Shown one piece after another: positions 1-64,000 of a DNA stretch of 64,000 nt (position 1 is the stretch's first letter; every line of letters begins with the position of its first letter). The translations under genes were made by a program, and so were the position numbers. This stretch comes from Leptolyngbyaceae cyanobacterium clean351 (GTDB lineage Bacteria; Cyanobacteriota; Cyanobacteriia; DAIDHW01), in assembly GCA_027451865.1 (NCBI GenBank), contig DAIDHW010000007.1, forward strand, positions 18,050 through 82,049. Direction: 5' to 3'. Below the pieces are notes generated by a model. That model worked only from the letters and a program-made list of their open reading frames with translations, was not told where the DNA came from and searched no databases.

Positions 1-137
1 GCCGTTGCCCCAGCCCTCGAGGACCTCCTGCACGATCCAGACCGACTCCAACTGGTGGCTACCAATGGTCCCCGTCGCCTTGGACCCCCGGGGGCTTCCC
101 AGCGGATTGCCGCCTGCTTTAAGAGCCAGGTTTTCCC

Positions 138-1526
138 CTAGGCTACCCGCCGCCGCTGGGCCTGGCGGCCATACCAGCGCAGCAAGGTCCCGGCGAGCTT
201 TTGGGAGTGATGACGCACTAGGCCCGTGGCCTGGTCCTCCTCCATCACATCTGCTAGGACTACCCGACAGCCTAGGTGATGAACCCCCTCCCGGTCTAGT
301 TCTACGGGGTAACAGCCCTCCTGGGCGTAGCGCCTGAGGGTGGCGGGGCTAGGGGGACGTTTTTGGACTAGGACTGCGTCACAAATCTTCGGGCCACTGA
401 TGGCAAAAATCGCCTTGAGGTGGTCTGATACCTTGTATCCGGTAGTCTCTCCCACCTGGGTCATGATGTTGCACACGTAGATCCGCGGCGCTCTTGACTT
501 CAACAGGGCTTTGAGGATCTCGGGCACTAGGAGATTAGGGATGACACTGGTGTAGAGGCTACCAGGGCCGAAGATCAGGTAATCTGCCTCCTGAATTGCC
601 TTTAAAGCACTCGGCAGAGCTGCCGGGTTGGGGGGATTAGAGCCAATCTTGAGGATTCTGCCCCGGGCAGCGGTGATCTGGGACTCCCCCTCCACCCGGC
701 GGCCATCCTCAAATTCCGCCCACAAACCCATGTGACTAAGGGTAGCGGGAATCACCCTCCCCCGGACCGCTAAGACCTCAGAACTGGCATTAATGGCCTT
801 TTCTAGATCACCAGTAATATCGCTCAGGGCACTGAGAAACAAATTCCCAAAACTATGCCCGCTTAAACCATCACCGGCCCGAAAACGGTATTGGAATAAC
901 TCTGTCAGCAGCTTTTCCTCATCGGCCAGAGCCGCCAAACAGTTACGAATATCCCCTGGGGGCAAGACCCCTATTTCCCGCCGCAGCCGCCCCGAAGAGC
1001 CGCCATCATCAGCCACAGTAACGATGGCCGTAATGTTGGCACTATACTCCTTCATGCCCCGCAGTAGGACTGATAAACCAGTTCCACCCCCCACCCCGAC
1101 TATCTTGGGGCCACGGTGCAGGCGGTGGTGAGCCAGAAGCACATCCACTAGCTCCTCGTCTCCCTCCGGCATCACCACCCGGATAATTGAGCCCAGAGTC
1201 CGGGTTTGGCCCAGCCAAATCAGCGCCAGGCCGAGCAGGATGACAACGGGCCCGCTAACGGAGTTAGGCAAAAAGTGGGCCACATTTTCGGCGAAGTCTT
1301 GGGCAAATTGCAGCAGGTGGAAAACCGGAGTCTGCTTGATGGCGATCGCAATTCCCAGCACCGTCAACAGCACTCCCCCCACGCTGATGAGCAGCCATCG
1401 CTTGATTACCAGACCGGGCACTAACCACTTAAACCAATGCAAGGGGTGACGGCTGCGGTTAGACCAGGCTGGCTCTTTAGCAACCGTGACACTTTTCAAG
1501 GCGCGTTTGATTCGGGCAAGAATCAT
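138..1526 (-). CDS. YvcK/UPF0052 (CofD-like) gluconeogenesis/cell-shape factor with N-terminal membrane segments
   Basis: Motifs [37 protein letters not shown] and GPGSLYTS. Confidence 0.9.
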
Positions 1527-1645
1527 AGAAGTTAGCTGGCTAGGGTTGCATGGCTAATAAACGGTCAACTAGAGTAGACTGAGGCCAGCAGATTGGGAAT
1601 TTTGATCCCGTTGATTTGGATGCTGGTGCTCCTAGTGTACTCCCC

Positions 1646-2428
1646 ATGGCTGAAGCATTAATTGAACTGCGGCAGGTGAGCAAGTCCTTTGGAGGCACCA
1701 AGGTGCTCGACCAAGTGGACTTGGCTGTCTATCCTGGGGATGCCCTGGCGATCATCGGTCCTTCCGGGACTGGCAAGTCGACCATACTGAGGATTATGGC
1801 CGGGCTTCTAGCCCCCGACAGCGGCGAAGTTTTCGTAGCGGGGCAGCAGCGGGCAGGGTTGCTTGAGGACAAGCCAGACCCCATCGGGATTGGTCTGGTG
1901 TTTCAGCAGGCGGCTCTATTTGACTCCCTGACCGTTGAAGAAAATGTCGGCTTTTCCCTCTTCGAACACTCTAAGCTACCCCGGTCCCGGATCCGGGAGT
2001 TGGTCAATCAGAAGCTAGAAATGGTAGGATTGCAGGGCATTAACCACCTCTATCCGGCCGAGCTTTCGGGGGGGATGCGTAAGCGGGTCAGCTTCGCTCG
2101 GGCCATTATGGAGGACCCGAGTCACCCTGACGACAACCCGGCCGTTCTTTTGTACGACGAGCCCACTGCAGGCTTAGACCCGGTTGCCTCCACAGTGGTA
2201 GAGGACTTGATCCGCCATCTTCAGGGTTCTGAACAGGTTTGTAATACCTACGTAGTAGTTACCCATCAAGAGAGCACTATCCGGCGTACCGTGGAACGAA
2301 TAGTTCTTCTGTATCATGGAAAAGTTCAATGGATGGGGCAAGTGGCAGAGATCGATACCACAGATAACCCCTTGGTGCGCCAATTTTTCAGTGGTAGCCT
2401 TGACGGGCCCATTCATGTGCTGAACTAG
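1646..2428 (+). CDS. MlaF/TGD3-like lipid ABC transporter ATPase
   Basis: Walker A GPSGTGKS, LSGGMRKRV, YDEPTAGLDP; adjacent to an MCE gene; ATG at 1646 preferred over the upstream TTG. Confidence 0.85.
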   Translation: MAEALIELRQVSKSFGGTKVLDQVDLAVYPGDALAIIGPSGTGKSTILRIMAGLLAPDSGEVFVAGQQRAGLLEDKPDPIGIGLVFQQAALFDSLTVEENVGFSLFEHSKLPRSRIRELVNQKLEMVGLQGINHLYPAELSGGMRKRVSFARAIMEDPSHPDDNPAVLLYDEPTAGLDPVASTVVEDLIRHLQGSEQVCNTYVVVTHQESTIRRTVERIVLLYHGKVQWMGQVAEIDTTDNPLVRQFFSGSLDGPIHVLN

Positions 2429-2455
2429 GGACTATCCTCCATCTTGATGTGAAAC

Positions 2456-3709
2456 ATGCGCAATCTTCTCCCCACCGCTAGACCATCCCGCTTGGCCCGA
2501 GAAGGCTCTGTAGGTCTGCTGATTCTCCTCGGATTAGGACTTCTGACCACAGTTATCCTCTGGCTGCGGGGCATTACCTTGGGGGAGCGAAGTTACTCCC
2601 TGCGCATCCAGTTTGCCGATGCCGGCGGCCTAGAGTTAGGGGCACCAGTGCGCTATCGGGGGGTCACTATTGGCCGGGCCACCGCTATTCATCCTGGTCC
2701 CAACGGCGTGGAAGTGGAGGTGACCATCAGTCCGGCAACGGTGGTCATCCCTCGCCAAGTGGAGGTAGAAACTAGTGAATCAGGGCTCATCAGTCAGACA
2801 GTGATCAATTTTGAACCCCTAGGGACCTTCACTGCTGACCGCCTAGCCTTGCCTCGGTCTAAAAACTGCAACCCCCAACTGATTTTGTGTAACGGGGAGC
2901 AGGTCAGAGGCCACTTGGGAGTCAGTATCGAACAACTAATTCGCACCTCCATTCAATTTTCTGAGGCCTTCAGTAACCCCCAGTTTCTGTCCAACCTCAA
3001 CCGAGCCATAGCCAACACCTCAAGTGCCGCTGTGGGTATCACCCGCCTTAGCGGTGATGTTTCCGGTCTTACTCGCTCCCTCAACGGCCAGATCGGGACC
3101 CTAGCCACCTCCGCCCAATCCATTACCAGTGCTGCCCACAGCATTGACAACACCGCTGCCCAGCTCGATGGCCTGATCCGGGATAACCGGGCCAGGTTGC
3201 GCCAAAGTGTGGATAACTTAGCCCTTGCCAGCCAAGACCTGCGCATTAATGTCCACCGCCTCGGGCCGCTCCTCGACCAGGTCCAAAAGGGGCGACTGAT
3301 TGAGAACTTGACTACCTTTGCCGATAACGCTGCTCAGATCTCGGTTTCTTTGCGGCATCTCGGTAGTACTGCTACCAATCCCGCTCTCCTGATTGGCCTT
3401 TATCAACTGCTCAGCTCCGCTCGCACCACCTTTCAAAACACCGCCGCCATTACCACCCAGCTGCGCAAGGTAACCGATGACCCGGAGTTGCGTAAAACCC
3501 TGCATCAGCTAATCCTAAACCTCAACAAGTTGCTCAGCTCAACTCAAAGCCTCCAGCAGGAGACAGATTTAGCTCGAGCCCTCACCCCAGGCAGCTCCTC
3601 CTACCAACTCCCCCCCCACCCGCAACCCCTAGACCTACTCCAGCTACAACAACAGCTAGCGGACCTGGAAAAGCAGCTTCCTAGCCCCATTCCTAAGAGC
3701 CCCTCCTAA
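2456..3709 (+). CDS. MlaD/MCE-family (Ycf22/TGD2-like) protein
   Basis: N-terminal TM helix, F.DAGGL..GAPVRYRGV.IG MCE motif, long helical tail. Confidence 0.85.
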   Translation: MRNLLPTARPSRLAREGSVGLLILLGLGLLTTVILWLRGITLGERSYSLRIQFADAGGLELGAPVRYRGVTIGRATAIHPGPNGVEVEVTISPATVVIPRQVEVETSESGLISQTVINFEPLGTFTADRLALPRSKNCNPQLILCNGEQVRGHLGVSIEQLIRTSIQFSEAFSNPQFLSNLNRAIANTSSAAVGITRLSGDVSGLTRSLNGQIGTLATSAQSITSAAHSIDNTAAQLDGLIRDNRARLRQSVDNLALASQDLRINVHRLGPLLDQVQKGRLIENLTTFADNAAQISVSLRHLGSTATNPALLIGLYQLLSSARTTFQNTAAITTQLRKVTDDPELRKTLHQLILNLNKLLSSTQSLQQETDLARALTPGSSSYQLPPHPQPLDLLQLQQQLADLEKQLPSPIPKSPS

Positions 3710-3770
3710 CCCCTTGCCCGAGGATAGCTTGCTTAGTTATCCTGGAACCTATAGTTTCTCCAGCCCTGTC

Positions 3771-4445
3771 ATGGTTTCTCCCTTTCCTCGAGGTGCTTGG
3801 GCCGCCGCCCTGCTCCTGCTTGTCTGGTTTCTGGGCTCTTCCCCAGCCCAGGCCACCTCTGTCGGGGCCATGCCTGCTCAACCGGCCGGGGTAGTAGACC
3901 AGGCAGAGATATTAAGTCGCTCCACGGAGAATGCCCTCACCCAAGGCTTTGGCACCCTTGCGGACACCACTAATCAGCAGGTGCATGTGGTCACCCTCCA
4001 TCGCTTAGACTACGGGGTTACTCCCCAGGACTTCGCTGACCGCCTGTTTGAGCGGTGGTTTCCCACCCCTGAGATACAAGCTCGCCAGGTTCTGCTAGTC
4101 CTAGATTCAGTTACCAATGGAGCTGGCCTGCGCTGGGGGAAGGACATTCCCCTGGACCAGTCCCTAGCAGACAGCATTACCCGGGAGACCCTCCAGGTAC
4201 CCCTGCGACAGGGAAACTACAATCAGGGCTTGCTAGATGTGGCTGAACGCCTAGGAGCGGTCCTTGCTGGTGAACCAGACCCAGGCCCGCCGGTGGTGAC
4301 AGCAGTTTGGGAACCGGAAAGCAACTTCCCTAAATCTCCGCAAGGAAGTGGGGCTACCCTCTGGGTAGTGGGCCTGCTACTAGCCGCCACCGTCATCCCC
4401 ATGGCCACCTACTACTTCTACCAGTTTCTTCAATCCCGGGCCTAG
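3771..4445 (+). CDS. psb32: Photosystem II repair protein Psb32 (TPM domain)
   Basis: VVDQAEILSR, VTLHRLDYG, GEPDPGPP, C-terminal TM ATVIPMATYY; start approximate. Confidence 0.8.
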   Translation: MVSPFPRGAWAAALLLLVWFLGSSPAQATSVGAMPAQPAGVVDQAEILSRSTENALTQGFGTLADTTNQQVHVVTLHRLDYGVTPQDFADRLFERWFPTPEIQARQVLLVLDSVTNGAGLRWGKDIPLDQSLADSITRETLQVPLRQGNYNQGLLDVAERLGAVLAGEPDPGPPVVTAVWEPESNFPKSPQGSGATLWVVGLLLAATVIPMATYYFYQFLQSRA

Positions 4446-5132
4446 GTGATAGTGCGCCTCGAGGGGATTACTAAGCTCTACGGCACTGGCGAAACCCAGG
4501 TCCGAGCCCTCGATAACGTGTCTCTAACTATTGGTGCTGGTTCCTACTGCGCAATTATGGGTCCTTCTGGGTCGGGCAAGTCTACAGTCATGAACATCAT
4601 TGGCTGTCTAGACCGTCCCACCCAGGGCCACTACTACCTCAACGGCTTGGATGTATCTGCCCTCAGTAATGACCAGCTAGCCCGAATTCGCAATCGCCAG
4701 CTGGGCTTTGTCTTTCAGCAGTTCCATCTCCTACCTCAGCTGACAGCTCTGGAAAACGTCATGCTGCCCATGGTCTATGACCAGGTGCCAAGGGCTGAGC
4801 GTCAAGGACGGGCGGCGGCGGCCCTCAAGCAGGTGGGGTTGGGGCAGCGGCTCTACAATCGACCCAACCAACTCTCCGGCGGTCAGCAACAACGGGTGGC
4901 AATTGCCCGGGCCCTAGTGAATTCGCCCCTGTTGATCTTGGCGGACGAACCCACCGGTGCCCTAGACTCCCAAACCACCAAGGAGGTCCTAGACATTTTC
5001 GCGCACCTGCACAGCCAAGGCATCACCTTAATTCTGGTCACCCATGAGGCTGATGTGGCTCGCTGCACGGAGCGGGTGATCTGGTTTCAGGATGGTCATA
5101 TCACCTCGGCCCCGGCTCACTGGCGCCCCTAG
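4446..5132 (+). CDS. ABC transporter ATP-binding protein (LolD/MacB-like)
   Basis: [42 protein letters not shown]. Confidence 0.85.
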   Translation: MIVRLEGITKLYGTGETQVRALDNVSLTIGAGSYCAIMGPSGSGKSTVMNIIGCLDRPTQGHYYLNGLDVSALSNDQLARIRNRQLGFVFQQFHLLPQLTALENVMLPMVYDQVPRAERQGRAAAALKQVGLGQRLYNRPNQLSGGQQQRVAIARALVNSPLLILADEPTGALDSQTTKEVLDIFAHLHSQGITLILVTHEADVARCTERVIWFQDGHITSAPAHWRP

Positions 5133-5163
5133 CTCCTGCGTGGGTACGCTATCCTAAAGACCT

Positions 5164-6552
5164 ATGAATCAACCACCTGGCCGCTCAAGCGTGCAGCAGA
5201 ATTTGGCCTTTGTGGCCGTGTGTTTTGGTTTCTTTATGGTGGTGGTGGACGCGGGAATTCTGAACGTAGCGGTCCCAGCCATCGGTAAGGAACTAGGTAA
5301 CTCCCTCAATAGCCTTGAGTGGGTGATCAACAGCTATACCCTAGTCCTGGCCAGCCTACTGCTGAGTGCCGGAGCCCTAGGGGACTTGATCGGAGCTAAG
5401 CGGGTCTACCTGACGGGGCTAGCGGTATTCACCCTTGCTTCTTTGGCCTGTAGCCTGTCTGCTACTATCCCGCTGTTGGTAGTAGCCCGTCTAATCCAAG
5501 GCCTAGGGGGCGCATTGTTGATCCCCACCTCCCTGGCTTTAATTGCCGCGGCTTACCCTGATCCGGCCGCCCGCTCCCGAGCCGTAGGGATTTGGGCTAC
5601 TATCTCCGCTGCCGGCTTCACTAGCAGTATCACCTTCGGGGGGCTGTTAATCGACTCCTGGGGCTGGCGGAGTATTTTCTGGCTAAATGTCCCGACCGGC
5701 ATCGTCGCCCTGGCCTTGACCTGGTGGTTTGTAGTCCCCGTCCCGGGGACCCGGCGCCAAAGTTTTGACTGGCCAGGTCAAGGCCTCGGCATCCTTGCTT
5801 TGTTTTGCCTCACCTTTGCCCTAATTGAGGGCCACGCCCAGGGCTGGACTAGTGTAGGCATTTTAACTAGTCTGGTCCTTTTTGTCGTGGCTAGCAGCAC
5901 CTTTATCTGGGTTGAACGGCGGGTCAAGGCACCCATGGTACCCCTAAAGCTATTTATCAATCCCACCTTTAGTACCGCAGTTTCTGTGGGTCTAGTCTTT
6001 AATTTCTGCCTCTACGGCCAGTTATTTGTCTTTTCTCTACTGCTGCAAAATGTGGAGGGACGTTCGGCAACCGTAACCGGCTTGGCCTTTTTACCCTTTA
6101 CCGTGGTGAATGTACTCATGCCGAGCCTGTCGGGTTGGTTAACTGCCCGCATGGGCCCTCGGCTACCGATGGCAGCGGGCCTGGGCTTAGCCGGTGTAGG
6201 CTCCCTCGTCCTCGATTCAGTACACTTAGGAGTACACCATCCCCTCGGGGGAATTGTGGGACTAGTAATCTTTGGCTTTGGCTCTGGCCTAATCCTGCCG
6301 GCCATGACCACTACGGCTCTGGCGGGAGCACCCACAACCCAGGCCGGGATTGCTTCGGCGATCCTCAACGCTATGCGTCAGACCGGCGGGGTTCTCGGGG
6401 TAGCGGTAATGGGGGTATTTGTGGGTGGGAGTTCCTTTATTCAAGGCCTACATGGAGCGCTGATGCTGGTGGTGGTGGTTTTTTGGCTAGGGTGTGCCGC
6501 TACCTTGGTTTACGTCCCTGGCGGAAAACTGCGGCATGCAAAGTTAGAATAA
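5164..6552 (+). CDS. MFS efflux transporter, DHA2 (EmrB/QacA) family
   Basis: About 14 hydrophobic segments; D..ILNVAVP, WVINSYTL, RLIQGLGGA, WRSIFWLNVP motifs. Confidence 0.85.
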   Translation: MNQPPGRSSVQQNLAFVAVCFGFFMVVVDAGILNVAVPAIGKELGNSLNSLEWVINSYTLVLASLLLSAGALGDLIGAKRVYLTGLAVFTLASLACSLSATIPLLVVARLIQGLGGALLIPTSLALIAAAYPDPAARSRAVGIWATISAAGFTSSITFGGLLIDSWGWRSIFWLNVPTGIVALALTWWFVVPVPGTRRQSFDWPGQGLGILALFCLTFALIEGHAQGWTSVGILTSLVLFVVASSTFIWVERRVKAPMVPLKLFINPTFSTAVSVGLVFNFCLYGQLFVFSLLLQNVEGRSATVTGLAFLPFTVVNVLMPSLSGWLTARMGPRLPMAAGLGLAGVGSLVLDSVHLGVHHPLGGIVGLVIFGFGSGLILPAMTTTALAGAPTTQAGIASAILNAMRQTGGVLGVAVMGVFVGGSSFIQGLHGALMLVVVVFWLGCAATLVYVPGGKLRHAKLE

Positions 6553-6603
6553 ATCTTAGGCGTGGTAGAATGCGCGTGGCACAAGTTGTAAGGTTTAGTT
6601 GCC

Positions 6604-8199
6604 ATGGCTCAGGCCCCGGTTTTCCCTGTGGTGTTGGTTATCTTAGATGGTTGGGGCTACGGAGAAGTTGCACCAGGTAATGCCATTGCCGCCGCCTCTA
6701 CCCCAGTCCTTGATAGCCTTTGGCTCACCTATCCCCATACCCTCCTACAGGCATCAGGAAAGTCCGTGGGCTTACCCGAAGGTCAGATGGGTAACTCGGA
6801 GGTTGGCCACCTAAACCTCGGAGCAGGCCGGGTAGTGCCCCAGGAGCTGGTGCGAATTTCTGACGCCGTTGAGGATGGTAGCCTCCTCCACAACCAAGCT
6901 CTAGTGCAGGTTTGTGAAAAGGTCCGGTTGGGTGACGGTAAGCTGCACCTAGTGGGCCTGTGTTCTGAGGGGGGAGTGCACTCCCACATCAGCCACCTCT
7001 ACGGTCTACTAGACTTAGCCGCAGCCCAGGGCTGTCAGGATGTGTGCATTCATGCCATCACCGATGGCCGTGACACTGCCCCCACAGCAGGGAAAGCCAC
7101 CCTAGAGTCCCTCCAGGCGCACCTAGAACGCACTGGCCTTGGACAAATTGTCACCGTCAGTGGCCGCTACTACGCCATGGACCGAGACCATCGCTGGCCG
7201 CGGGTTGAGCAGGCCTACCGGGTAATGACTGAACCGGGAACCCCCACGTGGCAGGGGGCGGCCCAGGTGTTACAGACTGCCTACGATCAAGGCATTACGG
7301 ATGAGTTTATCCCCCCAGTCCGCCTAGCTCCAGGGGTGATTGCCCCGGGAGATGGGGTGATTTGCTTTAACTTCCGCCCGGACCGCTCCCGCCAACTTGC
7401 CCAAGCCTTTGTGGACCCCCTCTTTACTGGTTTTAGTCGGGAGTTAATTGCCCCTTTGGCTTTTGCCACCTTTACCCAGTACGACTCCTCCCTCCCCGTC
7501 TCAGTGGCCTTCGAAGCCCAGAACCTCAGCCATATTTTAGGGGAAGTGATTGCTCACCGGGGACTGCGGCAACTACGGATCGCAGAGACGGAAAAGTACG
7601 CCCACGTCACCTACTTTTTCAATGGCGGGCTAGAGGATCCCCTCCCTGGGGAAGACCGGCAGCTGATTCCCAGTCCCCTGGTGGCTACCTACGACCAGGC
7701 TCCGGCCATGGCCGCAGGGGAGGTAACCAAGGGAGTGACGGCAGCCCTCAACCAGCGGGTCTACTCCCTAGTAGTAGTTAACTATGCTAACCCCGATATG
7801 GTTGGACACACGGGTAATTTGGCCGCTACCATCGAGGCGGTAGAAACCGTAGACCGTTGTTTGGGAGAGCTACTCCAGAGCGCCCTGCGGGTAGGGGGAA
7901 CCGTCCTCATTACCGCTGACCATGGCAACGCTGAGTACATGGGGGAATTTGATCAGCCCTGGACTGCCCATACCACTAACCCCGTACCCTTTATTCTGGT
8001 AGAAGGGGAAAAATTGAAAGTCCCCGGCCATGGGGGCCAGGTAAACCTCAGGCAGGATGGCCGGCTGTGCGACGTCGCCCCTACGATTCTGGAGGTTTTG
8101 GGGCTACCTATCCCCCCCGCCATGACCGGTCGCTCTCTTATCCTGCCTGCCCCTGCCGATCTGAATACCCATCGCTCTCCCGCCCCCCTTACCCTTTAA
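6604..8199 (+). CDS. gpmI: 2,3-bisphosphoglycerate-independent phosphoglycerate mutase
   Basis: ILDGWG, GQMGNSEVGH, NFRPDR, ETEKYAHVT, NPDMVGHTG, TADHGNAE. Confidence 0.95.
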   Translation: MAQAPVFPVVLVILDGWGYGEVAPGNAIAAASTPVLDSLWLTYPHTLLQASGKSVGLPEGQMGNSEVGHLNLGAGRVVPQELVRISDAVEDGSLLHNQALVQVCEKVRLGDGKLHLVGLCSEGGVHSHISHLYGLLDLAAAQGCQDVCIHAITDGRDTAPTAGKATLESLQAHLERTGLGQIVTVSGRYYAMDRDHRWPRVEQAYRVMTEPGTPTWQGAAQVLQTAYDQGITDEFIPPVRLAPGVIAPGDGVICFNFRPDRSRQLAQAFVDPLFTGFSRELIAPLAFATFTQYDSSLPVSVAFEAQNLSHILGEVIAHRGLRQLRIAETEKYAHVTYFFNGGLEDPLPGEDRQLIPSPLVATYDQAPAMAAGEVTKGVTAALNQRVYSLVVVNYANPDMVGHTGNLAATIEAVETVDRCLGELLQSALRVGGTVLITADHGNAEYMGEFDQPWTAHTTNPVPFILVEGEKLKVPGHGGQVNLRQDGRLCDVAPTILEVLGLPIPPAMTGRSLILPAPADLNTHRSPAPLTL

Positions 8200-8220
8200 G
8201 TTCTTCGATAGGAGTCTTCC

Positions 8221-8454
8221 ATGAATGCTGTTTTGTTAGTTCGCTCCCTGTGGATGTTTTCCGCCGTGAGCTTGGTCGTGGTAGTGTTACTGCACAGTCC
8301 TAAGGGGGACGGGATTGGCGGGATCGGTGGCCAAGCCCAACTGTTCACTAGCACCAAGAGTGCTGAGGCGACCCTAAATCGGGTCACTTGGATCTTAACG
8401 GTGCTTTTTCTGGCAGCTACGGTGGTGTTAAGCGCCAACTGGTTGAGCCACTAG
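8221..8454 (+). CDS. secG: Preprotein translocase subunit SecG
   Basis: LLHSPKGDGIGGIGGQAQLF..TKSAE.TLNRVTW; follows gpmI. Confidence 0.92.
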   Translation: MNAVLLVRSLWMFSAVSLVVVVLLHSPKGDGIGGIGGQAQLFTSTKSAEATLNRVTWILTVLFLAATVVLSANWLSH

Positions 8455-8463
8455 ACCCCTGGG

Positions 8464-9555
8464 TCAGCCCGAACGGGTGATTTGCCAAAGGCTTTCATAC
8501 TGAGCAACAGTAGCAGCTGCCAGGGGTTGGAGAAATTCGCAGCGCCTTAGCAGAGAAGGCTCAGGGAATAATATCCCAGGGCAGCCGGGCACGGGAGAGC
8601 TCCCCGCTAAAACAGGTGAGGTGCTGTTATTGAACTGGGAAAACCAGGTCGCCGAGCGAGGCTGCCAACCGTAGTCAATCCAGTCTTCCCCAGCCCCATG
8701 CCCTCCCCGGGGCCGGACCCACAAGTCATTCCACACAGCACTCCCAGCAGCCGGAATCACCAATTGCAGTTGGGGGTAGGTTAGCACCTGGTCTAGGACC
8801 TCCTTAGACCACCCCACTGCTACCCAGGTGTCGCCCGTTACCAAGGCCTGCAGGTAACTATCGGAGCTATAAAATCTGGCCTGGCGGTTAAGGGAGCGCA
8901 GGTGAGGGACTAAATCGGGTACCTGTCTCAGGTCAGGGGTGTTGTAGGAGTAGCCCAGTTTCTTGAGCGTCAGGCCAATCACTTCCCGGGGCTGGTTGAG
9001 GAGGGATATATGCCCCTGCAGTTCTGGCCGCCAAAGATCGGACCAGTCCTGGGGTACCCAGCCCAAACTCCGGAAGCGGTTTTTGTCGTAGGCGATCACT
9101 GTTGTCCCCCATCGGTAGGGAGCACCCCACAGGCGGCCCTGAGGATCGATCTCCCCCTGGTCGTTGCGCCGGACTAGGGTTTGCCAGGGCTGAGGCAAGC
9201 GGGCCCAGCCAGAGAGCTTCTCTAGGGCCAAAGGCTCAATTAACCGCTGCTGAATCGCTGCCTGGAGCCAGAAGTCCCCCAGGGTCACCAAATCAGCTGG
9301 GGTGTCAACTCCTCCTCCCCAGGGCCAAGGGGAGCGGCGTTCCCGGCGGTGCTGCCAGGCCCACAGTTGCCGGTAAAGTGACTCTAGTTGCTCGGTAGGC
9401 TGAGCCTTAACTGGACCAGGAAAGGAAGCCACCAGCTGCACCGGCAAGGAGTCTTTAAGCACCTGCAGCCGCAGGGGCTGCTCCGGGGAAGTTTGGCAAC
9501 TCCCCAAGGCCCAGGCTACTGCACTCACCAGTAGCGAGCGTCGGGTCATGGTCAT
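8464..9555 (-). CDS. PotD/PotF-like extracellular solute-binding lipoprotein
   Basis: TRRSLL...LGSC signal, PYRWGTTVIAY, DWSDLWRPEL, REVIGL.LKKLG.S.N; start approximate. Confidence 0.8.
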   Translation of the reverse strand: MTMTRRSLLVSAVAWALGSCQTSPEQPLRLQVLKDSLPVQLVASFPGPVKAQPTEQLESLYRQLWAWQHRRERRSPWPWGGGVDTPADLVTLGDFWLQAAIQQRLIEPLALEKLSGWARLPQPWQTLVRRNDQGEIDPQGRLWGAPYRWGTTVIAYDKNRFRSLGWVPQDWSDLWRPELQGHISLLNQPREVIGLTLKKLGYSYNTPDLRQVPDLVPHLRSLNRQARFYSSDSYLQALVTGDTWVAVGWSKEVLDQVLTYPQLQLVIPAAGSAVWNDLWVRPRGGHGAGEDWIDYGWQPRSATWFSQFNNSTSPVLAGSSPVPGCPGILFPEPSLLRRCEFLQPLAAATVAQYESLWQITRSG

Positions 9556-9638
9556 GGAGCAACGTACTTCCCAGATCAACTCTATAATCCTAGCGTAGGG
9601 GAGCACACGCTCCCCGTCTCCTCAGTCCAATACCCCCC

Positions 9639-11249
9639 ATGTCTGCCCTGCTCCAATTTGATCAATTCCGCCTCGCCTATCCCCAAGGCCGCACTTGGGC
9701 TGTAGACGGGGTCTCCCTCAGGATGGAGAAGGGGGAAATCCTTGGACTAGTGGGGGAATCTGGGTCTGGTAAGTCAACCCTGGGTCGGGCAACCCTAGGG
9801 CTATGGCCCCCGGGCTCGCGTCAGGAGGGCCAGGTGTGGTTGGCCGGTCAAGGGGTGATCGGACTTTCTCCCACCCAGGTGCGCCGGCTGCGGGGAGAGG
9901 TGGTCGCCTTAGTATTCCAAGACCCCATGACTCGCCTTAATCCCCTGCTGACCATCGGCGAGCACTGCTTAGAAACCATTGCTGCCCACGGGGTCTACCG
10001 GTCCCGCCGCCAAGCCCGGGCTAGAGCCGAAGCAGTCCTAGAGTCAGTGCGCATCCCCCCCCAGCGCTGGTCTCAGTATCCCCACCAATTCAGTGGCGGC
10101 ATGCGCCAACGGGTGGCCATCGCCCTGGCCCTGCTCCTAGAACCACAGCTCCTAGTCGCAGACGAGCCAACTACTAGTCTCGACGTCACCGTCGCCGCCA
10201 CGATCCTGCAGGAGCTTACCCGCCTGTGCCGTGAGCGCTCCCTGGCCCTGCTGCTGGTCTCCCACGACCTAGCTTTAGTAGGAAAGTACTGTGATCGGGT
10301 AGCGGTCATGTATCAAGGACGGATCGTCGAGGAGGGTCAAAGCCGGGCTCTGTTATCTCAACCGCAACACCCCTATACCCACTCCCTGGTCCAGGCCGCC
10401 CGGCAGCTACACACCGCTCCAGCTCCGGGTGTATCAGTGCCCCCCAAGCCCTTGTTGCGTCTGCGTAATCTCTGCCAGTACTACCCCCTGCGGACCAGTT
10501 GTGGGGGGTGGTGGCGACCAGGACCGAGTTTTAAAGCCGTCGACGGGGTGGACCTGGAGGTTTACCAAGGGGAGATCCTGGGACTAGTAGGGGAGTCTGG
10601 GTGCGGCAAATCCACCCTCGCCCGCTCAATTCTCCAGCTAGCCACCCCGACGGCTGGCCAAGTGGAGTTTGCGGGGCGGGAGTTGACGACCCTATCACGG
10701 CGGCAGATGCGTGCCCAGAGGCGCTGGCTGCAGATGATTTTCCAAGACCCCCATGCCTGTCTCAATCCCCGCATGACCATCGGGCAAATCATTGCCGAGC
10801 CTCTGTTGATCCACGGTTTAGTCCAGGGTCCTAGCCCCAGACCCCAGGTCCGGGAAATGCTGGCTCAGGTGGGCCTGACCCCAGAGTTTGCGTCGCTCTA
10901 CCCAGCTCACCTTTCTGGTGGCCAACAGCAACGGGTAGCCATCGCCCGGGCCTTGATTACCCGTCCCCAACTAGTGATCTGTGATGAGCCGGTGAGTATG
11001 TTAGATGCCAGCGTCCAGACCCAAGTGATCGAACTAATGCTAGAACTTAAGCAGGCCTTTGGTCTGACCTACCTATTTATTACCCATGACTTGTGGTTAG
11101 CCCGGGGCTTTTGCGACCGTATCGCCGTCATGCAAGGAGGACAGATAGTCGAGATCGCCCCAGCCGGCCAACTGTTTCGTCATCCCTGTCACCCCTACAC
11201 CCAGGCCTTGTTAGCTGCGGCTCCCCTCCTCCAGGCTGGGGAAGCATAA
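9639..11249 (+). CDS. Oligo/dipeptide ABC transporter ATPase with two fused NBDs
   Basis: Two GESG.GKST Walker A motifs, FQDP motifs, HPYT tails. Confidence 0.88.
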
Positions 11250-11354
11250 CCAATCTGAATAAGTACCTTCACTTATTAAAACTTTACGGTGGGGTGGGCC
11301 TGGGATAATAATTGGTGTATCTGGTATCCGCTCCTTAACGTTGGAGGGCAGTAA

Positions 11355-13064
11355 ATGGTAGCACTCACAGACCGGACTCAAAACAGGCTGACGCTGCAGA
11401 ATGCAGTCATCGGACCAGACACCCTGGCGATCCGCTCCCTGGACTGGGACCGAGACCGCTTTGATATTGAATTTGGGTTGAACAACGGCACCACCTACAA
11501 TTCCTTCTTGATCCGAGGGGAGAAAACTGCCCTCATCGATACTTCTCACCGGAAGTTTCAAGACCTGTACCTTGGCAATCTCACCCAGCGGCTAGACCCG
11601 TCACAGCTAGATTATCTGATCATCAGTCATACAGAACCTGACCACAGTGGTTTAGTTAAGGATGTGCTGGAGCTAGCCCCCCAGGTAGTGGTAGTGGGAT
11701 CTAAGGTGGCTCTGCAGTTTCTCGATGACTTAGTTCATCAACCCTTCGAGCGGCTGGTGGTCAAAAATGGTGACCGCCTAGACCTAGGAGCTGGGCATGA
11801 GTTGGAGTTTCTCATGGCTCCTAATCTCCACTGGCCCGATACCATCTTCACCTACGACCGGGGTACTGGCATCCTTTACACCTGTGATGCCTTCGGCATG
11901 CACTACTGTAACGATGACCTCCTAGACGAAGACGTAGCAGCCATCGAAGCAGACTTTCGCTACTACTACGATTGTCTGATGGGGCCAAATGCTCGCTCAG
12001 TGCTTTCGGCCATGAAGCGCATGGCAGAGCTGCCCCGGATTGACACCATTGCCACTGGCCATGGTCCCCTGCTCCACCACCATATTCCCCAACTGACCGG
12101 CTGGTATCGCCAGTGGAGCCAGGCTCAAACTAAGGGCGAAAAGTCAGTGGCGGTGTTTTACCTACCCGAGTACGGCCACGCCAAGGCCCTGGCCCTGGCT
12201 ATTGCCGAGGGGATTGAGAAGACGGGGGTGGTCGTAGATTTAGTAGATCTAGCCACGGTAGACCCTTCGGAGGTCCGCGAGATCACCGCTCACGCTGCCG
12301 GCCTGGTAATCGGCATGCCCTCCGCCAGCAGTGCCACGGTCCTGAGCACAATCTTGGCGGCTTGCCACAGCAAACAAGCCATAGGCCTGTTTGAGTCCGG
12401 GGGGGAGGAAGACGAGTTGGTTTATCCCCTGCGCAATCAGTTTCAAGCCCAGGGTCTCGTCGAGGCCTTTGCGCCGATTCTCCTGAAGGAAGCCCCCCGG
12501 TCGGCTACCTTCCAGCTATGCGAAGAGGCAGGCACCGACCTAGGCCAGTGGTTGACCCGGGACCGGACAGTCCAGATGATGAAGTCCCTCGATACGGACC
12601 TAGATAAGGCCCTAGGCCGTCTGAGCGGAGGACTTTACATCATCACTGCCACCCGGGGCAATCTCAGCAGTGCCATGGTAGCCTCCTGGGTGGCTCAGGC
12701 TAGCTTTGAACCGGTGGGTTTGAGTGTTGCCGTAGCTAAAGACCGGGCAATTGAATCCCTAATGCAGGTGGGGGATCACTTTGTCCTGAATGTGCTAGCA
12801 GAGGACAACTACCAAGGCCTAATGCGCCACTTCTTGAAGCGCTTCCCCCCGGGGGCCGACCGATTTGCCGGCGTCAAAACCCAATTGAGTGACAACGGCT
12901 CCCCGATTCTGACGGAAGCCCTCGCCTACCTGGAGTGCACTGTGGTCAGTCGTCTGGAAACTCCTGACCACTGGGTTGTCTACAGCAGCGTTCAAAATGG
13001 CCGCGTTTCCCAGCCCGACTCCCTTACCGCCGTCCATCATCGGAAGGTGGGGAACCACTACTAG
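11355..13064 (+). CDS. flv3: Flavodiiron protein Flv3-type (canonical diiron ligands)
   Basis: RSLDWDRDRFDIEFGL, SHTEPDH, HWPD, CDAFGMH; flavodoxin plus flavin-reductase domains ending HHRKVGNHY. Confidence 0.85.
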   Translation: MVALTDRTQNRLTLQNAVIGPDTLAIRSLDWDRDRFDIEFGLNNGTTYNSFLIRGEKTALIDTSHRKFQDLYLGNLTQRLDPSQLDYLIISHTEPDHSGLVKDVLELAPQVVVVGSKVALQFLDDLVHQPFERLVVKNGDRLDLGAGHELEFLMAPNLHWPDTIFTYDRGTGILYTCDAFGMHYCNDDLLDEDVAAIEADFRYYYDCLMGPNARSVLSAMKRMAELPRIDTIATGHGPLLHHHIPQLTGWYRQWSQAQTKGEKSVAVFYLPEYGHAKALALAIAEGIEKTGVVVDLVDLATVDPSEVREITAHAAGLVIGMPSASSATVLSTILAACHSKQAIGLFESGGEEDELVYPLRNQFQAQGLVEAFAPILLKEAPRSATFQLCEEAGTDLGQWLTRDRTVQMMKSLDTDLDKALGRLSGGLYIITATRGNLSSAMVASWVAQASFEPVGLSVAVAKDRAIESLMQVGDHFVLNVLAEDNYQGLMRHFLKRFPPGADRFAGVKTQLSDNGSPILTEALAYLECTVVSRLETPDHWVVYSSVQNGRVSQPDSLTAVHHRKVGNHY

Positions 13065-13076
13065 AGGCTCCGCCCT

Positions 13077-14798
13077 ATGAATGACCTCAAGCCTCGGGAT
13101 GTGCAGGTAGCCCAGATCGGTCCCGATACTCTGGTCCTGCGCTCCCGCACCTGGGACCGGCTGAAGTTTGAGATTGAATACTCCCTCCAGCGGGGTACTA
13201 CCGCCAACGCCTACCTGGTCCAGGGGGAAACCATCGCCTTGCTAGACCCCCCGGGCGAGTCTTTCCGGGATATTTTCATCGAAGAGCTGCAGCAGCACCT
13301 CCCCTGGCAAAAGCTCAGCTACCTGATTCTCAGTCACCTAAACGCCAATCGGCTCAACACCCTCAAAGCTCTCCGGGAATGGGCCCCTCACATTACCCTG
13401 GTGTGTACCAAGCCGGGAGCCCAGACCCTCCTAGCGGCCCTGCCAGAGTGTCAGGGGCAGGTACAGGTGGTGCGCACAGGTGACATCTTGGATTTAGGCC
13501 GAGGACATAGGCTAGAGTTTGTCAGTGCCCCCACTCCCCGCTGGCCTGATGGCCTGTGCACCTTCGACCAGGGCACTTCAATTCTCTACACCGATAAACT
13601 GTTTGGCGCCCACGTGTGCGGCGACTCGGTGCTAGATGAACAGTGGAAGCAACTAGATGAGGACCGACGCTTCTACTTTGATTGTCTCCACGCTGCCCAG
13701 ACCCGGCAGGTGGAAGGAGTCCTCGACAAGCTAGCCGCCCTGCCCTATCGGCTGTATGCCCCCGGGCACGGCCCGATGGTGCGCTTCAGCTGCAGTCGCC
13801 TGACCCTAGACTACCGTCAGTGGTGCGAGCGGCAAAAAACCAGCGGTCTCAAGGTGGCGCTTTTCTACACCTCCGCCTACGGCAACACGGCCATCCTGGC
13901 CCAGACCATAGCTCGTGGCCTAACTAAATCCGAAGTGCAGGTGGAGTTGGTCAACTGTGAACTGGGAGATGGGAGCGAAGTTGCCCCCCTGCTTGAACAG
14001 TGCGACGGCTTCCTGGTGGGGTCTCCCACCCTGGGGGGGCACGCCCCGGTACAGGTGCAAACCACCCTGGGGATCATTCTAGCTAACGCCTCTAAAACCA
14101 AACTCGCCGGGGTATTTGGCTCCTACGGTTGGAGTGGGGAAGCGGTGGACATGATCGAAGGTAAGCTACGGGATGCGGGGTTTACCTTTGGCTGTCCCTC
14201 CCTACGGGTGAAGTTTAGTCCCACCGAGGCAATCCTGCAGCAAGCAGAGGAGATGGGCACGGATTTCGCCCAGGCTCTACGCAAGAGCCGGCGGGTCCGC
14301 CAGGCCCGGCAAGCAGTCCCGGAAGCCCAGGTAGACCGCACTAACCAGGCCATGGGTCGGATCGTCGGCGCCCTGTGCGTGGTCACTGCCTGTCGGGGAG
14401 ATGCCAAGAGTGCCATGCTTGCCTCCTGGGTCTCCCAGGCTAGTTTCAACCCCCCTGGGTTGACCGTGGCGGTCGCCCGGGAACGAGCCATTGAATCCTT
14501 CACCCACGGGGGAGACAAATTCGTCTTAAATATCCTCCAGGAGGGCCGCAATCTGCGCCGTCACTTCCTCAAACCCTACGAGCCTGGAGAAGACCGGTTT
14601 GTCGGTCTTGAAACTGAGACTGCCGCCAACGGGGCCTACATCCTCAAGGACGCCCTGGCCTACCTGGAGTGCACTGTCCGGGACCGGATGGAGTGCGGTG
14701 ACCACTGGCTCGTCTACGCCTCAGTGGACCGGGGTCGGGTATTAAATCCGGCCGGAGTAACTGCGGTACACCACCGCAAGTCTGGCAGTCACTACTAA
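13077..14798 (+). CDS. flv1: Flavodiiron protein Flv1-type (non-canonical ligands)
   Basis: RSRTWDRLKFEIEY, SHLNANR, RWPD, TDKLFGAH, HHRKSGSHY. Confidence 0.85.
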   Translation: MNDLKPRDVQVAQIGPDTLVLRSRTWDRLKFEIEYSLQRGTTANAYLVQGETIALLDPPGESFRDIFIEELQQHLPWQKLSYLILSHLNANRLNTLKALREWAPHITLVCTKPGAQTLLAALPECQGQVQVVRTGDILDLGRGHRLEFVSAPTPRWPDGLCTFDQGTSILYTDKLFGAHVCGDSVLDEQWKQLDEDRRFYFDCLHAAQTRQVEGVLDKLAALPYRLYAPGHGPMVRFSCSRLTLDYRQWCERQKTSGLKVALFYTSAYGNTAILAQTIARGLTKSEVQVELVNCELGDGSEVAPLLEQCDGFLVGSPTLGGHAPVQVQTTLGIILANASKTKLAGVFGSYGWSGEAVDMIEGKLRDAGFTFGCPSLRVKFSPTEAILQQAEEMGTDFAQALRKSRRVRQARQAVPEAQVDRTNQAMGRIVGALCVVTACRGDAKSAMLASWVSQASFNPPGLTVAVARERAIESFTHGGDKFVLNILQEGRNLRRHFLKPYEPGEDRFVGLETETAANGAYILKDALAYLECTVRDRMECGDHWLVYASVDRGRVLNPAGVTAVHHRKSGSHY

Positions 14799-15562
14799 TG
14801 TCAGACCTGGAGCAGACCCTGGCCTACTCCCAAGCCCGACTCTGCTACCCCCAATCTCTAATCGACTAGGTGATCACCCGGGCCGGCCTTACCGCCGCCT
14901 TGCCCTTGCTAGAGGTGGGTTGCGGGCCGGCGGTAGCTACCCCAGCTTTTGCAGCCCTAGGAGGCCCCATGGTTTGCCTGGAGCCCAATCCCGACTTTTA
15001 CCGGCTGGCCCAAGCCTGCCTAGGCTCCTATCCCCGGGTCCAGCTCCTTAACTGTTCCTTTGAGGAGTGGGAGCTAGTCCCCCAGGGGTTTGCAGCTGTG
15101 GTAGCCGCCAGCTCCCTGCACTGGATCCGACCGGAGATTGCCTATTCTAAGGCCGCTGCCGCCTTGGCACGCCCCCACGGCCAACTGATTATGCTCTGGA
15201 ATAAGGAGCTGCAACCCCCCCCGGATCTCTACCAAGAGTTAGCTAGGATCCTGCCAAGGTACGACCTACCCCCGCGCCCCTACGAAGACCCCACCGCCCA
15301 GCTGGCAATCCTAGACCAGCTAGGTCAGAGGGCTATTAGTTCGGGATACTTCCGAGACCTGGTCTTGGGTCACCAGGAAGTAGTTGTTATCTACTCCCTG
15401 GACCGGTACCTAAATCTGATGTCTACCTACTCCCCCTATGAGCGGCTGCCAGGCCTCCAGTGGGAGAAACTGCGGACCGACTGGCGCTAAGTGCTGGAAA
15501 CCCAAGGGGATCAAGTTGAGCTCACCTACGTCTCGGCCTATCATCTGGCCAGGCTGGAGTAA
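14798..15562 (+). pseudogene. Class I SAM-dependent methyltransferase pseudogene with two in-frame stops
   Basis: ATG at 14798 is in frame with LEVGCG.A...LEPN; TAG at 14867 and TAA at 15488 interrupt a 255-codon frame ending ...LTYVSAYHLARLE*. Confidence 0.75.
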
Positions 15563-15568
15563 CACCCA

Positions 15569-16303
15569 GTGCGCTTTCTCGGAGTCGATCTAGGCTGGCG
15601 CACCGGCCCTAGTGGCCTATGCTGTCTGGCATGGCAGGGGAATGCCCTAGAGCTGGTGGTCCTAGACCGCCGGCTGGAGCTAGAGGCGGTATTGGCTTGG
15701 GTAGATGAGTGGGCCCTAGGGCCAGCCATGGTGGCTGTCGATGCTCCCACCCTAATCCCCAACCCCACCGGTATGCGGCTGCCAGACCGCCTGACCCACC
15801 GTTACTTTGGTGCCTACCACGCCGGTTGCTACCCAGCCAATCTCGGCCGGCCCTTTGCCGCCCGGACAGTGGCTCTGGGCAGGAGTCTAGAGGAGCGGGG
15901 CTTTGAGCACGCCCCGCAGATCGTTCCTCAGCAGCCGGGCCGCTACCAAATCGAAGTCTTTCCCCATCCCGCCCAGATCAATCTGTTTGGCCTAGAGCGG
16001 ATTTTAAAGTACAAAAAGGGGCCCCTAGCTGCCCGCCGTCGGGAATTGAACCGGCTGCGGGATTTACTCCTAGAACAGCTCCCCCACGCCCAACCACCCC
16101 TGAACCTGGAGTATCTAGACCCGGTCCCGGTCCCTGGGGCCGCCCTGAAAGCCCTTGAAGACCAACTGGATGCTGTGGTGTGCGCCTACGTAGCAGCCCA
16201 CTGGTGGTACTGGGGGCAAGCCAGGAATCTGGTGCTCGGAGACCGGGAAACCGGTTACATTGTCATCCCTGGGGGTTATCCTGGGGGAGGGACTCCCGTC
16301 TAG
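15569..16303 (+). CDS. DUF429 RNase H-like nuclease family protein
   Basis: FLGVDLGW, VAVDAP, IEVFPHPA, EDQLDAVVCA, GYIVIP. Confidence 0.8.
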   Translation: MRFLGVDLGWRTGPSGLCCLAWQGNALELVVLDRRLELEAVLAWVDEWALGPAMVAVDAPTLIPNPTGMRLPDRLTHRYFGAYHAGCYPANLGRPFAARTVALGRSLEERGFEHAPQIVPQQPGRYQIEVFPHPAQINLFGLERILKYKKGPLAARRRELNRLRDLLLEQLPHAQPPLNLEYLDPVPVPGAALKALEDQLDAVVCAYVAAHWWYWGQARNLVLGDRETGYIVIPGGYPGGGTPV

Positions 16304-16312
16304 AACCACTCC

Positions 16313-17791
16313 ATGAAGCTTGCCCAACTCCTCGCTGTCGTCCCCCACTTACCTTTCCCAGACCCAGAATTGTCGGGGTTGGAAATCACCGGCCTAGCGG
16401 TAGATTCACGTGCCTGCAAGCCCGGGGACTTGTTCTTGGGAATTCCGGGTCTGACTGTAGATGGAGGCGAGTTCTGGGCCCAGGCTCTTACCCAGGGGGC
16501 CTCAGCGGCATTAATTTCCCCCCAGGCTTACCAAAAGTGCCCCCCGGGGAGTCCCCGGGTGCTCGCTATCCCAGATGTAGGTGTTGCCACAGCCCGGATC
16601 GCGGCTTGTTTCTTCGGCTACCCGAGCGAGGCTCTGCAGCTGGTGGGGGTAACCGGCACCAACGGCAAGACTACCACCACTCACCTACTAGAATATTTCC
16701 TCAAGCAGCAAAACCAAGTGCCGGCTCTCCTGGGGACCCTCTACCAGCGCTGGCCAGGGTTTGAACAAGCTGCCCAGCACACCACCCCCTTTGCCACTCA
16801 ACTGCAGGACCAGCTGGCCCAAGCCCGCTCAGCCGGCTGCACCCACGGGGTGATGGAGGTTAGTTCCCATGCCCTAGCCCAGGACCGAGTCTTGGGCTGC
16901 CGGTTTGCTGTTGCAGTGTTTACAAACCTGACCCAGGACCACCTAGACTTTCATCAAACCATGGAAGCCTACTATGGTGCTAAGGCAAAGCTCTTTAGCC
17001 CCGAGTACCTGAGGGGAACTGGGGTAGTCAACGCCGATGACCCCTACGGACAGAGGCTTCTAGCCACCCTTGAGTCGGGGCTAACCTACAGTACCCAGCA
17101 GCCCGCCCACCTGTGGACTAGTCACCTGAGCTACAACGGGACCGGGGTGGAGGGACAGCTGCACACCCCCACAGGCACCTACTCTTTCACTTCGCCCCTA
17201 GTGGGGGGATACAACCTGGAGAACCTCCTAGGGGCCCTGGGGGCCTTAAGGGCCCTAGATCTGGATCTAGAGTCGGCCTTGGCCAGTCTCCCCGGGTTTC
17301 CCGGGGTGCCGGGACGCATGGAGCGGGTGCAGGTCAGCCCTGAGCAGGATCTGAGCGTGATTGTCGACTACGCCCACACCCCTGACGGCTTGGCAAACGT
17401 CCTCCGGGCTACCCGTCCCTTTGTCCAGGGCCGCCTAGTGTGTGTGTTTGGCTGTGGGGGAGACCGGGACCGGCGCAAAAGACCCCAAATGGGGGAGATC
17501 GCCGCTCAACTGGCTGACCGGGTAATCGTCACTGCTGATAATCCCCGCACTGAAGACCCTGGGCAAATATTTCAAGACATCCTTGCCGGCATGCCGGGGG
17601 GAACAACCCTCATCCCTGACCGAGCCCAAGCCATTGAAACGGCCATCTCAGAGGCCCAGCCCCGAGATGTGGTGCTCATTGCCGGCAAGGGCCACGAGGA
17701 CTACCAGATTCTGGGTCGGGAGAAATTCCCCTTTGATGACCGGCAGGAGGCCCGCCGCGCTCTGCTGAAAAGGTACGGGGGACGATGTTGA
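16313..17791 (+). CDS. murE: UDP-MurNAc-tripeptide (meso-DAP) ligase
   Basis: GVTGTNGKTT, MEVSSH, FTNLTQDHLDFH, VDYAHTPD, DNPR, AGKGHE. Confidence 0.95.
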   Translation: MKLAQLLAVVPHLPFPDPELSGLEITGLAVDSRACKPGDLFLGIPGLTVDGGEFWAQALTQGASAALISPQAYQKCPPGSPRVLAIPDVGVATARIAACFFGYPSEALQLVGVTGTNGKTTTTHLLEYFLKQQNQVPALLGTLYQRWPGFEQAAQHTTPFATQLQDQLAQARSAGCTHGVMEVSSHALAQDRVLGCRFAVAVFTNLTQDHLDFHQTMEAYYGAKAKLFSPEYLRGTGVVNADDPYGQRLLATLESGLTYSTQQPAHLWTSHLSYNGTGVEGQLHTPTGTYSFTSPLVGGYNLENLLGALGALRALDLDLESALASLPGFPGVPGRMERVQVSPEQDLSVIVDYAHTPDGLANVLRATRPFVQGRLVCVFGCGGDRDRRKRPQMGEIAAQLADRVIVTADNPRTEDPGQIFQDILAGMPGGTTLIPDRAQAIETAISEAQPRDVVLIAGKGHEDYQILGREKFPFDDRQEARRALLKRYGGRC

Positions 17792-17886
17792 CTCTAGCTG
17801 ACACCTAGTTTGCCCCTCGATCCGGCTGCCCAACTCAAGGTGCCCTCCTGCCCCTGATCCGACCAAGCCAAACCCAAGGTAATGCC

Positions 17887-18876
17887 ATGACAATTCGCGT
17901 AGAAGCAGTATCAAAACGCTTCGGCCACTTTCTCGCCCTAGACCAGGTGAGTTTAGACGTCAGCTCCGGGTCTCTAGTGGCCCTGCTAGGTCCCTCCGGG
18001 TCAGGAAAATCGACTCTATTGCGGGTGATTGCTGGTCTGGAAACCCCCGATGCTGGCCGAGTATGGTTGACCGGTGAGGAGGCAACCCAAAAGCGCGTTC
18101 AGGAGCGCCGGATTGGGTTTGTGTTTCAGCACTACGCCCTGTTTAAGCACATGCGAGTAGGAGAGAATATCGCCTTTGGTCTAGAGGTCCGGCGGGTGCC
18201 CCGGGCTGTTGTCAAGGAGCGAGTAGAGGCTCTTCTAGAACTGATCCAATTGCAAGGGTTTAAGGACCACTACCCAGCACAGTTATCCGGTGGCCAAAGA
18301 CAGCGGGTGGCTCTGGCTCGGGCCCTGGCAGTTGAGCCCCCAGTTCTATTATTGGATGAACCGTTTGGGGCCCTAGATGCCCACGTACGCAAAGAATTAC
18401 GGAGTTGGCTGCGGCGGCTGCACGACGAGGCGCACATGACCACGGTATTTGTCACCCATGACCAGGAGGAGGCCATGGAGGTAGCTGATGAGATCGTGGT
18501 CATGCGCCAGGGCCGCATCGAACAGACGGGCAGTCCCAAGGAAGTCTACGACCACCCCGTCAGCCCCTTTGTGATGAGCTTCCTTGGACCAGTCAATGTC
18601 CTCCAAAAGCCTGACAGCCAAGCTAGCCTCAACCGGATTTTCCTGCGGCCCCACGACCTGCTAGTCACCGACAATCCCCAACCCAATGCCATGGAAGCGC
18701 GAGTACGGCATATCAGTTTCCTAGGGTCGGAAGTGCACGTGGAAATTATCCTAGGGGATGGTCAGGTAGTTGAGGCCCATCTGCCAACAGCTCAGGCTCA
18801 GGGGTTGGCAGAGGGACAACGGGTGTATGTGCAGTACCGGTCAGCTAAAACCTTTCCCATGTACTATGAAATATAG
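17887..18876 (+). CDS. cysA: Sulfate/thiosulfate ABC transporter ATPase
   Basis: [29 protein letters not shown]-terminal TOBE domain. Confidence 0.9.
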
Positions 18877-18943
18877 GCTCTTTTAGGGGTTAGTTAAAAC
18901 GGGTTAGAATGGCCTAGTCAGTCTGACCCTTGCCTGAGAATCT

Positions 18944-20191
18944 ATGGGTGTTCCCCGGCCCCTCGCCAACTTTTCCATCTCTAATCCCTTCACCTTCACG
19001 ACCCAGTTAGGGGTTTGGATTCTCTTGGGTTTGGGGTGCGGGTTAGTGGCTTCGACCTACTGGTTAACCCTAGCCTGGTTGACAGACCAGGGGCGATTCC
19101 TGCAGGGCGCAGGGGTAGTGGCCCTCATGGGGGGAGCTGGTCTGGGAGTAGGCCTGCTAATTCACTGGCTAGGAGACCCGGGAGAGATCTCTCAACTGGT
19201 AGACGATGTGCATCTGCGGGGGGGGCGGATTGAAGCGCGGCGCAATCCCAACATGCTCATGACCTCCCTGCTGAGCATTGCTAGTGGCGGGAGCTTAGGT
19301 CCCGAGGCCCCGATGGTCCAATTAACTGGCTCCCTGGGGACCTGGTTAGCGGACCGGTTAGGTCTAGGGGGGGGGGAATTGCGCTGCCTAAGCTTAGCCG
19401 GCATGGCTGCTGGCTTTACTGCCCTGTTCGGAGCTCCCCTGGGAGGAGCCTTTTTTGCCCTAGAAATCCTGCACGACCAACACTTTCTCGAGTACTACCG
19501 AGCTGTGGTCCCTGCCCTCGTGGCCAGCTGCTCTAGCTACCTAGTATTTGTGCTCATTACCCACCTGGGCCTGGCCCCAGACTGGCATTTCCCCCAGTAC
19601 CACCTCCAGGGTATTGATGACATTCTGACGGCGATGCTGTATGGCGCTCTGGGAGCTGGAGCTGCCTGGGTCTTCATTACCTTGGTCAGTCTGGTCCGGC
19701 GCGCGGTGCCCAAAATTCCCGGGCCAGTCTACCTCCACACTACCCTAGCCGGTCTGGTTCTGGGGGTTCTGGGGGTAGTGTGGCCCTTGAGCCGCTACTT
19801 CGGGGATGCTCAACTTAATACTCTCCTGTCGGTGCAGCTGGGCATGTGGGGCTTACTGGGTTTGGCGGTAGTCAAGATGGTAGCAGTCAGTGTTACCATC
19901 GCTGGGGAGTGGCGGGGGGGTCTAATCATTCCTCTGTTCTTTATTGGCGCCTGCCTGGGCAAAGCCCTGACCCTCCCGGGAGTGGACCCGAGTTTGGCCA
20001 TGATTGCCACTATGGCAGCCCTGAATGCGGCGGTGACTAGGACTCCTATCAGTACCGGTATTCTTTTGGCCAAGCTGACTGGGGCTAGTCCTCTGACCCC
20101 GATTCTATTTGCCGGTTTAGTGGGTTTTTTCCTCTCCCCCCGGACTCCCTTCATTAAATCCCAATCTGATCATCCCTCCTGTCCTCTATGA
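18944..20191 (+). CDS. ClC-family chloride/fluoride channel-like protein
   Basis: GGSLGPEAP, GMAAGF.ALFGAPLGGA.FALE, GGLIIPLFFIGA. Confidence 0.85.
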   Translation: MGVPRPLANFSISNPFTFTTQLGVWILLGLGCGLVASTYWLTLAWLTDQGRFLQGAGVVALMGGAGLGVGLLIHWLGDPGEISQLVDDVHLRGGRIEARRNPNMLMTSLLSIASGGSLGPEAPMVQLTGSLGTWLADRLGLGGGELRCLSLAGMAAGFTALFGAPLGGAFFALEILHDQHFLEYYRAVVPALVASCSSYLVFVLITHLGLAPDWHFPQYHLQGIDDILTAMLYGALGAGAAWVFITLVSLVRRAVPKIPGPVYLHTTLAGLVLGVLGVVWPLSRYFGDAQLNTLLSVQLGMWGLLGLAVVKMVAVSVTIAGEWRGGLIIPLFFIGACLGKALTLPGVDPSLAMIATMAALNAAVTRTPISTGILLAKLTGASPLTPILFAGLVGFFLSPRTPFIKSQSDHPSCPL

Positions 20192-21702
20192 AACCCCTCG
20201 CCCTCCTGAGCGTATCGGATAAAACTGGCCTAATCGAACTGGCCCAGACCCTAGTTGGGGAATTTGGCTTTGACTTGATGAGCAGTGGGGGCACTGCCCA
20301 GGCCTTGCAGCGGGCTGGCCTACCGGTGACCAAAGTTTCTGACTATACCGGGTTCCCAGAGATTCTCGGTGGCCGGGTTAAAACTCTCCATCCACGCATC
20401 CACGGGGGAATTTTAGCCCGGACCGAGCTGGAGGAGGACCGACAGCAGTTGGCTCACCACCAGATTCGGGCAATTGAGCTAGTGGTAGTTAATCTCTACC
20501 CCTTCCAGGCCACAATTGCCCGCCCGGAAGTCACCCCCGAAGAGGCCATCGAGCAGATCGACATTGGTGGGCCTACCCTACTGCGGGGAGCAGCTAAAAA
20601 CCACGCCTCCGTCAGTGTATTGTGCGATCCAGGCCAGTACCCAACCTACCTAGAAGACCGCCGCCAGGGGACCATCACCCCGGAAAAGCGCCGGGCCTGG
20701 GCCCAGGCGGCCTTTGCCCACACCGCCGCCTACGATACAGCCATCGCCGCTTACCTTAGCCCTGAGCCCACCTTTAACCTCAAAGCCTCCCTAGTCCAGA
20801 CCCTCCGCTACGGGGAAAACCCCCACCAAGGGGCGGCCTGGTACCAGACCGGAGCTGCTCCTACGGGTTGGGCCAGGGCCACTAAGCTTCAAGGGAAGGA
20901 GCTTAGTTATAACAACCTAGTCGACCTGGAGGCAGCTCGAGAACTGATTGCTGACCTGCTAGACACGCCGGCGGCGGCAATTCTCAAGCACACTAACCCC
21001 TGTGGAGTGGCTTGCGGTTCAACCCTGGAGGAAGCCTACCAGCGGGCCCTGCGTGCTGATCCAGTGTCAGCCTTTGGTGGGGTGGTCGCTCTCAGTCGCC
21101 CCCTAGATGTAGCAACTGCCCAAGCCCTGGCACAGATATTCCTCGAATGCATTCTGGTGCCCGGCTGCGATCCGGCCGCCCAGGAGGTCCTGCAAGCTAA
21201 GTCCCGAGTGCGGCTCATGGTACTTTCGGACCTGGCTAGTGGTCCTGACAAGGGGATCAAGGCCGTTGCCGGGGGCCTATTAGTGCAGGATAGTAACATC
21301 GGGGGGGTAGAGCCCCAGGGCTGGCAGGTGGTGACCAAAGCCCAACCCACCCCCGCGGATCTAGGGGAGTTGGGGTTTGCCTGGCGGGTAGTTAAGCACG
21401 TTAAGTCTAATGCCATTGTGGTTACCCGTAGTCAATGCACCCTAGGGATTGGTGCTGGTCAAATGAACCGGGTCGGCTCCGTGGCCCTAGCCCTGCAGCA
21501 GGCGGGCCTGCAGGCTAACGGTGCCTATCTGGCCAGTGACGGCTTTTTCCCCTTTAGCGACTCAGTTCAGCTGGCAGCTCAGGCAGGTATTCGCGCCATC
21601 ATCCAGCCAGGCGGGAGTCTGCGGGACCAGGAATCCATCGAGGCGGCGGACAAGGAAGGGTTAATTATGGTCACAACTGGAGTCAGACACTTCTGGCATT
21701 GA
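20188..21702 (+). CDS. purH: Bifunctional AICAR transformylase/IMP cyclohydrolase
   Basis: ALLSVSDKTG, GGRVKTLHP, IDIGGP, LRYGENPHQ, KHTNPCG, ASDGFFPF. Confidence 0.96.
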   Translation: MKPLALLSVSDKTGLIELAQTLVGEFGFDLMSSGGTAQALQRAGLPVTKVSDYTGFPEILGGRVKTLHPRIHGGILARTELEEDRQQLAHHQIRAIELVVVNLYPFQATIARPEVTPEEAIEQIDIGGPTLLRGAAKNHASVSVLCDPGQYPTYLEDRRQGTITPEKRRAWAQAAFAHTAAYDTAIAAYLSPEPTFNLKASLVQTLRYGENPHQGAAWYQTGAAPTGWARATKLQGKELSYNNLVDLEAARELIADLLDTPAAAILKHTNPCGVACGSTLEEAYQRALRADPVSAFGGVVALSRPLDVATAQALAQIFLECILVPGCDPAAQEVLQAKSRVRLMVLSDLASGPDKGIKAVAGGLLVQDSNIGGVEPQGWQVVTKAQPTPADLGELGFAWRVVKHVKSNAIVVTRSQCTLGIGAGQMNRVGSVALALQQAGLQANGAYLASDGFFPFSDSVQLAAQAGIRAIIQPGGSLRDQESIEAADKEGLIMVTTGVRHFWH

Positions 21703-21709
21703 GGAGATC

Positions 21710-22138
21710 TTAGAACGGGGGTGGGGGAGGGCTCACCTGAAATCCGTCGCAGGCGACTATGCCCTGGGGCGTACGCCATAGTACGGTGTAGCGGCCGGGG
21801 GTAGTCGGCTGACCTCCGAGGAAGTCTCGGGGGTATACCAGATAGTTAAAGCTGCCGCCGTTAAAGACAAAGTGGCTAGAGCTAACCTGGCCTCTAGGAG
21901 AGATCACCTGGACCTCCAGGGAGGCGACCGGGGAATGGGGTGGCTTAGTAAGTCCGAGCAACACTAGATCCCCCGGGTACAGGGAAAAGCGGGGAGCGGA
22001 GCTCGTCCAACCAGGACCCCCAACTAGGGCTGGGGGCGGGAGGCAGGCGTAGGTGTTAAAGTCAAACCGCGGGGGGGGAGTGCTCGGGGGTGTTAGAGCG
22101 ACCACCAGACCTAAAAGACCCAAGACGGGAGAGTTCAT
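21710..22138 (-). CDS. Hypothetical exported protein
   Basis: Signal-like N-terminus, Ig-like TPGRYTVLW motif; overlaps the cbbY-like stop by 4 nt. Confidence 0.55.
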   Translation of the reverse strand: MNSPVLGLLGLVVALTPPSTPPPRFDFNTYACLPPPALVGGPGWTSSAPRFSLYPGDLVLLGLTKPPHSPVASLEVQVISPRGQVSSSHFVFNGGSFNYLVYPRDFLGGQPTTPGRYTVLWRTPQGIVACDGFQVSPPPPPF

Positions 22139-22896
22139 GCCTTCACCAGCTGCCGGGCTAGGTCGAGGTCAAAGTAGGTAGCCCCCCCGGCCTCTCCCTG
22201 GAGAACCTGAAAGGGTAGGTCTGGTTCCCCTAGGTGGTCAAGTACCAGTAGGGCCCCCTGGAAGTCTTGGTGACGGGTGTAGCCGTTAACGGTGATCACC
22301 GTGGGTATCCCAGCTGCGAGGGCGGACTTGAGGCCGTTACTAGAATCCTCCACAGCCAAACAATCGGTCGCCTTCAGGTCCAGGTGCTCAAGAGTATAAG
22401 TGTAGATATCGGGAGCAGGCTTTTTAGCGGGTACCAAGTCACCAGCCGCGATCACCTCAAACCACCCCAAACTCTCAGCCCCCAGGGTACTACTCAGGAG
22501 GGCCGTGACGTTGGCGGGGGTGGTGGTGGTGGCAATAGCTAACCGCAGGCCGGCGCTGCGGGCGCAGTGCAGGAGGCGGGCTACCCCCGGGCGCAAGGGG
22601 ATCTCCCCTTTAGCGATCAACCGAGTGTAGTGCTCGGTCTTAGCCCAGTGCAGTTGGGCAATCAGGGCCTCTAGGTTCTCAGGGAGGGGGGAGTCCTGCC
22701 GGTACTGGTCAAGATAGAAGCGCATCCGCTCCTTACCCCCGGTAACTGCTAGCAGGTCTCCGTAGAGCTCTACAGACCAATTCCAGTCTAGGCCCGCCTC
22801 AGCAAAAGCCTGATTAAAAGCTAGGCGATGCCCATCCCGCTCCGTGTCCGCTAGGGTGCCATCAACGTCAAAAATTAGCGCTTGTAGGTCGGCCAT
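22135..22896 (-). CDS. cbbY: CbbY-like HAD hydrolase
   Basis: FDVDGTLADTERDGHR.AFN, GGKERM, KKPAPDIY, EDS.NGL. Confidence 0.85.
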   Translation of the reverse strand: MADLQALIFDVDGTLADTERDGHRLAFNQAFAEAGLDWNWSVELYGDLLAVTGGKERMRFYLDQYRQDSPLPENLEALIAQLHWAKTEHYTRLIAKGEIPLRPGVARLLHCARSAGLRLAIATTTTPANVTALLSSTLGAESLGWFEVIAAGDLVPAKKPAPDIYTYTLEHLDLKATDCLAVEDSSNGLKSALAAGIPTVITVNGYTRHQDFQGALLVLDHLGEPDLPFQVLQGEAGGATYFDLDLARQLVKA

Positions 22897-22968
22897 GTCA
22901 TCTTTCCTTGATTAAGGTCCGCCGTCTCATCTTACCTCTGACTGACAAGACTACCCCCCAGGGGGATG

Positions 22969-23532
22969 CTAGTGGCCGACTGTCAAGGGTTGGGGAAAAA
23001 CTGGGTAGTCTAGTTCTACCTCTAGATGCCGCATCACCCGGGCGACGCTTTCCTCGACGGTTTCCTGGTCCGTAGGACAGAGGACTTCCGGCTGTTCGGG
23101 GGGCTCGTAGGGGTCGTCAATGCCGGTGAAGTTCTTGATTTGGCCGGCCCGAGCTTTCTTGTAAAGTCCCTTGACGTCCCGCTGTTCGCAAACCGCTAGG
23201 GGGGCTTGGACGTACACCTCTACAAAGTTACCAATGAGTTGCCGCACATGCTCCCGCATCTGGCGATAGGGGGAAATGGCCGAGACCAGAACAATCACCC
23301 CATTACGGGTTAGCAAGGAGGCGACAAAGGCAATCCGCCGGACATTTTCGTCTCGGTCTTCGCGACTAAAGCCCAAGCCCTTAGTCAGAAATTCACGTAC
23401 TACATCCCCGTCCAGGACTTCGACTTTGCGGCCCTGGCGGCGCAACTGTTCAGCCACGGCACGGCTGATAGTGGTCTTACCGGCACCACTAAGGCCGGTG
23501 AACCATACTGTAAGTCCTGTTTCTTGGATCAT
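22969..23532 (-). CDS. cysC: Adenylyl-sulfate kinase
   Basis: WFTGLSGAGKTT, LDGD, RDVKGLYKKARAG.IKNFTGIDDPYE. Confidence 0.95.
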   Translation of the reverse strand: MIQETGLTVWFTGLSGAGKTTISRAVAEQLRRQGRKVEVLDGDVVREFLTKGLGFSREDRDENVRRIAFVASLLTRNGVIVLVSAISPYRQMREHVRQLIGNFVEVYVQAPLAVCEQRDVKGLYKKARAGQIKNFTGIDDPYEPPEQPEVLCPTDQETVEESVARVMRHLEVELDYPVFPQPLTVGH

Positions 23533-23619
23533 GGATGGGGATGGTGCTTGAGGTCTGGGTTTTACTACAGGAGGGAAAATGGTTTCTCCGCCTTGGGGAA
23601 TAGGAGGAATTCAGGCTAT

Positions 23620-23666
23620 TGTGACATGATTTGTGTGACATGATCTGTAGGGCAGTGCCGGATTTG
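23620..23666. repeat. Direct repeat TGTGACATGAT x2 plus tRNA-3'-like 17-mer (putative att/arm sites)
   Basis: 11-mer at 23620-23630 and 23634-23644; minus strand of 23650-23666 reads CAAATCCGGCACTGCCC, resembling a tRNA T-arm/acceptor end; lies upstream of the integrase. Confidence 0.45.
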
Positions 23667-23779
23667 CCTTTAGCAACTATGCCTTGAACGTTCATGAATT
23701 GAGCAGGGGGGCTATTGACCTGGACTTCTAGGCAGTTAAGGGCTTTGGCTATACTGGCTGAAAAGACCAGGTCCCGCCC

Positions 23780-24922
23780 ATGGCTTCCTCCCCCCCGACC
23801 AAAAAATCCCCTAAGGGAACGGTAGTAGTCCGCAACTTCCAAGGTAGACTACGCCTGGTCTGGTCCTTTGGGGGTAGGCGTTATTGTCTGTCAACGGGGT
23901 TTCCCGACGGCAAGGTCAACCGTCTGGCAGCGGAGGCCAAGGCGCGCCAGATTGAGCTGGATATGATTACGGGTAACTTCAACCCGACTCTGGAGAAGTA
24001 CGATCCCCGCCGTTCCCTCAAAGATAAACCCGTAGAGCTGGCAGCGATTCCTTTGTTGGAACGGTTTATTCTTCACAAACAAAAAGAAGTCTACCACCGC
24101 ACCCTAGAAAAGTACCGGACGGCTCTCGAGTACCTACGGCAGTTTCTAGCTCAGGACTCCCGACGCGTCCTAGACGTGAAAAGTGCCGAACGCCTAGTGG
24201 ATTATCTACGTCCCCGCTTGGCTCCCGTCACCCTCAAGGAGCGTTTGACCATCTACGCGGCTGGCTGGCGGTGGGGGGTGGAGCAGGGGTTGGTGACAAG
24301 TAACCCTTGGGAAGGTTTGCCCGGGAGAGTCAAGGTACCCCCTAAACAGATGCCCCGGCCCTTCACCCAAGGGGAGGTAGAGGCAATTCTCCAGGGGTTT
24401 CGCGAGCACCCCCGTTACTGTCACTACAGTGATTTTGTCAGTTTCCTCTTTGGTACCGGTTGCCGGACTGGAGAGGCGATTGGCCTGCGCTGGGGACATC
24501 TGCACCCGGATTGCTCCGGGGTCTGGTTTGGTGAGAGTATTTCCCGGGGGGTGAGAAAGGCTACCAAAACTAATCGAGCCCGGTCAGTGACTTTACCTAA
24601 AAGCCTGCAAGTCTTGCTGCTGGCCCGACGGCCCCAAGACCCCCACCCAGACGACCTAGTATTCACTGCTGCCTGGGGTGGGATTATCAATGACCACAAC
24701 TTTCGCGACCGGGTTTGGAAACCCGTACTGCAACTAGCAGGGGTGGATTACCGCAAACCCTACACAACCCGCCACACTCTTATTAGCCATGCCCTAGCCA
24801 TGGGTATGGACCCGGTCACCCTAGCGCAGTTAGCCGGCCATGACGTGGAGACTCTTTACCAAAACTACGCCGGTTCGGTAAGTTCTCGGCCGCGGTTACC
24901 GGATATGTTGTCAGGAGGATAA
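23780..24922 (+). mobile_element. Tyrosine recombinase/integrase with N-terminal arm-DNA-binding domain
   Basis: N-terminal GRLRLVWSFGGRRY.LSTG..D...NR..AE..A.QIE.D; catalytic residues GCRTGEA (R), KATKT (K), YTTRH, LAGH, QNY. Confidence 0.92.
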
Positions 24923-25574
24923 TCACCGTAAAAAAGCACGCTCTGGGGGGGAGGCGGACCGGTTTGGGGTCAAGATTCGCCCTGTGGCCTTCCTGAGGCA
25001 ATCTGCCGCCATCAGGTACAATCCCAAGTGCCTACCCGGAATCAGCGGTTTGAGGGGGTTTTAGGCCTAAGTATATATGCTCACTAGTGTAGTGTGGCTC
25101 AGATCTACTCCGCCGGGTCTGGGGAGTTGGTCTATCCCCGGTCACCCTCAGAGCTACTCCTGATAGAGCCGGGAAAAAAATTGAAATGAAAATGAGATGC
25201 TTGTTTCTAGCCTAACCGCTAAATTACTTTCTAGCATGGTTTTTAGAGATTTACGCTCCACTGGACAGAAGTGGAGTTCAGTTGCTCCCAGGGGGAGTGA
25301 CGGGCTCAGGTCTCGAAGCTTAGGGCAGTCCCAGGGGGAAAAGAGGGCAGCGTGGACTTCCGGGGGCGGTGCTCGGTAAGACTATCCCCGCCAATGGGCC
25401 GGCGGTAAACTCCCTCAGCAGAAGATCTAGCAGGAGGCGGGGCTGTGGGAATCACCACGAGAAATCGACCACTTGTTGAGTAAGCGATGGACTTCCTAGA
25501 GGCAGGCCGCAAGATTGGGGAGGTGCCCCGCTCAAGCCGTCGGGGAAATTAATTCTGGTGGGGTTGGCTTGGTA

Positions 25575-25610
25575 GTCTCTGACCAATTAGTATCCCCGAC
25601 AAGTAGGAGC
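25575..25610 (-). repeat. Highly degenerate CRISPR repeat abutting the stop codon of the roadblock-like gene
   Basis: GCTCCTACTTGTCGGGGATACTAATTGGTCAGAGAC vs GTCCCCACTCGCTGGGGACATCAATTGAATGGAAAC: 22/36 ungapped, nearly all mismatches are transitions. Confidence 0.65.
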
Positions 25611-25987
25611 TAGAGTTTGAGCTTGAATTCTATCTCTTGCAGTTTAATCAAAGTTATCCCCAGGTTGCCATCGTGGCGGCTTACGGCAACGTAAAAGAAC
25701 AGCCCATACAAGTATTTAGTCAAATGCATGAGATGATACTGAGTCTCAAGGGTAATGGTGATGTCTTCAATTTTGTCCTTAAAGCCAAGAGCCTCAGCCG
25801 CCCTGGCTTTTGCCCGAATCACTTCTGTGTTGACAGCAATTGCTAGGGCCAGTTTCTGCTTGGGAAAAAGGGGGCTATCAGTACCTGTGTAATCGAGACA
25901 GGTACCATTTTTCCAATCCCCTAGGGCGGCCCCGAAAACACCATTGAGAGCTACTAGCTCTTCTAAACATTGACGAATATTTGACAT
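25610..25987 (-). CDS. Roadblock/LC7-like (profilin-fold) small protein
   Basis: L..L..LNG..GAALGD...G..L, NTEVIRAK......LG..DKIEDI.ITL..QYHL, LFFYVAV.R...NLG pattern. Confidence 0.7.
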   Translation of the reverse strand: MSNIRQCLEELVALNGVFGAALGDWKNGTCLDYTGTDSPLFPKQKLALAIAVNTEVIRAKARAAEALGFKDKIEDITITLETQYHLMHLTKYLYGLFFYVAVSRHDGNLGITLIKLQEIEFKLKL

Positions 25988-26163
25988 GACGACTAACAGC
26001 CTGACGATAGGGTTTCTATGGAAGTAATGAGAGTGTTCAGATTATAGAGTATGTTAGTTTTGTGGTCATCTCAACTGCCCTCACCCATGAAGTTTTGTAA
26101 GGGCCTAGGGGGGAAGTCGGGTTGACCATGGCGCGCACCACTCCCGAGGGAAAGAATCCCTAA

Positions 26164-26212
26164 TTTATACCACTTTATACCACGATCCCACACCGTCGGG
26201 GCGAGAGAACTT
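26164..26212. repeat. Direct repeat TTTATACCAC x2 plus tRNA-Pro-3'-like fragment (putative att remnant)
   Basis: 10-mer at 26164-26173 and 26174-26183 (variant at 26277-26287); minus strand of 26195-26212 reads AAGTTCTCTCGCCCCGAC. Confidence 0.45.
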
Positions 26213-26293
26213 AGGACCTCGAGGTACTGGTCCGATGGATCACCAAGTCAAAGTTGAGGCGAGAATGGAGGGCGTGTTTATAACCACTCCTAT

Positions 26294-26591
26294 GACTCCT
26301 AGGCAGTGGCTATGCTGGCTGAAAAGACCGGCTCCCGCCCATGGCCCCCTCCTCCCCGCCCAAGAAATCCCCCAGGAGAATGGTAGTAGTCCACAACATT
26401 AGACTGCGCTTATTCTGGTGGTCCTTTGGGGGCAGGCGTTATTGTCTGTCGACTGGGTTTGCTACGGCAAGGCCAACCGTCTGGCAGCGGAGGCCAAGGC
26501 GCGTCAGCTTCAACCCGACTCTGGAGAAGTACGACCACCGCCGTTCCCGCAAAGATAAACCCGTAGAGCTGGCGGCGATTCCTTTATTGGA
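26294..26591 (+). pseudogene. Truncated, frameshifted duplicate of the integrase 5' region
   Basis: Clear nucleotide similarity to 23723-24060 (upstream sequence, MA.S.P.KKSP, WSFGGRRYCLSTGF, FNPTLEKYD, DKPVELAAIPLL) with indels; no catalytic domain. Confidence 0.88.
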
Positions 26592-27084
26592 TCTGGAAAC
26601 AGCTCCCCCGGTAATTGAGGTTGTGGTAGCCAGGATAAATCATCGGAATCACGGTGGGGATGGGCTGGTTGGGGTTAGCTCCAGGTTGGTGGGGATCAAC
26701 AGGCTGGACGAAACACTGACCAGAACTAGGTATGGCAGAATCGTAGACCCCAATGATGAAGGTCTTGTATCGTTGTGCCACCTGAGGGGTGACGGTTAGG
26801 GTGTAGGCACAGTTGGCACCATTCTGAGTCACGGTGCCTGGGAATAGGCGGTTGGACTGGTTATCGACACCAAAGACCGTGATCGTGTTGCAAGACCGAC
26901 CCGGGAATATGGTGCCGGTGACGGTCGTATATACTGTCCGCTTATACGGAGGGATAGTAGGAGTGTAGCGGTAGCCAGGAGTATATGTGGGGGCAAGGGA
27001 TGGGTTAACTTGCGCCAGGGAGGGGGAGGCTAAGGTGATGGCACCAAGGCTAGTGAGGCAAAATGTGGTCAGTAGTAGCTTCAT
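26584..27084 (-). CDS. Hypothetical secreted protein (166 aa, cassette 4)
   Basis: Signal peptide MKLLLTTFCLTSLGAITLASPSLA-Q, Pro/Tyr/Thr-rich linker, four Cys in the mature part; the longer start in the ORF track runs through a repeat. Confidence 0.7.
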   Translation of the reverse strand: MKLLLTTFCLTSLGAITLASPSLAQVNPSLAPTYTPGYRYTPTIPPYKRTVYTTVTGTIFPGRSCNTITVFGVDNQSNRLFPGTVTQNGANCAYTLTVTPQVAQRYKTFIIGVYDSAIPSSGQCFVQPVDPHQPGANPNQPIPTVIPMIYPGYHNLNYRGSCFQIQ

Positions 27085-27117
27085 AGGAGTGTGAAAAGGT
27101 TTTCTTAAATCTCGTTT

Positions 27118-27224
27118 ATTACCATTCGACTTATATCCCCAGCGAGTGGGGATTGTCAACATGCTCTTGTACTCAAGACCAGGGCTACCATCCCCTTGAA
27201 TTAACATCCCCGGTAGATCCGCAA
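27118..27224 (-). CRISPR. Degenerate mini-array (repeat, 35-nt spacer, repeat)
   Basis: 27118-27153 matches the consensus 29/36; 27189-27224 matches 19/36 ungapped; 71-nt period is close to that of the main array. Confidence 0.7.
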
Positions 27225-27358
27225 TAGGCACTGTAAAGGAGGGCAACTAGTCCAGGCGGGGGCAGACTTGGCGACTAATTCTCAACTTGGGGAAGATGAG
27301 GAGGGGGCCTCGAATAAAACCCGAGGGATATTGGCGTTTATCCCCCGCCTCAGGCAAG

Positions 27359-27733
27359 TTAAGGGGAACTAAGGTAGGCCCAATCAAAGCAGTAATGATT
27401 GCCGTTTACCATTACCCCGCAACTGGCGTGCAGGTTGCCGATGCGATGGGAGTATCCTTTCTGGGCCACTGTCACAACTTGGTCAAACCAAGTGGTCACT
27501 CCCGGGGGAAAGGTCTGCTGGGAGTCAACATGAGCGATATTCATAAAGCTATCATCTTCAGCTGAACCGTCGTAAACTCGGAAGATTGATAACTTTACCT
27601 CGTGCTCACTAACAGGCTGAACCGTGACACACATTGCGGAGTCACAGTGGGTGGTGGAGTCGGCCCGGACTGGTAAGGCCAGGAACAAGGAACCGGCAGT
27701 TGCCAGTGATAACAGGATGTATTTTCTCAGCAT
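27359..27733 (-). CDS. Hypothetical secreted protein (124 aa, cassette 3)
   Basis: Signal peptide MLRKYILLSLATAGSLFLALPVRA-D, four Cys, GGAG RBS upstream. Confidence 0.7.
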   Translation of the reverse strand: MLRKYILLSLATAGSLFLALPVRADSTTHCDSAMCVTVQPVSEHEVKLSIFRVYDGSAEDDSFMNIAHVDSQQTFPPGVTTWFDQVVTVAQKGYSHRIGNLHASCGVMVNGNHYCFDWAYLSSP

Positions 27734-27843
27734 CAGCTATCTCCAGGGATTCTTACAGGGTATATTTCGTACAAGCATATTATCAAGACTCATTAACTAA
27801 GATCAATACTTAGAATGACTTAGCCAAGAGATTGGTATCTTAG

Positions 27844-27882
27844 ATTTCCATCAGCTAAAAGACGTCCCCGGGGAGTAGGGAG
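27844..27882 (-). repeat. Degenerate CRISPR repeat
   Basis: + strand ATTTCCATCAGCTAAAAGACGTCCCCGGGGAGTAGGGAG: retains TTTCCAT, and the last 22 nt match the consensus 17/22, with a 3-nt insertion. Confidence 0.6.
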
Positions 27883-27924
27883 CCTCGTAGGTGTTTGGTT
27901 TGCTCCCACGTGGGAGCGGTTACT

Positions 27925-28158
27925 TCACCCCCGCACTAACTCCCACAAGCCGGGATCCTCCCTTGCTGGAATAAAGGTGTAACGGCAGGTGAAGAACAGG
28001 GTAACCTGCATTTGCAACACGGCAGTGTGCTCCTCTTTGACTATCCAGCGGTACTTGTGTTGAATGCCCCCTTGATTGGAGTTAAGGTGCTCAGCCTAGG
28101 CAATGAGAGTACGGGGCACGTTATCGCCAGGCCAGTTAGAGGGTGATAATACCACCAC
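27925..28158 (-). pseudogene. 77-codon small gene (cassette 2) with in-frame TAG at codon 21
   Basis: TATAAT (28187-28192), AGGAGG (28164-28169), GTG at 28158; MVVLSPSNWPGDNVPRTLIA*AEHLNSNQGGIQHKYRWIVKEEHTAVLQMQVTLFFTCRYTFIPAREDPGLWELVRG; aligns with cassette 1. Confidence 0.7.
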
Positions 28159-28209
28159 GTAAGCCTCCTATAGGTTAGTTACTATTATTATAATACAAAT
28201 CCCCAGAGT

Positions 28210-28245
28210 CATGCCATTCAATTGATGTCGCCAGCGAGTGGGGAC
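28210..28245 (-). repeat. Near-consensus CRISPR repeat separated from the array by a 309-nt insert
   Basis: CATGCCATTCAATTGATGTCGCCAGCGAGTGGGGAC, 32/36 identical to the consensus. Confidence 0.92.
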
Positions 28246-28252
28246 TACATAC

Positions 28253-28487
28253 TCAATCGTTTTCGCCTTGGAGCCTGTAACCCCCGTCTACGAGTATGAG
28301 TACATATGTGTACAGCACACCGTATACCGAGAGCGTTAACACGACCGACTTGTCATCACGTACCGTTTGGCCTAGCACGCGGTGTCTGATACCCCACGTA
28401 GCTATTTTGGGTCAAACAACTGCGCCACTCTTGGAGGCTATAGACCGTGTCTGGATCGGTATACCAACTTCCCGGTTTGTAAGGCAT
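28253..28487 (-). pseudogene. 77-codon small gene (cassette 1) with one extra base in a G4 run
   Basis: TTGTCG-N18-TACAAT (28545-28516), GGAGGAGG (28492-28499), ATG at 28487; removing one G at 28392-28395 gives MPYKPGSWYTDPDTVYSLQEWRSCLTQNSYVGIRHRVLGQTVRDDKSVVLTLSVYGVLYTYVLILVDGGYRLQGEND. Confidence 0.7.
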
Positions 28488-28554
28488 ATCGCCTCCTCCA
28501 TCGATTTACAGTCCCATTGTAGGACGTTTGCATCATCTCCGACAATCTGCCGAT

Positions 28555-30409
28555 GTTTCCATTCGTCCATTCAATTGATGTCCCCAGCGAGTGGGGACGC
28601 GGACCTGGCCCTTGCCGGGAAGGTGGCCGATTTCTTGGGTTTCCATTCAATTGATGTCCCCAGCGAGTGGGGACCAGGAAGGTATCCAGGCTGGCTCCCG
28701 CGTTCACCCAAGTTTCCATTCAATTGATGTCCCCAGCGAGTGGGGACTCCGTTGTTCTCCGGATACTACCGGGAACTTTTGAGGTTACGTTTCCATTCAA
28801 TTGATGTCCCCAGCGAGTGGGGACATAGTAGAGCCCAAAACTGGCTCGGTCAAAAAAGAGATTGTTTCCATTCAATTGATGTCCCCAGCGAGTGGGGACG
28901 TTCTCTCCTTTCGAGGAGAAATCTCCCCCTTCAAAAGTTTCCATTCAATTGATGTCCCCAGCGAGTGGGGACATGGAAAGTTCGACAGCAAAGGACGCTG
29001 GTACCCCAGGTTTCCATTCAATTGATGTCCCCAGCGAGTGGGGACCTAGCCCTGGACGAACTAATCAAGGAAATCAGTGGCCAAGTTTCCATTCAATTGA
29101 TGTCCCCAGCGAGTGGGGACAAGGTAAACTCAAACCCGCTTCCGGGGCGGGTCCCCCGTTTCCATTCAATTGATGTCCCCAGCGAGTGGGGACCTTAAGC
29201 AAATCAATGCGCAGTACCACTTGGCCAGGCAGAAAATGTTTCCATTCAATTGATGTCCCCAGCGAGTGGGGACAATCAGGTTCTGGTTGGCGGCGTAAGC
29301 TGTGCTGTCCCCCTGGTTTCCATTCAATTGATGTCCCCAGCGAGTGGGGACAGGGGATAACAGACGAGCCCAAGACGGGGTTAGTCAAGAGTTTCCATTC
29401 AATTGATGTCCCCAGCGAGTGGGGACGGGCTACGGGGTGACCCGGTTTCCGCAATTCCCCAAACGGTTTCCATTCAATTGATGTCCCCAGCGAGTGGGGA
29501 CCTGAACGTTACCTCGCATTGAAGAACCGTCAAGTTGACCCTGGTTTCCATTCAATTGATGTCCCCAGCGAGTGGGGACACTCAAGGGCCGTACTATTTA
29601 CGTGGTCTTCGACCAGGATTGTTTCCATTCAATTGATGTCCCCAGCGAGTGGGGACCACCCCCCACTAAGGAGAACCAATGGAAGCCCTAACTCAACAGT
29701 TTCCATTCAATTGATGTCCCCAGCGAGTGGGGACCAAAAAGGCAATTGGCAGTATTTGGGTATCTGCCCAGATGTTTCCATTCAATTGATGTCCCCAGCG
29801 AGTGGGGACAATACCGTCTAACGCTAAAGCGGCTTATCTTGAGCCGGTTTCCATTCAATTGATGTCCCCAGCGAGTGGGGACACAGTAACGGCTAGCGGC
29901 TGGTACTAAGAGTGGTACTAAGTTTCCATTCAATTGATGTCCCCAGCGAGTGGGGACCGCTTGAGAGCCACCCGAGATGCTAGGCCAAATCCCTGTTTCC
30001 ATTCAATTGATGTCCCCAGCGAGTGGGGACCGTGGAATAACTGCGGTAGCCATAATAATATTTCGATCTAGTTTCCATTCAATTGATGTCCCCAGCGAGT
30101 GGGGACTGCTCTGCATGTCGCAGAGGAGTACGGGGTAGAGGTCGCGTTTCCATTCAATTGATGTCCCCAGCGAGTGGGGACATGGTAGTAGACCTTGCCC
30201 CAGAAAAGGTCTGCCTCGTAAGTTTCCATTCAATTGATGTCCCCAGCGAGTGGGGACAAGACGGAGCCTTCCGTCTGGGACCAGCCACGGACCTCCAAGT
30301 TTCCATTCAATTGATGTCCCCAGCGAGTGGGGACGTGGAAGAAAGGGGCGGGATGCCTGTACTGGGCAAACATGTTTCCATTCAATTGATGTCCCCAGCG
30401 AGTGGGGAC
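28555..30409 (-). CRISPR. CRISPR array: 25 repeats of 36 nt and 24 spacers of about 37-44 nt; repeat GTCCCCACTCGCTGGGGACATCAATTGAATGGAAAC (cyanobacterial type III-like)
   Basis: Identical repeats counted from 28639 to 30409 plus a terminal repeat with an internal duplication at 28555-28598; GTCCCCA/TGGGGAC hairpin and 3' GAAAC on the minus strand; degenerate end at the low coordinate. Confidence 0.98.
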
Positions 30410-30660
30410 CCTACCCCTATTAGAGCACCATCCAGACTGGATTACAAGTCCTGTTTGCGACAGGTCGGCAAAGTGACCAGGGCGGCGGGGGAATTTTCCG
30501 TGGCCAAAGGGCCAGAACCCTTACCAGAGGCCAAGTCGAGGGGCTCAACGAGTTTGCTGGCATTGGGGGGATTTTGGCTACCTGTCGCGGATCCACTAAT
30601 GTTGATAGCAAATGCAGAAGTTTTATTATTAGCTTACAACATGAAATATATTTCTTTAGT
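30410..30660 (-). promoter_or_regulatory. CRISPR leader
   Basis: Non-coding and adjacent to the intact array end; inverted repeat GCGACAGGTCGGCAAA (30457-30472) / TTTGGCTACCTGTCGC (30573-30588); AT-rich distal part. Confidence 0.7.
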
Positions 30661-30907
30661 CAGCCCCCATATCCGCGGATAGAGAGGCATGACCAGACCG
30701 CCTACAATCAGACCGAGCTTGACCTGGCTATGGTTTGGACCATTCTGTAGATTGAGGCGCCGGCATTACAGTCATCCCCGACCAGATGCAATGGGCTTGC
30801 CACTAAGGACCATAAAATCACCATAATCACGGGAGGAAAAAGACCCACCCCTGAAGAAATCGCCTTTTATGAACCCCTAGTGTAAATCAGCGGCGCCGCG
30901 CCCGTGG

Positions 30908-31123
30908 CTAATCTTTACTAGTAGTCAAGGCAGTAAGTAATAAGTAAATCACCCCAGCCGCCAGAGCGACCTGCCAAGCGTGGGGCAGGAGGGTCCAGCG
31001 CACCCAGTAACTAAGGCTCTGGAGGATCCAAAAAGCCGAGTTTGCCCCCCAACTGAGAGCCTTGAGGATAATATAAATCACCGCTACAAGGCCGATGGCG
31101 CGCAGGAAAGGGTTTCTGGACAT
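30908..31123 (-). CDS. Small two-TM membrane protein
   Basis: MSRNPFLRAIGLVAVIYIILKALSWG...AWQVALAAGVIYLLLTAL; two hydrophobic helices; start uncertain. Confidence 0.55.
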   Translation of the reverse strand: MSRNPFLRAIGLVAVIYIILKALSWGANSAFWILQSLSYWVRWTLLPHAWQVALAAGVIYLLLTALTTSKD

Positions 31124-31275
31124 AAAAAACTTGCCTAGACTAGGGACTCTGTACCGGCCCTCCCAAGATACCATGGTCATACCACCATTGGACGACTCTA
31201 GTTAATCAATGCTATTAATTCCCAGAGGTCTGCGCCGAGGTTTTTCACCCTTACTTACCCCCAAAGGCATTTCCC

Positions 31276-32691
31276 ATGAATACTTGGCTGGTAACTACTG
31301 GCAGCAGTGACGTCAGATTAACCACTGACCAGCTATGGGACTCCTGGGGTGAGTGCCAGTTTAAGCCTGCCAAGGTGCGCAATCTTTACAGTGTCCCCTC
31401 CCGGGCCCTGGGAATGGTCTATCAAAAACACCCAGACCAGGTGTGGCCGTACCTAAGTTTTCCCCTCCTGAAGGAGTTCGCCAGGCAGCTCCAAGCTGAT
31501 GGAGTTAACCTCAGCCAAATTATCTTCTTCACCACCGACCAGCAGGCCATCTTTAGTGAACAGGAGCGTGATCAGGGAGAAAAATGCCCCTACTGGAAAG
31601 ACACCTGCACCCTAGAGCCTGTTTTTCGCCGCCTCTTTGAACAGCTGTACCCCGGAGCGGTCGTAGTCCCCAAGCTGATCGCCCCCCAAGACCCCCAGGC
31701 CGGGGTAGATGATTGGAATGCCATGCTTGACTTAGTAGCAGACCAACTCCGGGAGGTCACGGCCTCAGGGATTGTCTACGTCAGCCACCAGGCCGGCACC
31801 CCCGCCATCTCCTCAGCTTTACAGTTTCGCACCCTGGCAAAGTTTGGCCGGCAAGTCCAGTTCCTGATAGGCAATGAGTACAGCTCAAGCAAAACTCGTC
31901 TAATCAACAGTCCTGCCTACCTGCGCAGTCTCCAGCTGCAAGAAGCTAAGGCGATGCTCAGACGTCACGACTACACTGGTGTGCGGGACCTCCTCGGCAT
32001 TGGTTCTCAAGAGGAAATAGCGGCCCCCCTAGAGGCAGCGATTCAGTGGAACTTTGCCAACTTTGATCAGTTTGCCCAAAAGATCGGCCGTCAACCCGAA
32101 TGGTGGCGCATTGGCTATGAAGCCGCCTACTTGGCTACCGTGCGGCTTGAACAGGGCAGCCCTACCGAAGCATTCTTCCACGGTTTTCGGGCAGTGGAAG
32201 GGTTAATGTTGACCTGGGCGAGTGAGAGATTTGCCGCCCACATTGAAGAGCCCAAGCGCTCCTGTCCATTTCTGAAGCAATCGATTCTTGAGGAGTTGCC
32301 TAACTATCTTCGGGCGCAAGGGGATAAGCGTGATGAGCGTAGGCAAAGGCTAAGGGAGTCTCTCCTGGGTGATGGCAGAATCGAACTATCTAGCTTCCAA
32401 CTCTACGAGCTCCTGCGCGAAGGTCAGCCAGAGGGCCAGGAGCTATGTTCAGACCTGGAAACCTTCGAAAATAGGATTGCTCCTCGACGCAACCTTCTGT
32501 TCCACCGTCTGCGGGGATTGGAGACCAAAAAACTCCTTGAAGAATGGAAAGTAAAGACTGAGCAGGAGTGGAGAGACCGCCTGTTAAGGCTACTGAATTT
32601 TATTAGTGGGGAGAACTTTAGCTCCCTAGAAGCTGCCAGTCACCTACCCGCGGTACACGCCCAGCTAGGCCAGATGCTTGAGTACCTGTAG
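31276..32691 (+). CDS. CARF-HEPN CRISPR ancillary nuclease (Csm6/Csx1-like, cyanobacterial type)
   Basis: N-terminal LVTTGSSD, FFTTDQ, WKDT and VYVSHQAGTPAISSAL CARF-like motifs; FRAVEG; C-terminal R-N-x3-H (RNLLFH); next to the CRISPR leader. Confidence 0.75.
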   Translation: MNTWLVTTGSSDVRLTTDQLWDSWGECQFKPAKVRNLYSVPSRALGMVYQKHPDQVWPYLSFPLLKEFARQLQADGVNLSQIIFFTTDQQAIFSEQERDQGEKCPYWKDTCTLEPVFRRLFEQLYPGAVVVPKLIAPQDPQAGVDDWNAMLDLVADQLREVTASGIVYVSHQAGTPAISSALQFRTLAKFGRQVQFLIGNEYSSSKTRLINSPAYLRSLQLQEAKAMLRRHDYTGVRDLLGIGSQEEIAAPLEAAIQWNFANFDQFAQKIGRQPEWWRIGYEAAYLATVRLEQGSPTEAFFHGFRAVEGLMLTWASERFAAHIEEPKRSCPFLKQSILEELPNYLRAQGDKRDERRQRLRESLLGDGRIELSSFQLYELLREGQPEGQELCSDLETFENRIAPRRNLLFHRLRGLETKKLLEEWKVKTEQEWRDRLLRLLNFISGENFSSLEAASHLPAVHAQLGQMLEYL

Positions 32692-32913
32692 CACTAGGGC
32701 AATCGCCTCACGTGGGGCAGCAATAGGGAGTGGTCCCGTGGGGGGGAAAGCCCAGCCGCTATAGTCTATTAGTATTATCAAACGACATACAGAACCCCCT
32801 TCCATGGACTGTTTCTGAGGTAACTAGGTTCACCCAGACACCCCCGCGTGGCGACATACCGGCGCCAATAGGGATAACATTGAATCTGGGTCTCATCTTT
32901 CCCCGCCTTCCCC

Positions 32914-34650
32914 ATGACTGCCTCCCTATCCCTATTCACCCGTGCCCCCGGACCGCAGCGGCTGTTTTGGTTTGGTCTGAGTATAGGCTTTGCCATCTTC
33001 TATGCCAGCCTTGACCTTAAGCAAGCCTTCGCCCATGAGTACGTAGTGCAAGGGGATACTCGCGCCTACCTGGTAGCTCTTTCAGGTTTGCTAGGGGGGA
33101 ATCTGGTCCCCCACGACTGGATTGCAGACTACTATGCCTCCGTTAGTCCCTGGGGGTTTACCCAACTCTACCTGCTGATGGCTCACCTGGGAGTGGCACC
33201 CTTATTATTCAGTAAGATCCTGCCCCTGTTTCTGGAGGTGGCCGCTACTATTTACGGGTTTTTCCTAGTCCAGGAAATGTTTCCTGTTCCCCTAGCGGGC
33301 TTTATCGGGACCCTACTCCTTAATCAAGGTCTTGGTATTCACGATGATATAGTTTCCGCCACCCCCAGGGGATTTATCTATCCTCTTTTACTCGGTTTTA
33401 TGTATTATCTAGCCCGCAGCAGCTGGCCAGGGGTAGCCTTATTTTCTCTTCTGTTAGGATTATTCTTCCCCATTGGGGTCCTTTTGAGTTCCGCGCTTCT
33501 AGCTTTGAGACTAGTCATGGCTTGGTTAGGCTGGCGGCCGCGGGAGCTGCCGGTCTACATTGCCGGTCTGACTGTTTCCCTAGCTGTAGTCCTTTCCTAT
33601 CTGCTCAGTGAATCTCAGTTTGGGCCTACAGTCACCGCTGCCATGGCCAGGCACTGGCCGGAATACCAGCCCCATGGTCGTTGCCCTTTTTTCAACCCTA
33701 ATCCTTGGATCTATTGGTTTCGCGGTTCTGGCAGTAGCTTCCGTTTAGCCATCAACCCCCCTGCTACCGCCTTAGCCTTCCTGCTGCCTTGGCTGCCGCG
33801 ATTTCGGACCAGATTGCCCCTAGGCCAAAAGCTCGGCCCCGCGGTCTGGCTGCTGCCGGAACTCGCTTTGGTTTCCTTAGCCTGGTTCTTTGCAGCCCAG
33901 GCCCTTCTATTTCAACTTTATCTCCCCTCCCGCTACACCGAACACAGCTTTCGGATCATTCTGGCTTTAGCCGGGGGGATTGCCCTAGTGATCCTCGCGG
34001 ACGGGGTACTAAACTGGGTTAGCCAATCTCCTGCCCTCGGCAAAACCCTAGCAGGCTGGGGTGCACTTCTCGGGGTGGGCTTGACTACAGTCTTTTACCC
34101 GGCCCTGTTTTGGTCCCCCTTTTTCCCGATTACCCTGGATGTAGTGAGCCCCTACCCAGCCCTATACGAATTTTTCCGTAACCAGCCTAGTCATACCCTG
34201 GTGGCCTCCCTGGCCGATGAAGCCAATAATGTGCCAGTGTTTGCCCAGCGGTCAATCCTGGTGGGATGGAAGTACGCTGACCCCTACCACCTACGCTACT
34301 ACCAAGAGATCCGGGAACGGGCCACAGACTTGATCAAGGCCCAGTACAGCCCCACCATGGCTGAGCTGGAACTATTCCAGCTAAAGTACCCCATCACCCA
34401 CTGGCTCCTGGACGAGTCGGCCTTTGACCGGGGTTATCTGGAAGCTAACCAATGGATTCAGCAATACCAGCCAGCAGCGGCCAAGGCCGAGGCCCTGATC
34501 AATCGGGGCCTCAAGCCAGCCATAGCTGAGCGAGTCGAGCACTGTACCGTCCTGCACACCCAGGGGTTAATCGTCCTCGATGCTCCCTGTCTAACTAATA
34601 GCCCTGCCCGGCACTCCCACCACCCCGCAACTAATTTACTGACCGAGTGA
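32914..34650 (+). CDS. Polytopic membrane protein, probable GT-C-type glycosyltransferase
   Basis: Many TM segments, VQGD.R motif in the first loop, LYLPSRY; translationally coupled to a GT2 gene. Confidence 0.6.
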   Translation: MTASLSLFTRAPGPQRLFWFGLSIGFAIFYASLDLKQAFAHEYVVQGDTRAYLVALSGLLGGNLVPHDWIADYYASVSPWGFTQLYLLMAHLGVAPLLFSKILPLFLEVAATIYGFFLVQEMFPVPLAGFIGTLLLNQGLGIHDDIVSATPRGFIYPLLLGFMYYLARSSWPGVALFSLLLGLFFPIGVLLSSALLALRLVMAWLGWRPRELPVYIAGLTVSLAVVLSYLLSESQFGPTVTAAMARHWPEYQPHGRCPFFNPNPWIYWFRGSGSSFRLAINPPATALAFLLPWLPRFRTRLPLGQKLGPAVWLLPELALVSLAWFFAAQALLFQLYLPSRYTEHSFRIILALAGGIALVILADGVLNWVSQSPALGKTLAGWGALLGVGLTTVFYPALFWSPFFPITLDVVSPYPALYEFFRNQPSHTLVASLADEANNVPVFAQRSILVGWKYADPYHLRYYQEIRERATDLIKAQYSPTMAELELFQLKYPITHWLLDESAFDRGYLEANQWIQQYQPAAAKAEALINRGLKPAIAERVEHCTVLHTQGLIVLDAPCLTNSPARHSHHPATNLLTE

Positions 34651-35381
34651 AAATCAGCGTAGTCCTGCCGGTCTACAACGAATCCCTGTGCATTAGCCAA
34701 ACCCTAGCGGCAGTAGTGGAATACGTGCACAGACATCCTAACTACGAATTTTTGTTCGTAGACGATGGCTCACGGGATAATAGTGCCCTGCTCCTGGAGG
34801 AGGGTATTGCCCGCGCGGGTTTTTCACAGATACGTCTGCTGCGCTCCCCCGTTAATCGCGGTAAGGGCCACGCCGTCAAGACCGGCATCAGTCAGGCTCG
34901 GGGGCAGTACGTGTGCTATCTGGACAGCGATCTGGCTTATTCTCTAGACCATCTGGATCTGTTAACAGAGAAACTTGCCGACTTTGACCTGGTCATGGGC
35001 TGTCGCAACCTGGTACCGGCGAGCTTACACCAACCGCGCCCCCTGCGGCGCCTCTCGGGGCAAATCTACAACCTCATGTCTCGTCTCATCCTCGGTTTAC
35101 CCTACCGGGACATGCAAGCTGGCCTCAAGGGATTTCGGGCCGACGTAGCCCAAGACCTATTCGGCTGCCAGTTGTTAAGCGGCTTCTCCTTTGACGTGGA
35201 GCTAATCTACCTGGCCTGGCGACGGGGCTACCGGATCGGGGAAATTCCCGCCCACATCAGCCCGACTCACCGGTTCAAGGCCTCCCAAGTAGACCTAGTG
35301 AAGGACTCATGGCAAATGTTTCTGGATCTATTTCGGATTCGGTTTAAGACCAAGCACAAAAAGCGAGCTTTTGTACTGTAA
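34647..35381 (+). CDS. GT2 polyprenol-phosphate glycosyltransferase (DPM/DPG synthase-like)
   Basis: SVVLPVYNE, VDDGSRD, NRGKGHAV, DSDL, DMQAGLKGF, GFSFDVEL. Confidence 0.88.
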   Translation: MKISVVLPVYNESLCISQTLAAVVEYVHRHPNYEFLFVDDGSRDNSALLLEEGIARAGFSQIRLLRSPVNRGKGHAVKTGISQARGQYVCYLDSDLAYSLDHLDLLTEKLADFDLVMGCRNLVPASLHQPRPLRRLSGQIYNLMSRLILGLPYRDMQAGLKGFRADVAQDLFGCQLLSGFSFDVELIYLAWRRGYRIGEIPAHISPTHRFKASQVDLVKDSWQMFLDLFRIRFKTKHKKRAFVL

Positions 35382-35441
35382 AAGACTGGGGACTAGGGCT
35401 TTAATGGTAAAATCGAGGGAAGACCTCAGTGTGCCGCCTCC

Positions 35442-37991
35442 ATGACCTTTGCCCAGGAACCCACCCGGATCGTCCCTACAGATCTACGTAATGAGATGTC
35501 TCGGTCCTACCTAGAGTACGCCATGAGCGTAATCGTCGGTAGAGCCCTGCCGGACGCCCGGGATGGGTTGAAGCCCGTCCATCGGCGAATTCTCTTTGCC
35601 ATGCACGAACTGGGCTTAACTGCCGACCGACCCTTTCGTAAGTGTGCTCGCGTGGTTGGGGAAGTGCTTGGGAAGTACCATCCCCACGGAGACAGTGCGG
35701 TTTACGATGCTTTAGTGCGCTTGGCCCAGGACTTCTCCATGCGCCACCCCCTGATCCAAGGGCACGGAAACTTCGGCTCCATCGACGATGACCCCCCGGC
35801 GGCCATGCGTTATACCGAGTGTCGCCTCCACGCCCTCACCTCCACCTCTTTGCTCCAAGACCTTGAGCTAGAGACCGTTGATTTCGCCGATAACTTTGAT
35901 GGGTCCCAGCAAGAACCCATCGTTCTCCCCTCCCGTCTACCCCAACTGTTGCTCAACGGCTCCTCAGGCATTGCCGTCGGCATGGCTACCAATATCCCCC
36001 CCCACAACCTCAGGGAGTTGGTCGATGGCCTGTTAGCCCTGATTGCGCAACCCGACCTTAGTGACGGGGAGTTGATGCGCTACATCCCCGGACCAGACTT
36101 TCCTACCGGCGCCCAAATCATTGGTCGCGAGGGTATCAGGGATGCCTACACCACTGGGCGGGGTTCCATCACCCTGCGGGGGGTGGCCACCACCGAGACC
36201 CTTGAACAGCCAGGGCGCCAAGACCGGGAGGCGATCATCATCACCGAGCTGCCCTACCAAACCAACAAGGCCGCCCTAATTGAAAAGATCGCCGAACTAG
36301 TCAACGACAAACAGCTAGAGGGCATTGCCGACATCCGCGACGAGAGCGACCGCGACGGGATGCGGATCGTCATTGAACTGCGCCGGGACGCCTATCCCCG
36401 GGTGGTCCTCAATAACCTTTACAAACAAACTCCCCTCCAGAGCACCTTTGGGGTTCATATGCTAGCCCTGGTGAACGGAGACCCAGAAACTCTATCCCTC
36501 AAGCGGATGCTGCAGGTGTTTTTGGAGTTCCGGGTAGAGTGTATTACCCGGCGCACCCGTCATCAACTCCAGAAAGCCCAGGAGCGCGACCATATTCTCC
36601 AGGGGTTACTAGTGGCTCTCACCCACCTAGACTTGGTTATCCAGCAGATCCGCCAAGCTGCCGACGCCGCCACCGCTCGCACCCAACTGATGGAGAACCA
36701 TGGTCTAACAGAGCCCCAGGCAGATGCCATTTTGCAGATGCAGCTGCGGCGCCTAACCGCCCTGGAAGCTGAGAAGATTGAGCAGGAGCACCTAAATCTC
36801 CAAGCACAGATCGCCGAGTTGGAGGCTGTCCTAGCCCATCGGGAGAGGATTCTCGAGATCATTGCCCAGGAACTCGGCCAGCTTAAGGAGACCTTTGCCA
36901 ATCAACGCCGCACGCGGATCGAGCACTCTGAGCAAGACCTAGAAGACCAGGACCTCATCGCCAACGAAAAATCTCTGATTATCCTCACGGAGCAGGGCTA
37001 CATCAAACGTCTGGCCCTGAGCACCTTTAGCGCCCAAAACCGCGGCACTCGCGGTAAAGCAGCGGCCCAGATGAAGGAGGACGATGGGGTAGGTCACTTC
37101 CTCACCTGCTGTGACCACGATTACCTCCTGTTCTTTACAGACCAGGGGGTCGCCTACTGCCTGCGGGCCTACCAAATCCCCGCTAGCTCCCGTACCAGTC
37201 GGGGAGTACCCATTGTCCAGATGCTCCCCATCCCCCGGGAGGAAAAGGTTACCTCCATGGTGGCGGTGCGGGAGTTCAGCGCCTCGGAATACCTTGTCAT
37301 GCTCACGGCGGGGGGATACCTGAAAAAAACCGCCCTGGCGGCCTTTAGCCGCGTCCGTGCTAGTGGTCTAATTGCCATTAACCTGCGGCCGGGAGACCAG
37401 CTGCGCTGGGTCCGGCGCGCCACCGAGGAAGACAGTCTGATTATCGGTACGCGGCAGGGGATGGCGATCCACTTTCGCGCCGACCAGGAACAACTGCGCC
37501 CCCTCGGCCGCGACACCCAAGGGGTAAAGGCGATGGATCTAAAACCCGGTGACCAGTTAATTGGCCTAGATGTTCTGCCGGCCCAGGTAGTTGCTCACCT
37601 TCCCTCCAGTGACGGTGATGAGGACCAGCTGGAGGAGAGTGCAGCCCCAGGGGTCGACCAATCCGAGGAGGAGGTCAATGGGGAGAACGGTCCCTGGGTC
37701 CTGGTGGTGACCACCGGCGGTTACGGCAAGCGGGTGCCCGTGGGCAGGTTCCGCCTGCAGAACCGGGCGGGTAAGGGCCTGCAGGCTCTGAAGTTTCGCT
37801 CCCCCGGTGACCAGGTAGCTACCCTCAGGGTGGTCCAAGCCGGGGAGGAAATCATGGTGGTTACCAACCGGGGGATCATGATCCGCCAAAGTGTAGACGA
37901 TATACCCTGTCAGTCTCGTCAGACCAGGGGAGTGTGCCTGCAAAAGCTCGACGACCACATCCCCCCCAGTGTCGACCCAGAGGAGGAGTAA
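35442..37991 (+). CDS. gyrA: DNA gyrase subunit A
   Basis: [45 protein letters not shown], GyrA-box-like QNRGTRG, beta-pinwheel repeats. Confidence 0.95.
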
Positions 37992-37993
37992 CC

Positions 37994-38230
37994 ATGAAAC
38001 CAAGCCAGCGGGAGCGACTGCAGGCGGAACTACGGACTCCCTACCGGGGCCTGCGTCAAATCGTGTACCTAGTGTTTGGCGCCTCCGGATTCCTGGGGGC
38101 CCTACTGTTCCTCGGCCAGTTAGCCACGGGCCATGACCCCCTCGAGAGCCTGCCTAACCTAGGTCTGCAGGTAGGAGTAGTGGCCTTAATGGTTTGGCTG
38201 TGGCGTTGGGAAGGGAAGCGCCGCCCCTAG
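37994..38230 (+). CDS. DUF3493-like small membrane protein
   Basis: RL.AE..TPYRGLRQ..Y..FGASG..G, LPNLGLQVG; GGAGGAG upstream of the ATG. Confidence 0.7.
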   Translation: MKPSQRERLQAELRTPYRGLRQIVYLVFGASGFLGALLFLGQLATGHDPLESLPNLGLQVGVVALMVWLWRWEGKRRP

Positions 38231-39408
38231 GGCTCTGGTTGGAGGACCGGGGCGACCTTCTTTTTCACCACCACTGTGGTGGTACCAGGGGTGGGGTGAT
38301 ATATCACCTTTTTCACCACTACCTTAGGGGTGGGGTGATACATCACGGTCTTTACCTTTACCACTCTCTTAGTTGGTCCTACGGTAGTTTGGTGATGGAT
38401 GACGGTCTTCACAATGACCTTTTTAGTCTTTGGGGTTGGGGTCACCTCACTGAGGTCAAACTGGACAGGACCAGTGATCTTCTTGGGATTGAGGGGGTCT
38501 CCCAGAGCTGAAATGGTGTTGCCGCGGCTGGCGTTGTAGATGTCTCGCAGGGTATTATCCTGAATCAGGTTATGGCCAGGGCTTGTGGCAGTGCCCAGAT
38601 CCGGTAGGCCATTACCGATCACAATCACCCCATCCTGGGTGTTGTATTCGATGACATTATCACGCAAAGTTGGGTTTGCCTGGTCAGAAACTAGCACTCC
38701 ATCGCGGTTTTGGATGATTTTATTTTTAACAATCAGGGGGTTAGAAGTGCCCCCGACAGCAATCCCAAACCCAGTGTTTACGAAAAGGTTACCCTTAATT
38801 TCCCCCGCCGAGGCCTGAGTAATCGAAATACCATTGCCGTCGTTGTGGGTAAACAGGTTGGAGTAGATCCGCGGGTTGGCATTAGCCCCGGTGACAAAAA
38901 TCCCTTCCCGCAGATTGTGCACAAAGGTACAGTTCTCAATCAAGGGACTGGAGGACTCCACCCAGATACCAGTCCCTCGACTTTCCGGGTCAGTAACTGT
39001 CAAGCCATTGATTGTGCTGGCATTCTGGGCCAGGATCGTAATATTTTGGTCGGCAAAGGTAGGACTAATAAAGGTGCCCCCACCGGTGATTACCACGGTT
39101 TGACTGTGGTGGGGATCACCCTGCAGGACCACCCCAGGCTTGACCACTAGAGGAAATACCTCTCCTGTGGAACTGCTATAGTGGCCGGGGGCCAGCTGGA
39201 CTACAGTCCCTGGCTGGGCTTGGGAGAGGGCATAGGTGATGGTGCGGAAGGCTTGACTAGCGGTCCCCCCCGCCCCAGGACTATCTGTGCCGGACTGGGG
39301 ATTGACGTATAAAGTCTCAGGACTCTCGGCTCTGGCCAGACTTGTTCCCCCCAGGAGAACTAAACTGACGATCGGTAGTAGAAACCAACTTACACCCCGC
39401 TTAGTCAT
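38227..39408 (-). CDS. DUF1565 right-handed beta-helix surface protein with a K/V/T-rich tail
   Basis: Signal peptide, LYVNP..G.D, FRTITYAL, LAPG.YS...GEVFPL, SPTFA.QN, parallel beta-helix repeats. Confidence 0.8.
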   Translation of the reverse strand: MTKRGVSWFLLPIVSLVLLGGTSLARAESPETLYVNPQSGTDSPGAGGTASQAFRTITYALSQAQPGTVVQLAPGHYSSSTGEVFPLVVKPGVVLQGDPHHSQTVVITGGGTFISPTFADQNITILAQNASTINGLTVTDPESRGTGIWVESSSPLIENCTFVHNLREGIFVTGANANPRIYSNLFTHNDGNGISITQASAGEIKGNLFVNTGFGIAVGGTSNPLIVKNKIIQNRDGVLVSDQANPTLRDNVIEYNTQDGVIVIGNGLPDLGTATSPGHNLIQDNTLRDIYNASRGNTISALGDPLNPKKITGPVQFDLSEVTPTPKTKKVIVKTVIHHQTTVGPTKRVVKVKTVMYHPTPKVVVKKVIYHPTPGTTTVVVKKKVAPVLQPEP

Positions 39409-39484
39409 GCCTTGCCCACCGCTAAATGCTGTCTTTCTGTCAATTAGACTGCAGACTTGCCCGCCAGGTTCCTTTCCGTCTCCC

Positions 39485-40552
39485 TCAGGGGCGGCCGTAG
39501 GCGGCTAGGACCGCGGCCGTGGCTTGGGCCGTAGCCCGCCAGGTGAACTGTTTAGCCCTTGCCAAACCGGCGGCCTGGAGGCTACTGCGTAGGTCTGAAT
39601 CGTGAATAATGGCCCCCATGGCGGCGGCCCACGCTGCCGGGTCAAGGGGGTCAATTAACAAAGCCGCCTCCCCACACACCTCCCGGAGGGCCCCTATGTC
39701 CGAGGCAATTACAGGGGTACCACAGGCCATCGCCTCTAGGACCGGCAGCCCAAACCCCTCCCACAAACTGGGGAAGACCAGGGCTAGGGCTTGACCTAGC
39801 AGCTGAGGCAGATGGGCACGGGGGACGTAGTTAAGTACTTCCACCCGCTGCTGGAGGTCTAATTCCCGGATCTGCCTTTGCAGGAGGGGTAGATAGCGAC
39901 GGTCCCCGGGGCCTGCCAACCGGAGGCTATAGTCCGGGGGCAAGCTGGCAAAGGCACTGATTAACCGGTGAAGATTTTTGTAGGGGACCATCCGGCCCAG
40001 ATAGACAAAGTAGGGTTGGGGCGGCAATCCCAGGTTGTAAAACTGGTCTTGGTCGTGGGCTAGGGGGATAGGGGTAATTTTGCCCTCGGGAATCCGGTAA
40101 AACCGCTGAATGTCCTCGGCGGTCGCCTGGGAGTTACAGATCACGTGTAGGGAATGCCGCAGTACCTGGGGCACGTAGTAACGGAAGTAGGGTCCGAGGG
40201 GGGAGAACCGGGCAGGGAAGCGGACCGGGATTAGGTCATGACACATGACTACTTGCCGACAGCCCTGGAAGAGGGGGCCCTCCGGGACCGGGGAGAACAG
40301 CAGGTCGGCTCCAAGGCGCCGGTAAAGGGCCGGCAGGGAAAGTTGAGTCCACAGCAGCCGCCGGAGATGCCCCCGGGTACCCTCATCGGGACTAAGGTGC
40401 TGCGGGATAGGGTGGCAGGGAAAGTCTGGCCGGGGTCTGGCCGTGAGCAGGGTAGGAGAAAGCCCCTGCAGATGAGGCAGAATCCCCTGGATATAGTTAG
40501 TAATTCCCGTGGGCTGCTCGATGAGCACCGCCAAATTAATGATTAAACCCAC
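39485..40552 (-). CDS. GT4 family glycosyltransferase
   Basis: HDLIP, YKNL.RLI.AF, FPSLWEGFGLPVLEAMACGTPVI. Confidence 0.9.
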   Translation of the reverse strand: MGLIINLAVLIEQPTGITNYIQGILPHLQGLSPTLLTARPRPDFPCHPIPQHLSPDEGTRGHLRRLLWTQLSLPALYRRLGADLLFSPVPEGPLFQGCRQVVMCHDLIPVRFPARFSPLGPYFRYYVPQVLRHSLHVICNSQATAEDIQRFYRIPEGKITPIPLAHDQDQFYNLGLPPQPYFVYLGRMVPYKNLHRLISAFASLPPDYSLRLAGPGDRRYLPLLQRQIRELDLQQRVEVLNYVPRAHLPQLLGQALALVFPSLWEGFGLPVLEAMACGTPVIASDIGALREVCGEAALLIDPLDPAAWAAAMGAIIHDSDLRSSLQAAGLARAKQFTWRATAQATAAVLAAYGRP

Positions 40553-40576
40553 CCAAGAGTCTCCCGACAGGCTAGG

Positions 40577-41014
40577 TCAAAAGGATCGGCCATGGGTGCT
40601 TAGCTGCTCTAGCTGCTGCAGATCTGCCTGGACTTGGTCCCAGTTATGTTTGACCAGGCCCGGGAAGGGATATTGGTGCAGGATTGTATTGAGGGTGTAG
40701 CCCTGGCTGAGCAGGTTGTGTAGGGCCGCCAGGGTCAAGGGAACGTGGCGAACGTTGACATCTTGCTGGAGGCCTTGGGCTGTGGCGCTGAAGCTGCGCA
40801 CTAAGGAGCGCAGTTGCCCCTCCTGGCCTGACTCCGGGATGGTATTGCCCACTAGGTCTAATAGCCAGTTGAGGGATTTTTGAAAGGACTGGGCGTGATC
40901 ACAGGTGATGGCAAGAAGGGGTCCCACCTGGCTACCAGCCAGGGGAGGGGGAGTTGGCCTGGGGGACGCGCCCACCAGCATTAGGATCACCGCTAGGGCA
41001 CTGATCGTCGGCAT
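40577..41014 (-). CDS. Hypothetical exported helical protein
   Basis: Signal-like N-terminus; fills the intergenic space in the same orientation as its neighbours. Confidence 0.5.
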   Translation of the reverse strand: MPTISALAVILMLVGASPRPTPPPLAGSQVGPLLAITCDHAQSFQKSLNWLLDLVGNTIPESGQEGQLRSLVRSFSATAQGLQQDVNVRHVPLTLAALHNLLSQGYTLNTILHQYPFPGLVKHNWDQVQADLQQLEQLSTHGRSF

Positions 41015-41164
41015 AGAACTCCATCAAAACTAGGCCCGGGCACCATCAATCTTCTCTTAAGCTTTGCCAAGACTAGTCTCGGATCGCATGCTCGGGGATT
41101 GGTCACCTTGTCATCCTAACCCAGGACCACCGTACCCCGTAAAGGGTCACGGGAGGGGGGGTCC

Positions 41165-42481
41165 TCACCAACCCCAAGTCCAGATCTGCCGGATCAGGTG
41201 GTCCTTAAGAGCTTGCAGGAGGCTCACCTGTTCGGGCACCAGGGTCATCAAGGGGAGGAGACTCCCCGCCAACAGCAGCAGCAACAGCCACAGCAGCGGC
41301 AGTCGAGGGGCCCGGGGGAGGGAGGGGGTAGTGACCTGCAGCCATAACTCCCGGCTGACGGCGGTGTCTTTAAGGTGCACCCTCAGGCGTCGTTCGTAGG
41401 TGGAGTTAGCTTGCAGGGAGCTGGTATCCACCAGTAGTGTACAGGTGGAATTGCCCCGGATCTCCGGGTCGAGAAAGCGGATCCATTCATTACCTGGCCC
41501 GACCTCCCAGCGGCCCTCCAGGCGCACTTCTGGCACCGAGTTAACTAGGGTCAGCTCCTGAGCGAGTTTTTGGTTGAGCTTATCCGCCTTTAAACAAATC
41601 ACCACCGGTCGAGACGCCAGGTCGTACTCTTGCCCCCGGTAGACCAAGCGGCAATCGGGCACCGCCCCCACCGCCAGAGCCTGCAAAGTTTCCAGAGCTG
41701 TAGCAGCATCGGGAAATCGTTCGCTGAGTTTTGGCTTCACCATCAGTTCCAACCAGTGGATGAAGCGCTGACTGTAGCCGGACTCGCGCACCAGGGCTTG
41801 AAACTGAATTTTGTAGGGGTCTTCCGGGTCAAGTAACTCTAGGATGGACCGCCCGGTAATCAGGTTGATTAAGGTAGCTCCTAGAGCGTATAGGTCTGAA
41901 GCCTTAGTGGGTCTACTCAACTGTTCGGGGGGAATGTAACCGGGAGTCCCCTTCAAGACACTGCTGCCGCTGACCTCCCCAATCCCTAACCGCCCAAACC
42001 CAAAATCAATTAAATAAACCCGTTGCTGCCGGTCCATGAGGATATTCTCAGGTTTGATGTCTCGGTGGAGCACTGGCTGGGGCCGACTCTGGAGGTAGAC
42101 CAGAATATCTAGGACCCCCTGGGCAACCAGCTTGACCTGTTCAGGTTGCCAAACCCGGGGGACAGTTAGGTTATCGGCTTCTACATACACTTGAACCATG
42201 CAGAAGCCATCGGGAGTTTCGAAGGAGGTAATGTAGGCAGGAATACTGGGGTGCTTAAGGCCCTGCAGCAGGGCAATCTCCTGGAGGTAGGCTTCGTAGG
42301 CAGACCAGTTTTCCCCCCGGGCAAAGCAGAACTGCTTAATTACCACCCGCTGCTCAGGCTCCCCCAGGGGATGGCCCAGCCAGGTCAAGCGCCCCCCCTG
42401 GTGGTTCTGCCCTAGCAACTGGGTAACTGCATACCCCTGGGCAGTGAAGTCTGGTACAGGTAATTTGTTACCTATGACCAC
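41165..42481 (-). CDS. Hanks-type Ser/Thr protein kinase with C-terminal TM
   Basis: VVIKQ, HRDIKPEN, LIDFG, GTPGYIPPEQ, SDLYALG. Confidence 0.9.
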   Translation of the reverse strand: MVIGNKLPVPDFTAQGYAVTQLLGQNHQGGRLTWLGHPLGEPEQRVVIKQFCFARGENWSAYEAYLQEIALLQGLKHPSIPAYITSFETPDGFCMVQVYVEADNLTVPRVWQPEQVKLVAQGVLDILVYLQSRPQPVLHRDIKPENILMDRQQRVYLIDFGFGRLGIGEVSGSSVLKGTPGYIPPEQLSRPTKASDLYALGATLINLITGRSILELLDPEDPYKIQFQALVRESGYSQRFIHWLELMVKPKLSERFPDAATALETLQALAVGAVPDCRLVYRGQEYDLASRPVVICLKADKLNQKLAQELTLVNSVPEVRLEGRWEVGPGNEWIRFLDPEIRGNSTCTLLVDTSSLQANSTYERRLRVHLKDTAVSRELWLQVTTPSLPRAPRLPLLWLLLLLLAGSLLPLMTLVPEQVSLLQALKDHLIRQIWTWGW

Positions 42482-42583
42482 ATCTCCTCCAGATGAGCTG
42501 GGCTGAAAAGTGCCGGCTCAATAGTTTTTGCTTATTCAAGCCCTTAAGATAGAAAGGACAACTTAAACAACCCTTAAAAAATA

Positions 42584-42919
42584 ATGGCTGAAATTCAATT
42601 TTACCGAGGCACCCCGGAAGAAGTCATTCCCGAGGTGCGGCTGACCCGCTCCCGCACCGGCAACAGCGGCACGGCCACCTTCATCTTTAACAAACCCGAG
42701 GCGCTCAGCCAGGCTAATACCACTGATATTACTGGCATGTACCTGGTCGACAGTGAAGGGGAACTCGTATCCCGGGAGGTGAAGGCTCGCTTTATTAACG
42801 GGCAGCCGGAGGCCCTCGAGGGAACCTATATTATGAGGTCGGCTGAGGACTGGGACCGGTTTATGCGCTTTATGGAAAGATACGCCCAAGAGCATGGTCT
42901 CGACTTTAGCAAATCCTAA
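42584..42919 (+). CDS. psb28: Photosystem II assembly factor Psb28
   Basis: AEIQF.RG..EEVIPEVRLTRSR.G..GTA.F.F, WDRFMRFMERYA. Confidence 0.95.
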   Translation: MAEIQFYRGTPEEVIPEVRLTRSRTGNSGTATFIFNKPEALSQANTTDITGMYLVDSEGELVSREVKARFINGQPEALEGTYIMRSAEDWDRFMRFMERYAQEHGLDFSKS

Positions 42920-43416
42920 TGACCCCCCACCCTGACTCGCCTGGATTAAGTCTTAGCTGCGCGGTAATTACCGTCAGTGATACCCGCACCCCCGCCACCG
43001 ATACCAGTGGCCAGTGGATCCAGGACCAGCTGCGGGAGGCGGGCCATCAGGTTGACCACTACGAAATCATCCCCGACGACCCCCACCGGATCAGCCAACT
43101 CCTCAGGGGCCTCGGGGAAAGCCTGCAGGCGGTCATCTGTAGTGGAGGGACCGGTATTTCCCCCCGTGACACCACCTACGATGCCCTCACTGGACTGTTA
43201 GAGAAGCAACTACCAGGTTTCGGCGAGTTATTTCGCTGGTTGAGCTACCAGGAGGTAGGGTCCCGGGCCATAGCCTCCCGGGCTGTGGCGGGCACCTACC
43301 ACAACAAGCTCATATTCTCCTTGCCCGGCTCTTTGGGGGCAGTTAAGTTAGCCCTAGGCACCCTAATCCTGCCGGAGTTGAGGCACCTAGGGCGGCAATT
43401 GGCCGGCCTCCCCTAG
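42919..43416 (+). CDS. moaB: Molybdenum cofactor biosynthesis protein MoaB/Mog
   Basis: ITVSDTR, GGTGISPRDTT, PGFGELFR, SRAVAG, LPGS. Confidence 0.88.
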   Translation: MTPHPDSPGLSLSCAVITVSDTRTPATDTSGQWIQDQLREAGHQVDHYEIIPDDPHRISQLLRGLGESLQAVICSGGTGISPRDTTYDALTGLLEKQLPGFGELFRWLSYQEVGSRAIASRAVAGTYHNKLIFSLPGSLGAVKLALGTLILPELRHLGRQLAGLP

Positions 43417-44171
43417 GAATCCTGACCCTGCAAAATTTCCCGTAGACTCACTACTGCCCCAATCACAATAATCGCTGGGGCTTCAAACTGAGCTGAGCGC
43501 ACCTGGTCGATGATGGTTGCTAAGGTCCCTACCAATTCCCTTTGGTTAGGCATTGTCCCCCAGCCCACTAGACCAATGGGGGTGGAGGGTACCATGCCTA
43601 CCGCCTGTAACTCCTCGACGATCTGAGGCAGGTTGTGTAATCCCATGTAGATGACGATTGTTCCCCCCCCCTCGGCCAGAGACCGCCAGGGAATCTGGGG
43701 CTGATACTTCCCCTGGGACTCATGACCGGTGACAAAGGTGACTAGGGAGCTGTGCTCCCGGTGGGTGAGGGGGATACGGGCGGCCGCGGGGGCAGCAATG
43801 CCTGCTGTCACCCCAGGTACTACCTCCACTGGAATACCTGCTTGGACTAGATCGGCCATTTCTTCTCCGCCGCGGCCGAAGATGAAGGGGTCACCCCCCT
43901 TCAGGCGCACCACCAGATTCCCTGCCCGAGCCTCTTGCAGGAGAATTTTGGTGGTCTCAGTTTGGGGACGAGAGTGGTAGCCCCGCCGCTTACCCGCATC
44001 AATCAGAACGGCCTGAGGATTGGCCAAGCCTAGAATCCCCGGACTGACTAGGGCGTCGTAAACCACTACCTCGGCCCTCTCTAGGATTGCTTTACCCTTG
44101 AGGGTCAGCAGGCCCGGGTCCCCGGGTCCCGCTCCCACCAGGTATACCTTACCCCGGGTCGGGTTATTCAT
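43413..44171 (-). CDS. cobA: Uroporphyrinogen-III C-methyltransferase
   Basis: VYLVGAGPGDPGLLT, VVRLKGGDPFIFGRGGEE, PLTHR. Confidence 0.93.
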   Translation of the reverse strand: MNNPTRGKVYLVGAGPGDPGLLTLKGKAILERAEVVVYDALVSPGILGLANPQAVLIDAGKRRGYHSRPQTETTKILLQEARAGNLVVRLKGGDPFIFGRGGEEMADLVQAGIPVEVVPGVTAGIAAPAAARIPLTHREHSSLVTFVTGHESQGKYQPQIPWRSLAEGGGTIVIYMGLHNLPQIVEELQAVGMVPSTPIGLVGWGTMPNQRELVGTLATIIDQVRSAQFEAPAIIVIGAVVSLREILQGQDS

Positions 44172-44751
44172 GGGACCGGGGGGTGTAGACTACCTGCAGT
44201 AGCCACAGGGAGCAAACTAACCCCACCAAATGGGCAAGACTAGTATTGGTGTTTGCCTGAGCGACGAAAATGTCCACGGGGCGGATCAAAGAACCCTGAA
44301 CAGGGTTGAGGACCGCGCCGGCAGCCTGGGTCAGGGACTTAGCTGCTAGGGTACCCATGATCGCCTCTGCTCCGATAGTGGTAATCAGCAGCCCAGCTAT
44401 ACTGACCCCCAGGCCAATCTTAAGGTCTTGAACCACCCCCGGTCGGGGCCGGGCCGGCGAGCCACCGCTGGCCAGTTGTTTGGCAATACCTACATACCGG
44501 TAAAACCAAAATATTCCCACCCCTAGGGGAAGCAAACCTAGGCCCGCTAAAACCAGCCCAAAGCCGCTGCCCGGGGTAGCCCCCTGGTCACCTGACCCAG
44601 TTTGGGTAACCTGAGCAAACAATAAAATCGCTCCCGATACTGCCCCTAGGGCCACTTGGGTCCAAAGTCCAATCCAACCCGTGAGGCGGAAGTTTTGGAC
44701 GACCTGCTGTACAGTTAAGGGACCTGAGCGGGGGTTAAAGGGGTTGAACAT
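44164..44751 (-). CDS. DUF3611 (PIC1/Tic21-like) membrane protein
   Basis: GWIG.W.Q..LG.VS...L.FA, G.L.AK.L.Q, I...DIFV.QANTN...AH. Confidence 0.75.
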   Translation of the reverse strand: MFNPFNPRSGPLTVQQVVQNFRLTGWIGLWTQVALGAVSGAILLFAQVTQTGSGDQGATPGSGFGLVLAGLGLLPLGVGIFWFYRYVGIAKQLASGGSPARPRPGVVQDLKIGLGVSIAGLLITTIGAEAIMGTLAAKSLTQAAGAVLNPVQGSLIRPVDIFVAQANTNTSLAHLVGLVCSLWLLQVVYTPRSHE

Positions 44752-44787
44752 GGGTGAGAATGAAAATCCTATCAGATAAGCGTCAGC

Positions 44788-45945
44788 ATGAATCTTTCAA
44801 CCCAGGCCCAAGGACAGGCCGCGGTCCAATCCGGGGACTGGCCTCAGGTAGTCCAAATCCTAGAGTTTATCTTAGATGATCCGCACCCGGACTGGGAGAT
44901 GGCCCAAACTCTGGCCCTGGCCGTGCTGCAGGCGGGAGATTTTGAGCAGCGCTGGCGCCTTGAGTCCTTGTGGCCCCGGTTAGGAGCTGACTTTCAGGTC
45001 CTGCTGGGGGTGATTGGGGATGAATCTTTTCCCTGGGAAGGCCGCTGGTTTGCGGTGCGCATGTTAGCTACCTATCCCGAGGCTATCCCCTCCCTGGTTA
45101 CCCTACTGCGGAGCCCCTTAGCTGAGGCGGCTATCTTTGCCCTAGGCCAAGTGGGCAGCCGGGCTATTCCCGATCTAAGTGCCTGTATCCATCAGCCAGG
45201 GTACCGCCGGCCAGTGGTGGAGGTGCTATCCCAACTCCATGACCCCCAAGTAATTGAGGTGTTGTTGCCGGTGTCCCAGGACAGGGATCCAGGGCTGCGG
45301 GGCCTGGCCCTAAAGACCTTAGCCCAGTGGGTCGACCGGCGAGTAGTCGAGTTTCTCCTCCCCGGCCTCGAACATCCAGACTCCCAGATCCGGCGCGCGG
45401 TGGTGGTAGGGTTAGGTCGACATCGGGACCCTGCCCTGGGTGCTCCCCTGGCAAGGGCCCTAGAGGATCCAGACGTTGAGGTGGCTGCCGCTGCCGCCTT
45501 GGCCCTCGGTCGTTTGGGGTCAGAATCGGCCGTCAAGGCTCTAGCCCAACGACTTACCACAGCCCCTTTAGTAGTACAGGTACCTATTGTCCGGGCCCTG
45601 GCCTGGCTGGAGACCCCCCTAGCCCTAGATTATCTCCGTCAAGCCCTGGCCTGGGAGTCTCTGCGGCCAGAGATTGTTTCCCTCCTAGGGCGAGTGCATC
45701 AGGTCAAACCCCGAGCACGGGACATTCTCCTGGATTTGCTACAGGAAACCCTACCCGCCGCCTTGCGCCAGGAGATTGTCACATCCCTGGGCTTGCTGGG
45801 GGATAGACAAGCCGGCAGCACCCTAGAAGCTCTCCTACAGGACCCGGATTTGGGAGTGCGCATGCACGCCCAAGCAGCCCTCCGGGTACTGGACATCATC
45901 ACAACTAGCCCCACAGAGCAATCCGTAATCCCCTCGGAGGTGTGA
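44788..45945 (+). CDS. HEAT-repeat (PBS lyase-like) protein
   Basis: Repeated L...L.D.D..VR..AA.ALG units. Confidence 0.8.
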   Translation: MNLSTQAQGQAAVQSGDWPQVVQILEFILDDPHPDWEMAQTLALAVLQAGDFEQRWRLESLWPRLGADFQVLLGVIGDESFPWEGRWFAVRMLATYPEAIPSLVTLLRSPLAEAAIFALGQVGSRAIPDLSACIHQPGYRRPVVEVLSQLHDPQVIEVLLPVSQDRDPGLRGLALKTLAQWVDRRVVEFLLPGLEHPDSQIRRAVVVGLGRHRDPALGAPLARALEDPDVEVAAAAALALGRLGSESAVKALAQRLTTAPLVVQVPIVRALAWLETPLALDYLRQALAWESLRPEIVSLLGRVHQVKPRARDILLDLLQETLPAALRQEIVTSLGLLGDRQAGSTLEALLQDPDLGVRMHAQAALRVLDIITTSPTEQSVIPSEV

Positions 45946-46049
45946 TGGTCGCCATTACACCAGTAAGGCACTGATAGACGCTGGACTCAGGAGTGTTAAA
46001 TTTAGTCACAAACCCCCATATTTCGGCGAAGGAGGGCGTCAAGCGGAAG

Positions 46050-46650
46050 ACCGTAGTTCCAGTGGACGATCAATCGTTGGCCGTAAAATGCCGAATTTCC
46101 AGCAACTGCGCTATCAAATAAATAATTAATACTGCATAGATTTGGGCTGCACTCAGTTGAGAAATTCCCAGCTTATAAAGCCTCAATCCATTACCCTAAG
46201 ACTATTCTGAAAATCGTACTATTCAGGGTCTCAGCCAAGTAAGAATTGTGTCCTTGCGCAAAATGAATCAGAACTCCGTTGGATTTCCCTGGGTTAAGTT
46301 GAGACTGTTGAGTCATTTAAGCTGGTGATAATCCCACTTCCCAAAGAACTTGCTTGTTAGGCTAATTACCACAGAATCAATTGAAATCAGCATCCGAGCA
46401 GCAGGATATTGCCACTTCAATTGCTTAATTAGTTTCTATGTAAATCCGGGGGACAACGCCGCCTTTACCAAGCTTTACAAACTTGAGGAAAGATCGAGAT
46501 ATCAATAGAGCCATCATGCCCATCAAACTCCTATTAAACCCAAAGGTCAACCAGATTTGCAAAAACAAGTGTGCGCTCAAAACTGGGTGTTTATTCAGTG
46601 ACAGCTGCTTCAGGGGAAATTTGACAACGTTCAAGAACAACAGTGACATT
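46050..46650 (-). mobile_element. Decayed IS4-family transposase remnant
   Basis: AT-rich. Minus-strand fragments VVKFPLKQL...HPVL..HLFLQIWL, ISIDSVVISLTSK...YHQLK*LNSLNL and QIYAVLIIYLIAQLL resemble the N-terminus, first-Asp region and C-terminus of cyanobacterial IS4-type transposases; stops, frameshifts and a large internal deletion. Confidence 0.7.
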
Positions 46651-46812
46651 AGACATCATCACTCGATCGCTAGAGAGTGGAGTACTCTAGTTTCTTTCTG
46701 GCTTAAGTTTTCTTGCCACAATCAGGATAACGCGCCGAATGGTGGCTTCACAATGGTGCTGTTGACCGGCATTAACTCTGATCAATTTCCGCCTGACTGC
46801 CTGAGACTACTC

Positions 46813-49020
46813 TTAAGGTGATCCAGTTGACCGTCGCAACTTCACCTGCCGGGGGTCAATGATCTTTTGACCGTAACCTGGAAAGTGGATCGCTAGGGAG
46901 AGCTTCTCCCCACTCCCCAACACCCGCACCACGCGCCCTGACCCTAGGGCTGGATGTACTAAGCGGTCCCCCGGTTGCCAGGGACACTGGGGCTGGTTGG
47001 TAGCCAGCGCGCTAGGGGCAAGCTCCTGTAAAAACACCGAGGGCACAGCTGGTTCCCGTCTCCCCCACAAGCGGCGCTCACAGGCGTGGGTGATATACAG
47101 GCGCTCCTGGGCCCGGGTGATGCCCACGTAGCACAACCGGCGCTCCTCCTCCAGGGCAGCCGGGTTTTGCAGGGACCGGAAACTGGGGAACAGCCCTTGC
47201 TCAAGCCCCACCAGGAAAACCACCGGAAACTCTAGCCCCTTGGAAGCGTGCAGGGTCATCAGGGTGACCTGGTCGGTTTGGTCACTCATGTGGTCTAGCT
47301 CACTTGCTAGGGAAGCGCTGGCGAGAAAGTCAGCCAAGGAGGCGCCGGGATTAGCCGCCGCGAACTCCAAGGCCGCATTGTACAGCTCCTCTAGGTTGCC
47401 TAGGCGCTCCCGGGCCTCCTCCGTGTCTTGCTGGCGCAGGTGTTGGCAGTACCCCGACTCCTCCATCACCTGCTGGACTAGCTCCGCCACTGGGCAGTTC
47501 TCCACCCGGGCTCGCCAGGAGCACATCAGCTCCATAAACTGCTCAATGCCCTTGGCGGCCCGGATGGCCCCCGCCTTCACCTGGGCTGGGTCCCGGAAAA
47601 CTTCCTCTAGGGATATCCCCGCCTGTAAGGCCAGATTAGTGAGGTTGTCAAGGCTAGCCTTACCGATCCCCCGGGGGGGGACATTGACGATGCGCAGGAG
47701 GCTGAGGCTATCGGCCGGGTTAATCACTACCCGGAGGTAGGCAAGGATATCCTTAACCTCCTTGCGCTCGTAGAACCGCAGCCCCCCCACCATGCGGTAG
47801 GGAACCCCTCCTTGAACTAGGGCGTCCTCAAAGGCTCGCGATTGGGCGTTGGTGCGGTAGAGGACCGCGCAACTATTCCAGGTAAAGTCGCCGCGCCCCA
47901 CGAGGTGTCGCAACTGCTGGAGGACAAATAAAGCCTCCCGGGTCTCGTCATCGGCCCGGTGGAAGGATACCGCTGCTCCCTGGCCCCGGGTGGGCCGCAG
48001 CACCTTGTCGATGCGCTCCTGATTTTTCTTGATCAGGTGGTTAGCTAAATCCAAGATCGTGGCAGTGGAGCGATAGTTCTCCTCAAGCTTAATTAGGGTG
48101 CGGGTATCCTCCTCAGGCAACCCGTCCCCCAACTCTTCCTGGAAGGCAAGGAGGATCCGAAAGTCAGCACCCCGGAAGCTGTAGATTGACTGGTCTGCGT
48201 CCCCGACGGCAAAAATCGAGCGGTTGCCCCAGTCCCGACTAGGCTTGTGGGATTCACCGAGGGTGGCCAGGAGGTACAGGAGGCGGTATTGAATCCGGTT
48301 AGTGTCTTGGTACTCATCCACCAGGATATGGCGGAACCGGTAGTGCCAGTACCCCAGAAGGGATTCATTCTGCTCCAGCAGCAACACCGGCAGCCAGATC
48401 AAGTCGTCAAAGTCTAGGGCGTTATTTAAGCCAAGCTGTTTTTGGTACAGCTCGTACACTTCCGCTAGCACCCGGCCCCGGTAGTCCGGATTAGCAGCAG
48501 CAAAATCCGCCGGGTTCAGGCCTAGGTTCTTGGCGCCGCTGATGGCGTAGCGGACCTGGCGGGGTTCAAAGCGCTTCTCATCTAGGTTTAGTTGTTTAGT
48601 AACGATGTCCTTAACTAGCCCCTGCGCATCTCCCTCATCTAGGATGGAAAAGTCCTTAGTCCACTGGTAGCCCTGGGGATGCTGGTACTTGGTAATGTCA
48701 AACCGCAGTAGACGGGTACACAGGGCGTGGAAGGTGCCGATCCAGAGGTAGCGGCTGCTGATGGGGGGCTGGTCAGAGTGCTGCCCGAGTAATAGATCGA
48801 TCCGCTGGCGCATCTCCTGGGCAGCTTTGTTGGTGAAGGTGACCGCGAGCAGACTTTCCGGATCAACGCGATGGTGCAGCAGCAGGTAGGCAATACGGTA
48901 GGCCAGGGCCCGGGTCTTACCCGAGCCAGCCCCCGCTACCACTAGCAAGGGGCCACAAAAGTGCTGGACGGCTTGGCGCTGGCTGGGATTGAGGGCAGCG
49001 AGAAATTCCACTTCATCCAT
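46813..49020 (-). CDS. pcrA: ATP-dependent DNA helicase PcrA/UvrD
   Basis: AGAGSGKT, VDEYQDTN, VGDADQSIYSFRGA, LEENYRST, TLHASKGLEF, EERRLCYVGITRA. Confidence 0.95.
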   Translation of the reverse strand: MDEVEFLAALNPSQRQAVQHFCGPLLVVAGAGSGKTRALAYRIAYLLLHHRVDPESLLAVTFTNKAAQEMRQRIDLLLGQHSDQPPISSRYLWIGTFHALCTRLLRFDITKYQHPQGYQWTKDFSILDEGDAQGLVKDIVTKQLNLDEKRFEPRQVRYAISGAKNLGLNPADFAAANPDYRGRVLAEVYELYQKQLGLNNALDFDDLIWLPVLLLEQNESLLGYWHYRFRHILVDEYQDTNRIQYRLLYLLATLGESHKPSRDWGNRSIFAVGDADQSIYSFRGADFRILLAFQEELGDGLPEEDTRTLIKLEENYRSTATILDLANHLIKKNQERIDKVLRPTRGQGAAVSFHRADDETREALFVLQQLRHLVGRGDFTWNSCAVLYRTNAQSRAFEDALVQGGVPYRMVGGLRFYERKEVKDILAYLRVVINPADSLSLLRIVNVPPRGIGKASLDNLTNLALQAGISLEEVFRDPAQVKAGAIRAAKGIEQFMELMCSWRARVENCPVAELVQQVMEESGYCQHLRQQDTEEARERLGNLEELYNAALEFAAANPGASLADFLASASLASELDHMSDQTDQVTLMTLHASKGLEFPVVFLVGLEQGLFPSFRSLQNPAALEEERRLCYVGITRAQERLYITHACERRLWGRREPAVPSVFLQELAPSALATNQPQCPWQPGDRLVHPALGSGRVVRVLGSGEKLSLAIHFPGYGQKIIDPRQVKLRRSTGSP

Positions 49021-49696
49021 CGGTGCGGGTAGCTTCCAGGATCCGGGAGAAGTAGAAGCGGGTAGTGGTTAAGTCGGTACGACCAACTGTCCACCCCAAG
49101 CCGGTCAGGATCTGGCGAACTCGGCCCTCGGCGTGTAGGTAGGCGCGGGTAGCTTTACTCGGGCCAGGAAAAAATTCGCCAATCTTTTTCAGAGCGGTAT
49201 AGAAAAGGTTCTTGGGGGCAAAACTCAGGACTAGGCGGTCTGTGGCCAGGGAGCTGAGGTGGGAAATCATCCCCTGAACCTGGGGGTCAGGGTAGTGGAT
49301 CAGCACATCTAGGCAGACCACCGTGTGGTACGTGCCCCCCAGGTGCTCTAGGTCCTGGACCTCTAGACTGAGATTGGGCAGGTCTTGGCCGGCGCGGGCC
49401 TGGGCCTCCTGGATCATCTTGGCGGAGATGTCACTGCCAAATACCCGGGCTCCGGCTTGGGCGAGGGGAATGCTCAGGCTGCCCACCCCGCAGCCAGCGT
49501 CACAGATCGTCAGGTCCTGCAGGGGGCCGTCCGCCTTTAACCAACCTAAGACCGTGTCGACAGTCTGCTGATGACCGTAGCGGATATCTAGCTGGACTTG
49601 GTTAACTTCCCCGTCCCCGTAGATCCGCCGCCAGCGTTCAAAACCGGTGGCGTTAAAGTACTCGCGAACAATGATCTTATCTTCTGTAGAGTTCAT
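49013..49696 (-). CDS. chlM: Mg-protoporphyrin IX methyltransferase
   Basis: YFN.TGFERWRRIYG, DAGCGVGSL, CLDVLIHYP, FPGPSKATRAYLH. Confidence 0.95.
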   Translation of the reverse strand: MNSTEDKIIVREYFNATGFERWRRIYGDGEVNQVQLDIRYGHQQTVDTVLGWLKADGPLQDLTICDAGCGVGSLSIPLAQAGARVFGSDISAKMIQEAQARAGQDLPNLSLEVQDLEHLGGTYHTVVCLDVLIHYPDPQVQGMISHLSSLATDRLVLSFAPKNLFYTALKKIGEFFPGPSKATRAYLHAEGRVRQILTGLGWTVGRTDLTTTRFYFSRILEATRTDG

Positions 49697-50896
49697 TTAG
49701 GCTGGGGGTAGTTGATACTGAGAGACAATTTGCCGAGCGTACTCCGGTACGTGGTCAGGGACCTTGTCGGGATAGTGGCGCAGGAGGTACAGGTAATTAC
49801 GGGTGAAATGGGAGTCAATGGAGAACCGAGCATACTCTAAACCCTTAGGGCCGACCTTCTCAATCACCAAGCCCATCAATCGCGCTGCCCACAGGGGAAT
49901 AGTCACCCCTTGGTCGTAGGCAGGAATGCTTTGCTGGACCGCTGGCTGGCGGTGTCCCTGGGAGGTGACCGGCTGGGTGCGCAGCAGTGGCATCACCAGG
50001 TCGAGCATCTCCTGACCCCGGGGGTTGCGCACCACGATCCACTGCCAGCCGAAGGGGGCACCCATGTAGCCCACCACCAGATCCGCCAGGGAGTTGACGT
50101 AATCAAAGCAGGTTAGACAGGAAGGGGCAAAGATGTCCTTGAGCTTTTTGGTATTGAGGCCAAAAAAGGGCACGGTTTCCGTCGAACCATCTTCATGACG
50201 AAAGTGGACCCGGAAGTCTTGCATGAATTCGTAGTGGACGACGGTGTCGGGGGAGCGGCTGGTGGTCTGCAAGAACTTCTCTAGGCCGGCTCGAGTGACG
50301 TTATCTACACAAGGAGTACCGAGAACGTAGAGTTTCTCTAGGCCTAGCTGTTGCTCAACACTGCGCAGGGCCTGCACCTGGCAGCCTACTCCAATTACGA
50401 GTAACCTTCTGAGCCCGGAGCGCTCCACCTCCTCAAGCACCGACAGGTTAGGGGAGAGGGTGGGTTTATTGACCCGCGCCGCTAGGACCTCAGCGGGGGT
50501 CCGGGCTAGGACAGGCCGGGGTCCGAAGCGGTCTGTATCACTGTTCTGAACGCACACCACCCCTTCTACCTGACCCTGGGTAAGCATTTGGGTAGCAATG
50601 GTAGTCACGATTCCGGTCCACTGGGCCCCGGGGATGGGGGTAATCTTCTGGGCAGCCACCATCTGCTGGTGCACTCCGAAGTACACGTCATCCTCCCGGG
50701 CTAGGTCTCGGCTCCGACCGTGGGTCTGGACCTCCAAGGGGGCAATCTGCTGATTGAGGAAGGGACAAGCCTCCCGGACGTAGTGGACGTAGTAGGTGTC
50801 ACACAGTCCACACTCACTGCACAGGTCCTTGGCGGGACGGCGACTGGAGGACTTGAGGGCTTTAGCTTTGTGGTGAGGCAGCACAGGAGGGGGCAA
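49697..50896 (-). CDS. bciB: Ferredoxin-dependent 8-vinyl reductase (BciB/CvrA; F420 hydrogenase beta-like)
   Basis: RPAKDLCSECGLCDT, GAQWTGIVT, GVGCQVQALR, PCVDN, PKGLEYARFSIDSH. Confidence 0.85.
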   Translation of the reverse strand: MPPPVLPHHKAKALKSSSRRPAKDLCSECGLCDTYYVHYVREACPFLNQQIAPLEVQTHGRSRDLAREDDVYFGVHQQMVAAQKITPIPGAQWTGIVTTIATQMLTQGQVEGVVCVQNSDTDRFGPRPVLARTPAEVLAARVNKPTLSPNLSVLEEVERSGLRRLLVIGVGCQVQALRSVEQQLGLEKLYVLGTPCVDNVTRAGLEKFLQTTSRSPDTVVHYEFMQDFRVHFRHEDGSTETVPFFGLNTKKLKDIFAPSCLTCFDYVNSLADLVVGYMGAPFGWQWIVVRNPRGQEMLDLVMPLLRTQPVTSQGHRQPAVQQSIPAYDQGVTIPLWAARLMGLVIEKVGPKGLEYARFSIDSHFTRNYLYLLRHYPDKVPDHVPEYARQIVSQYQLPPA

Positions 50897-50965
50897 TTCT
50901 AGCTACCCCCTAGAATATACCTTTTCGGTCAAGACCGACCGGTCCAACCCCTGGGCTGTCCCCCG

Positions 50966-51997
50966 TTAATTTTCGCCGCTGCCTTGGCCAACCTCAGACT
51001 GAATGCAGCGATTGCGTCCGCCAATCCGGGCTCGATAGAGGGCAATGCTGGCCTCCCGTAACATATCAGCAGCCAACAGCTTGGGCTGGTTACTGGCACT
51101 AGCGGTAATTCCCCCGAGGCTGACAGTGACCTGGATCTGATCCCCCTGGGGCAGACGGACCGGATGGCTAGCCACCGCCAGGCGCAGGTTTTCCCCTAAC
51201 TCGCGCACCCGGCCCGGGTCAATACCTGGGGTAACGGCGGCAAATTGGTAGTCGCTACTGCGGTACAGGAGGGTACCGGGTAGAGCATTGCCTTGGAGGC
51301 GACGGCTGACGATCTGCAGGATCTGGTTGAAGACCACTGCCCCTTCCTGGTCAAGCAATTTTTGGGCCTGGTCAATTTCAACCAACCATAAACTCAGGTA
51401 GCGATAGTAAAGGACGTACTCACCGTTGTCCACAAATTCCGCTGAGCGGTCCTCCACTTGACGCAGCAGGCCGGACAGAGAGGGATTGAGGGCACCTTCA
51501 CGCAGCAGACCGGTCAGGGGGTCAGTGAAGGATAGGGAGGACAAAAGATCGTGGCGGGAGCGCAACTGCTCATTGAGACGGACTAGGTTTTCTGTCAACT
51601 GCCGCAGCCGCAGACCCGCCCGGACCCGCGCCCGCAACTCCTCGGGATGGATGGGCTTGGTTAGCACCTCGTCCGCGCCGTTATCGAGTCCCAGGATCCG
51701 GTCTGATAATTCTTCCCGGGCTGTGAGCATGAGGAAGTAGACGTGCTGCAACCCTGGATCCTGACGCACCCGTCGACACAACTCAATCCCCGACAAGTCT
51801 GGCATGGACCAATCACTAATAACTAGGTCAGGGGGATACTGCTGAATGATCTGCCAGCCCTCTAGGCCGTTGACGGCCGTGTCCACTTGGTAGCCCTCAC
51901 TTTGCAAATAAGAGGCCACCAGCTCCCGGACAGCGTGACTATCGTCAATAACCAGGATGCGCACGGGCGAGTTGTGGGAGACAGGGGGGGTGGTCAT
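50966..51997 (-). CDS. Response regulator (REC) fused to a degenerate GGDEF domain
   Basis: ILVIDD, DWSMP, KP in REC; TDPLTGL, but the active site reads YRSSDYQF; start chosen at MTTPP. Confidence 0.8.
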   Translation of the reverse strand: MTTPPVSHNSPVRILVIDDSHAVRELVASYLQSEGYQVDTAVNGLEGWQIIQQYPPDLVISDWSMPDLSGIELCRRVRQDPGLQHVYFLMLTAREELSDRILGLDNGADEVLTKPIHPEELRARVRAGLRLRQLTENLVRLNEQLRSRHDLLSSLSFTDPLTGLLREGALNPSLSGLLRQVEDRSAEFVDNGEYVLYYRYLSLWLVEIDQAQKLLDQEGAVVFNQILQIVSRRLQGNALPGTLLYRSSDYQFAAVTPGIDPGRVRELGENLRLAVASHPVRLPQGDQIQVTVSLGGITASASNQPKLLAADMLREASIALYRARIGGRNRCIQSEVGQGSGEN

Positions 51998-52104
51998 GGA
52001 GGGGACCTGGGACGGAGGGGGGATATTGCCTGGATCTATGTCTTTGATGCTACCATCAGTGTTACTGTCTGGGGTAGACGATGCCCAGTAGTACAAATAA
52101 ATTT

Positions 52105-52192
52105 CCGGGGAGCCTGATTCTTAAGGGGGAACACCGGTGCAAATCCGGGGCTGTGCCGCAACTGTAAGCCTAACCGCAAGCCAGAATGCCCT
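52105..52192 (+). ncRNA. Cobalamin riboswitch
   Basis: AAGGGGGAACACCGGTGCAAATCCGGGGCTGTGCCGCAACTGTAA...AAGCCAGAATGCC B12-box, directly upstream of cbiX; ends approximate. Confidence 0.9.
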
Positions 52193-52240
52193 TTCCCGCG
52201 TCCTCATCATTCCTGCGATGCACAGGAGGAGAAGTGTTGA

Positions 52241-53164
52241 ATGTCTGAGTTTTGCTTTTCTCGGCCCCTCCTACTAGTCGGTCATGGCAGCCGTGACCCC
52301 CAGGGTCAACAGGACTTCCTCAACTTTGCTGCCCACTATCAAGCCCTCGAACCCAGCCGGCCCGTGGCTGCCTGCTTTTTGGAGTTGGCCACCCCCCCCA
52401 TTGGCGAAGCCGTCGAAGCCCTAGTCTATCAGGGGTACCGACAATTGTCGGTGGTGCCCCTGCTGCTGTTTGCCGCTCAACACCACAAGCTAGATATTAC
52501 CCGGGAGTTAGACCGGGCCCGGCAGCGTCATCTGAACCTGCAAATGCACTACGGTCGACCCTTGGGAGTAACACGGGAGATGGTAGACCTATGGCAGCAG
52601 CGTCTGGAGAACCTTAACCAAAGCCCCGATGCTCCCCCCCGGAGAGAAACGGTATTACTATTTGTTGGCCGGGGCTCTAGCGATCCGGACGCCAACGGGG
52701 ACACCGTCAAGCTAGCCCGCCTCCTCTGGGAAGGGAGTGGTTACCAAGGGGTGGAAACTTGTTTTATTGGCATTACTCATCCCCGGCTGGAGGCAGGCCT
52801 AGAGCGCGCGCGCTCCCATCATCCCAAACGGATTATTGTTGTCCCCCATCTGCTCTTTACAGGGCTCCTTGGCCAAAAAATTAAGCAGCTAACAGTCCAA
52901 CATCAGCTCGCCTACCCCCAGATCCAGACCCTCTGTCTACCGGAGATGGGTTTGCACCCTAACCTGTTTGATCTCCTGAGACAAAGAGAGCAGGAAACCT
53001 ATGCCGGTCCGGTGGCTATGAACTGCGACCTGTGTAAGTTCCGACTCCCCGGGAACTTGGCTCACCCCAAACCCCATCATCACCACCATGACCACAGCCA
53101 CGAGGTGGTACAGGATCCCTATCAGGAACCGGCGGTTTACCACGATCTGGTTTGGCAGCCATAG
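52241..53164 (+). CDS. cbiX: Sirohydrochlorin cobaltochelatase CbiX (long form)
   Basis: LLVGHGSRD, CFLEL, VGRGSSDPDANGD, MNCDLCKFR, His-rich tail. Confidence 0.92.
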   Translation: MSEFCFSRPLLLVGHGSRDPQGQQDFLNFAAHYQALEPSRPVAACFLELATPPIGEAVEALVYQGYRQLSVVPLLLFAAQHHKLDITRELDRARQRHLNLQMHYGRPLGVTREMVDLWQQRLENLNQSPDAPPRRETVLLFVGRGSSDPDANGDTVKLARLLWEGSGYQGVETCFIGITHPRLEAGLERARSHHPKRIIVVPHLLFTGLLGQKIKQLTVQHQLAYPQIQTLCLPEMGLHPNLFDLLRQREQETYAGPVAMNCDLCKFRLPGNLAHPKPHHHHHDHSHEVVQDPYQEPAVYHDLVWQP

Positions 53165-53297
53165 CTAAGGCGGTTTGCCAGAGGGTGAAACCCTTGGCTG
53201 ATCTGGGGGGCCTGTGCTACTGTTGTACAGTCGCCAGCTGACCAATTGCCGGAGAGCCCGTCCTCAATATACCTAGCCCCCCAGGAGCTTGAGAATC

Positions 53298-53630
53298 ATG
53301 TTTGAACTGGAAGCATTATTCCTCGGACTCGAACCGCTGACCGCCTTGGCCATTGGAGTTGGAGCCCTTCTCCTGGCTCCCCTGGCCAGCGCAACAGCTT
53401 CCTACGTTTCCCAACACCCCGAAATGACGAGCTCGGTGGGTGAGTCGGTGCGGGGAGCTGCCAAGCAAGGGTTGATTTTCACCTTTGAAGCCGCTGAGAA
53501 GACCCAAGGCTTCTTCGCCGAAGCCAGCGAGTGCCTTCAGGACTTGGTTGCCGAAGCCAAGAGCGACCTAGCTAACCAGAAGGCCCAGGCCGACAGTGAG
53601 CCCCGGGAAGTAACTATCGTCGCCGAGTAG
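53298..53630 (+). CDS. DUF5132-like small protein
   Basis: AIGVGALLLAP...K.G...E......AE..E.L.DLVAEAK pattern. Confidence 0.65.
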   Translation: MFELEALFLGLEPLTALAIGVGALLLAPLASATASYVSQHPEMTSSVGESVRGAAKQGLIFTFEAAEKTQGFFAEASECLQDLVAEAKSDLANQKAQADSEPREVTIVAE

Positions 53631-53637
53631 TTCCTCC

Positions 53638-54219
53638 CTAACTTTGGTCCCGCAGGATAGCCACCAGGTGGCTGAGGGAGACCTCTAGGTCGTCGTTGGT
53701 TATTTGCCGGTCAAATTCCGGGGCAGCGGCTATCTCCTGTACCGCTGCTTGCAGCCGGGCAGCCACGGCGGCGGGACTGTCCTGCCCCCGTCCCTCTAGG
53801 CGCTGGCGCAGCACTTCCAGGGAGGGGGGTAGGATGAAAACACTCAGGGCAACCGGAAAGCAGCGGCGCACCTGACGGGCTCCTTGTAACTCTATTTCCA
53901 GGATCACCGACTGGCCGGAGTGGAGTTGTGCCTCCACAGGAGCCCTAGGGGTGCCGTAGAAGTTTCCGGCAAACTCAGCCCACTCTAGCAGCTGCCCCTG
54001 CTCAATCAGAGCTTCAAACCGCGGCCGGTCCATAAAAAAGTAGTCTGTTCCCTCCACTTCACCGGGGCGGGCGGCCCGAGTGGTGGCAGAAACTGACAGG
54101 CGAAATTCCGGGCAGGTTTTGAGCAGGCGGCGAATCAGGGTCCCTTTACCAACTCCACTCGGCCCGGTGATCACCACCAGTCGCCCGGGCGAGGGAGGGG
54201 CCGCAGGCAGATTTGGCAA
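53638..54219 (-). CDS. gmk: Guanylate kinase
   Basis: TGPSGVGKGT, SVSATTR..RPGE..G.DYFF, NFYGTP, LEIELQGA. Confidence 0.95.
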   Translation of the reverse strand: MPNLPAAPPSPGRLVVITGPSGVGKGTLIRRLLKTCPEFRLSVSATTRAARPGEVEGTDYFFMDRPRFEALIEQGQLLEWAEFAGNFYGTPRAPVEAQLHSGQSVILEIELQGARQVRRCFPVALSVFILPPSLEVLRQRLEGRGQDSPAAVAARLQAAVQEIAAAPEFDRQITNDDLEVSLSHLVAILRDQS

Positions 54220-54277
54220 GCGTAATTCCTCCGTGGGGGTTCCTATCTATCCTAGGAGTTTTCGGGACTGCCCACCC

Positions 54278-54652
54278 TCAGTTGTACATGGCCAGACCCG
54301 AGCTCCCCTCGTTATTCCCCCAATTCTCCCGCTCCCGGATCCATTTGACTAGTTGCTCCTCCGGGGCATTTACCTGGTGATCGAACAGCACTGCCCGGTA
54401 ACTTGAGCGGCATCGCACCACCACCGTAGTACCTAGATTGCTTTTGATAACTACAGTTTGAAATCCCCCGAGCTGGAAAGAAGTGCTGATTAGCAGGCGC
54501 AGCCCCAAACTTTGGAAGATCCCCTGGATCCAGGCATTTATTTCCTGGGGGGGCAAGGACTGAGAGCTTTCCTGGCGCTGAAAGAGGCCGTCGCCGTCAA
54601 AGGTGGCTAAGGCTTTGACTGAATAGCTGGGGTTGTCCACTGTTGTCAGCAT
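54278..54652 (-). CDS. Hypothetical protein (124 aa)
   Basis: ATG with a GAGG/AAGGGG RBS upstream; fills the gap before gmk. Confidence 0.5.
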   Translation of the reverse strand: MLTTVDNPSYSVKALATFDGDGLFQRQESSQSLPPQEINAWIQGIFQSLGLRLLISTSFQLGGFQTVVIKSNLGTTVVVRCRSSYRAVLFDHQVNAPEEQLVKWIRERENWGNNEGSSGLAMYN

Positions 54653-54774
54653 CCCCTTATCCTCAAGAATATTGCCTTGCCTTCTATTGAACTAGAGTCT
54701 CCCCTCCTCACCCCACCGTGAGACTACGTAACCTCCGGTACGGTAGCATAGGGGTTTGTACAGACGGTTAGCCC

Positions 54775-55647
54775 ATGGAGATTCGGCCTCGCAAACGGTT
54801 TGCTCAATACTGGCTGCGCAGTCCCCAGGTGCTTGAGCGAATTGTTGCTTGCGCCCAGTTAGTACCCACGGACCGAGTCCTAGAGATCGGACCGGGCATG
54901 GGGGCCCTCACCCGCCCGCTCCTAGACCAGGGTTGTCCGGTGGTGGCAGTAGAAATCGACTCGGAACTTTGTCGGCACCTGGTCCAACGTCTAGGGGAAC
55001 GGGAAAACTTTCTTTTGCTCCAGGGAGATTTCCTCAAACTAGACTTGGCCAGTCTTCTAGTCCCCTTTCCGCGCTGGCAGCAGCCTAACAAGGTAGTTGC
55101 CAATATCCCGTACCACATCACCGCTCCCATCCTTGAAGTCCTCCTGGGTCGAGTTTCTCGTCCCCGGCCGGACCCCTTCGAATCGGTCACCCTCCTGGTG
55201 CAGCAGGAGGTGGCTGAGCGCCTCCGGGCCTGCCCGGGTTCCAAGGCCTACGGCGCCCTCTCGGTCAAGATCCAATACCTAGCCACCGTCGAGGTGGTCC
55301 TGAAGGTCCCGGCCGCCGCCTTTCACCCCGTGCCCCAGGTGGATTCAGCGGTGATCACCCTCCATCCCCGCCCCCTCACCCCCCCGGCTCAGGACTGCCG
55401 CTGGCTCGAGCAATTAATCCAAACTGGGTTTGCCCGCCGACGCAAGATGCTGCGCAACAATCTGAAGGGCTTGGTTGATCCCGCAGAACTTGAGGCGTAT
55501 TTCCACAGCTGCAGGATCAATAGCCAGTGCCGAGCTGAGGAGTTAAGCCTTAGGGAGTGGGTGGATTTGAGTAATGCCCTAACCCCTAGGGGGGAAATAG
55601 GGGCTCCCCTTGACGGCTGTAGACTAGGCTCTCCCACTGACCATTAA
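54775..55647 (+). CDS. rsmA: 16S rRNA m6,2A dimethyltransferase
   Basis: RKRFAQYWL, LEIGPG.G.LT, VANIPYHIT, QEVAERL, F..RRKMLRN. Confidence 0.93.
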   Translation: MEIRPRKRFAQYWLRSPQVLERIVACAQLVPTDRVLEIGPGMGALTRPLLDQGCPVVAVEIDSELCRHLVQRLGERENFLLLQGDFLKLDLASLLVPFPRWQQPNKVVANIPYHITAPILEVLLGRVSRPRPDPFESVTLLVQQEVAERLRACPGSKAYGALSVKIQYLATVEVVLKVPAAAFHPVPQVDSAVITLHPRPLTPPAQDCRWLEQLIQTGFARRRKMLRNNLKGLVDPAELEAYFHSCRINSQCRAEELSLREWVDLSNALTPRGEIGAPLDGCRLGSPTDH

Positions 55648-56104
55648 TGCTGGCGGCAAAGGCTATCCGTTGACCATCGGCGCTAATGGTGGGACTGCGC
55701 ACATCCGCCTTTAGTCCGGCAGTCAGGTTACGTAGTTGCCGCGTGGGCCGGTCGTATAGATAAATTCCCTGCTCGCCCTGCCGCCGACCACTAAAAACGA
55801 TGGTTTGACCGTCGAGGGAGACGGCCGGGCTCGTAGCGCTCAGGTCCAGGGCGTTTAACCCCGGCAAGTCCTCTAGCCTTTGGCGGACCGCATCGTAGAG
55901 AAAGATTCTCTCGGTTCCCAGGCGGTCGGAAGCAAACACAATGTATCGACCGGCGATCCGCGGCCGACTCTCGCGGTAGGGGCTGTTGAGGGTGCGGCCG
56001 CCGGGGTCAAAGGGGAGGTTCAGGAGCCGGGCCGGTAGAGCACAGCCCCCCAGTGCCAGTCCGCCGACCAGGACCAGGAGTAGTAGAGCTAGCCTGAGGA
56101 CCGG
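55586..56104 (-). CDS. TolB-like (PD40 repeat) lipoprotein
   Basis: Lipobox LGGC; IVFASDR, P.VS.DG..IVF, PTISADG..IAF; start approximate (about 56107). Confidence 0.7.
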   Translation of the reverse strand, partial: PVLRLALLLLVLVGGLALGGCALPARLLNLPFDPGGRTLNSPYRESRPRIAGRYIVFASDRLGTERIFLYDAVRQRLEDLPGLNALDLSATSPAVSLDGQTIVFSGRRQGEQGIYLYDRPTRQLRNLTAGLKADVRSPTISADGQRIAFAASINGQWESLVYSRQGEPLFPP

Positions 56105-56220
56105 CATCAACCCCCTCCCGATCACCAGAGGTCCGGGGCAGGCATAGGGGCTAGGGGCGCCGGTTTTGGGGGCAGAATCATTACGGGCTATAGTGAATCA
56201 GGGAGTTATGTTGCCCATCC

Positions 56221-56610
56221 ATGTTACATCTTGCCCAAGTCCAAGGCCAAACCGATGGGGAGGCTCGGAGCCTACGCCTCCTGGCTAAGCAGACTCCCGA
56301 TGCCCTTTGGTCCTTGGTTACAGAGGCCCCCCCCGTTCCCTTACCACCCGAGCCCCCCCTTAACCCTGGGATGCTGGTGTTAGTCCAGGTGAGCGAGGCG
56401 GGAGAGGTGCAGCAGGTGCAGGATGCCTGTAGTTGGGTCCTAGGACTGCTGCAAACCCACCTGAGTCGCCCGGAGGCCCAACTAGTAGAGCAATGGCGGC
56501 GGGAGTTAACACTCCAGAGCCAAGAGTTAGCCCTGCAGCGCCTCGAGGTTGAGGCCCGGCGCGAGCAGATCCAGGCCCTCGAGGAGAGCCTGCGCCAGAC
56601 CGGGGGCTAG
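56221..56610 (+). CDS. Hypothetical protein of a type seen in cyanobacteria
   Basis: MLHLAQV...[19 protein letters not shown]...[13 protein letters not shown] coiled coil. Confidence 0.7.
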
Positions 56611-57509
56611 GTGATAAACTCAGAGGCGATCAGCATTGTCCCAATCCCAGCATCCGTAAAGATCTCCAACAATAGGGCGTGGGGAATTCGTCCGTCGATA
56701 ATATGGGCTGCCCGCACCCCTTGGGCTAGGGAGCGCACACAACAGTTGACCTTGGGAATCATACCCCCCGAGACTACCCCCGTCTCGATCAACTGGCGAG
56801 CCCGCTGGATGTCTAGTTGGGCAATTAGAGAACTAGGGTTGTGGAAGTCCTGCAAAATACCCGGGGTGTCCGTCAATAGGATCAGCTTCTCGGCTCCCAG
56901 GGCGGCCGCTAATTCCCCGGCTACGGTGTCGGCGTTGATATTGTAGACTTGGCCCTGCTCGTCGGCCGCCACACTGGAAACTACCGGGATGTAGCCCCCC
57001 TGGACTAGGGCCTCAAGGAGCTTGATGTCGACGCTGGTCACCTCCCCCACAAAGCCAATACCGCTTCTCCCCTCGGGCCGCGCCTTGAACAGCCTCCCAT
57101 CTTTACCACACAATCCCACCCCGGCTCCCCCCGCTTGGTTGATGAGGGAGACGATTTCCTTATTCACCCGGCCCACCAGAACCATTTCTACCACCTCCAT
57201 AGTGGCGCTGTCGGTGACCCGCAGACCATCTTTGAATTGGGGTTCGATCCCCAACTTATCCAGCCAGGTGTTAATCTCCGGACCTCCCCCATGGACGACC
57301 ACCGGTCGCAGGCCGACGCAGGATAAAAATACTATATCCCGGATCACCTTCTCCTTAAGGTGATTGTCCTTCATCGCCGAGCCCCCGTACTTTACCACCA
57401 CGGTCCGGCCGGTGAACTGCTGAATGTAGGGCAGGGCTTCACTGAGCACGCGGACCCGGGTGGCCTCGGCCTTGAGAATGTATTCCCGGTCATTGGATGC
57501 TTCGAGCAT
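56607..57509 (-). CDS. argB: Acetylglutamate kinase
   Basis: [48 protein letters not shown]. Confidence 0.96.
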
Positions 57510-57571
57510 TTAATCGCGAGGTTTTAAGGAGTTAAAAGCAGTGTAGAAGAGGCTTGGGCCAGAAAACAACC

Positions 57572-57602
57572 AAAAAAAAGCCAGGGTAGTGAAACCCTGA
57601 CT
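57572..57602 (-). terminator. Rho-independent terminator after psaD
   Basis: Minus strand AGTCAGGGT-ttcact-ACCCTGGCT followed by a T-tract. Confidence 0.75.
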
Positions 57603-57628
57603 CTGGTGATCAATCCCGGGATTTGTGC

Positions 57629-58051
57629 CTAGGCGTCGTGGGCCTTCTTGGTGCTGAACTTGAGGCTGGGAGGTTGGGGGTTGCTGCCGATGTTGCGGCT
57701 GACAGTGCCTACCGCTACCCGGCCGGCGTTGACCTTTTCGGGGAAGACCCCGTCGCTCGGGTGCAGGTACTGCACATCCCCATTGGGGAAAACCCGATAG
57801 ATTTTGTAACTGGTGATCTTAAATTTAGTCCGCAGTTGGCTGCCGAGGGCAAGGCATTGCTCCTTGCGGGGCAGGTAGGCGATATTGTCGCCCTGGTTCA
57901 TGGTTGCGGCACCACCGGTGGGCATTTCAAACACCTGTTCCTTGGTGCTGGTCCAGGTGATTGCGTACTTTTCCTCCACTTCTGCCTTGCGCAGGAGGCC
58001 ACCGGTGGAGCCGCCGAATTTCACAGGTTGTCCAGTCAGGGTGTCTGCCAT
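57629..58051 (-). CDS. psaD: Photosystem I subunit II
   Basis: [51 protein letters not shown]. Confidence 0.97.
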
Positions 58052-58170
58052 GGGTGTTTCTCTCAAGGTTTTAGATCGTAAGCCTGCCAGCATCCTACCA
58101 TCTCCAGGTTACCCCCCCCGGGCCCAGGTTAACAGTTTTTATCAATCCTGGGGGAGGTAACTAGAAACAT

Positions 58171-59385
58171 CTAGATTTTGCCGCGCATCATCATAGACAT
58201 TTCATTGCGTTTGGGAGAAGCCGCGAGGGCCGTATCCTCATTCACGATCCCCGATTCGTAGAGTTCAAAGAGGCACTGGTTCATCGTACACATGCCGTCG
58301 AAGGTGCACTGGGGAATGATTGCCTCTATTTCATCTACCTCTCCACGCTTGATGTAGTCCCGAATGGCGTCGGTGTTGATCATGATTTCGTGGACGGCCT
58401 TGCGCTTGCCATCGGTGGTCCGGACCAGGGATTGGGCTACTACTGCCACTAGGGATTCTGCCACCTGGACGCGCATCGGTTCCTGTTCATCGGGGTTGTA
58501 AAGGTTAAGGATCCGCTCAATGGTTTTGACGGCGCTGTTGGTGTGCAGGGTACCGAAGACTAGGTGGCCAGTCTGGGCCGCCTTGAGGGCGGTGTTGACC
58601 GTCTCCCGGTCGCGCATTTCCCCGATCAGAATCACATCTGGGTCCTCCCGTAGGGCGGCCTTGAGGGCGTTGTCAAACTTGAGGGTGTGGATCCCCACCT
58701 CCCGCTGTTTGACTAGGGACTTGCGACTCTGGTGAACAAATTCCACCGGGTCTTCAATGGAGATAATATTTTTGGTCATGGTGTTGTTGATGTAGTCCAC
58801 CATGGCCGCCAGGGTAGTAGATTTCCCTGAACCCGTGGGGCCAGTGATTAAAATCAGGCCCTTTTGGTATTCGCACAGGTCCCGGAACACCGGCCGTAGG
58901 CCCAACTCATCAATGGTTAAAATCTTCAAAGGGATCAAACGCATTACCAGGGAAGGTCCCCTCAGGGCCATGAAGATGTTGATCCGCACCCGCGCTATCC
59001 CCTCGTACTGGGTGGCCCCGTCGTACTCTAGGGTTTGCTGGAAGGTGGCAACCTGGGCAGGGGTGAGGATCTCCTCTAGCCAGCCGTTAAAGGTAGCCTC
59101 ATCAGTTTGGGGATAACGGGTGATGATGATTTCTCCCCGTTCCCGGAAGCGGGGAACTTCCCCGACCCCCAGGTGGATATCGGAGTAGCCCTTTTCAAAG
59201 GCCTCCCGTACCAGACCCTCGATGGTCAGGGAACCGGTGCGGGCCGGGGCTGTGGGCCGTTGGCTGATAAAGGTGCTGGCAGTAGAAGCCCCACCCGGGT
59301 TTGTCTCAATGGCGGTGGGACTAGGGGGGGAATTGACGGGAAAACTGGGCGGCGGGGGAAAGCGGCGGGGGGGTTGGTCTGGCAT
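58171..59385 (-). CDS. pilT: Type IV pilus retraction ATPase (PilT2-type, Pro-rich N-terminus)
   Basis: TGPTGSGKSTTLAA, IEDPVEF, ALREDPDVILIGEMRD, TGHLVFGTLHT. Confidence 0.9.
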   Translation of the reverse strand: MPDQPPRRFPPPPSFPVNSPPSPTAIETNPGGASTASTFISQRPTAPARTGSLTIEGLVREAFEKGYSDIHLGVGEVPRFRERGEIIITRYPQTDEATFNGWLEEILTPAQVATFQQTLEYDGATQYEGIARVRINIFMALRGPSLVMRLIPLKILTIDELGLRPVFRDLCEYQKGLILITGPTGSGKSTTLAAMVDYINNTMTKNIISIEDPVEFVHQSRKSLVKQREVGIHTLKFDNALKAALREDPDVILIGEMRDRETVNTALKAAQTGHLVFGTLHTNSAVKTIERILNLYNPDEQEPMRVQVAESLVAVVAQSLVRTTDGKRKAVHEIMINTDAIRDYIKRGEVDEIEAIIPQCTFDGMCTMNQCLFELYESGIVNEDTALAASPKRNEMSMMMRGKI

Positions 59386-59586
59386 GACGGGGGCATGGGG
59401 AGGAGGACACCTTCAAGCTAGTGCAAAATGGTGACTGGTGGGGTCCTGGTTAATACTGAAAGTTTAGAGCGCATTCTAGGGGCCGGACCTAAATGTCAAC
59501 AGAAGTTGCGGTTTTCTTTCCCCTCTCCCCTTCCGTAGTAGAATCATTTTCGTCCATTGGCCCCGCCCTTTTTAGGAGAATGATAT

Positions 59587-59706
59587 ATGGCTGGCTCCTA
59601 CGCCGCTTCCTTTTTGCCCTGGATTTTGATTCCCACCGTCTGCTGGCTGCTGCCCGTAGTCACTATGGGTCTGTTGTTTCTGTACATTGAATCTCCGGCC
59701 GAATAG
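59587..59706 (+). CDS. psaI: Photosystem I subunit VIII (below the ORF-track size cut-off)
   Basis: Hand translation [39 protein letters not shown]; AGGAG RBS. Confidence 0.95.
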
Positions 59707-59998
59707 GCTCAGGCCTGGTCCCGATTGGCCCCTAGCCCCCGCCTCGGATCAGGTGGGGCTAGTTGGGTTTGCCCTTGTCGGTTTCTCAGGCGGCTACCGG
59801 GGGAGCTAATCTTCAGGTGCTGGTAATAGCTCCGGATCCCCTTTAATCTCAGGGTCGGTACTGACAGTGCTCTGCTGTCGACTGCGTTGCCATACCCAGC
59901 ATCGCTAGTCCCCAGGTCAGAGGTGTTGTTACTACCTGTGGGATTACTTGGGATAAAAGCTGTATCCGGCTTTGGTTTATAAGCCCCTGTTCTTTGCG

Positions 59999-61096
59999 TC
60001 ACTCGTCACGTATTTCACTTTTGTCTGGGATACCGCTGGTGGTGACCACACCAGGGCCCCCCTGGGAAGTAAACATACCCAGGTGTTTCCGGGCTGCCTC
60101 CGTCGCCACCCGGCCGCGGCTAGTGCGCCCAAGGTAACCGATCTGCATCAGGTAGGGCTCGTAGACTTCCACAATGGTCTGGGCTTCCTCCCCCGTAGCG
60201 GCTGCTAGGGTTTCTAGGCCTACCGGTCCCCCCCTAAAGGTGGTGATAATCGTTTCTAGGAGCCGGCGGTCTGTCCAGTCTAACCCCAAGGGGTCTACCT
60301 GGAGCAGTTCTAGGGCAGCAGCAGCGACGGCGGCGGTGATTGGACCGGGGGCCTTGACGGCAGCGTAGTCCCGGACGCGCCGCAGCAGGCGGTTAGCAAT
60401 GCGCGGTGTACCCCGGGAACGCCGGGCGATCTCCTGGGCACCGGCCTCATCAATGGGGGTGCAGAGCAGTTGGGCGGTGCGCTGGACAATGGTGGCTAGC
60501 TCCTGTACCTCGTAGAAGCGCAGGTGCTGAATCAGGCCGAACCGGTCCCGCAAAGGAGCGCTCAGGGAACCCATGCGGGTGGTTGCCCCAATTAGGGTAA
60601 AAGGGGGCAACTTCAGGCTGCGGGTGCGAGCTCCTTGGCCCTTACCGATGGTGATGTCGAGGCGAAAATCCTCTATGGCCGGGTAAAGGAGTTCCTCAGT
60701 TACCCGAGCTAGACGGTGGACCTCATCAATAAACAGCACGTCGCCGGGCTTAAGAGCGATTAATAATCCGACAATATCCCGGGGCTTTTCTAGGGCCGGG
60801 GCGCTGCTGATGTGGCACTTACCCCCCATCTCAGTGGCCAGGACTAAGGCCATGGTAGTTTTGCCTAGGCCAGGGGGGCCGTACAACAGCAGGTGCTCAA
60901 GGGGTTCTCGGCGGTGCTTAGCCGCCTCAATGGCGATGTGCAGGGTCTCCTTTAGGTCCCGTTGACCAATGTACTCCTGTAACCGGCGGGGCCTGAGCTC
61001 CTCCCGTTGCTCCTGGTCCTCAGGAGTAACCTGGGGGCGTACCAGAGGTTTGGCGTGAGAGGGCTGGCGGGGGGAGCGGGAGGATTCGATAGCCAA
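59999..61096 (-). CDS. ruvB: Holliday junction branch migration helicase RuvB
   Basis: [54 protein letters not shown]; probable TTG start at 61096. Confidence 0.95.
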
Positions 61097-61100
61097 GGGA

Positions 61101-61385
61101 CTAGACCTGGGCGGCCCGAGCTTCCTTGGCCATGGCCACCAGGACTGTATGGGCTGCGGCGGCGTCGGCGAGGGGTTCAGCAAAGGGAATGCGGCACTCG
61201 GTAAGGGATTCCCCCACCTGGACCTGGAGATTCATGCCCTGGGCATCGATGGAGATCAACTGGGCACCCGTAGCAGCGGGCAGGGCACCGAAGACTTGGG
61301 CGTAGGCTAGCACAGCCCCCTGGTGGTCTTGGTTCATGTGGTCGCAGATCCGCTGGCTAACCGTAGGAGTGATCGCTTCAGACAT
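61101..61385 (-). CDS. DUF2470 domain protein
   Basis: [10 protein letters not shown]...VLAYA..FG, ISID..GM.L, RIPF, LVAMA. Confidence 0.8.
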
Positions 61386-61565
61386 GATGGGAAGAGAGGT
61401 ATTTGTTTAGTGATCTTAATCAATTGGAGTGGGATTTTCGTGCATTAATAACCCTAGGAGGCCTAGGGCATGACTAGGATTAGGCCTGGGTCCCTCGACT
61501 TTTTCCTCACAGTCCCGGGAAGTAGTGCCCCCCCGGGCCAGCCTTTTTCGCTTAGATTTGAAGGT

Positions 61566-63417
<1,852 letters not shown>

Positions 63418-63435
63418 GAGGCAGCAAGGGCAGAT

Positions 63436-64000
63436 TTAGTGGAGGATGCCTGGGTTTATTAACCCCAGGGTGGCGCGGCCGAGGCCGTCTAGTATAAACT
63501 GAATGCCGATGGCTGCTAGGACCAGACCTAACAGGCGGGTGGCGATCTGGATCCCCATGGCGCCGAGAAACCGCTGGATTAGGTCTGATAGCAACAGGGT
63601 GACCAGCACCGCTAGGGAAACTGTCCCCAAAACCAGAATCAAGGCTACCCGGGCAGTTGGGTCATGGACCTGGTTACTGTAGAGGATCACTGTGCTGATT
63701 GCCCCCGGACCGACGAAGAGGGGAATGCTCAAGGGGACGAGGATCTTGCCGTAGACAAACTCTGCCTCCTTGAGGGGATTGGCGGCCACCTTGGCGGCTA
63801 GGTCTTGATGGTAACTGGCCTGGCCTCCCCTGACCATTGAGATGCCAGTTAACAACAGCAGGATGCCGCCAGAAATTTGGAAGGCACTGATGGTGATGCC
63901 AAAGAATTTCAGGATGTCGTTACCAATTAGCAGAAATATAACCAATAAGGCAAACACCGTAAAGGAGATAAATAAGGCCAGCCAGTTGCGCACTGGTCTG
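63436..64000 (-). CDS. MarC family membrane protein (5' end outside the window)
   Basis: FGI.I.AF.I.GGILL, VPL.IPL..GPGAISTV, TRLLGL.LAAIG.QFI..G. Confidence 0.85.
   Translation of the reverse strand, partial: RPVRNWLALFISFTVFALLVIFLLIGNDILKFFGITISAFQISGGILLLLTGISMVRGGQASYHQDLAAKVAANPLKEAEFVYGKILVPLSIPLFVGPGAISTVILYSNQVHDPTARVALILVLGTVSLAVLVTLLLSDLIQRFLGAMGIQIATRLLGLVLAAIGIQFILDGLGRATLGLINPGILH

Follow-up and report, generated by a model that had tools for sequence, protein, structure and literature searches.

A CRISPR array in the genome of Leptolyngbyaceae cyanobacterium clean351 continues at its trailer end as repeat copies that enclose gene-sized DNA, close to a tyrosine integrase gene. 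Does this layout reflect a system that captures genes between CRISPR repeats, as a sequence-only reading had proposed, or an old array end in which DNA has lodged? The question was addressed in the window (the whole 64-kb stretch of DNA analysed here), in the rest of the genome and in related arrays of other cyanobacteria.

The array and its leader

The regular array (28639-30409, minus strand) contained 24 perfect copies of a 36-nt repeat, GTTTCCATTCAATTGATGTCCCCAGCGAGTGGGGAC on the plus strand, and 23 spacers of 37-44 nt. A complete 25th repeat (28555-28598, minus strand) carried, by sequence reading, an internal duplication of 8 nt within its 3' tail; positions 28563-28598 matched 33/36 without gaps, at an edit distance of 2 and a covariance-model E value of 1.2e-9. 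The 25 regular repeats counted earlier were therefore 24 perfect copies and one near-perfect one. Alignment of the leader-side flanks showed a leader of about 280 nt (30410-30690, minus strand) that is conserved among the three arrays built on this repeat; since it fixes the direction, the array is transcribed on the minus strand. The only cas-associated gene adjoining the array was a csx1-type CARF-HEPN gene (31276-32691, plus strand), divergent from the leader. It had no Pfam match, matched the PADLOC models CARF1--CARF_HEPN (E 9.5e-116) and Csx1 (E 4.6e-90), and was 34% identical to csx1 of the complete III-B locus. The genes cas1-cas2 and cmr2-6 were found at a sister locus, cas1-cas2 adjoining the leader of array A1. 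No Cas6 gene accompanied this repeat family, the single Cas6 of the genome belonging to another system.

The array resembled ordinary III-B or III-Bv-like arrays of cyanobacteria in its 36-nt repeat (a 5' stem-loop followed by an AU-rich tail), its conserved leader, its spacers of 36-50 nt (65/65 regular spacers) and the decayed state of its oldest repeats, as well as in having a sister locus with cas1-cas2 and cmr2-6 and a csx1 gene alongside. It differed from them in that gene-bearing DNA of 0.3-1.5 kb replaced spacers between terminal repeats, as it did in four arrays of this one genome.

Decayed repeats in the trailer

The repeat was sought by an edit-distance scan of the whole genome (4.97 million strand-positions) and, on both strands of the 64-kb window, by a covariance model trained without any decayed or candidate copy from the window. 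Genome-wide, sites at an edit distance of 9 or less were confined to trailers, namely those of the three arrays built on this repeat. When the five further copies claimed beyond the array were held against background, two were certain, two probable and one at background. The certain copies, far above background by both methods, lay on the minus strand at 28210-28245 (32/36, edit distance 4, E 8.8e-7) and 27118-27153 (29/36, edit distance 7, E 8.1e-9). The copy at 27844-27882 (minus strand) is a probable decayed repeat with small insertions; the model gave it 10.6 bits (E 1.2), but its ungapped match (21/36 at 27847) had a marginal edit distance of 12, for which about 0.12 sites are expected by chance per 3 kb. 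The probable last repeat, 25575-25610 (minus strand, 22/36), scored 14.8 bits (E 0.098 for the 128 kb of strand searched), but was no better than background by unweighted edit distance. These two were the second-best and best sub-threshold model matches, respectively, on both strands of the whole window, and both lay on the array strand within the 3-kb trailer. The fifth copy, 27189-27224 (minus strand, 19/36), is doubtful: about 1640 sites of this score occur in the genome, the model missed it in the window up to E 10, and it is favoured solely by its 35-nt distance from the copy at 27118. Agreement with the repeat fell away from the leader non-monotonically, from the 24 perfect copies through 33/36 (28563), 32/36 (28210), 21/36 (27847) and 29/36 (27118) to 22/36 (25575).

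Contents of the intervals

The intervals between trailer repeats measured 317, 327, 619, 35 and 1507 nt, in agreement with the approximately 310, 330, 620, 35 and 1500 nt read before, and had a GC content of 47-52%, compared with 57.1 ± 3.8% for the genome. The first interval (28246-28562, minus strand, 317 nt, GC 49.8%) held a promoter-like site, a Shine-Dalgarno-like run and a 43-aa ORF (28356-28487), beyond which reading continued solely in another frame, the frame at 28253-28487 requiring a frameshift; no gene was verified in it. The second (27883-28209, minus strand, 327 nt, GC 50.8%) held a 77-codon frame (27925-28158) with an in-frame TAG, for which no homologue was found. Both had been described as paralogous 77-codon genes; neither is intact, and with p 0.39 for the N-terminal parts and a weak similarity (p 0.01) for the C-terminal parts, paralogy was not demonstrated.

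The third interval (27225-27843, minus strand, 619 nt, GC 49.3%) contained a 124-aa ORF (27359-27733, minus strand), with a promoter-like site at 27806-27779 and a terminator-like hairpin at 27347-27322. The 1507-nt interval was composite: it combined a conserved 125-aa gene, part of an integrase gene and an orphan 167-aa ORF (26584-27087, minus strand) that abutted the cut end of the integrase copy. The two ORFs previously called secreted, of 124 and 167 aa, were present and had signal-peptide-like starts by sequence reading; no homologues of either were found, so both are orphans. The conserved hypothetical protein of 125 aa (25610-25987, minus strand; GC of the segment 47%) matched 47 relatives from hot-spring cyanobacteria at about 55% identity and was widespread in thermophilic cyanobacteria. 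It is possibly Roadblock/LC7-like; no match was found in PDB, and the family name is no more than a lead.

No phage genes were noted in the trailer intervals, and the interval ORFs were preceded by promoter-like sites of their own. The intervals did not look like tidy cassettes: they held ORFs that are orphans, frames that are broken, one conserved gene of the chromosome and part of an integrase gene.

Recurrence in other arrays

The layout of the window is not unique. Gene-sized DNA lay between terminal repeats in all four arrays of the genome with assembled trailers (4/4), including one of a second repeat family, so that the central observation of the earlier reading held both here and elsewhere. 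The trailer of A1 held chrA, three small ORFs and yccF, that of A2 a thiosulfate-dehydrogenase-like gene, and that of the C12/C3 array, with the other repeat family, an SDR gene. A2 also contained one truncated repeat, an element of 117 nt that is dispersed, and a segmental duplication of 330 nt; a TnpB gene lay just beyond. Because the 98.8%-complete genome has a single match to PF00589, namely the integrase of the window, the other three arrays have this layout with no integrase nearby.

In other cyanobacteria, related at class level at closest, 18 related arrays were examined and 4 had gene-sized inserts between repeats, in some cases with perfect repeats on either side; in an unsystematic sample of the GTTTCCATTCAATTGATGTCCCCAGCGAGTGGGGAC family they occurred in 7 of 21 arrays. 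Two of the genomes with a like layout, G007 and G020, are complete single contigs; a truncated ribonucleotide-reductase gene sat between repeats in G007, and IS21 was inserted within an array in G020. Tyrosine recombinases of G007, G006 and G020 came no closer than about 100 kb to the arrays concerned. The flanking repeats in G007, G006 and G079 were perfect or nearly so, showing that inserts are not confined to decayed repeats.

All 14 long intervals other than IS insertions, from seven arrays, lay in the last few repeats, and none was seen among several hundred regular spacers. The ORF ran in the sense direction of the array in 9/9 ORF-bearing intervals of the genome, and genes supported by Pfam or NCBIfam, across all genomes, were in sense in 5 of 6 intervals. 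Direct or inverted terminal repeats were present in none of 13 intervals, and no transposase was found inside any. Most inserts were bounded by whole repeats and fitted tightly around complete genes.

Origin of the gene-sized intervals

On balance, we slightly favor a fossil trailer of a type III-B-associated (III-Bv-like) array that accumulates insertions where they are harmless. The working array, with its leader and 25 repeats, is transcribed on the minus strand, and the oldest repeats, downstream of it, have decayed to 32/36, 29/36 and about 22/36. Between these old repeats, DNA 0.3-1.5 kb long, foreign or rearranged, would have lodged over time: orphan genes of low GC content, frames that are broken, part of an integrase gene and one conserved gene of the chromosome. 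We infer that the inserts are secondary and were made without a dedicated system; they may persist because no useful spacer downstream is silenced and because the flanking repeats are too diverged to recombine them out. The contents resemble debris rather than cassettes, with two frames broken, two ORFs orphan and one interval composite. Decay away from the leader, the strong trailer bias, the layout without an integrase elsewhere and the junk in other trailers argue for the same reading, and array-targeting Tn7-like transposons that tend towards late array positions, described in excerpts of PMC11837452, offer a precedent. However, the sense bias of the ORFs (9/9 intervals in the genome and 5/6 supported-gene intervals overall), the perfect or near-perfect flanking repeats in G007, G006 and G079 and the lack of an insertion signature (13 intervals without terminal repeats, no transposase inside) argue against a fossil trailer, and random fragment insertion does not predict whole-repeat bounds tight around complete genes.

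Repeat-mediated capture of long DNA is the best of the alternatives, though we consider it unlikely. Gene-length DNA would enter as an oversized 'spacer', the repeat being duplicated by Cas1-Cas2, or a one-repeat circle would be inserted by homologous recombination between repeats. Inserts would be kept only if they arrived when the array was still short, and therefore at the trailer. Such capture would fit the repeat-insert-repeat order, in which the repeats are whole and neither another target duplication nor terminal inverted repeats occur (13/13 intervals), the perfect or near-perfect flanks in G007, G006 and G079, and the cas1-cas2 genes adjoining the A1 leader. A 330-nt duplicated array block flanks the A2 insert, as expected from integration of a circle by a single crossover (Campbell-type). 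By sequence reading, the repeats on either side of the A2 gene have derived changes in common, as do those around yccF in A1, but these do not discriminate because neighboring repeats share such changes anyway. Against capture, regular spacers were held tightly to 36-50 nt (65/65), and random long fragments should mostly hold cut genes in either direction, whereas most inserts held whole genes. Furthermore, the A2 duplication reaches well past the repeat, which Cas1-Cas2 would not produce, and a literature search on such a layout found no precedent for kilobase spacers.

It is considerably less probable that the decayed repeats are kept as functional RNA signals, either for processing of leader-driven mRNAs by RNase E or Cas6 or as regulatory sites of the CreTA/crlRNA type. 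The genes in the trailers of this genome are in sense orientation, and repeat-spacer-repeat mini-units occur between the A1 inserts and possibly at 27118/27189. The 5' stem-loop and AU-rich tail also recall III-Bv repeats processed by RNase E; excerpts of PMC12464536 describe a cyanobacterial III-Bv repeat of similar structure that is cleaved by RNase E and RNase J. Stand-alone regulatory repeats have been published, and the extracts of those reports (bioRxiv 10.1101/2023.03.03.530964, 10.1101/2024.12.27.630466) likewise place degenerate repeats outside a regular array beside small genes, sometimes as repeat-spacer-repeat units. The window differs from the systems in these extracts in its type III context, its gene-sized intervals and its spacers, which have no partial match to neighboring genes or promoters. 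Mini-array spacers also lacked a partial match near adjacent genes, and their best matches genome-wide did not surpass what a control spacer gave, except for two 16-nt matches inside unrelated genes. The decayed repeats showed no hairpin covariation beyond shuffles and no excess pairing (81.2% of cells paired, compared with 82.3% in shuffled sequence), and no Cas6 goes with the repeat family, so the proposed excision of mRNAs by Cas6 was not borne out. Finally, the ORFs carry promoter-like sites of their own, one is followed by a terminator-like hairpin, and several of the 'genes' are broken.

The integrase and its partial copy

The intact integrase (23780-24922, plus strand) is of the phage type and has an arm-binding domain, which is typical of phage and ICE integrases; its score with the integron-integrase model, for which the cut-off is 265, was 22.7 bits. 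A truncated copy (26302-26591, plus strand) consisted of the upstream 40 nt and about 85 codons of the gene and was revealed by direct repeats (D3-D6). It was 79-94% identical over pieces (79% over 318 nt by blastn), and sequence comparison confirmed both copies as read before. The cut in the partial copy coincides exactly with the beginning of the segment that holds the 167-aa ORF, indicating that the integrase gene was a victim of rearrangement. In the favored reading, the integrase is part of a separate, rearranged integrative element adjoining the trailer and no cassette recombinase.

The earlier model, in which CRISPR repeats serve an integrase as attachment sites in the manner of an integron or prophage, has very little probability. 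An integron consists of IntI, attI and promoterless cassettes bounded by attC. As in an integron, a hairpin-forming repeat recurs between small genes that all point the same way, and a tyrosine recombinase stands at one end. The series includes both the intact integrase and its partial copy; as the sole tyrosine recombinase of the genome, the integrase could conceivably act in trans on all arrays. However, the integrase is not IntI-like, the CRISPR repeats lack conserved pairing, the ORFs have promoter-like sites of their own, and other instances of the layout (in this genome, G007, G006 and G020) have no integrase close by. No repeat-like site was found beside either integrase copy in the covariance-model search of the 64-kb window. 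The PhiAP1.1 prophage of Streptococcus, cited in the excerpted text of PMC11837452 as integrating into CRISPR repeats, is likewise an integrase-bearing element tied to an array with repeats as its attachment site; the window differs from that description in having neither repeat-like sequence beside the integrase nor phage genes between repeats.

Possible transposon remnants or misassembly

We give equally little credence to remnants or non-autonomous derivatives of array-targeting transposons, Tn7-like or of another family, mobilized in trans and later decayed. As described in excerpts of the report by Chacon Machado & Peters (Mob DNA 2025, PMC11837452), a cyanobacterial Tn7-like family uses a spacer as its insertion site, does not disrupt the repeats and takes a single orientation relative to the array; 4 of 11 elements lay between the last two repeats, a late position that the authors argue limits harm. 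The window has the same three traits (inserts between intact repeats, fixed orientation, often late). However, the published elements encode TnsAB, TnsC and TnsD and, in those excerpts, no cargo genes, whereas the interval ORFs had no Tns-like domains, no Tns gene was found in the inserts or the genome, and neither terminal inverted repeats nor other transposon ends were found. TniQ/TnsD was absent from the genome, and no match in G007, G006, G020 and G079 was above cut-off.

An artefact, whether chance matches or misassembly of the array to unrelated DNA in the 48-contig draft, is also highly improbable: one of the five claimed copies was at background level, and identical repeats and similar leaders in three arrays could make the array-trailer join chimeric, but the decayed repeats are unique sequences in unique DNA and so cannot come from repeat collapse, array trailers are the only places in the genome with sites at an edit distance of 9 or less, and the complete genomes G007 and G020 have a like layout.

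A non-coding element of 335 nt (25238-25572), with no Rfam match and no unusual fold, recurred once elsewhere in the genome (83%), where it lay at the distal end of the complete III-B locus, and its orientation relative to the array was identical at both copies.

Array, leader and cas genes

Gene-sized DNA was found between the terminal repeats of four arrays of the source genome (G000), which belonged to two repeat families. The array in the window (A3) comprised 24 perfect copies of a 36-nt repeat (plus strand, GTTTCCATTCAATTGATGTCCCCAGCGAGTGGGGAC) at 28639-30409, with spacers of 37-44 nt; its constant-length direct repeats, regular spacing and unique spacers identified it as a CRISPR array. 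A 25th copy at 28563-28598 matched at 33/36 positions without gaps and, as read from the sequences, was a whole repeat carrying an 8-nt internal duplication. Two further arrays of the genome shared the repeat, A1 with 31 copies (C1:1031528-1033831) and A2 with 13 (C1:488706-489653), and all 65 regular spacers of the three measured 36-50 nt. A leader of about 280 nt beside the first repeat was conserved in 3/3 arrays. Since the window copy lies at 30410-30690, the CRISPR RNA corresponds to the minus strand, which places the finding at the trailer, the end opposite the leader.

The only cas-associated gene beside the window array was a csx1-type CARF-HEPN gene (31276-32691, plus strand, 471 aa; PADLOC E 9.5e-116, no Pfam match), divergent from the leader; because it adjoins the leader, the array is not strictly orphan. 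Two loci from metagenomes or genomes (L027, L028) had relatives at 39% identity, likewise beside CRISPR arrays, where the repeats were of other families. Directly after csx1, a 578-aa protein (32914-34650, plus strand) without Pfam or PADLOC match may represent a type III accessory protein not recognised so far. A1 was a full locus, with csx1, csx18, cas1, cas2, leader, array, cmr2-cmr6 and a further csx1 all on the array strand. Cas6 was absent with this repeat family at A1 and in the window, and the sole Cas6 of the genome belonged to another system. The 36-nt window repeat reads as a 5' stem-loop followed by a single-stranded AU-rich 3' half. For a cyanobacterial III-Bv repeat in which a single-stranded tail follows a 5' stem-loop, PMC12464536 describes Cas6-independent maturation by RNase E and RNase J. 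The window repeat resembles it in shape, its locus has no cas6, and it may be cleaved in the same way.

Decayed repeats in the trailer

The sequence-only reading had placed five extra repeats beyond the regular array. In an ungapped scan of the whole genome, real copies included, about 1640 sites matched at 19/36 or more, about 120 at 21 or more and about 30 at 22 or more. When edit distance was used instead, sites at a distance of 9 or less occurred, genome-wide, nowhere but in the trailers of A1, A2 and A3; in the window these were 28563 (distance 2), 28210 (4) and 27118 (7). The site at 27847 had a distance of 12, a value for which chance gives about 0.12 sites in 3 kb, and those at 25575 and 27189 were at background by this measure. 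A covariance model was built from the repeats of five other genomes, the G000 consensus repeat and the decayed copies of A1 and A2, leaving out the decayed and candidate sites of the window, and was run unfiltered over the whole window. It recovered 28565 (E 1e-9), 27118 (8e-9) and 28210 (9e-7). Next on either strand came 25575-25610, at 14.8 bits (E 0.098), followed by 27844-27882, at 10.6 bits (E 1.2); the two lie on the array strand and inside the trailer, and the 27189 site gave no match at E up to 10. The repeats at 28210 and 27118 are thus certain and those at 25575 and 27844-27882 probable; the one at 27189, with its background score, is doubtful, and nothing but its spacing of 35 nt from 27118 speaks for it.

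As judged by eye, small duplications or insertions of 8, 4 and 6 nt seem to be present in the 3' tails of the repeats at 28555-28598, 27118-27157 and L001 7664-7705 (another locus). They would sit just before the final AAAC, in three repeats that immediately precede long inserts. The 35-nt filler at 27154-27188 had two perfect 16-nt matches in the genome (C3:78569 and C1:881847), which lie within unrelated genes and are probably due to chance.

Contents of the window intervals

The interval lengths read from the sequence held on measurement, at 317, 327, 619, 35 and 1507 nt. The long intervals (317-1507 nt) lie outside the CRISPR spacer length range, compared with 36-50 nt in all 65 regular spacers. 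Their GC content was 47-52% against 57.1% for the genome, and their DNA matched nothing in plasmid and phage collections; an Rfam scan of 24900-28700 returned nothing at E up to 1.

In interval 1, a promoter-like site and a Shine-Dalgarno-like run accompanied a 43-aa ORF, whose continuation was found in another frame only. Interval 2 held a 77-codon frame broken by an in-frame TAG, with no homologue among 5.8 billion clusters. These two frames had been taken for two paralogous 77-codon genes, a description that fails on the TAG in one and the change of frame in the other; paralogy was not demonstrable either (p 0.39 for one half and 0.01 for the other), and DNA alignment revealed no similarity outside the repeats. 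Interval 3 contained a 124-aa ORF whose start resembles a signal peptide, together with a promoter-like site and a terminator-like hairpin. No relatives of this ORF were found in 400 cyanobacterial genomes, and a search of 1.84 billion representatives yielded nothing except one weak partial match. Three pieces made up the last interval: an orphan 167-aa ORF, which also starts like a signal peptide, an integrase fragment that ends where the segment of the 167-aa ORF begins, and a 125-aa gene. The 125-aa protein was conserved in thermophilic cyanobacteria at about 55% identity; its likeness to Roadblock/LC7 proteins is only a lead. Promoter-like sites preceded four minus-strand ORFs and a terminator-like site followed one. 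The total count, 10, did not significantly exceed that in shuffled sequences (5.4 +/- 2.6).

Recurrence in the source genome

In the A1 trailer, the array was followed by chrA (1746-nt interval), a repeat-spacer-repeat unit, three small ORFs (784 nt), a second such unit, yccF (632 nt), a repeat and cmr2, and all trailer genes were sense to the array. Two decayed repeats enclosed a thiosulfate-dehydrogenase-like gene (1056 nt) in A2, and on either side of the gene lay a copy of a 330-nt block (85% identity; L002 5695-7420, equal to C1:489694-491420) composed of decayed repeats and fillers. One filler, of 117 nt, was a dispersed repeat found in partial form at four further places. A2 also had a truncated repeat, and a frameshifted TnpB gene followed. 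The truncated repeat, the dispersed 117-nt element and the 330-nt duplication are signs of plain rearrangement. The inserts of the three arrays shared no DNA similarity.

The second repeat family was represented by an array divided between contigs C12 and C3, the C3 part probably being the continuation of the C12 part, which adjoins cas4-cas1 and cas2. Here an SDR gene occupied a 1565-nt interval that was followed by two decayed repeats (L032 1017-2685). A Uma2-family gene was seen beyond these decayed repeats, and Uma2 genes also lie beyond a lone repeat in another cyanobacterium (G006). The 97-repeat array at C1:763181-770351 had no long gap.

Recurrence in other cyanobacteria

The repeat core was present in 53/401 cyanobacterial genomes. 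The sample comprised 21 arrays of this family with the trailer in view, chosen non-randomly as best or first-listed matches; G036 was excluded because its trailer leaves the contig, and two G000 arrays of other families were examined in addition. The relatives compared (n=40) shared only the class with the source genome. Of the 21 arrays, 7 had an interval the size of a gene among their final few repeats, namely A1, A2, A3 and one each in G007, G006, G020 and G079. In G007 (L020 11199-13699), perfect repeats bounded three intervals (280, 936 and 1145 nt), which held a Dopa-dioxygenase-family gene, a truncated gene for the ribonucleotide-reductase small subunit and a 316-aa ORF. The reductase fragment, beside the Dopa-dioxygenase-family gene, was the first ~40% (Pfam positions 5-126 of 281), and no second copy of the G007 inserts was found within that genome. 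G006 had 967 nt with a 192-aa ORF between perfect repeats, G020 an antisense XisI gene between terminal repeats whose starts were 685 nt apart, and G079 a 786-nt interval with an antisense 199-aa ORF. Two internal gaps were rejected as gene inserts, a 3.3-kb gap in G302 being masked N and one in G020 an IS21 element. Outside G000, four intervals were sense and two antisense; this mixed picture allows no general claim of a sense bias.

Origin of the intervals

On the most economical reading, the oldest end of an array serves as a landing zone where inserts are tolerated, and the window preserves a fossil trailer. Inserts there would silence nothing downstream, decayed flanking repeats would no longer recombine them out, and in the window the fossil trailer would adjoin a rearranged integrase element.

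A rival that we keep alive is that the repeats themselves mediate uptake. Several observations point this way: the repeat-insert-repeat architecture is clean and bears no further signature, the flanking repeats are perfect in three other genomes, several inserts are tightly filled by whole genes, and direction is uniformly sense within G000. In its fullest form, arrays of this III-B-associated family and of at least one other G000 family would be a gene-capture platform at array birth or tail, in which whole genes enter between duplicated repeats (long DNA being inserted by Cas1-Cas2, or circles by recombination between repeats) and are expressed in sense from the leader, with RNase E cutting the repeats; we consider this full form quite unlikely. 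The regular spacers had no end bias with which the long inserts could be compared.

Array-targeting transposons fit less well than the landing zone. According to PMC11837452, cyanobacterial Tn7-like elements of this kind insert in a spacer with the repeats intact and in a single orientation, between the last two repeats in 4/11 cases, and they carry Tns genes and are cargo-free. The inserts here share with the elements so described a late position in the array and intact repeats on both sides; domains of tnsAB, tnsC and tnsD, however, were missing from the interval ORFs, and no inverted similarity marked the ends of the 13 intervals as transposon ends. TniQ was not found in G000, and none scored above cut-off in G007, G006, G020 or G079.

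The integron-like gene capture proposed by the sequence-only reading, with CRISPR repeats as attachment or boundary sites for cassettes beside the integrase at 23780-24922, is not supported. The integrase scored 22.7 bits on TIGR02249 (cut-off 265) and had Arm-DNA-bind_2 and Phage_integrase domains, the arm-binding domain being of phage type. Unlike an integron, the locus has an integrase that is not of IntI type and no structured site at every boundary (of five, 2 certain, 2 probable and 1 at background, with no hairpin covariation), and the integrase is not linked to the gene series wherever the layout recurs: in G007, G006 and G020 integrases were far from the arrays. The covariance model gave no repeat-like site flanking either integrase copy, with no match between cysC and the integrase or upstream of the partial copy. 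PF00589 matched once in G000 (completeness 98.8%), without a further XerC/XerD-like match at E up to 0.001; scanning genome contigs with the integrase yielded no relative. In contrast to a prophage integrated in a CRISPR repeat, the integrase had no flanking split or hybrid repeats, and phage DNA was not matched.

The reading of the repeats as RNA-processing or regulatory sites gained nothing from their hairpins: stem pairing was 81.2% in 17 repeat copies and 82.3% in shuffled copies, and covariation was not in excess. A CreTA/crlRNA module would have a spacer-like segment partly complementary to the promoter or transcript of the adjacent gene; the four mini-array spacers had no partial target near adjacent genes, and elsewhere their matches were at the level of a control spacer. 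Integration by spacer homology (Campbell type) and duplication-forming transposition are out, since direct or inverted end repeats were absent from all 13 intervals (lowest uncorrected p for inverted similarity 0.043).

Arrays with degenerate trailers or with IS elements, transposons that target arrays and a phage that integrates into repeats are already known. Our literature search found no description of recurrent gene-bearing intervals between terminal repeats without transposase and integrase. CRISPR finders end at the last regular repeat, and the DNA beyond trailers is therefore rarely examined; the inserts found there were often sense and had no transposon or integrase signature. If they are only accumulated junk, trailers would be safe harbours for foreign DNA and a baseline for claims on array-targeting elements. 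If the repeats mediate uptake, the adaptation machinery or repeat recombination would have a wider capacity, and CRISPR arrays would be linked to gene acquisition.

Elements flanking the trailer and array

Just beyond the last probable repeat lies a 335-nt non-coding element (25238-25572). The genome had exactly two copies, 83% identical; the second (C1:1019178-1019496) was located past the final gene of the A1 locus, and both copies face the same way with respect to their arrays. Folding of the element was not unusual (z -0.5 and -0.7), and it had no Rfam match. Homology between the 125-aa gene and the gene beside the second copy was ruled out (E 23). Housekeeping genes flank the region, with purH, a HAD hydrolase gene and cysC on one side and a glycosyltransferase gene and gyrA on the other. 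A cobalamin riboswitch was recognised at 52090-52213 (plus strand; Rfam RF00174, 39.3 bits), upstream of an ORF at 52241-53164.
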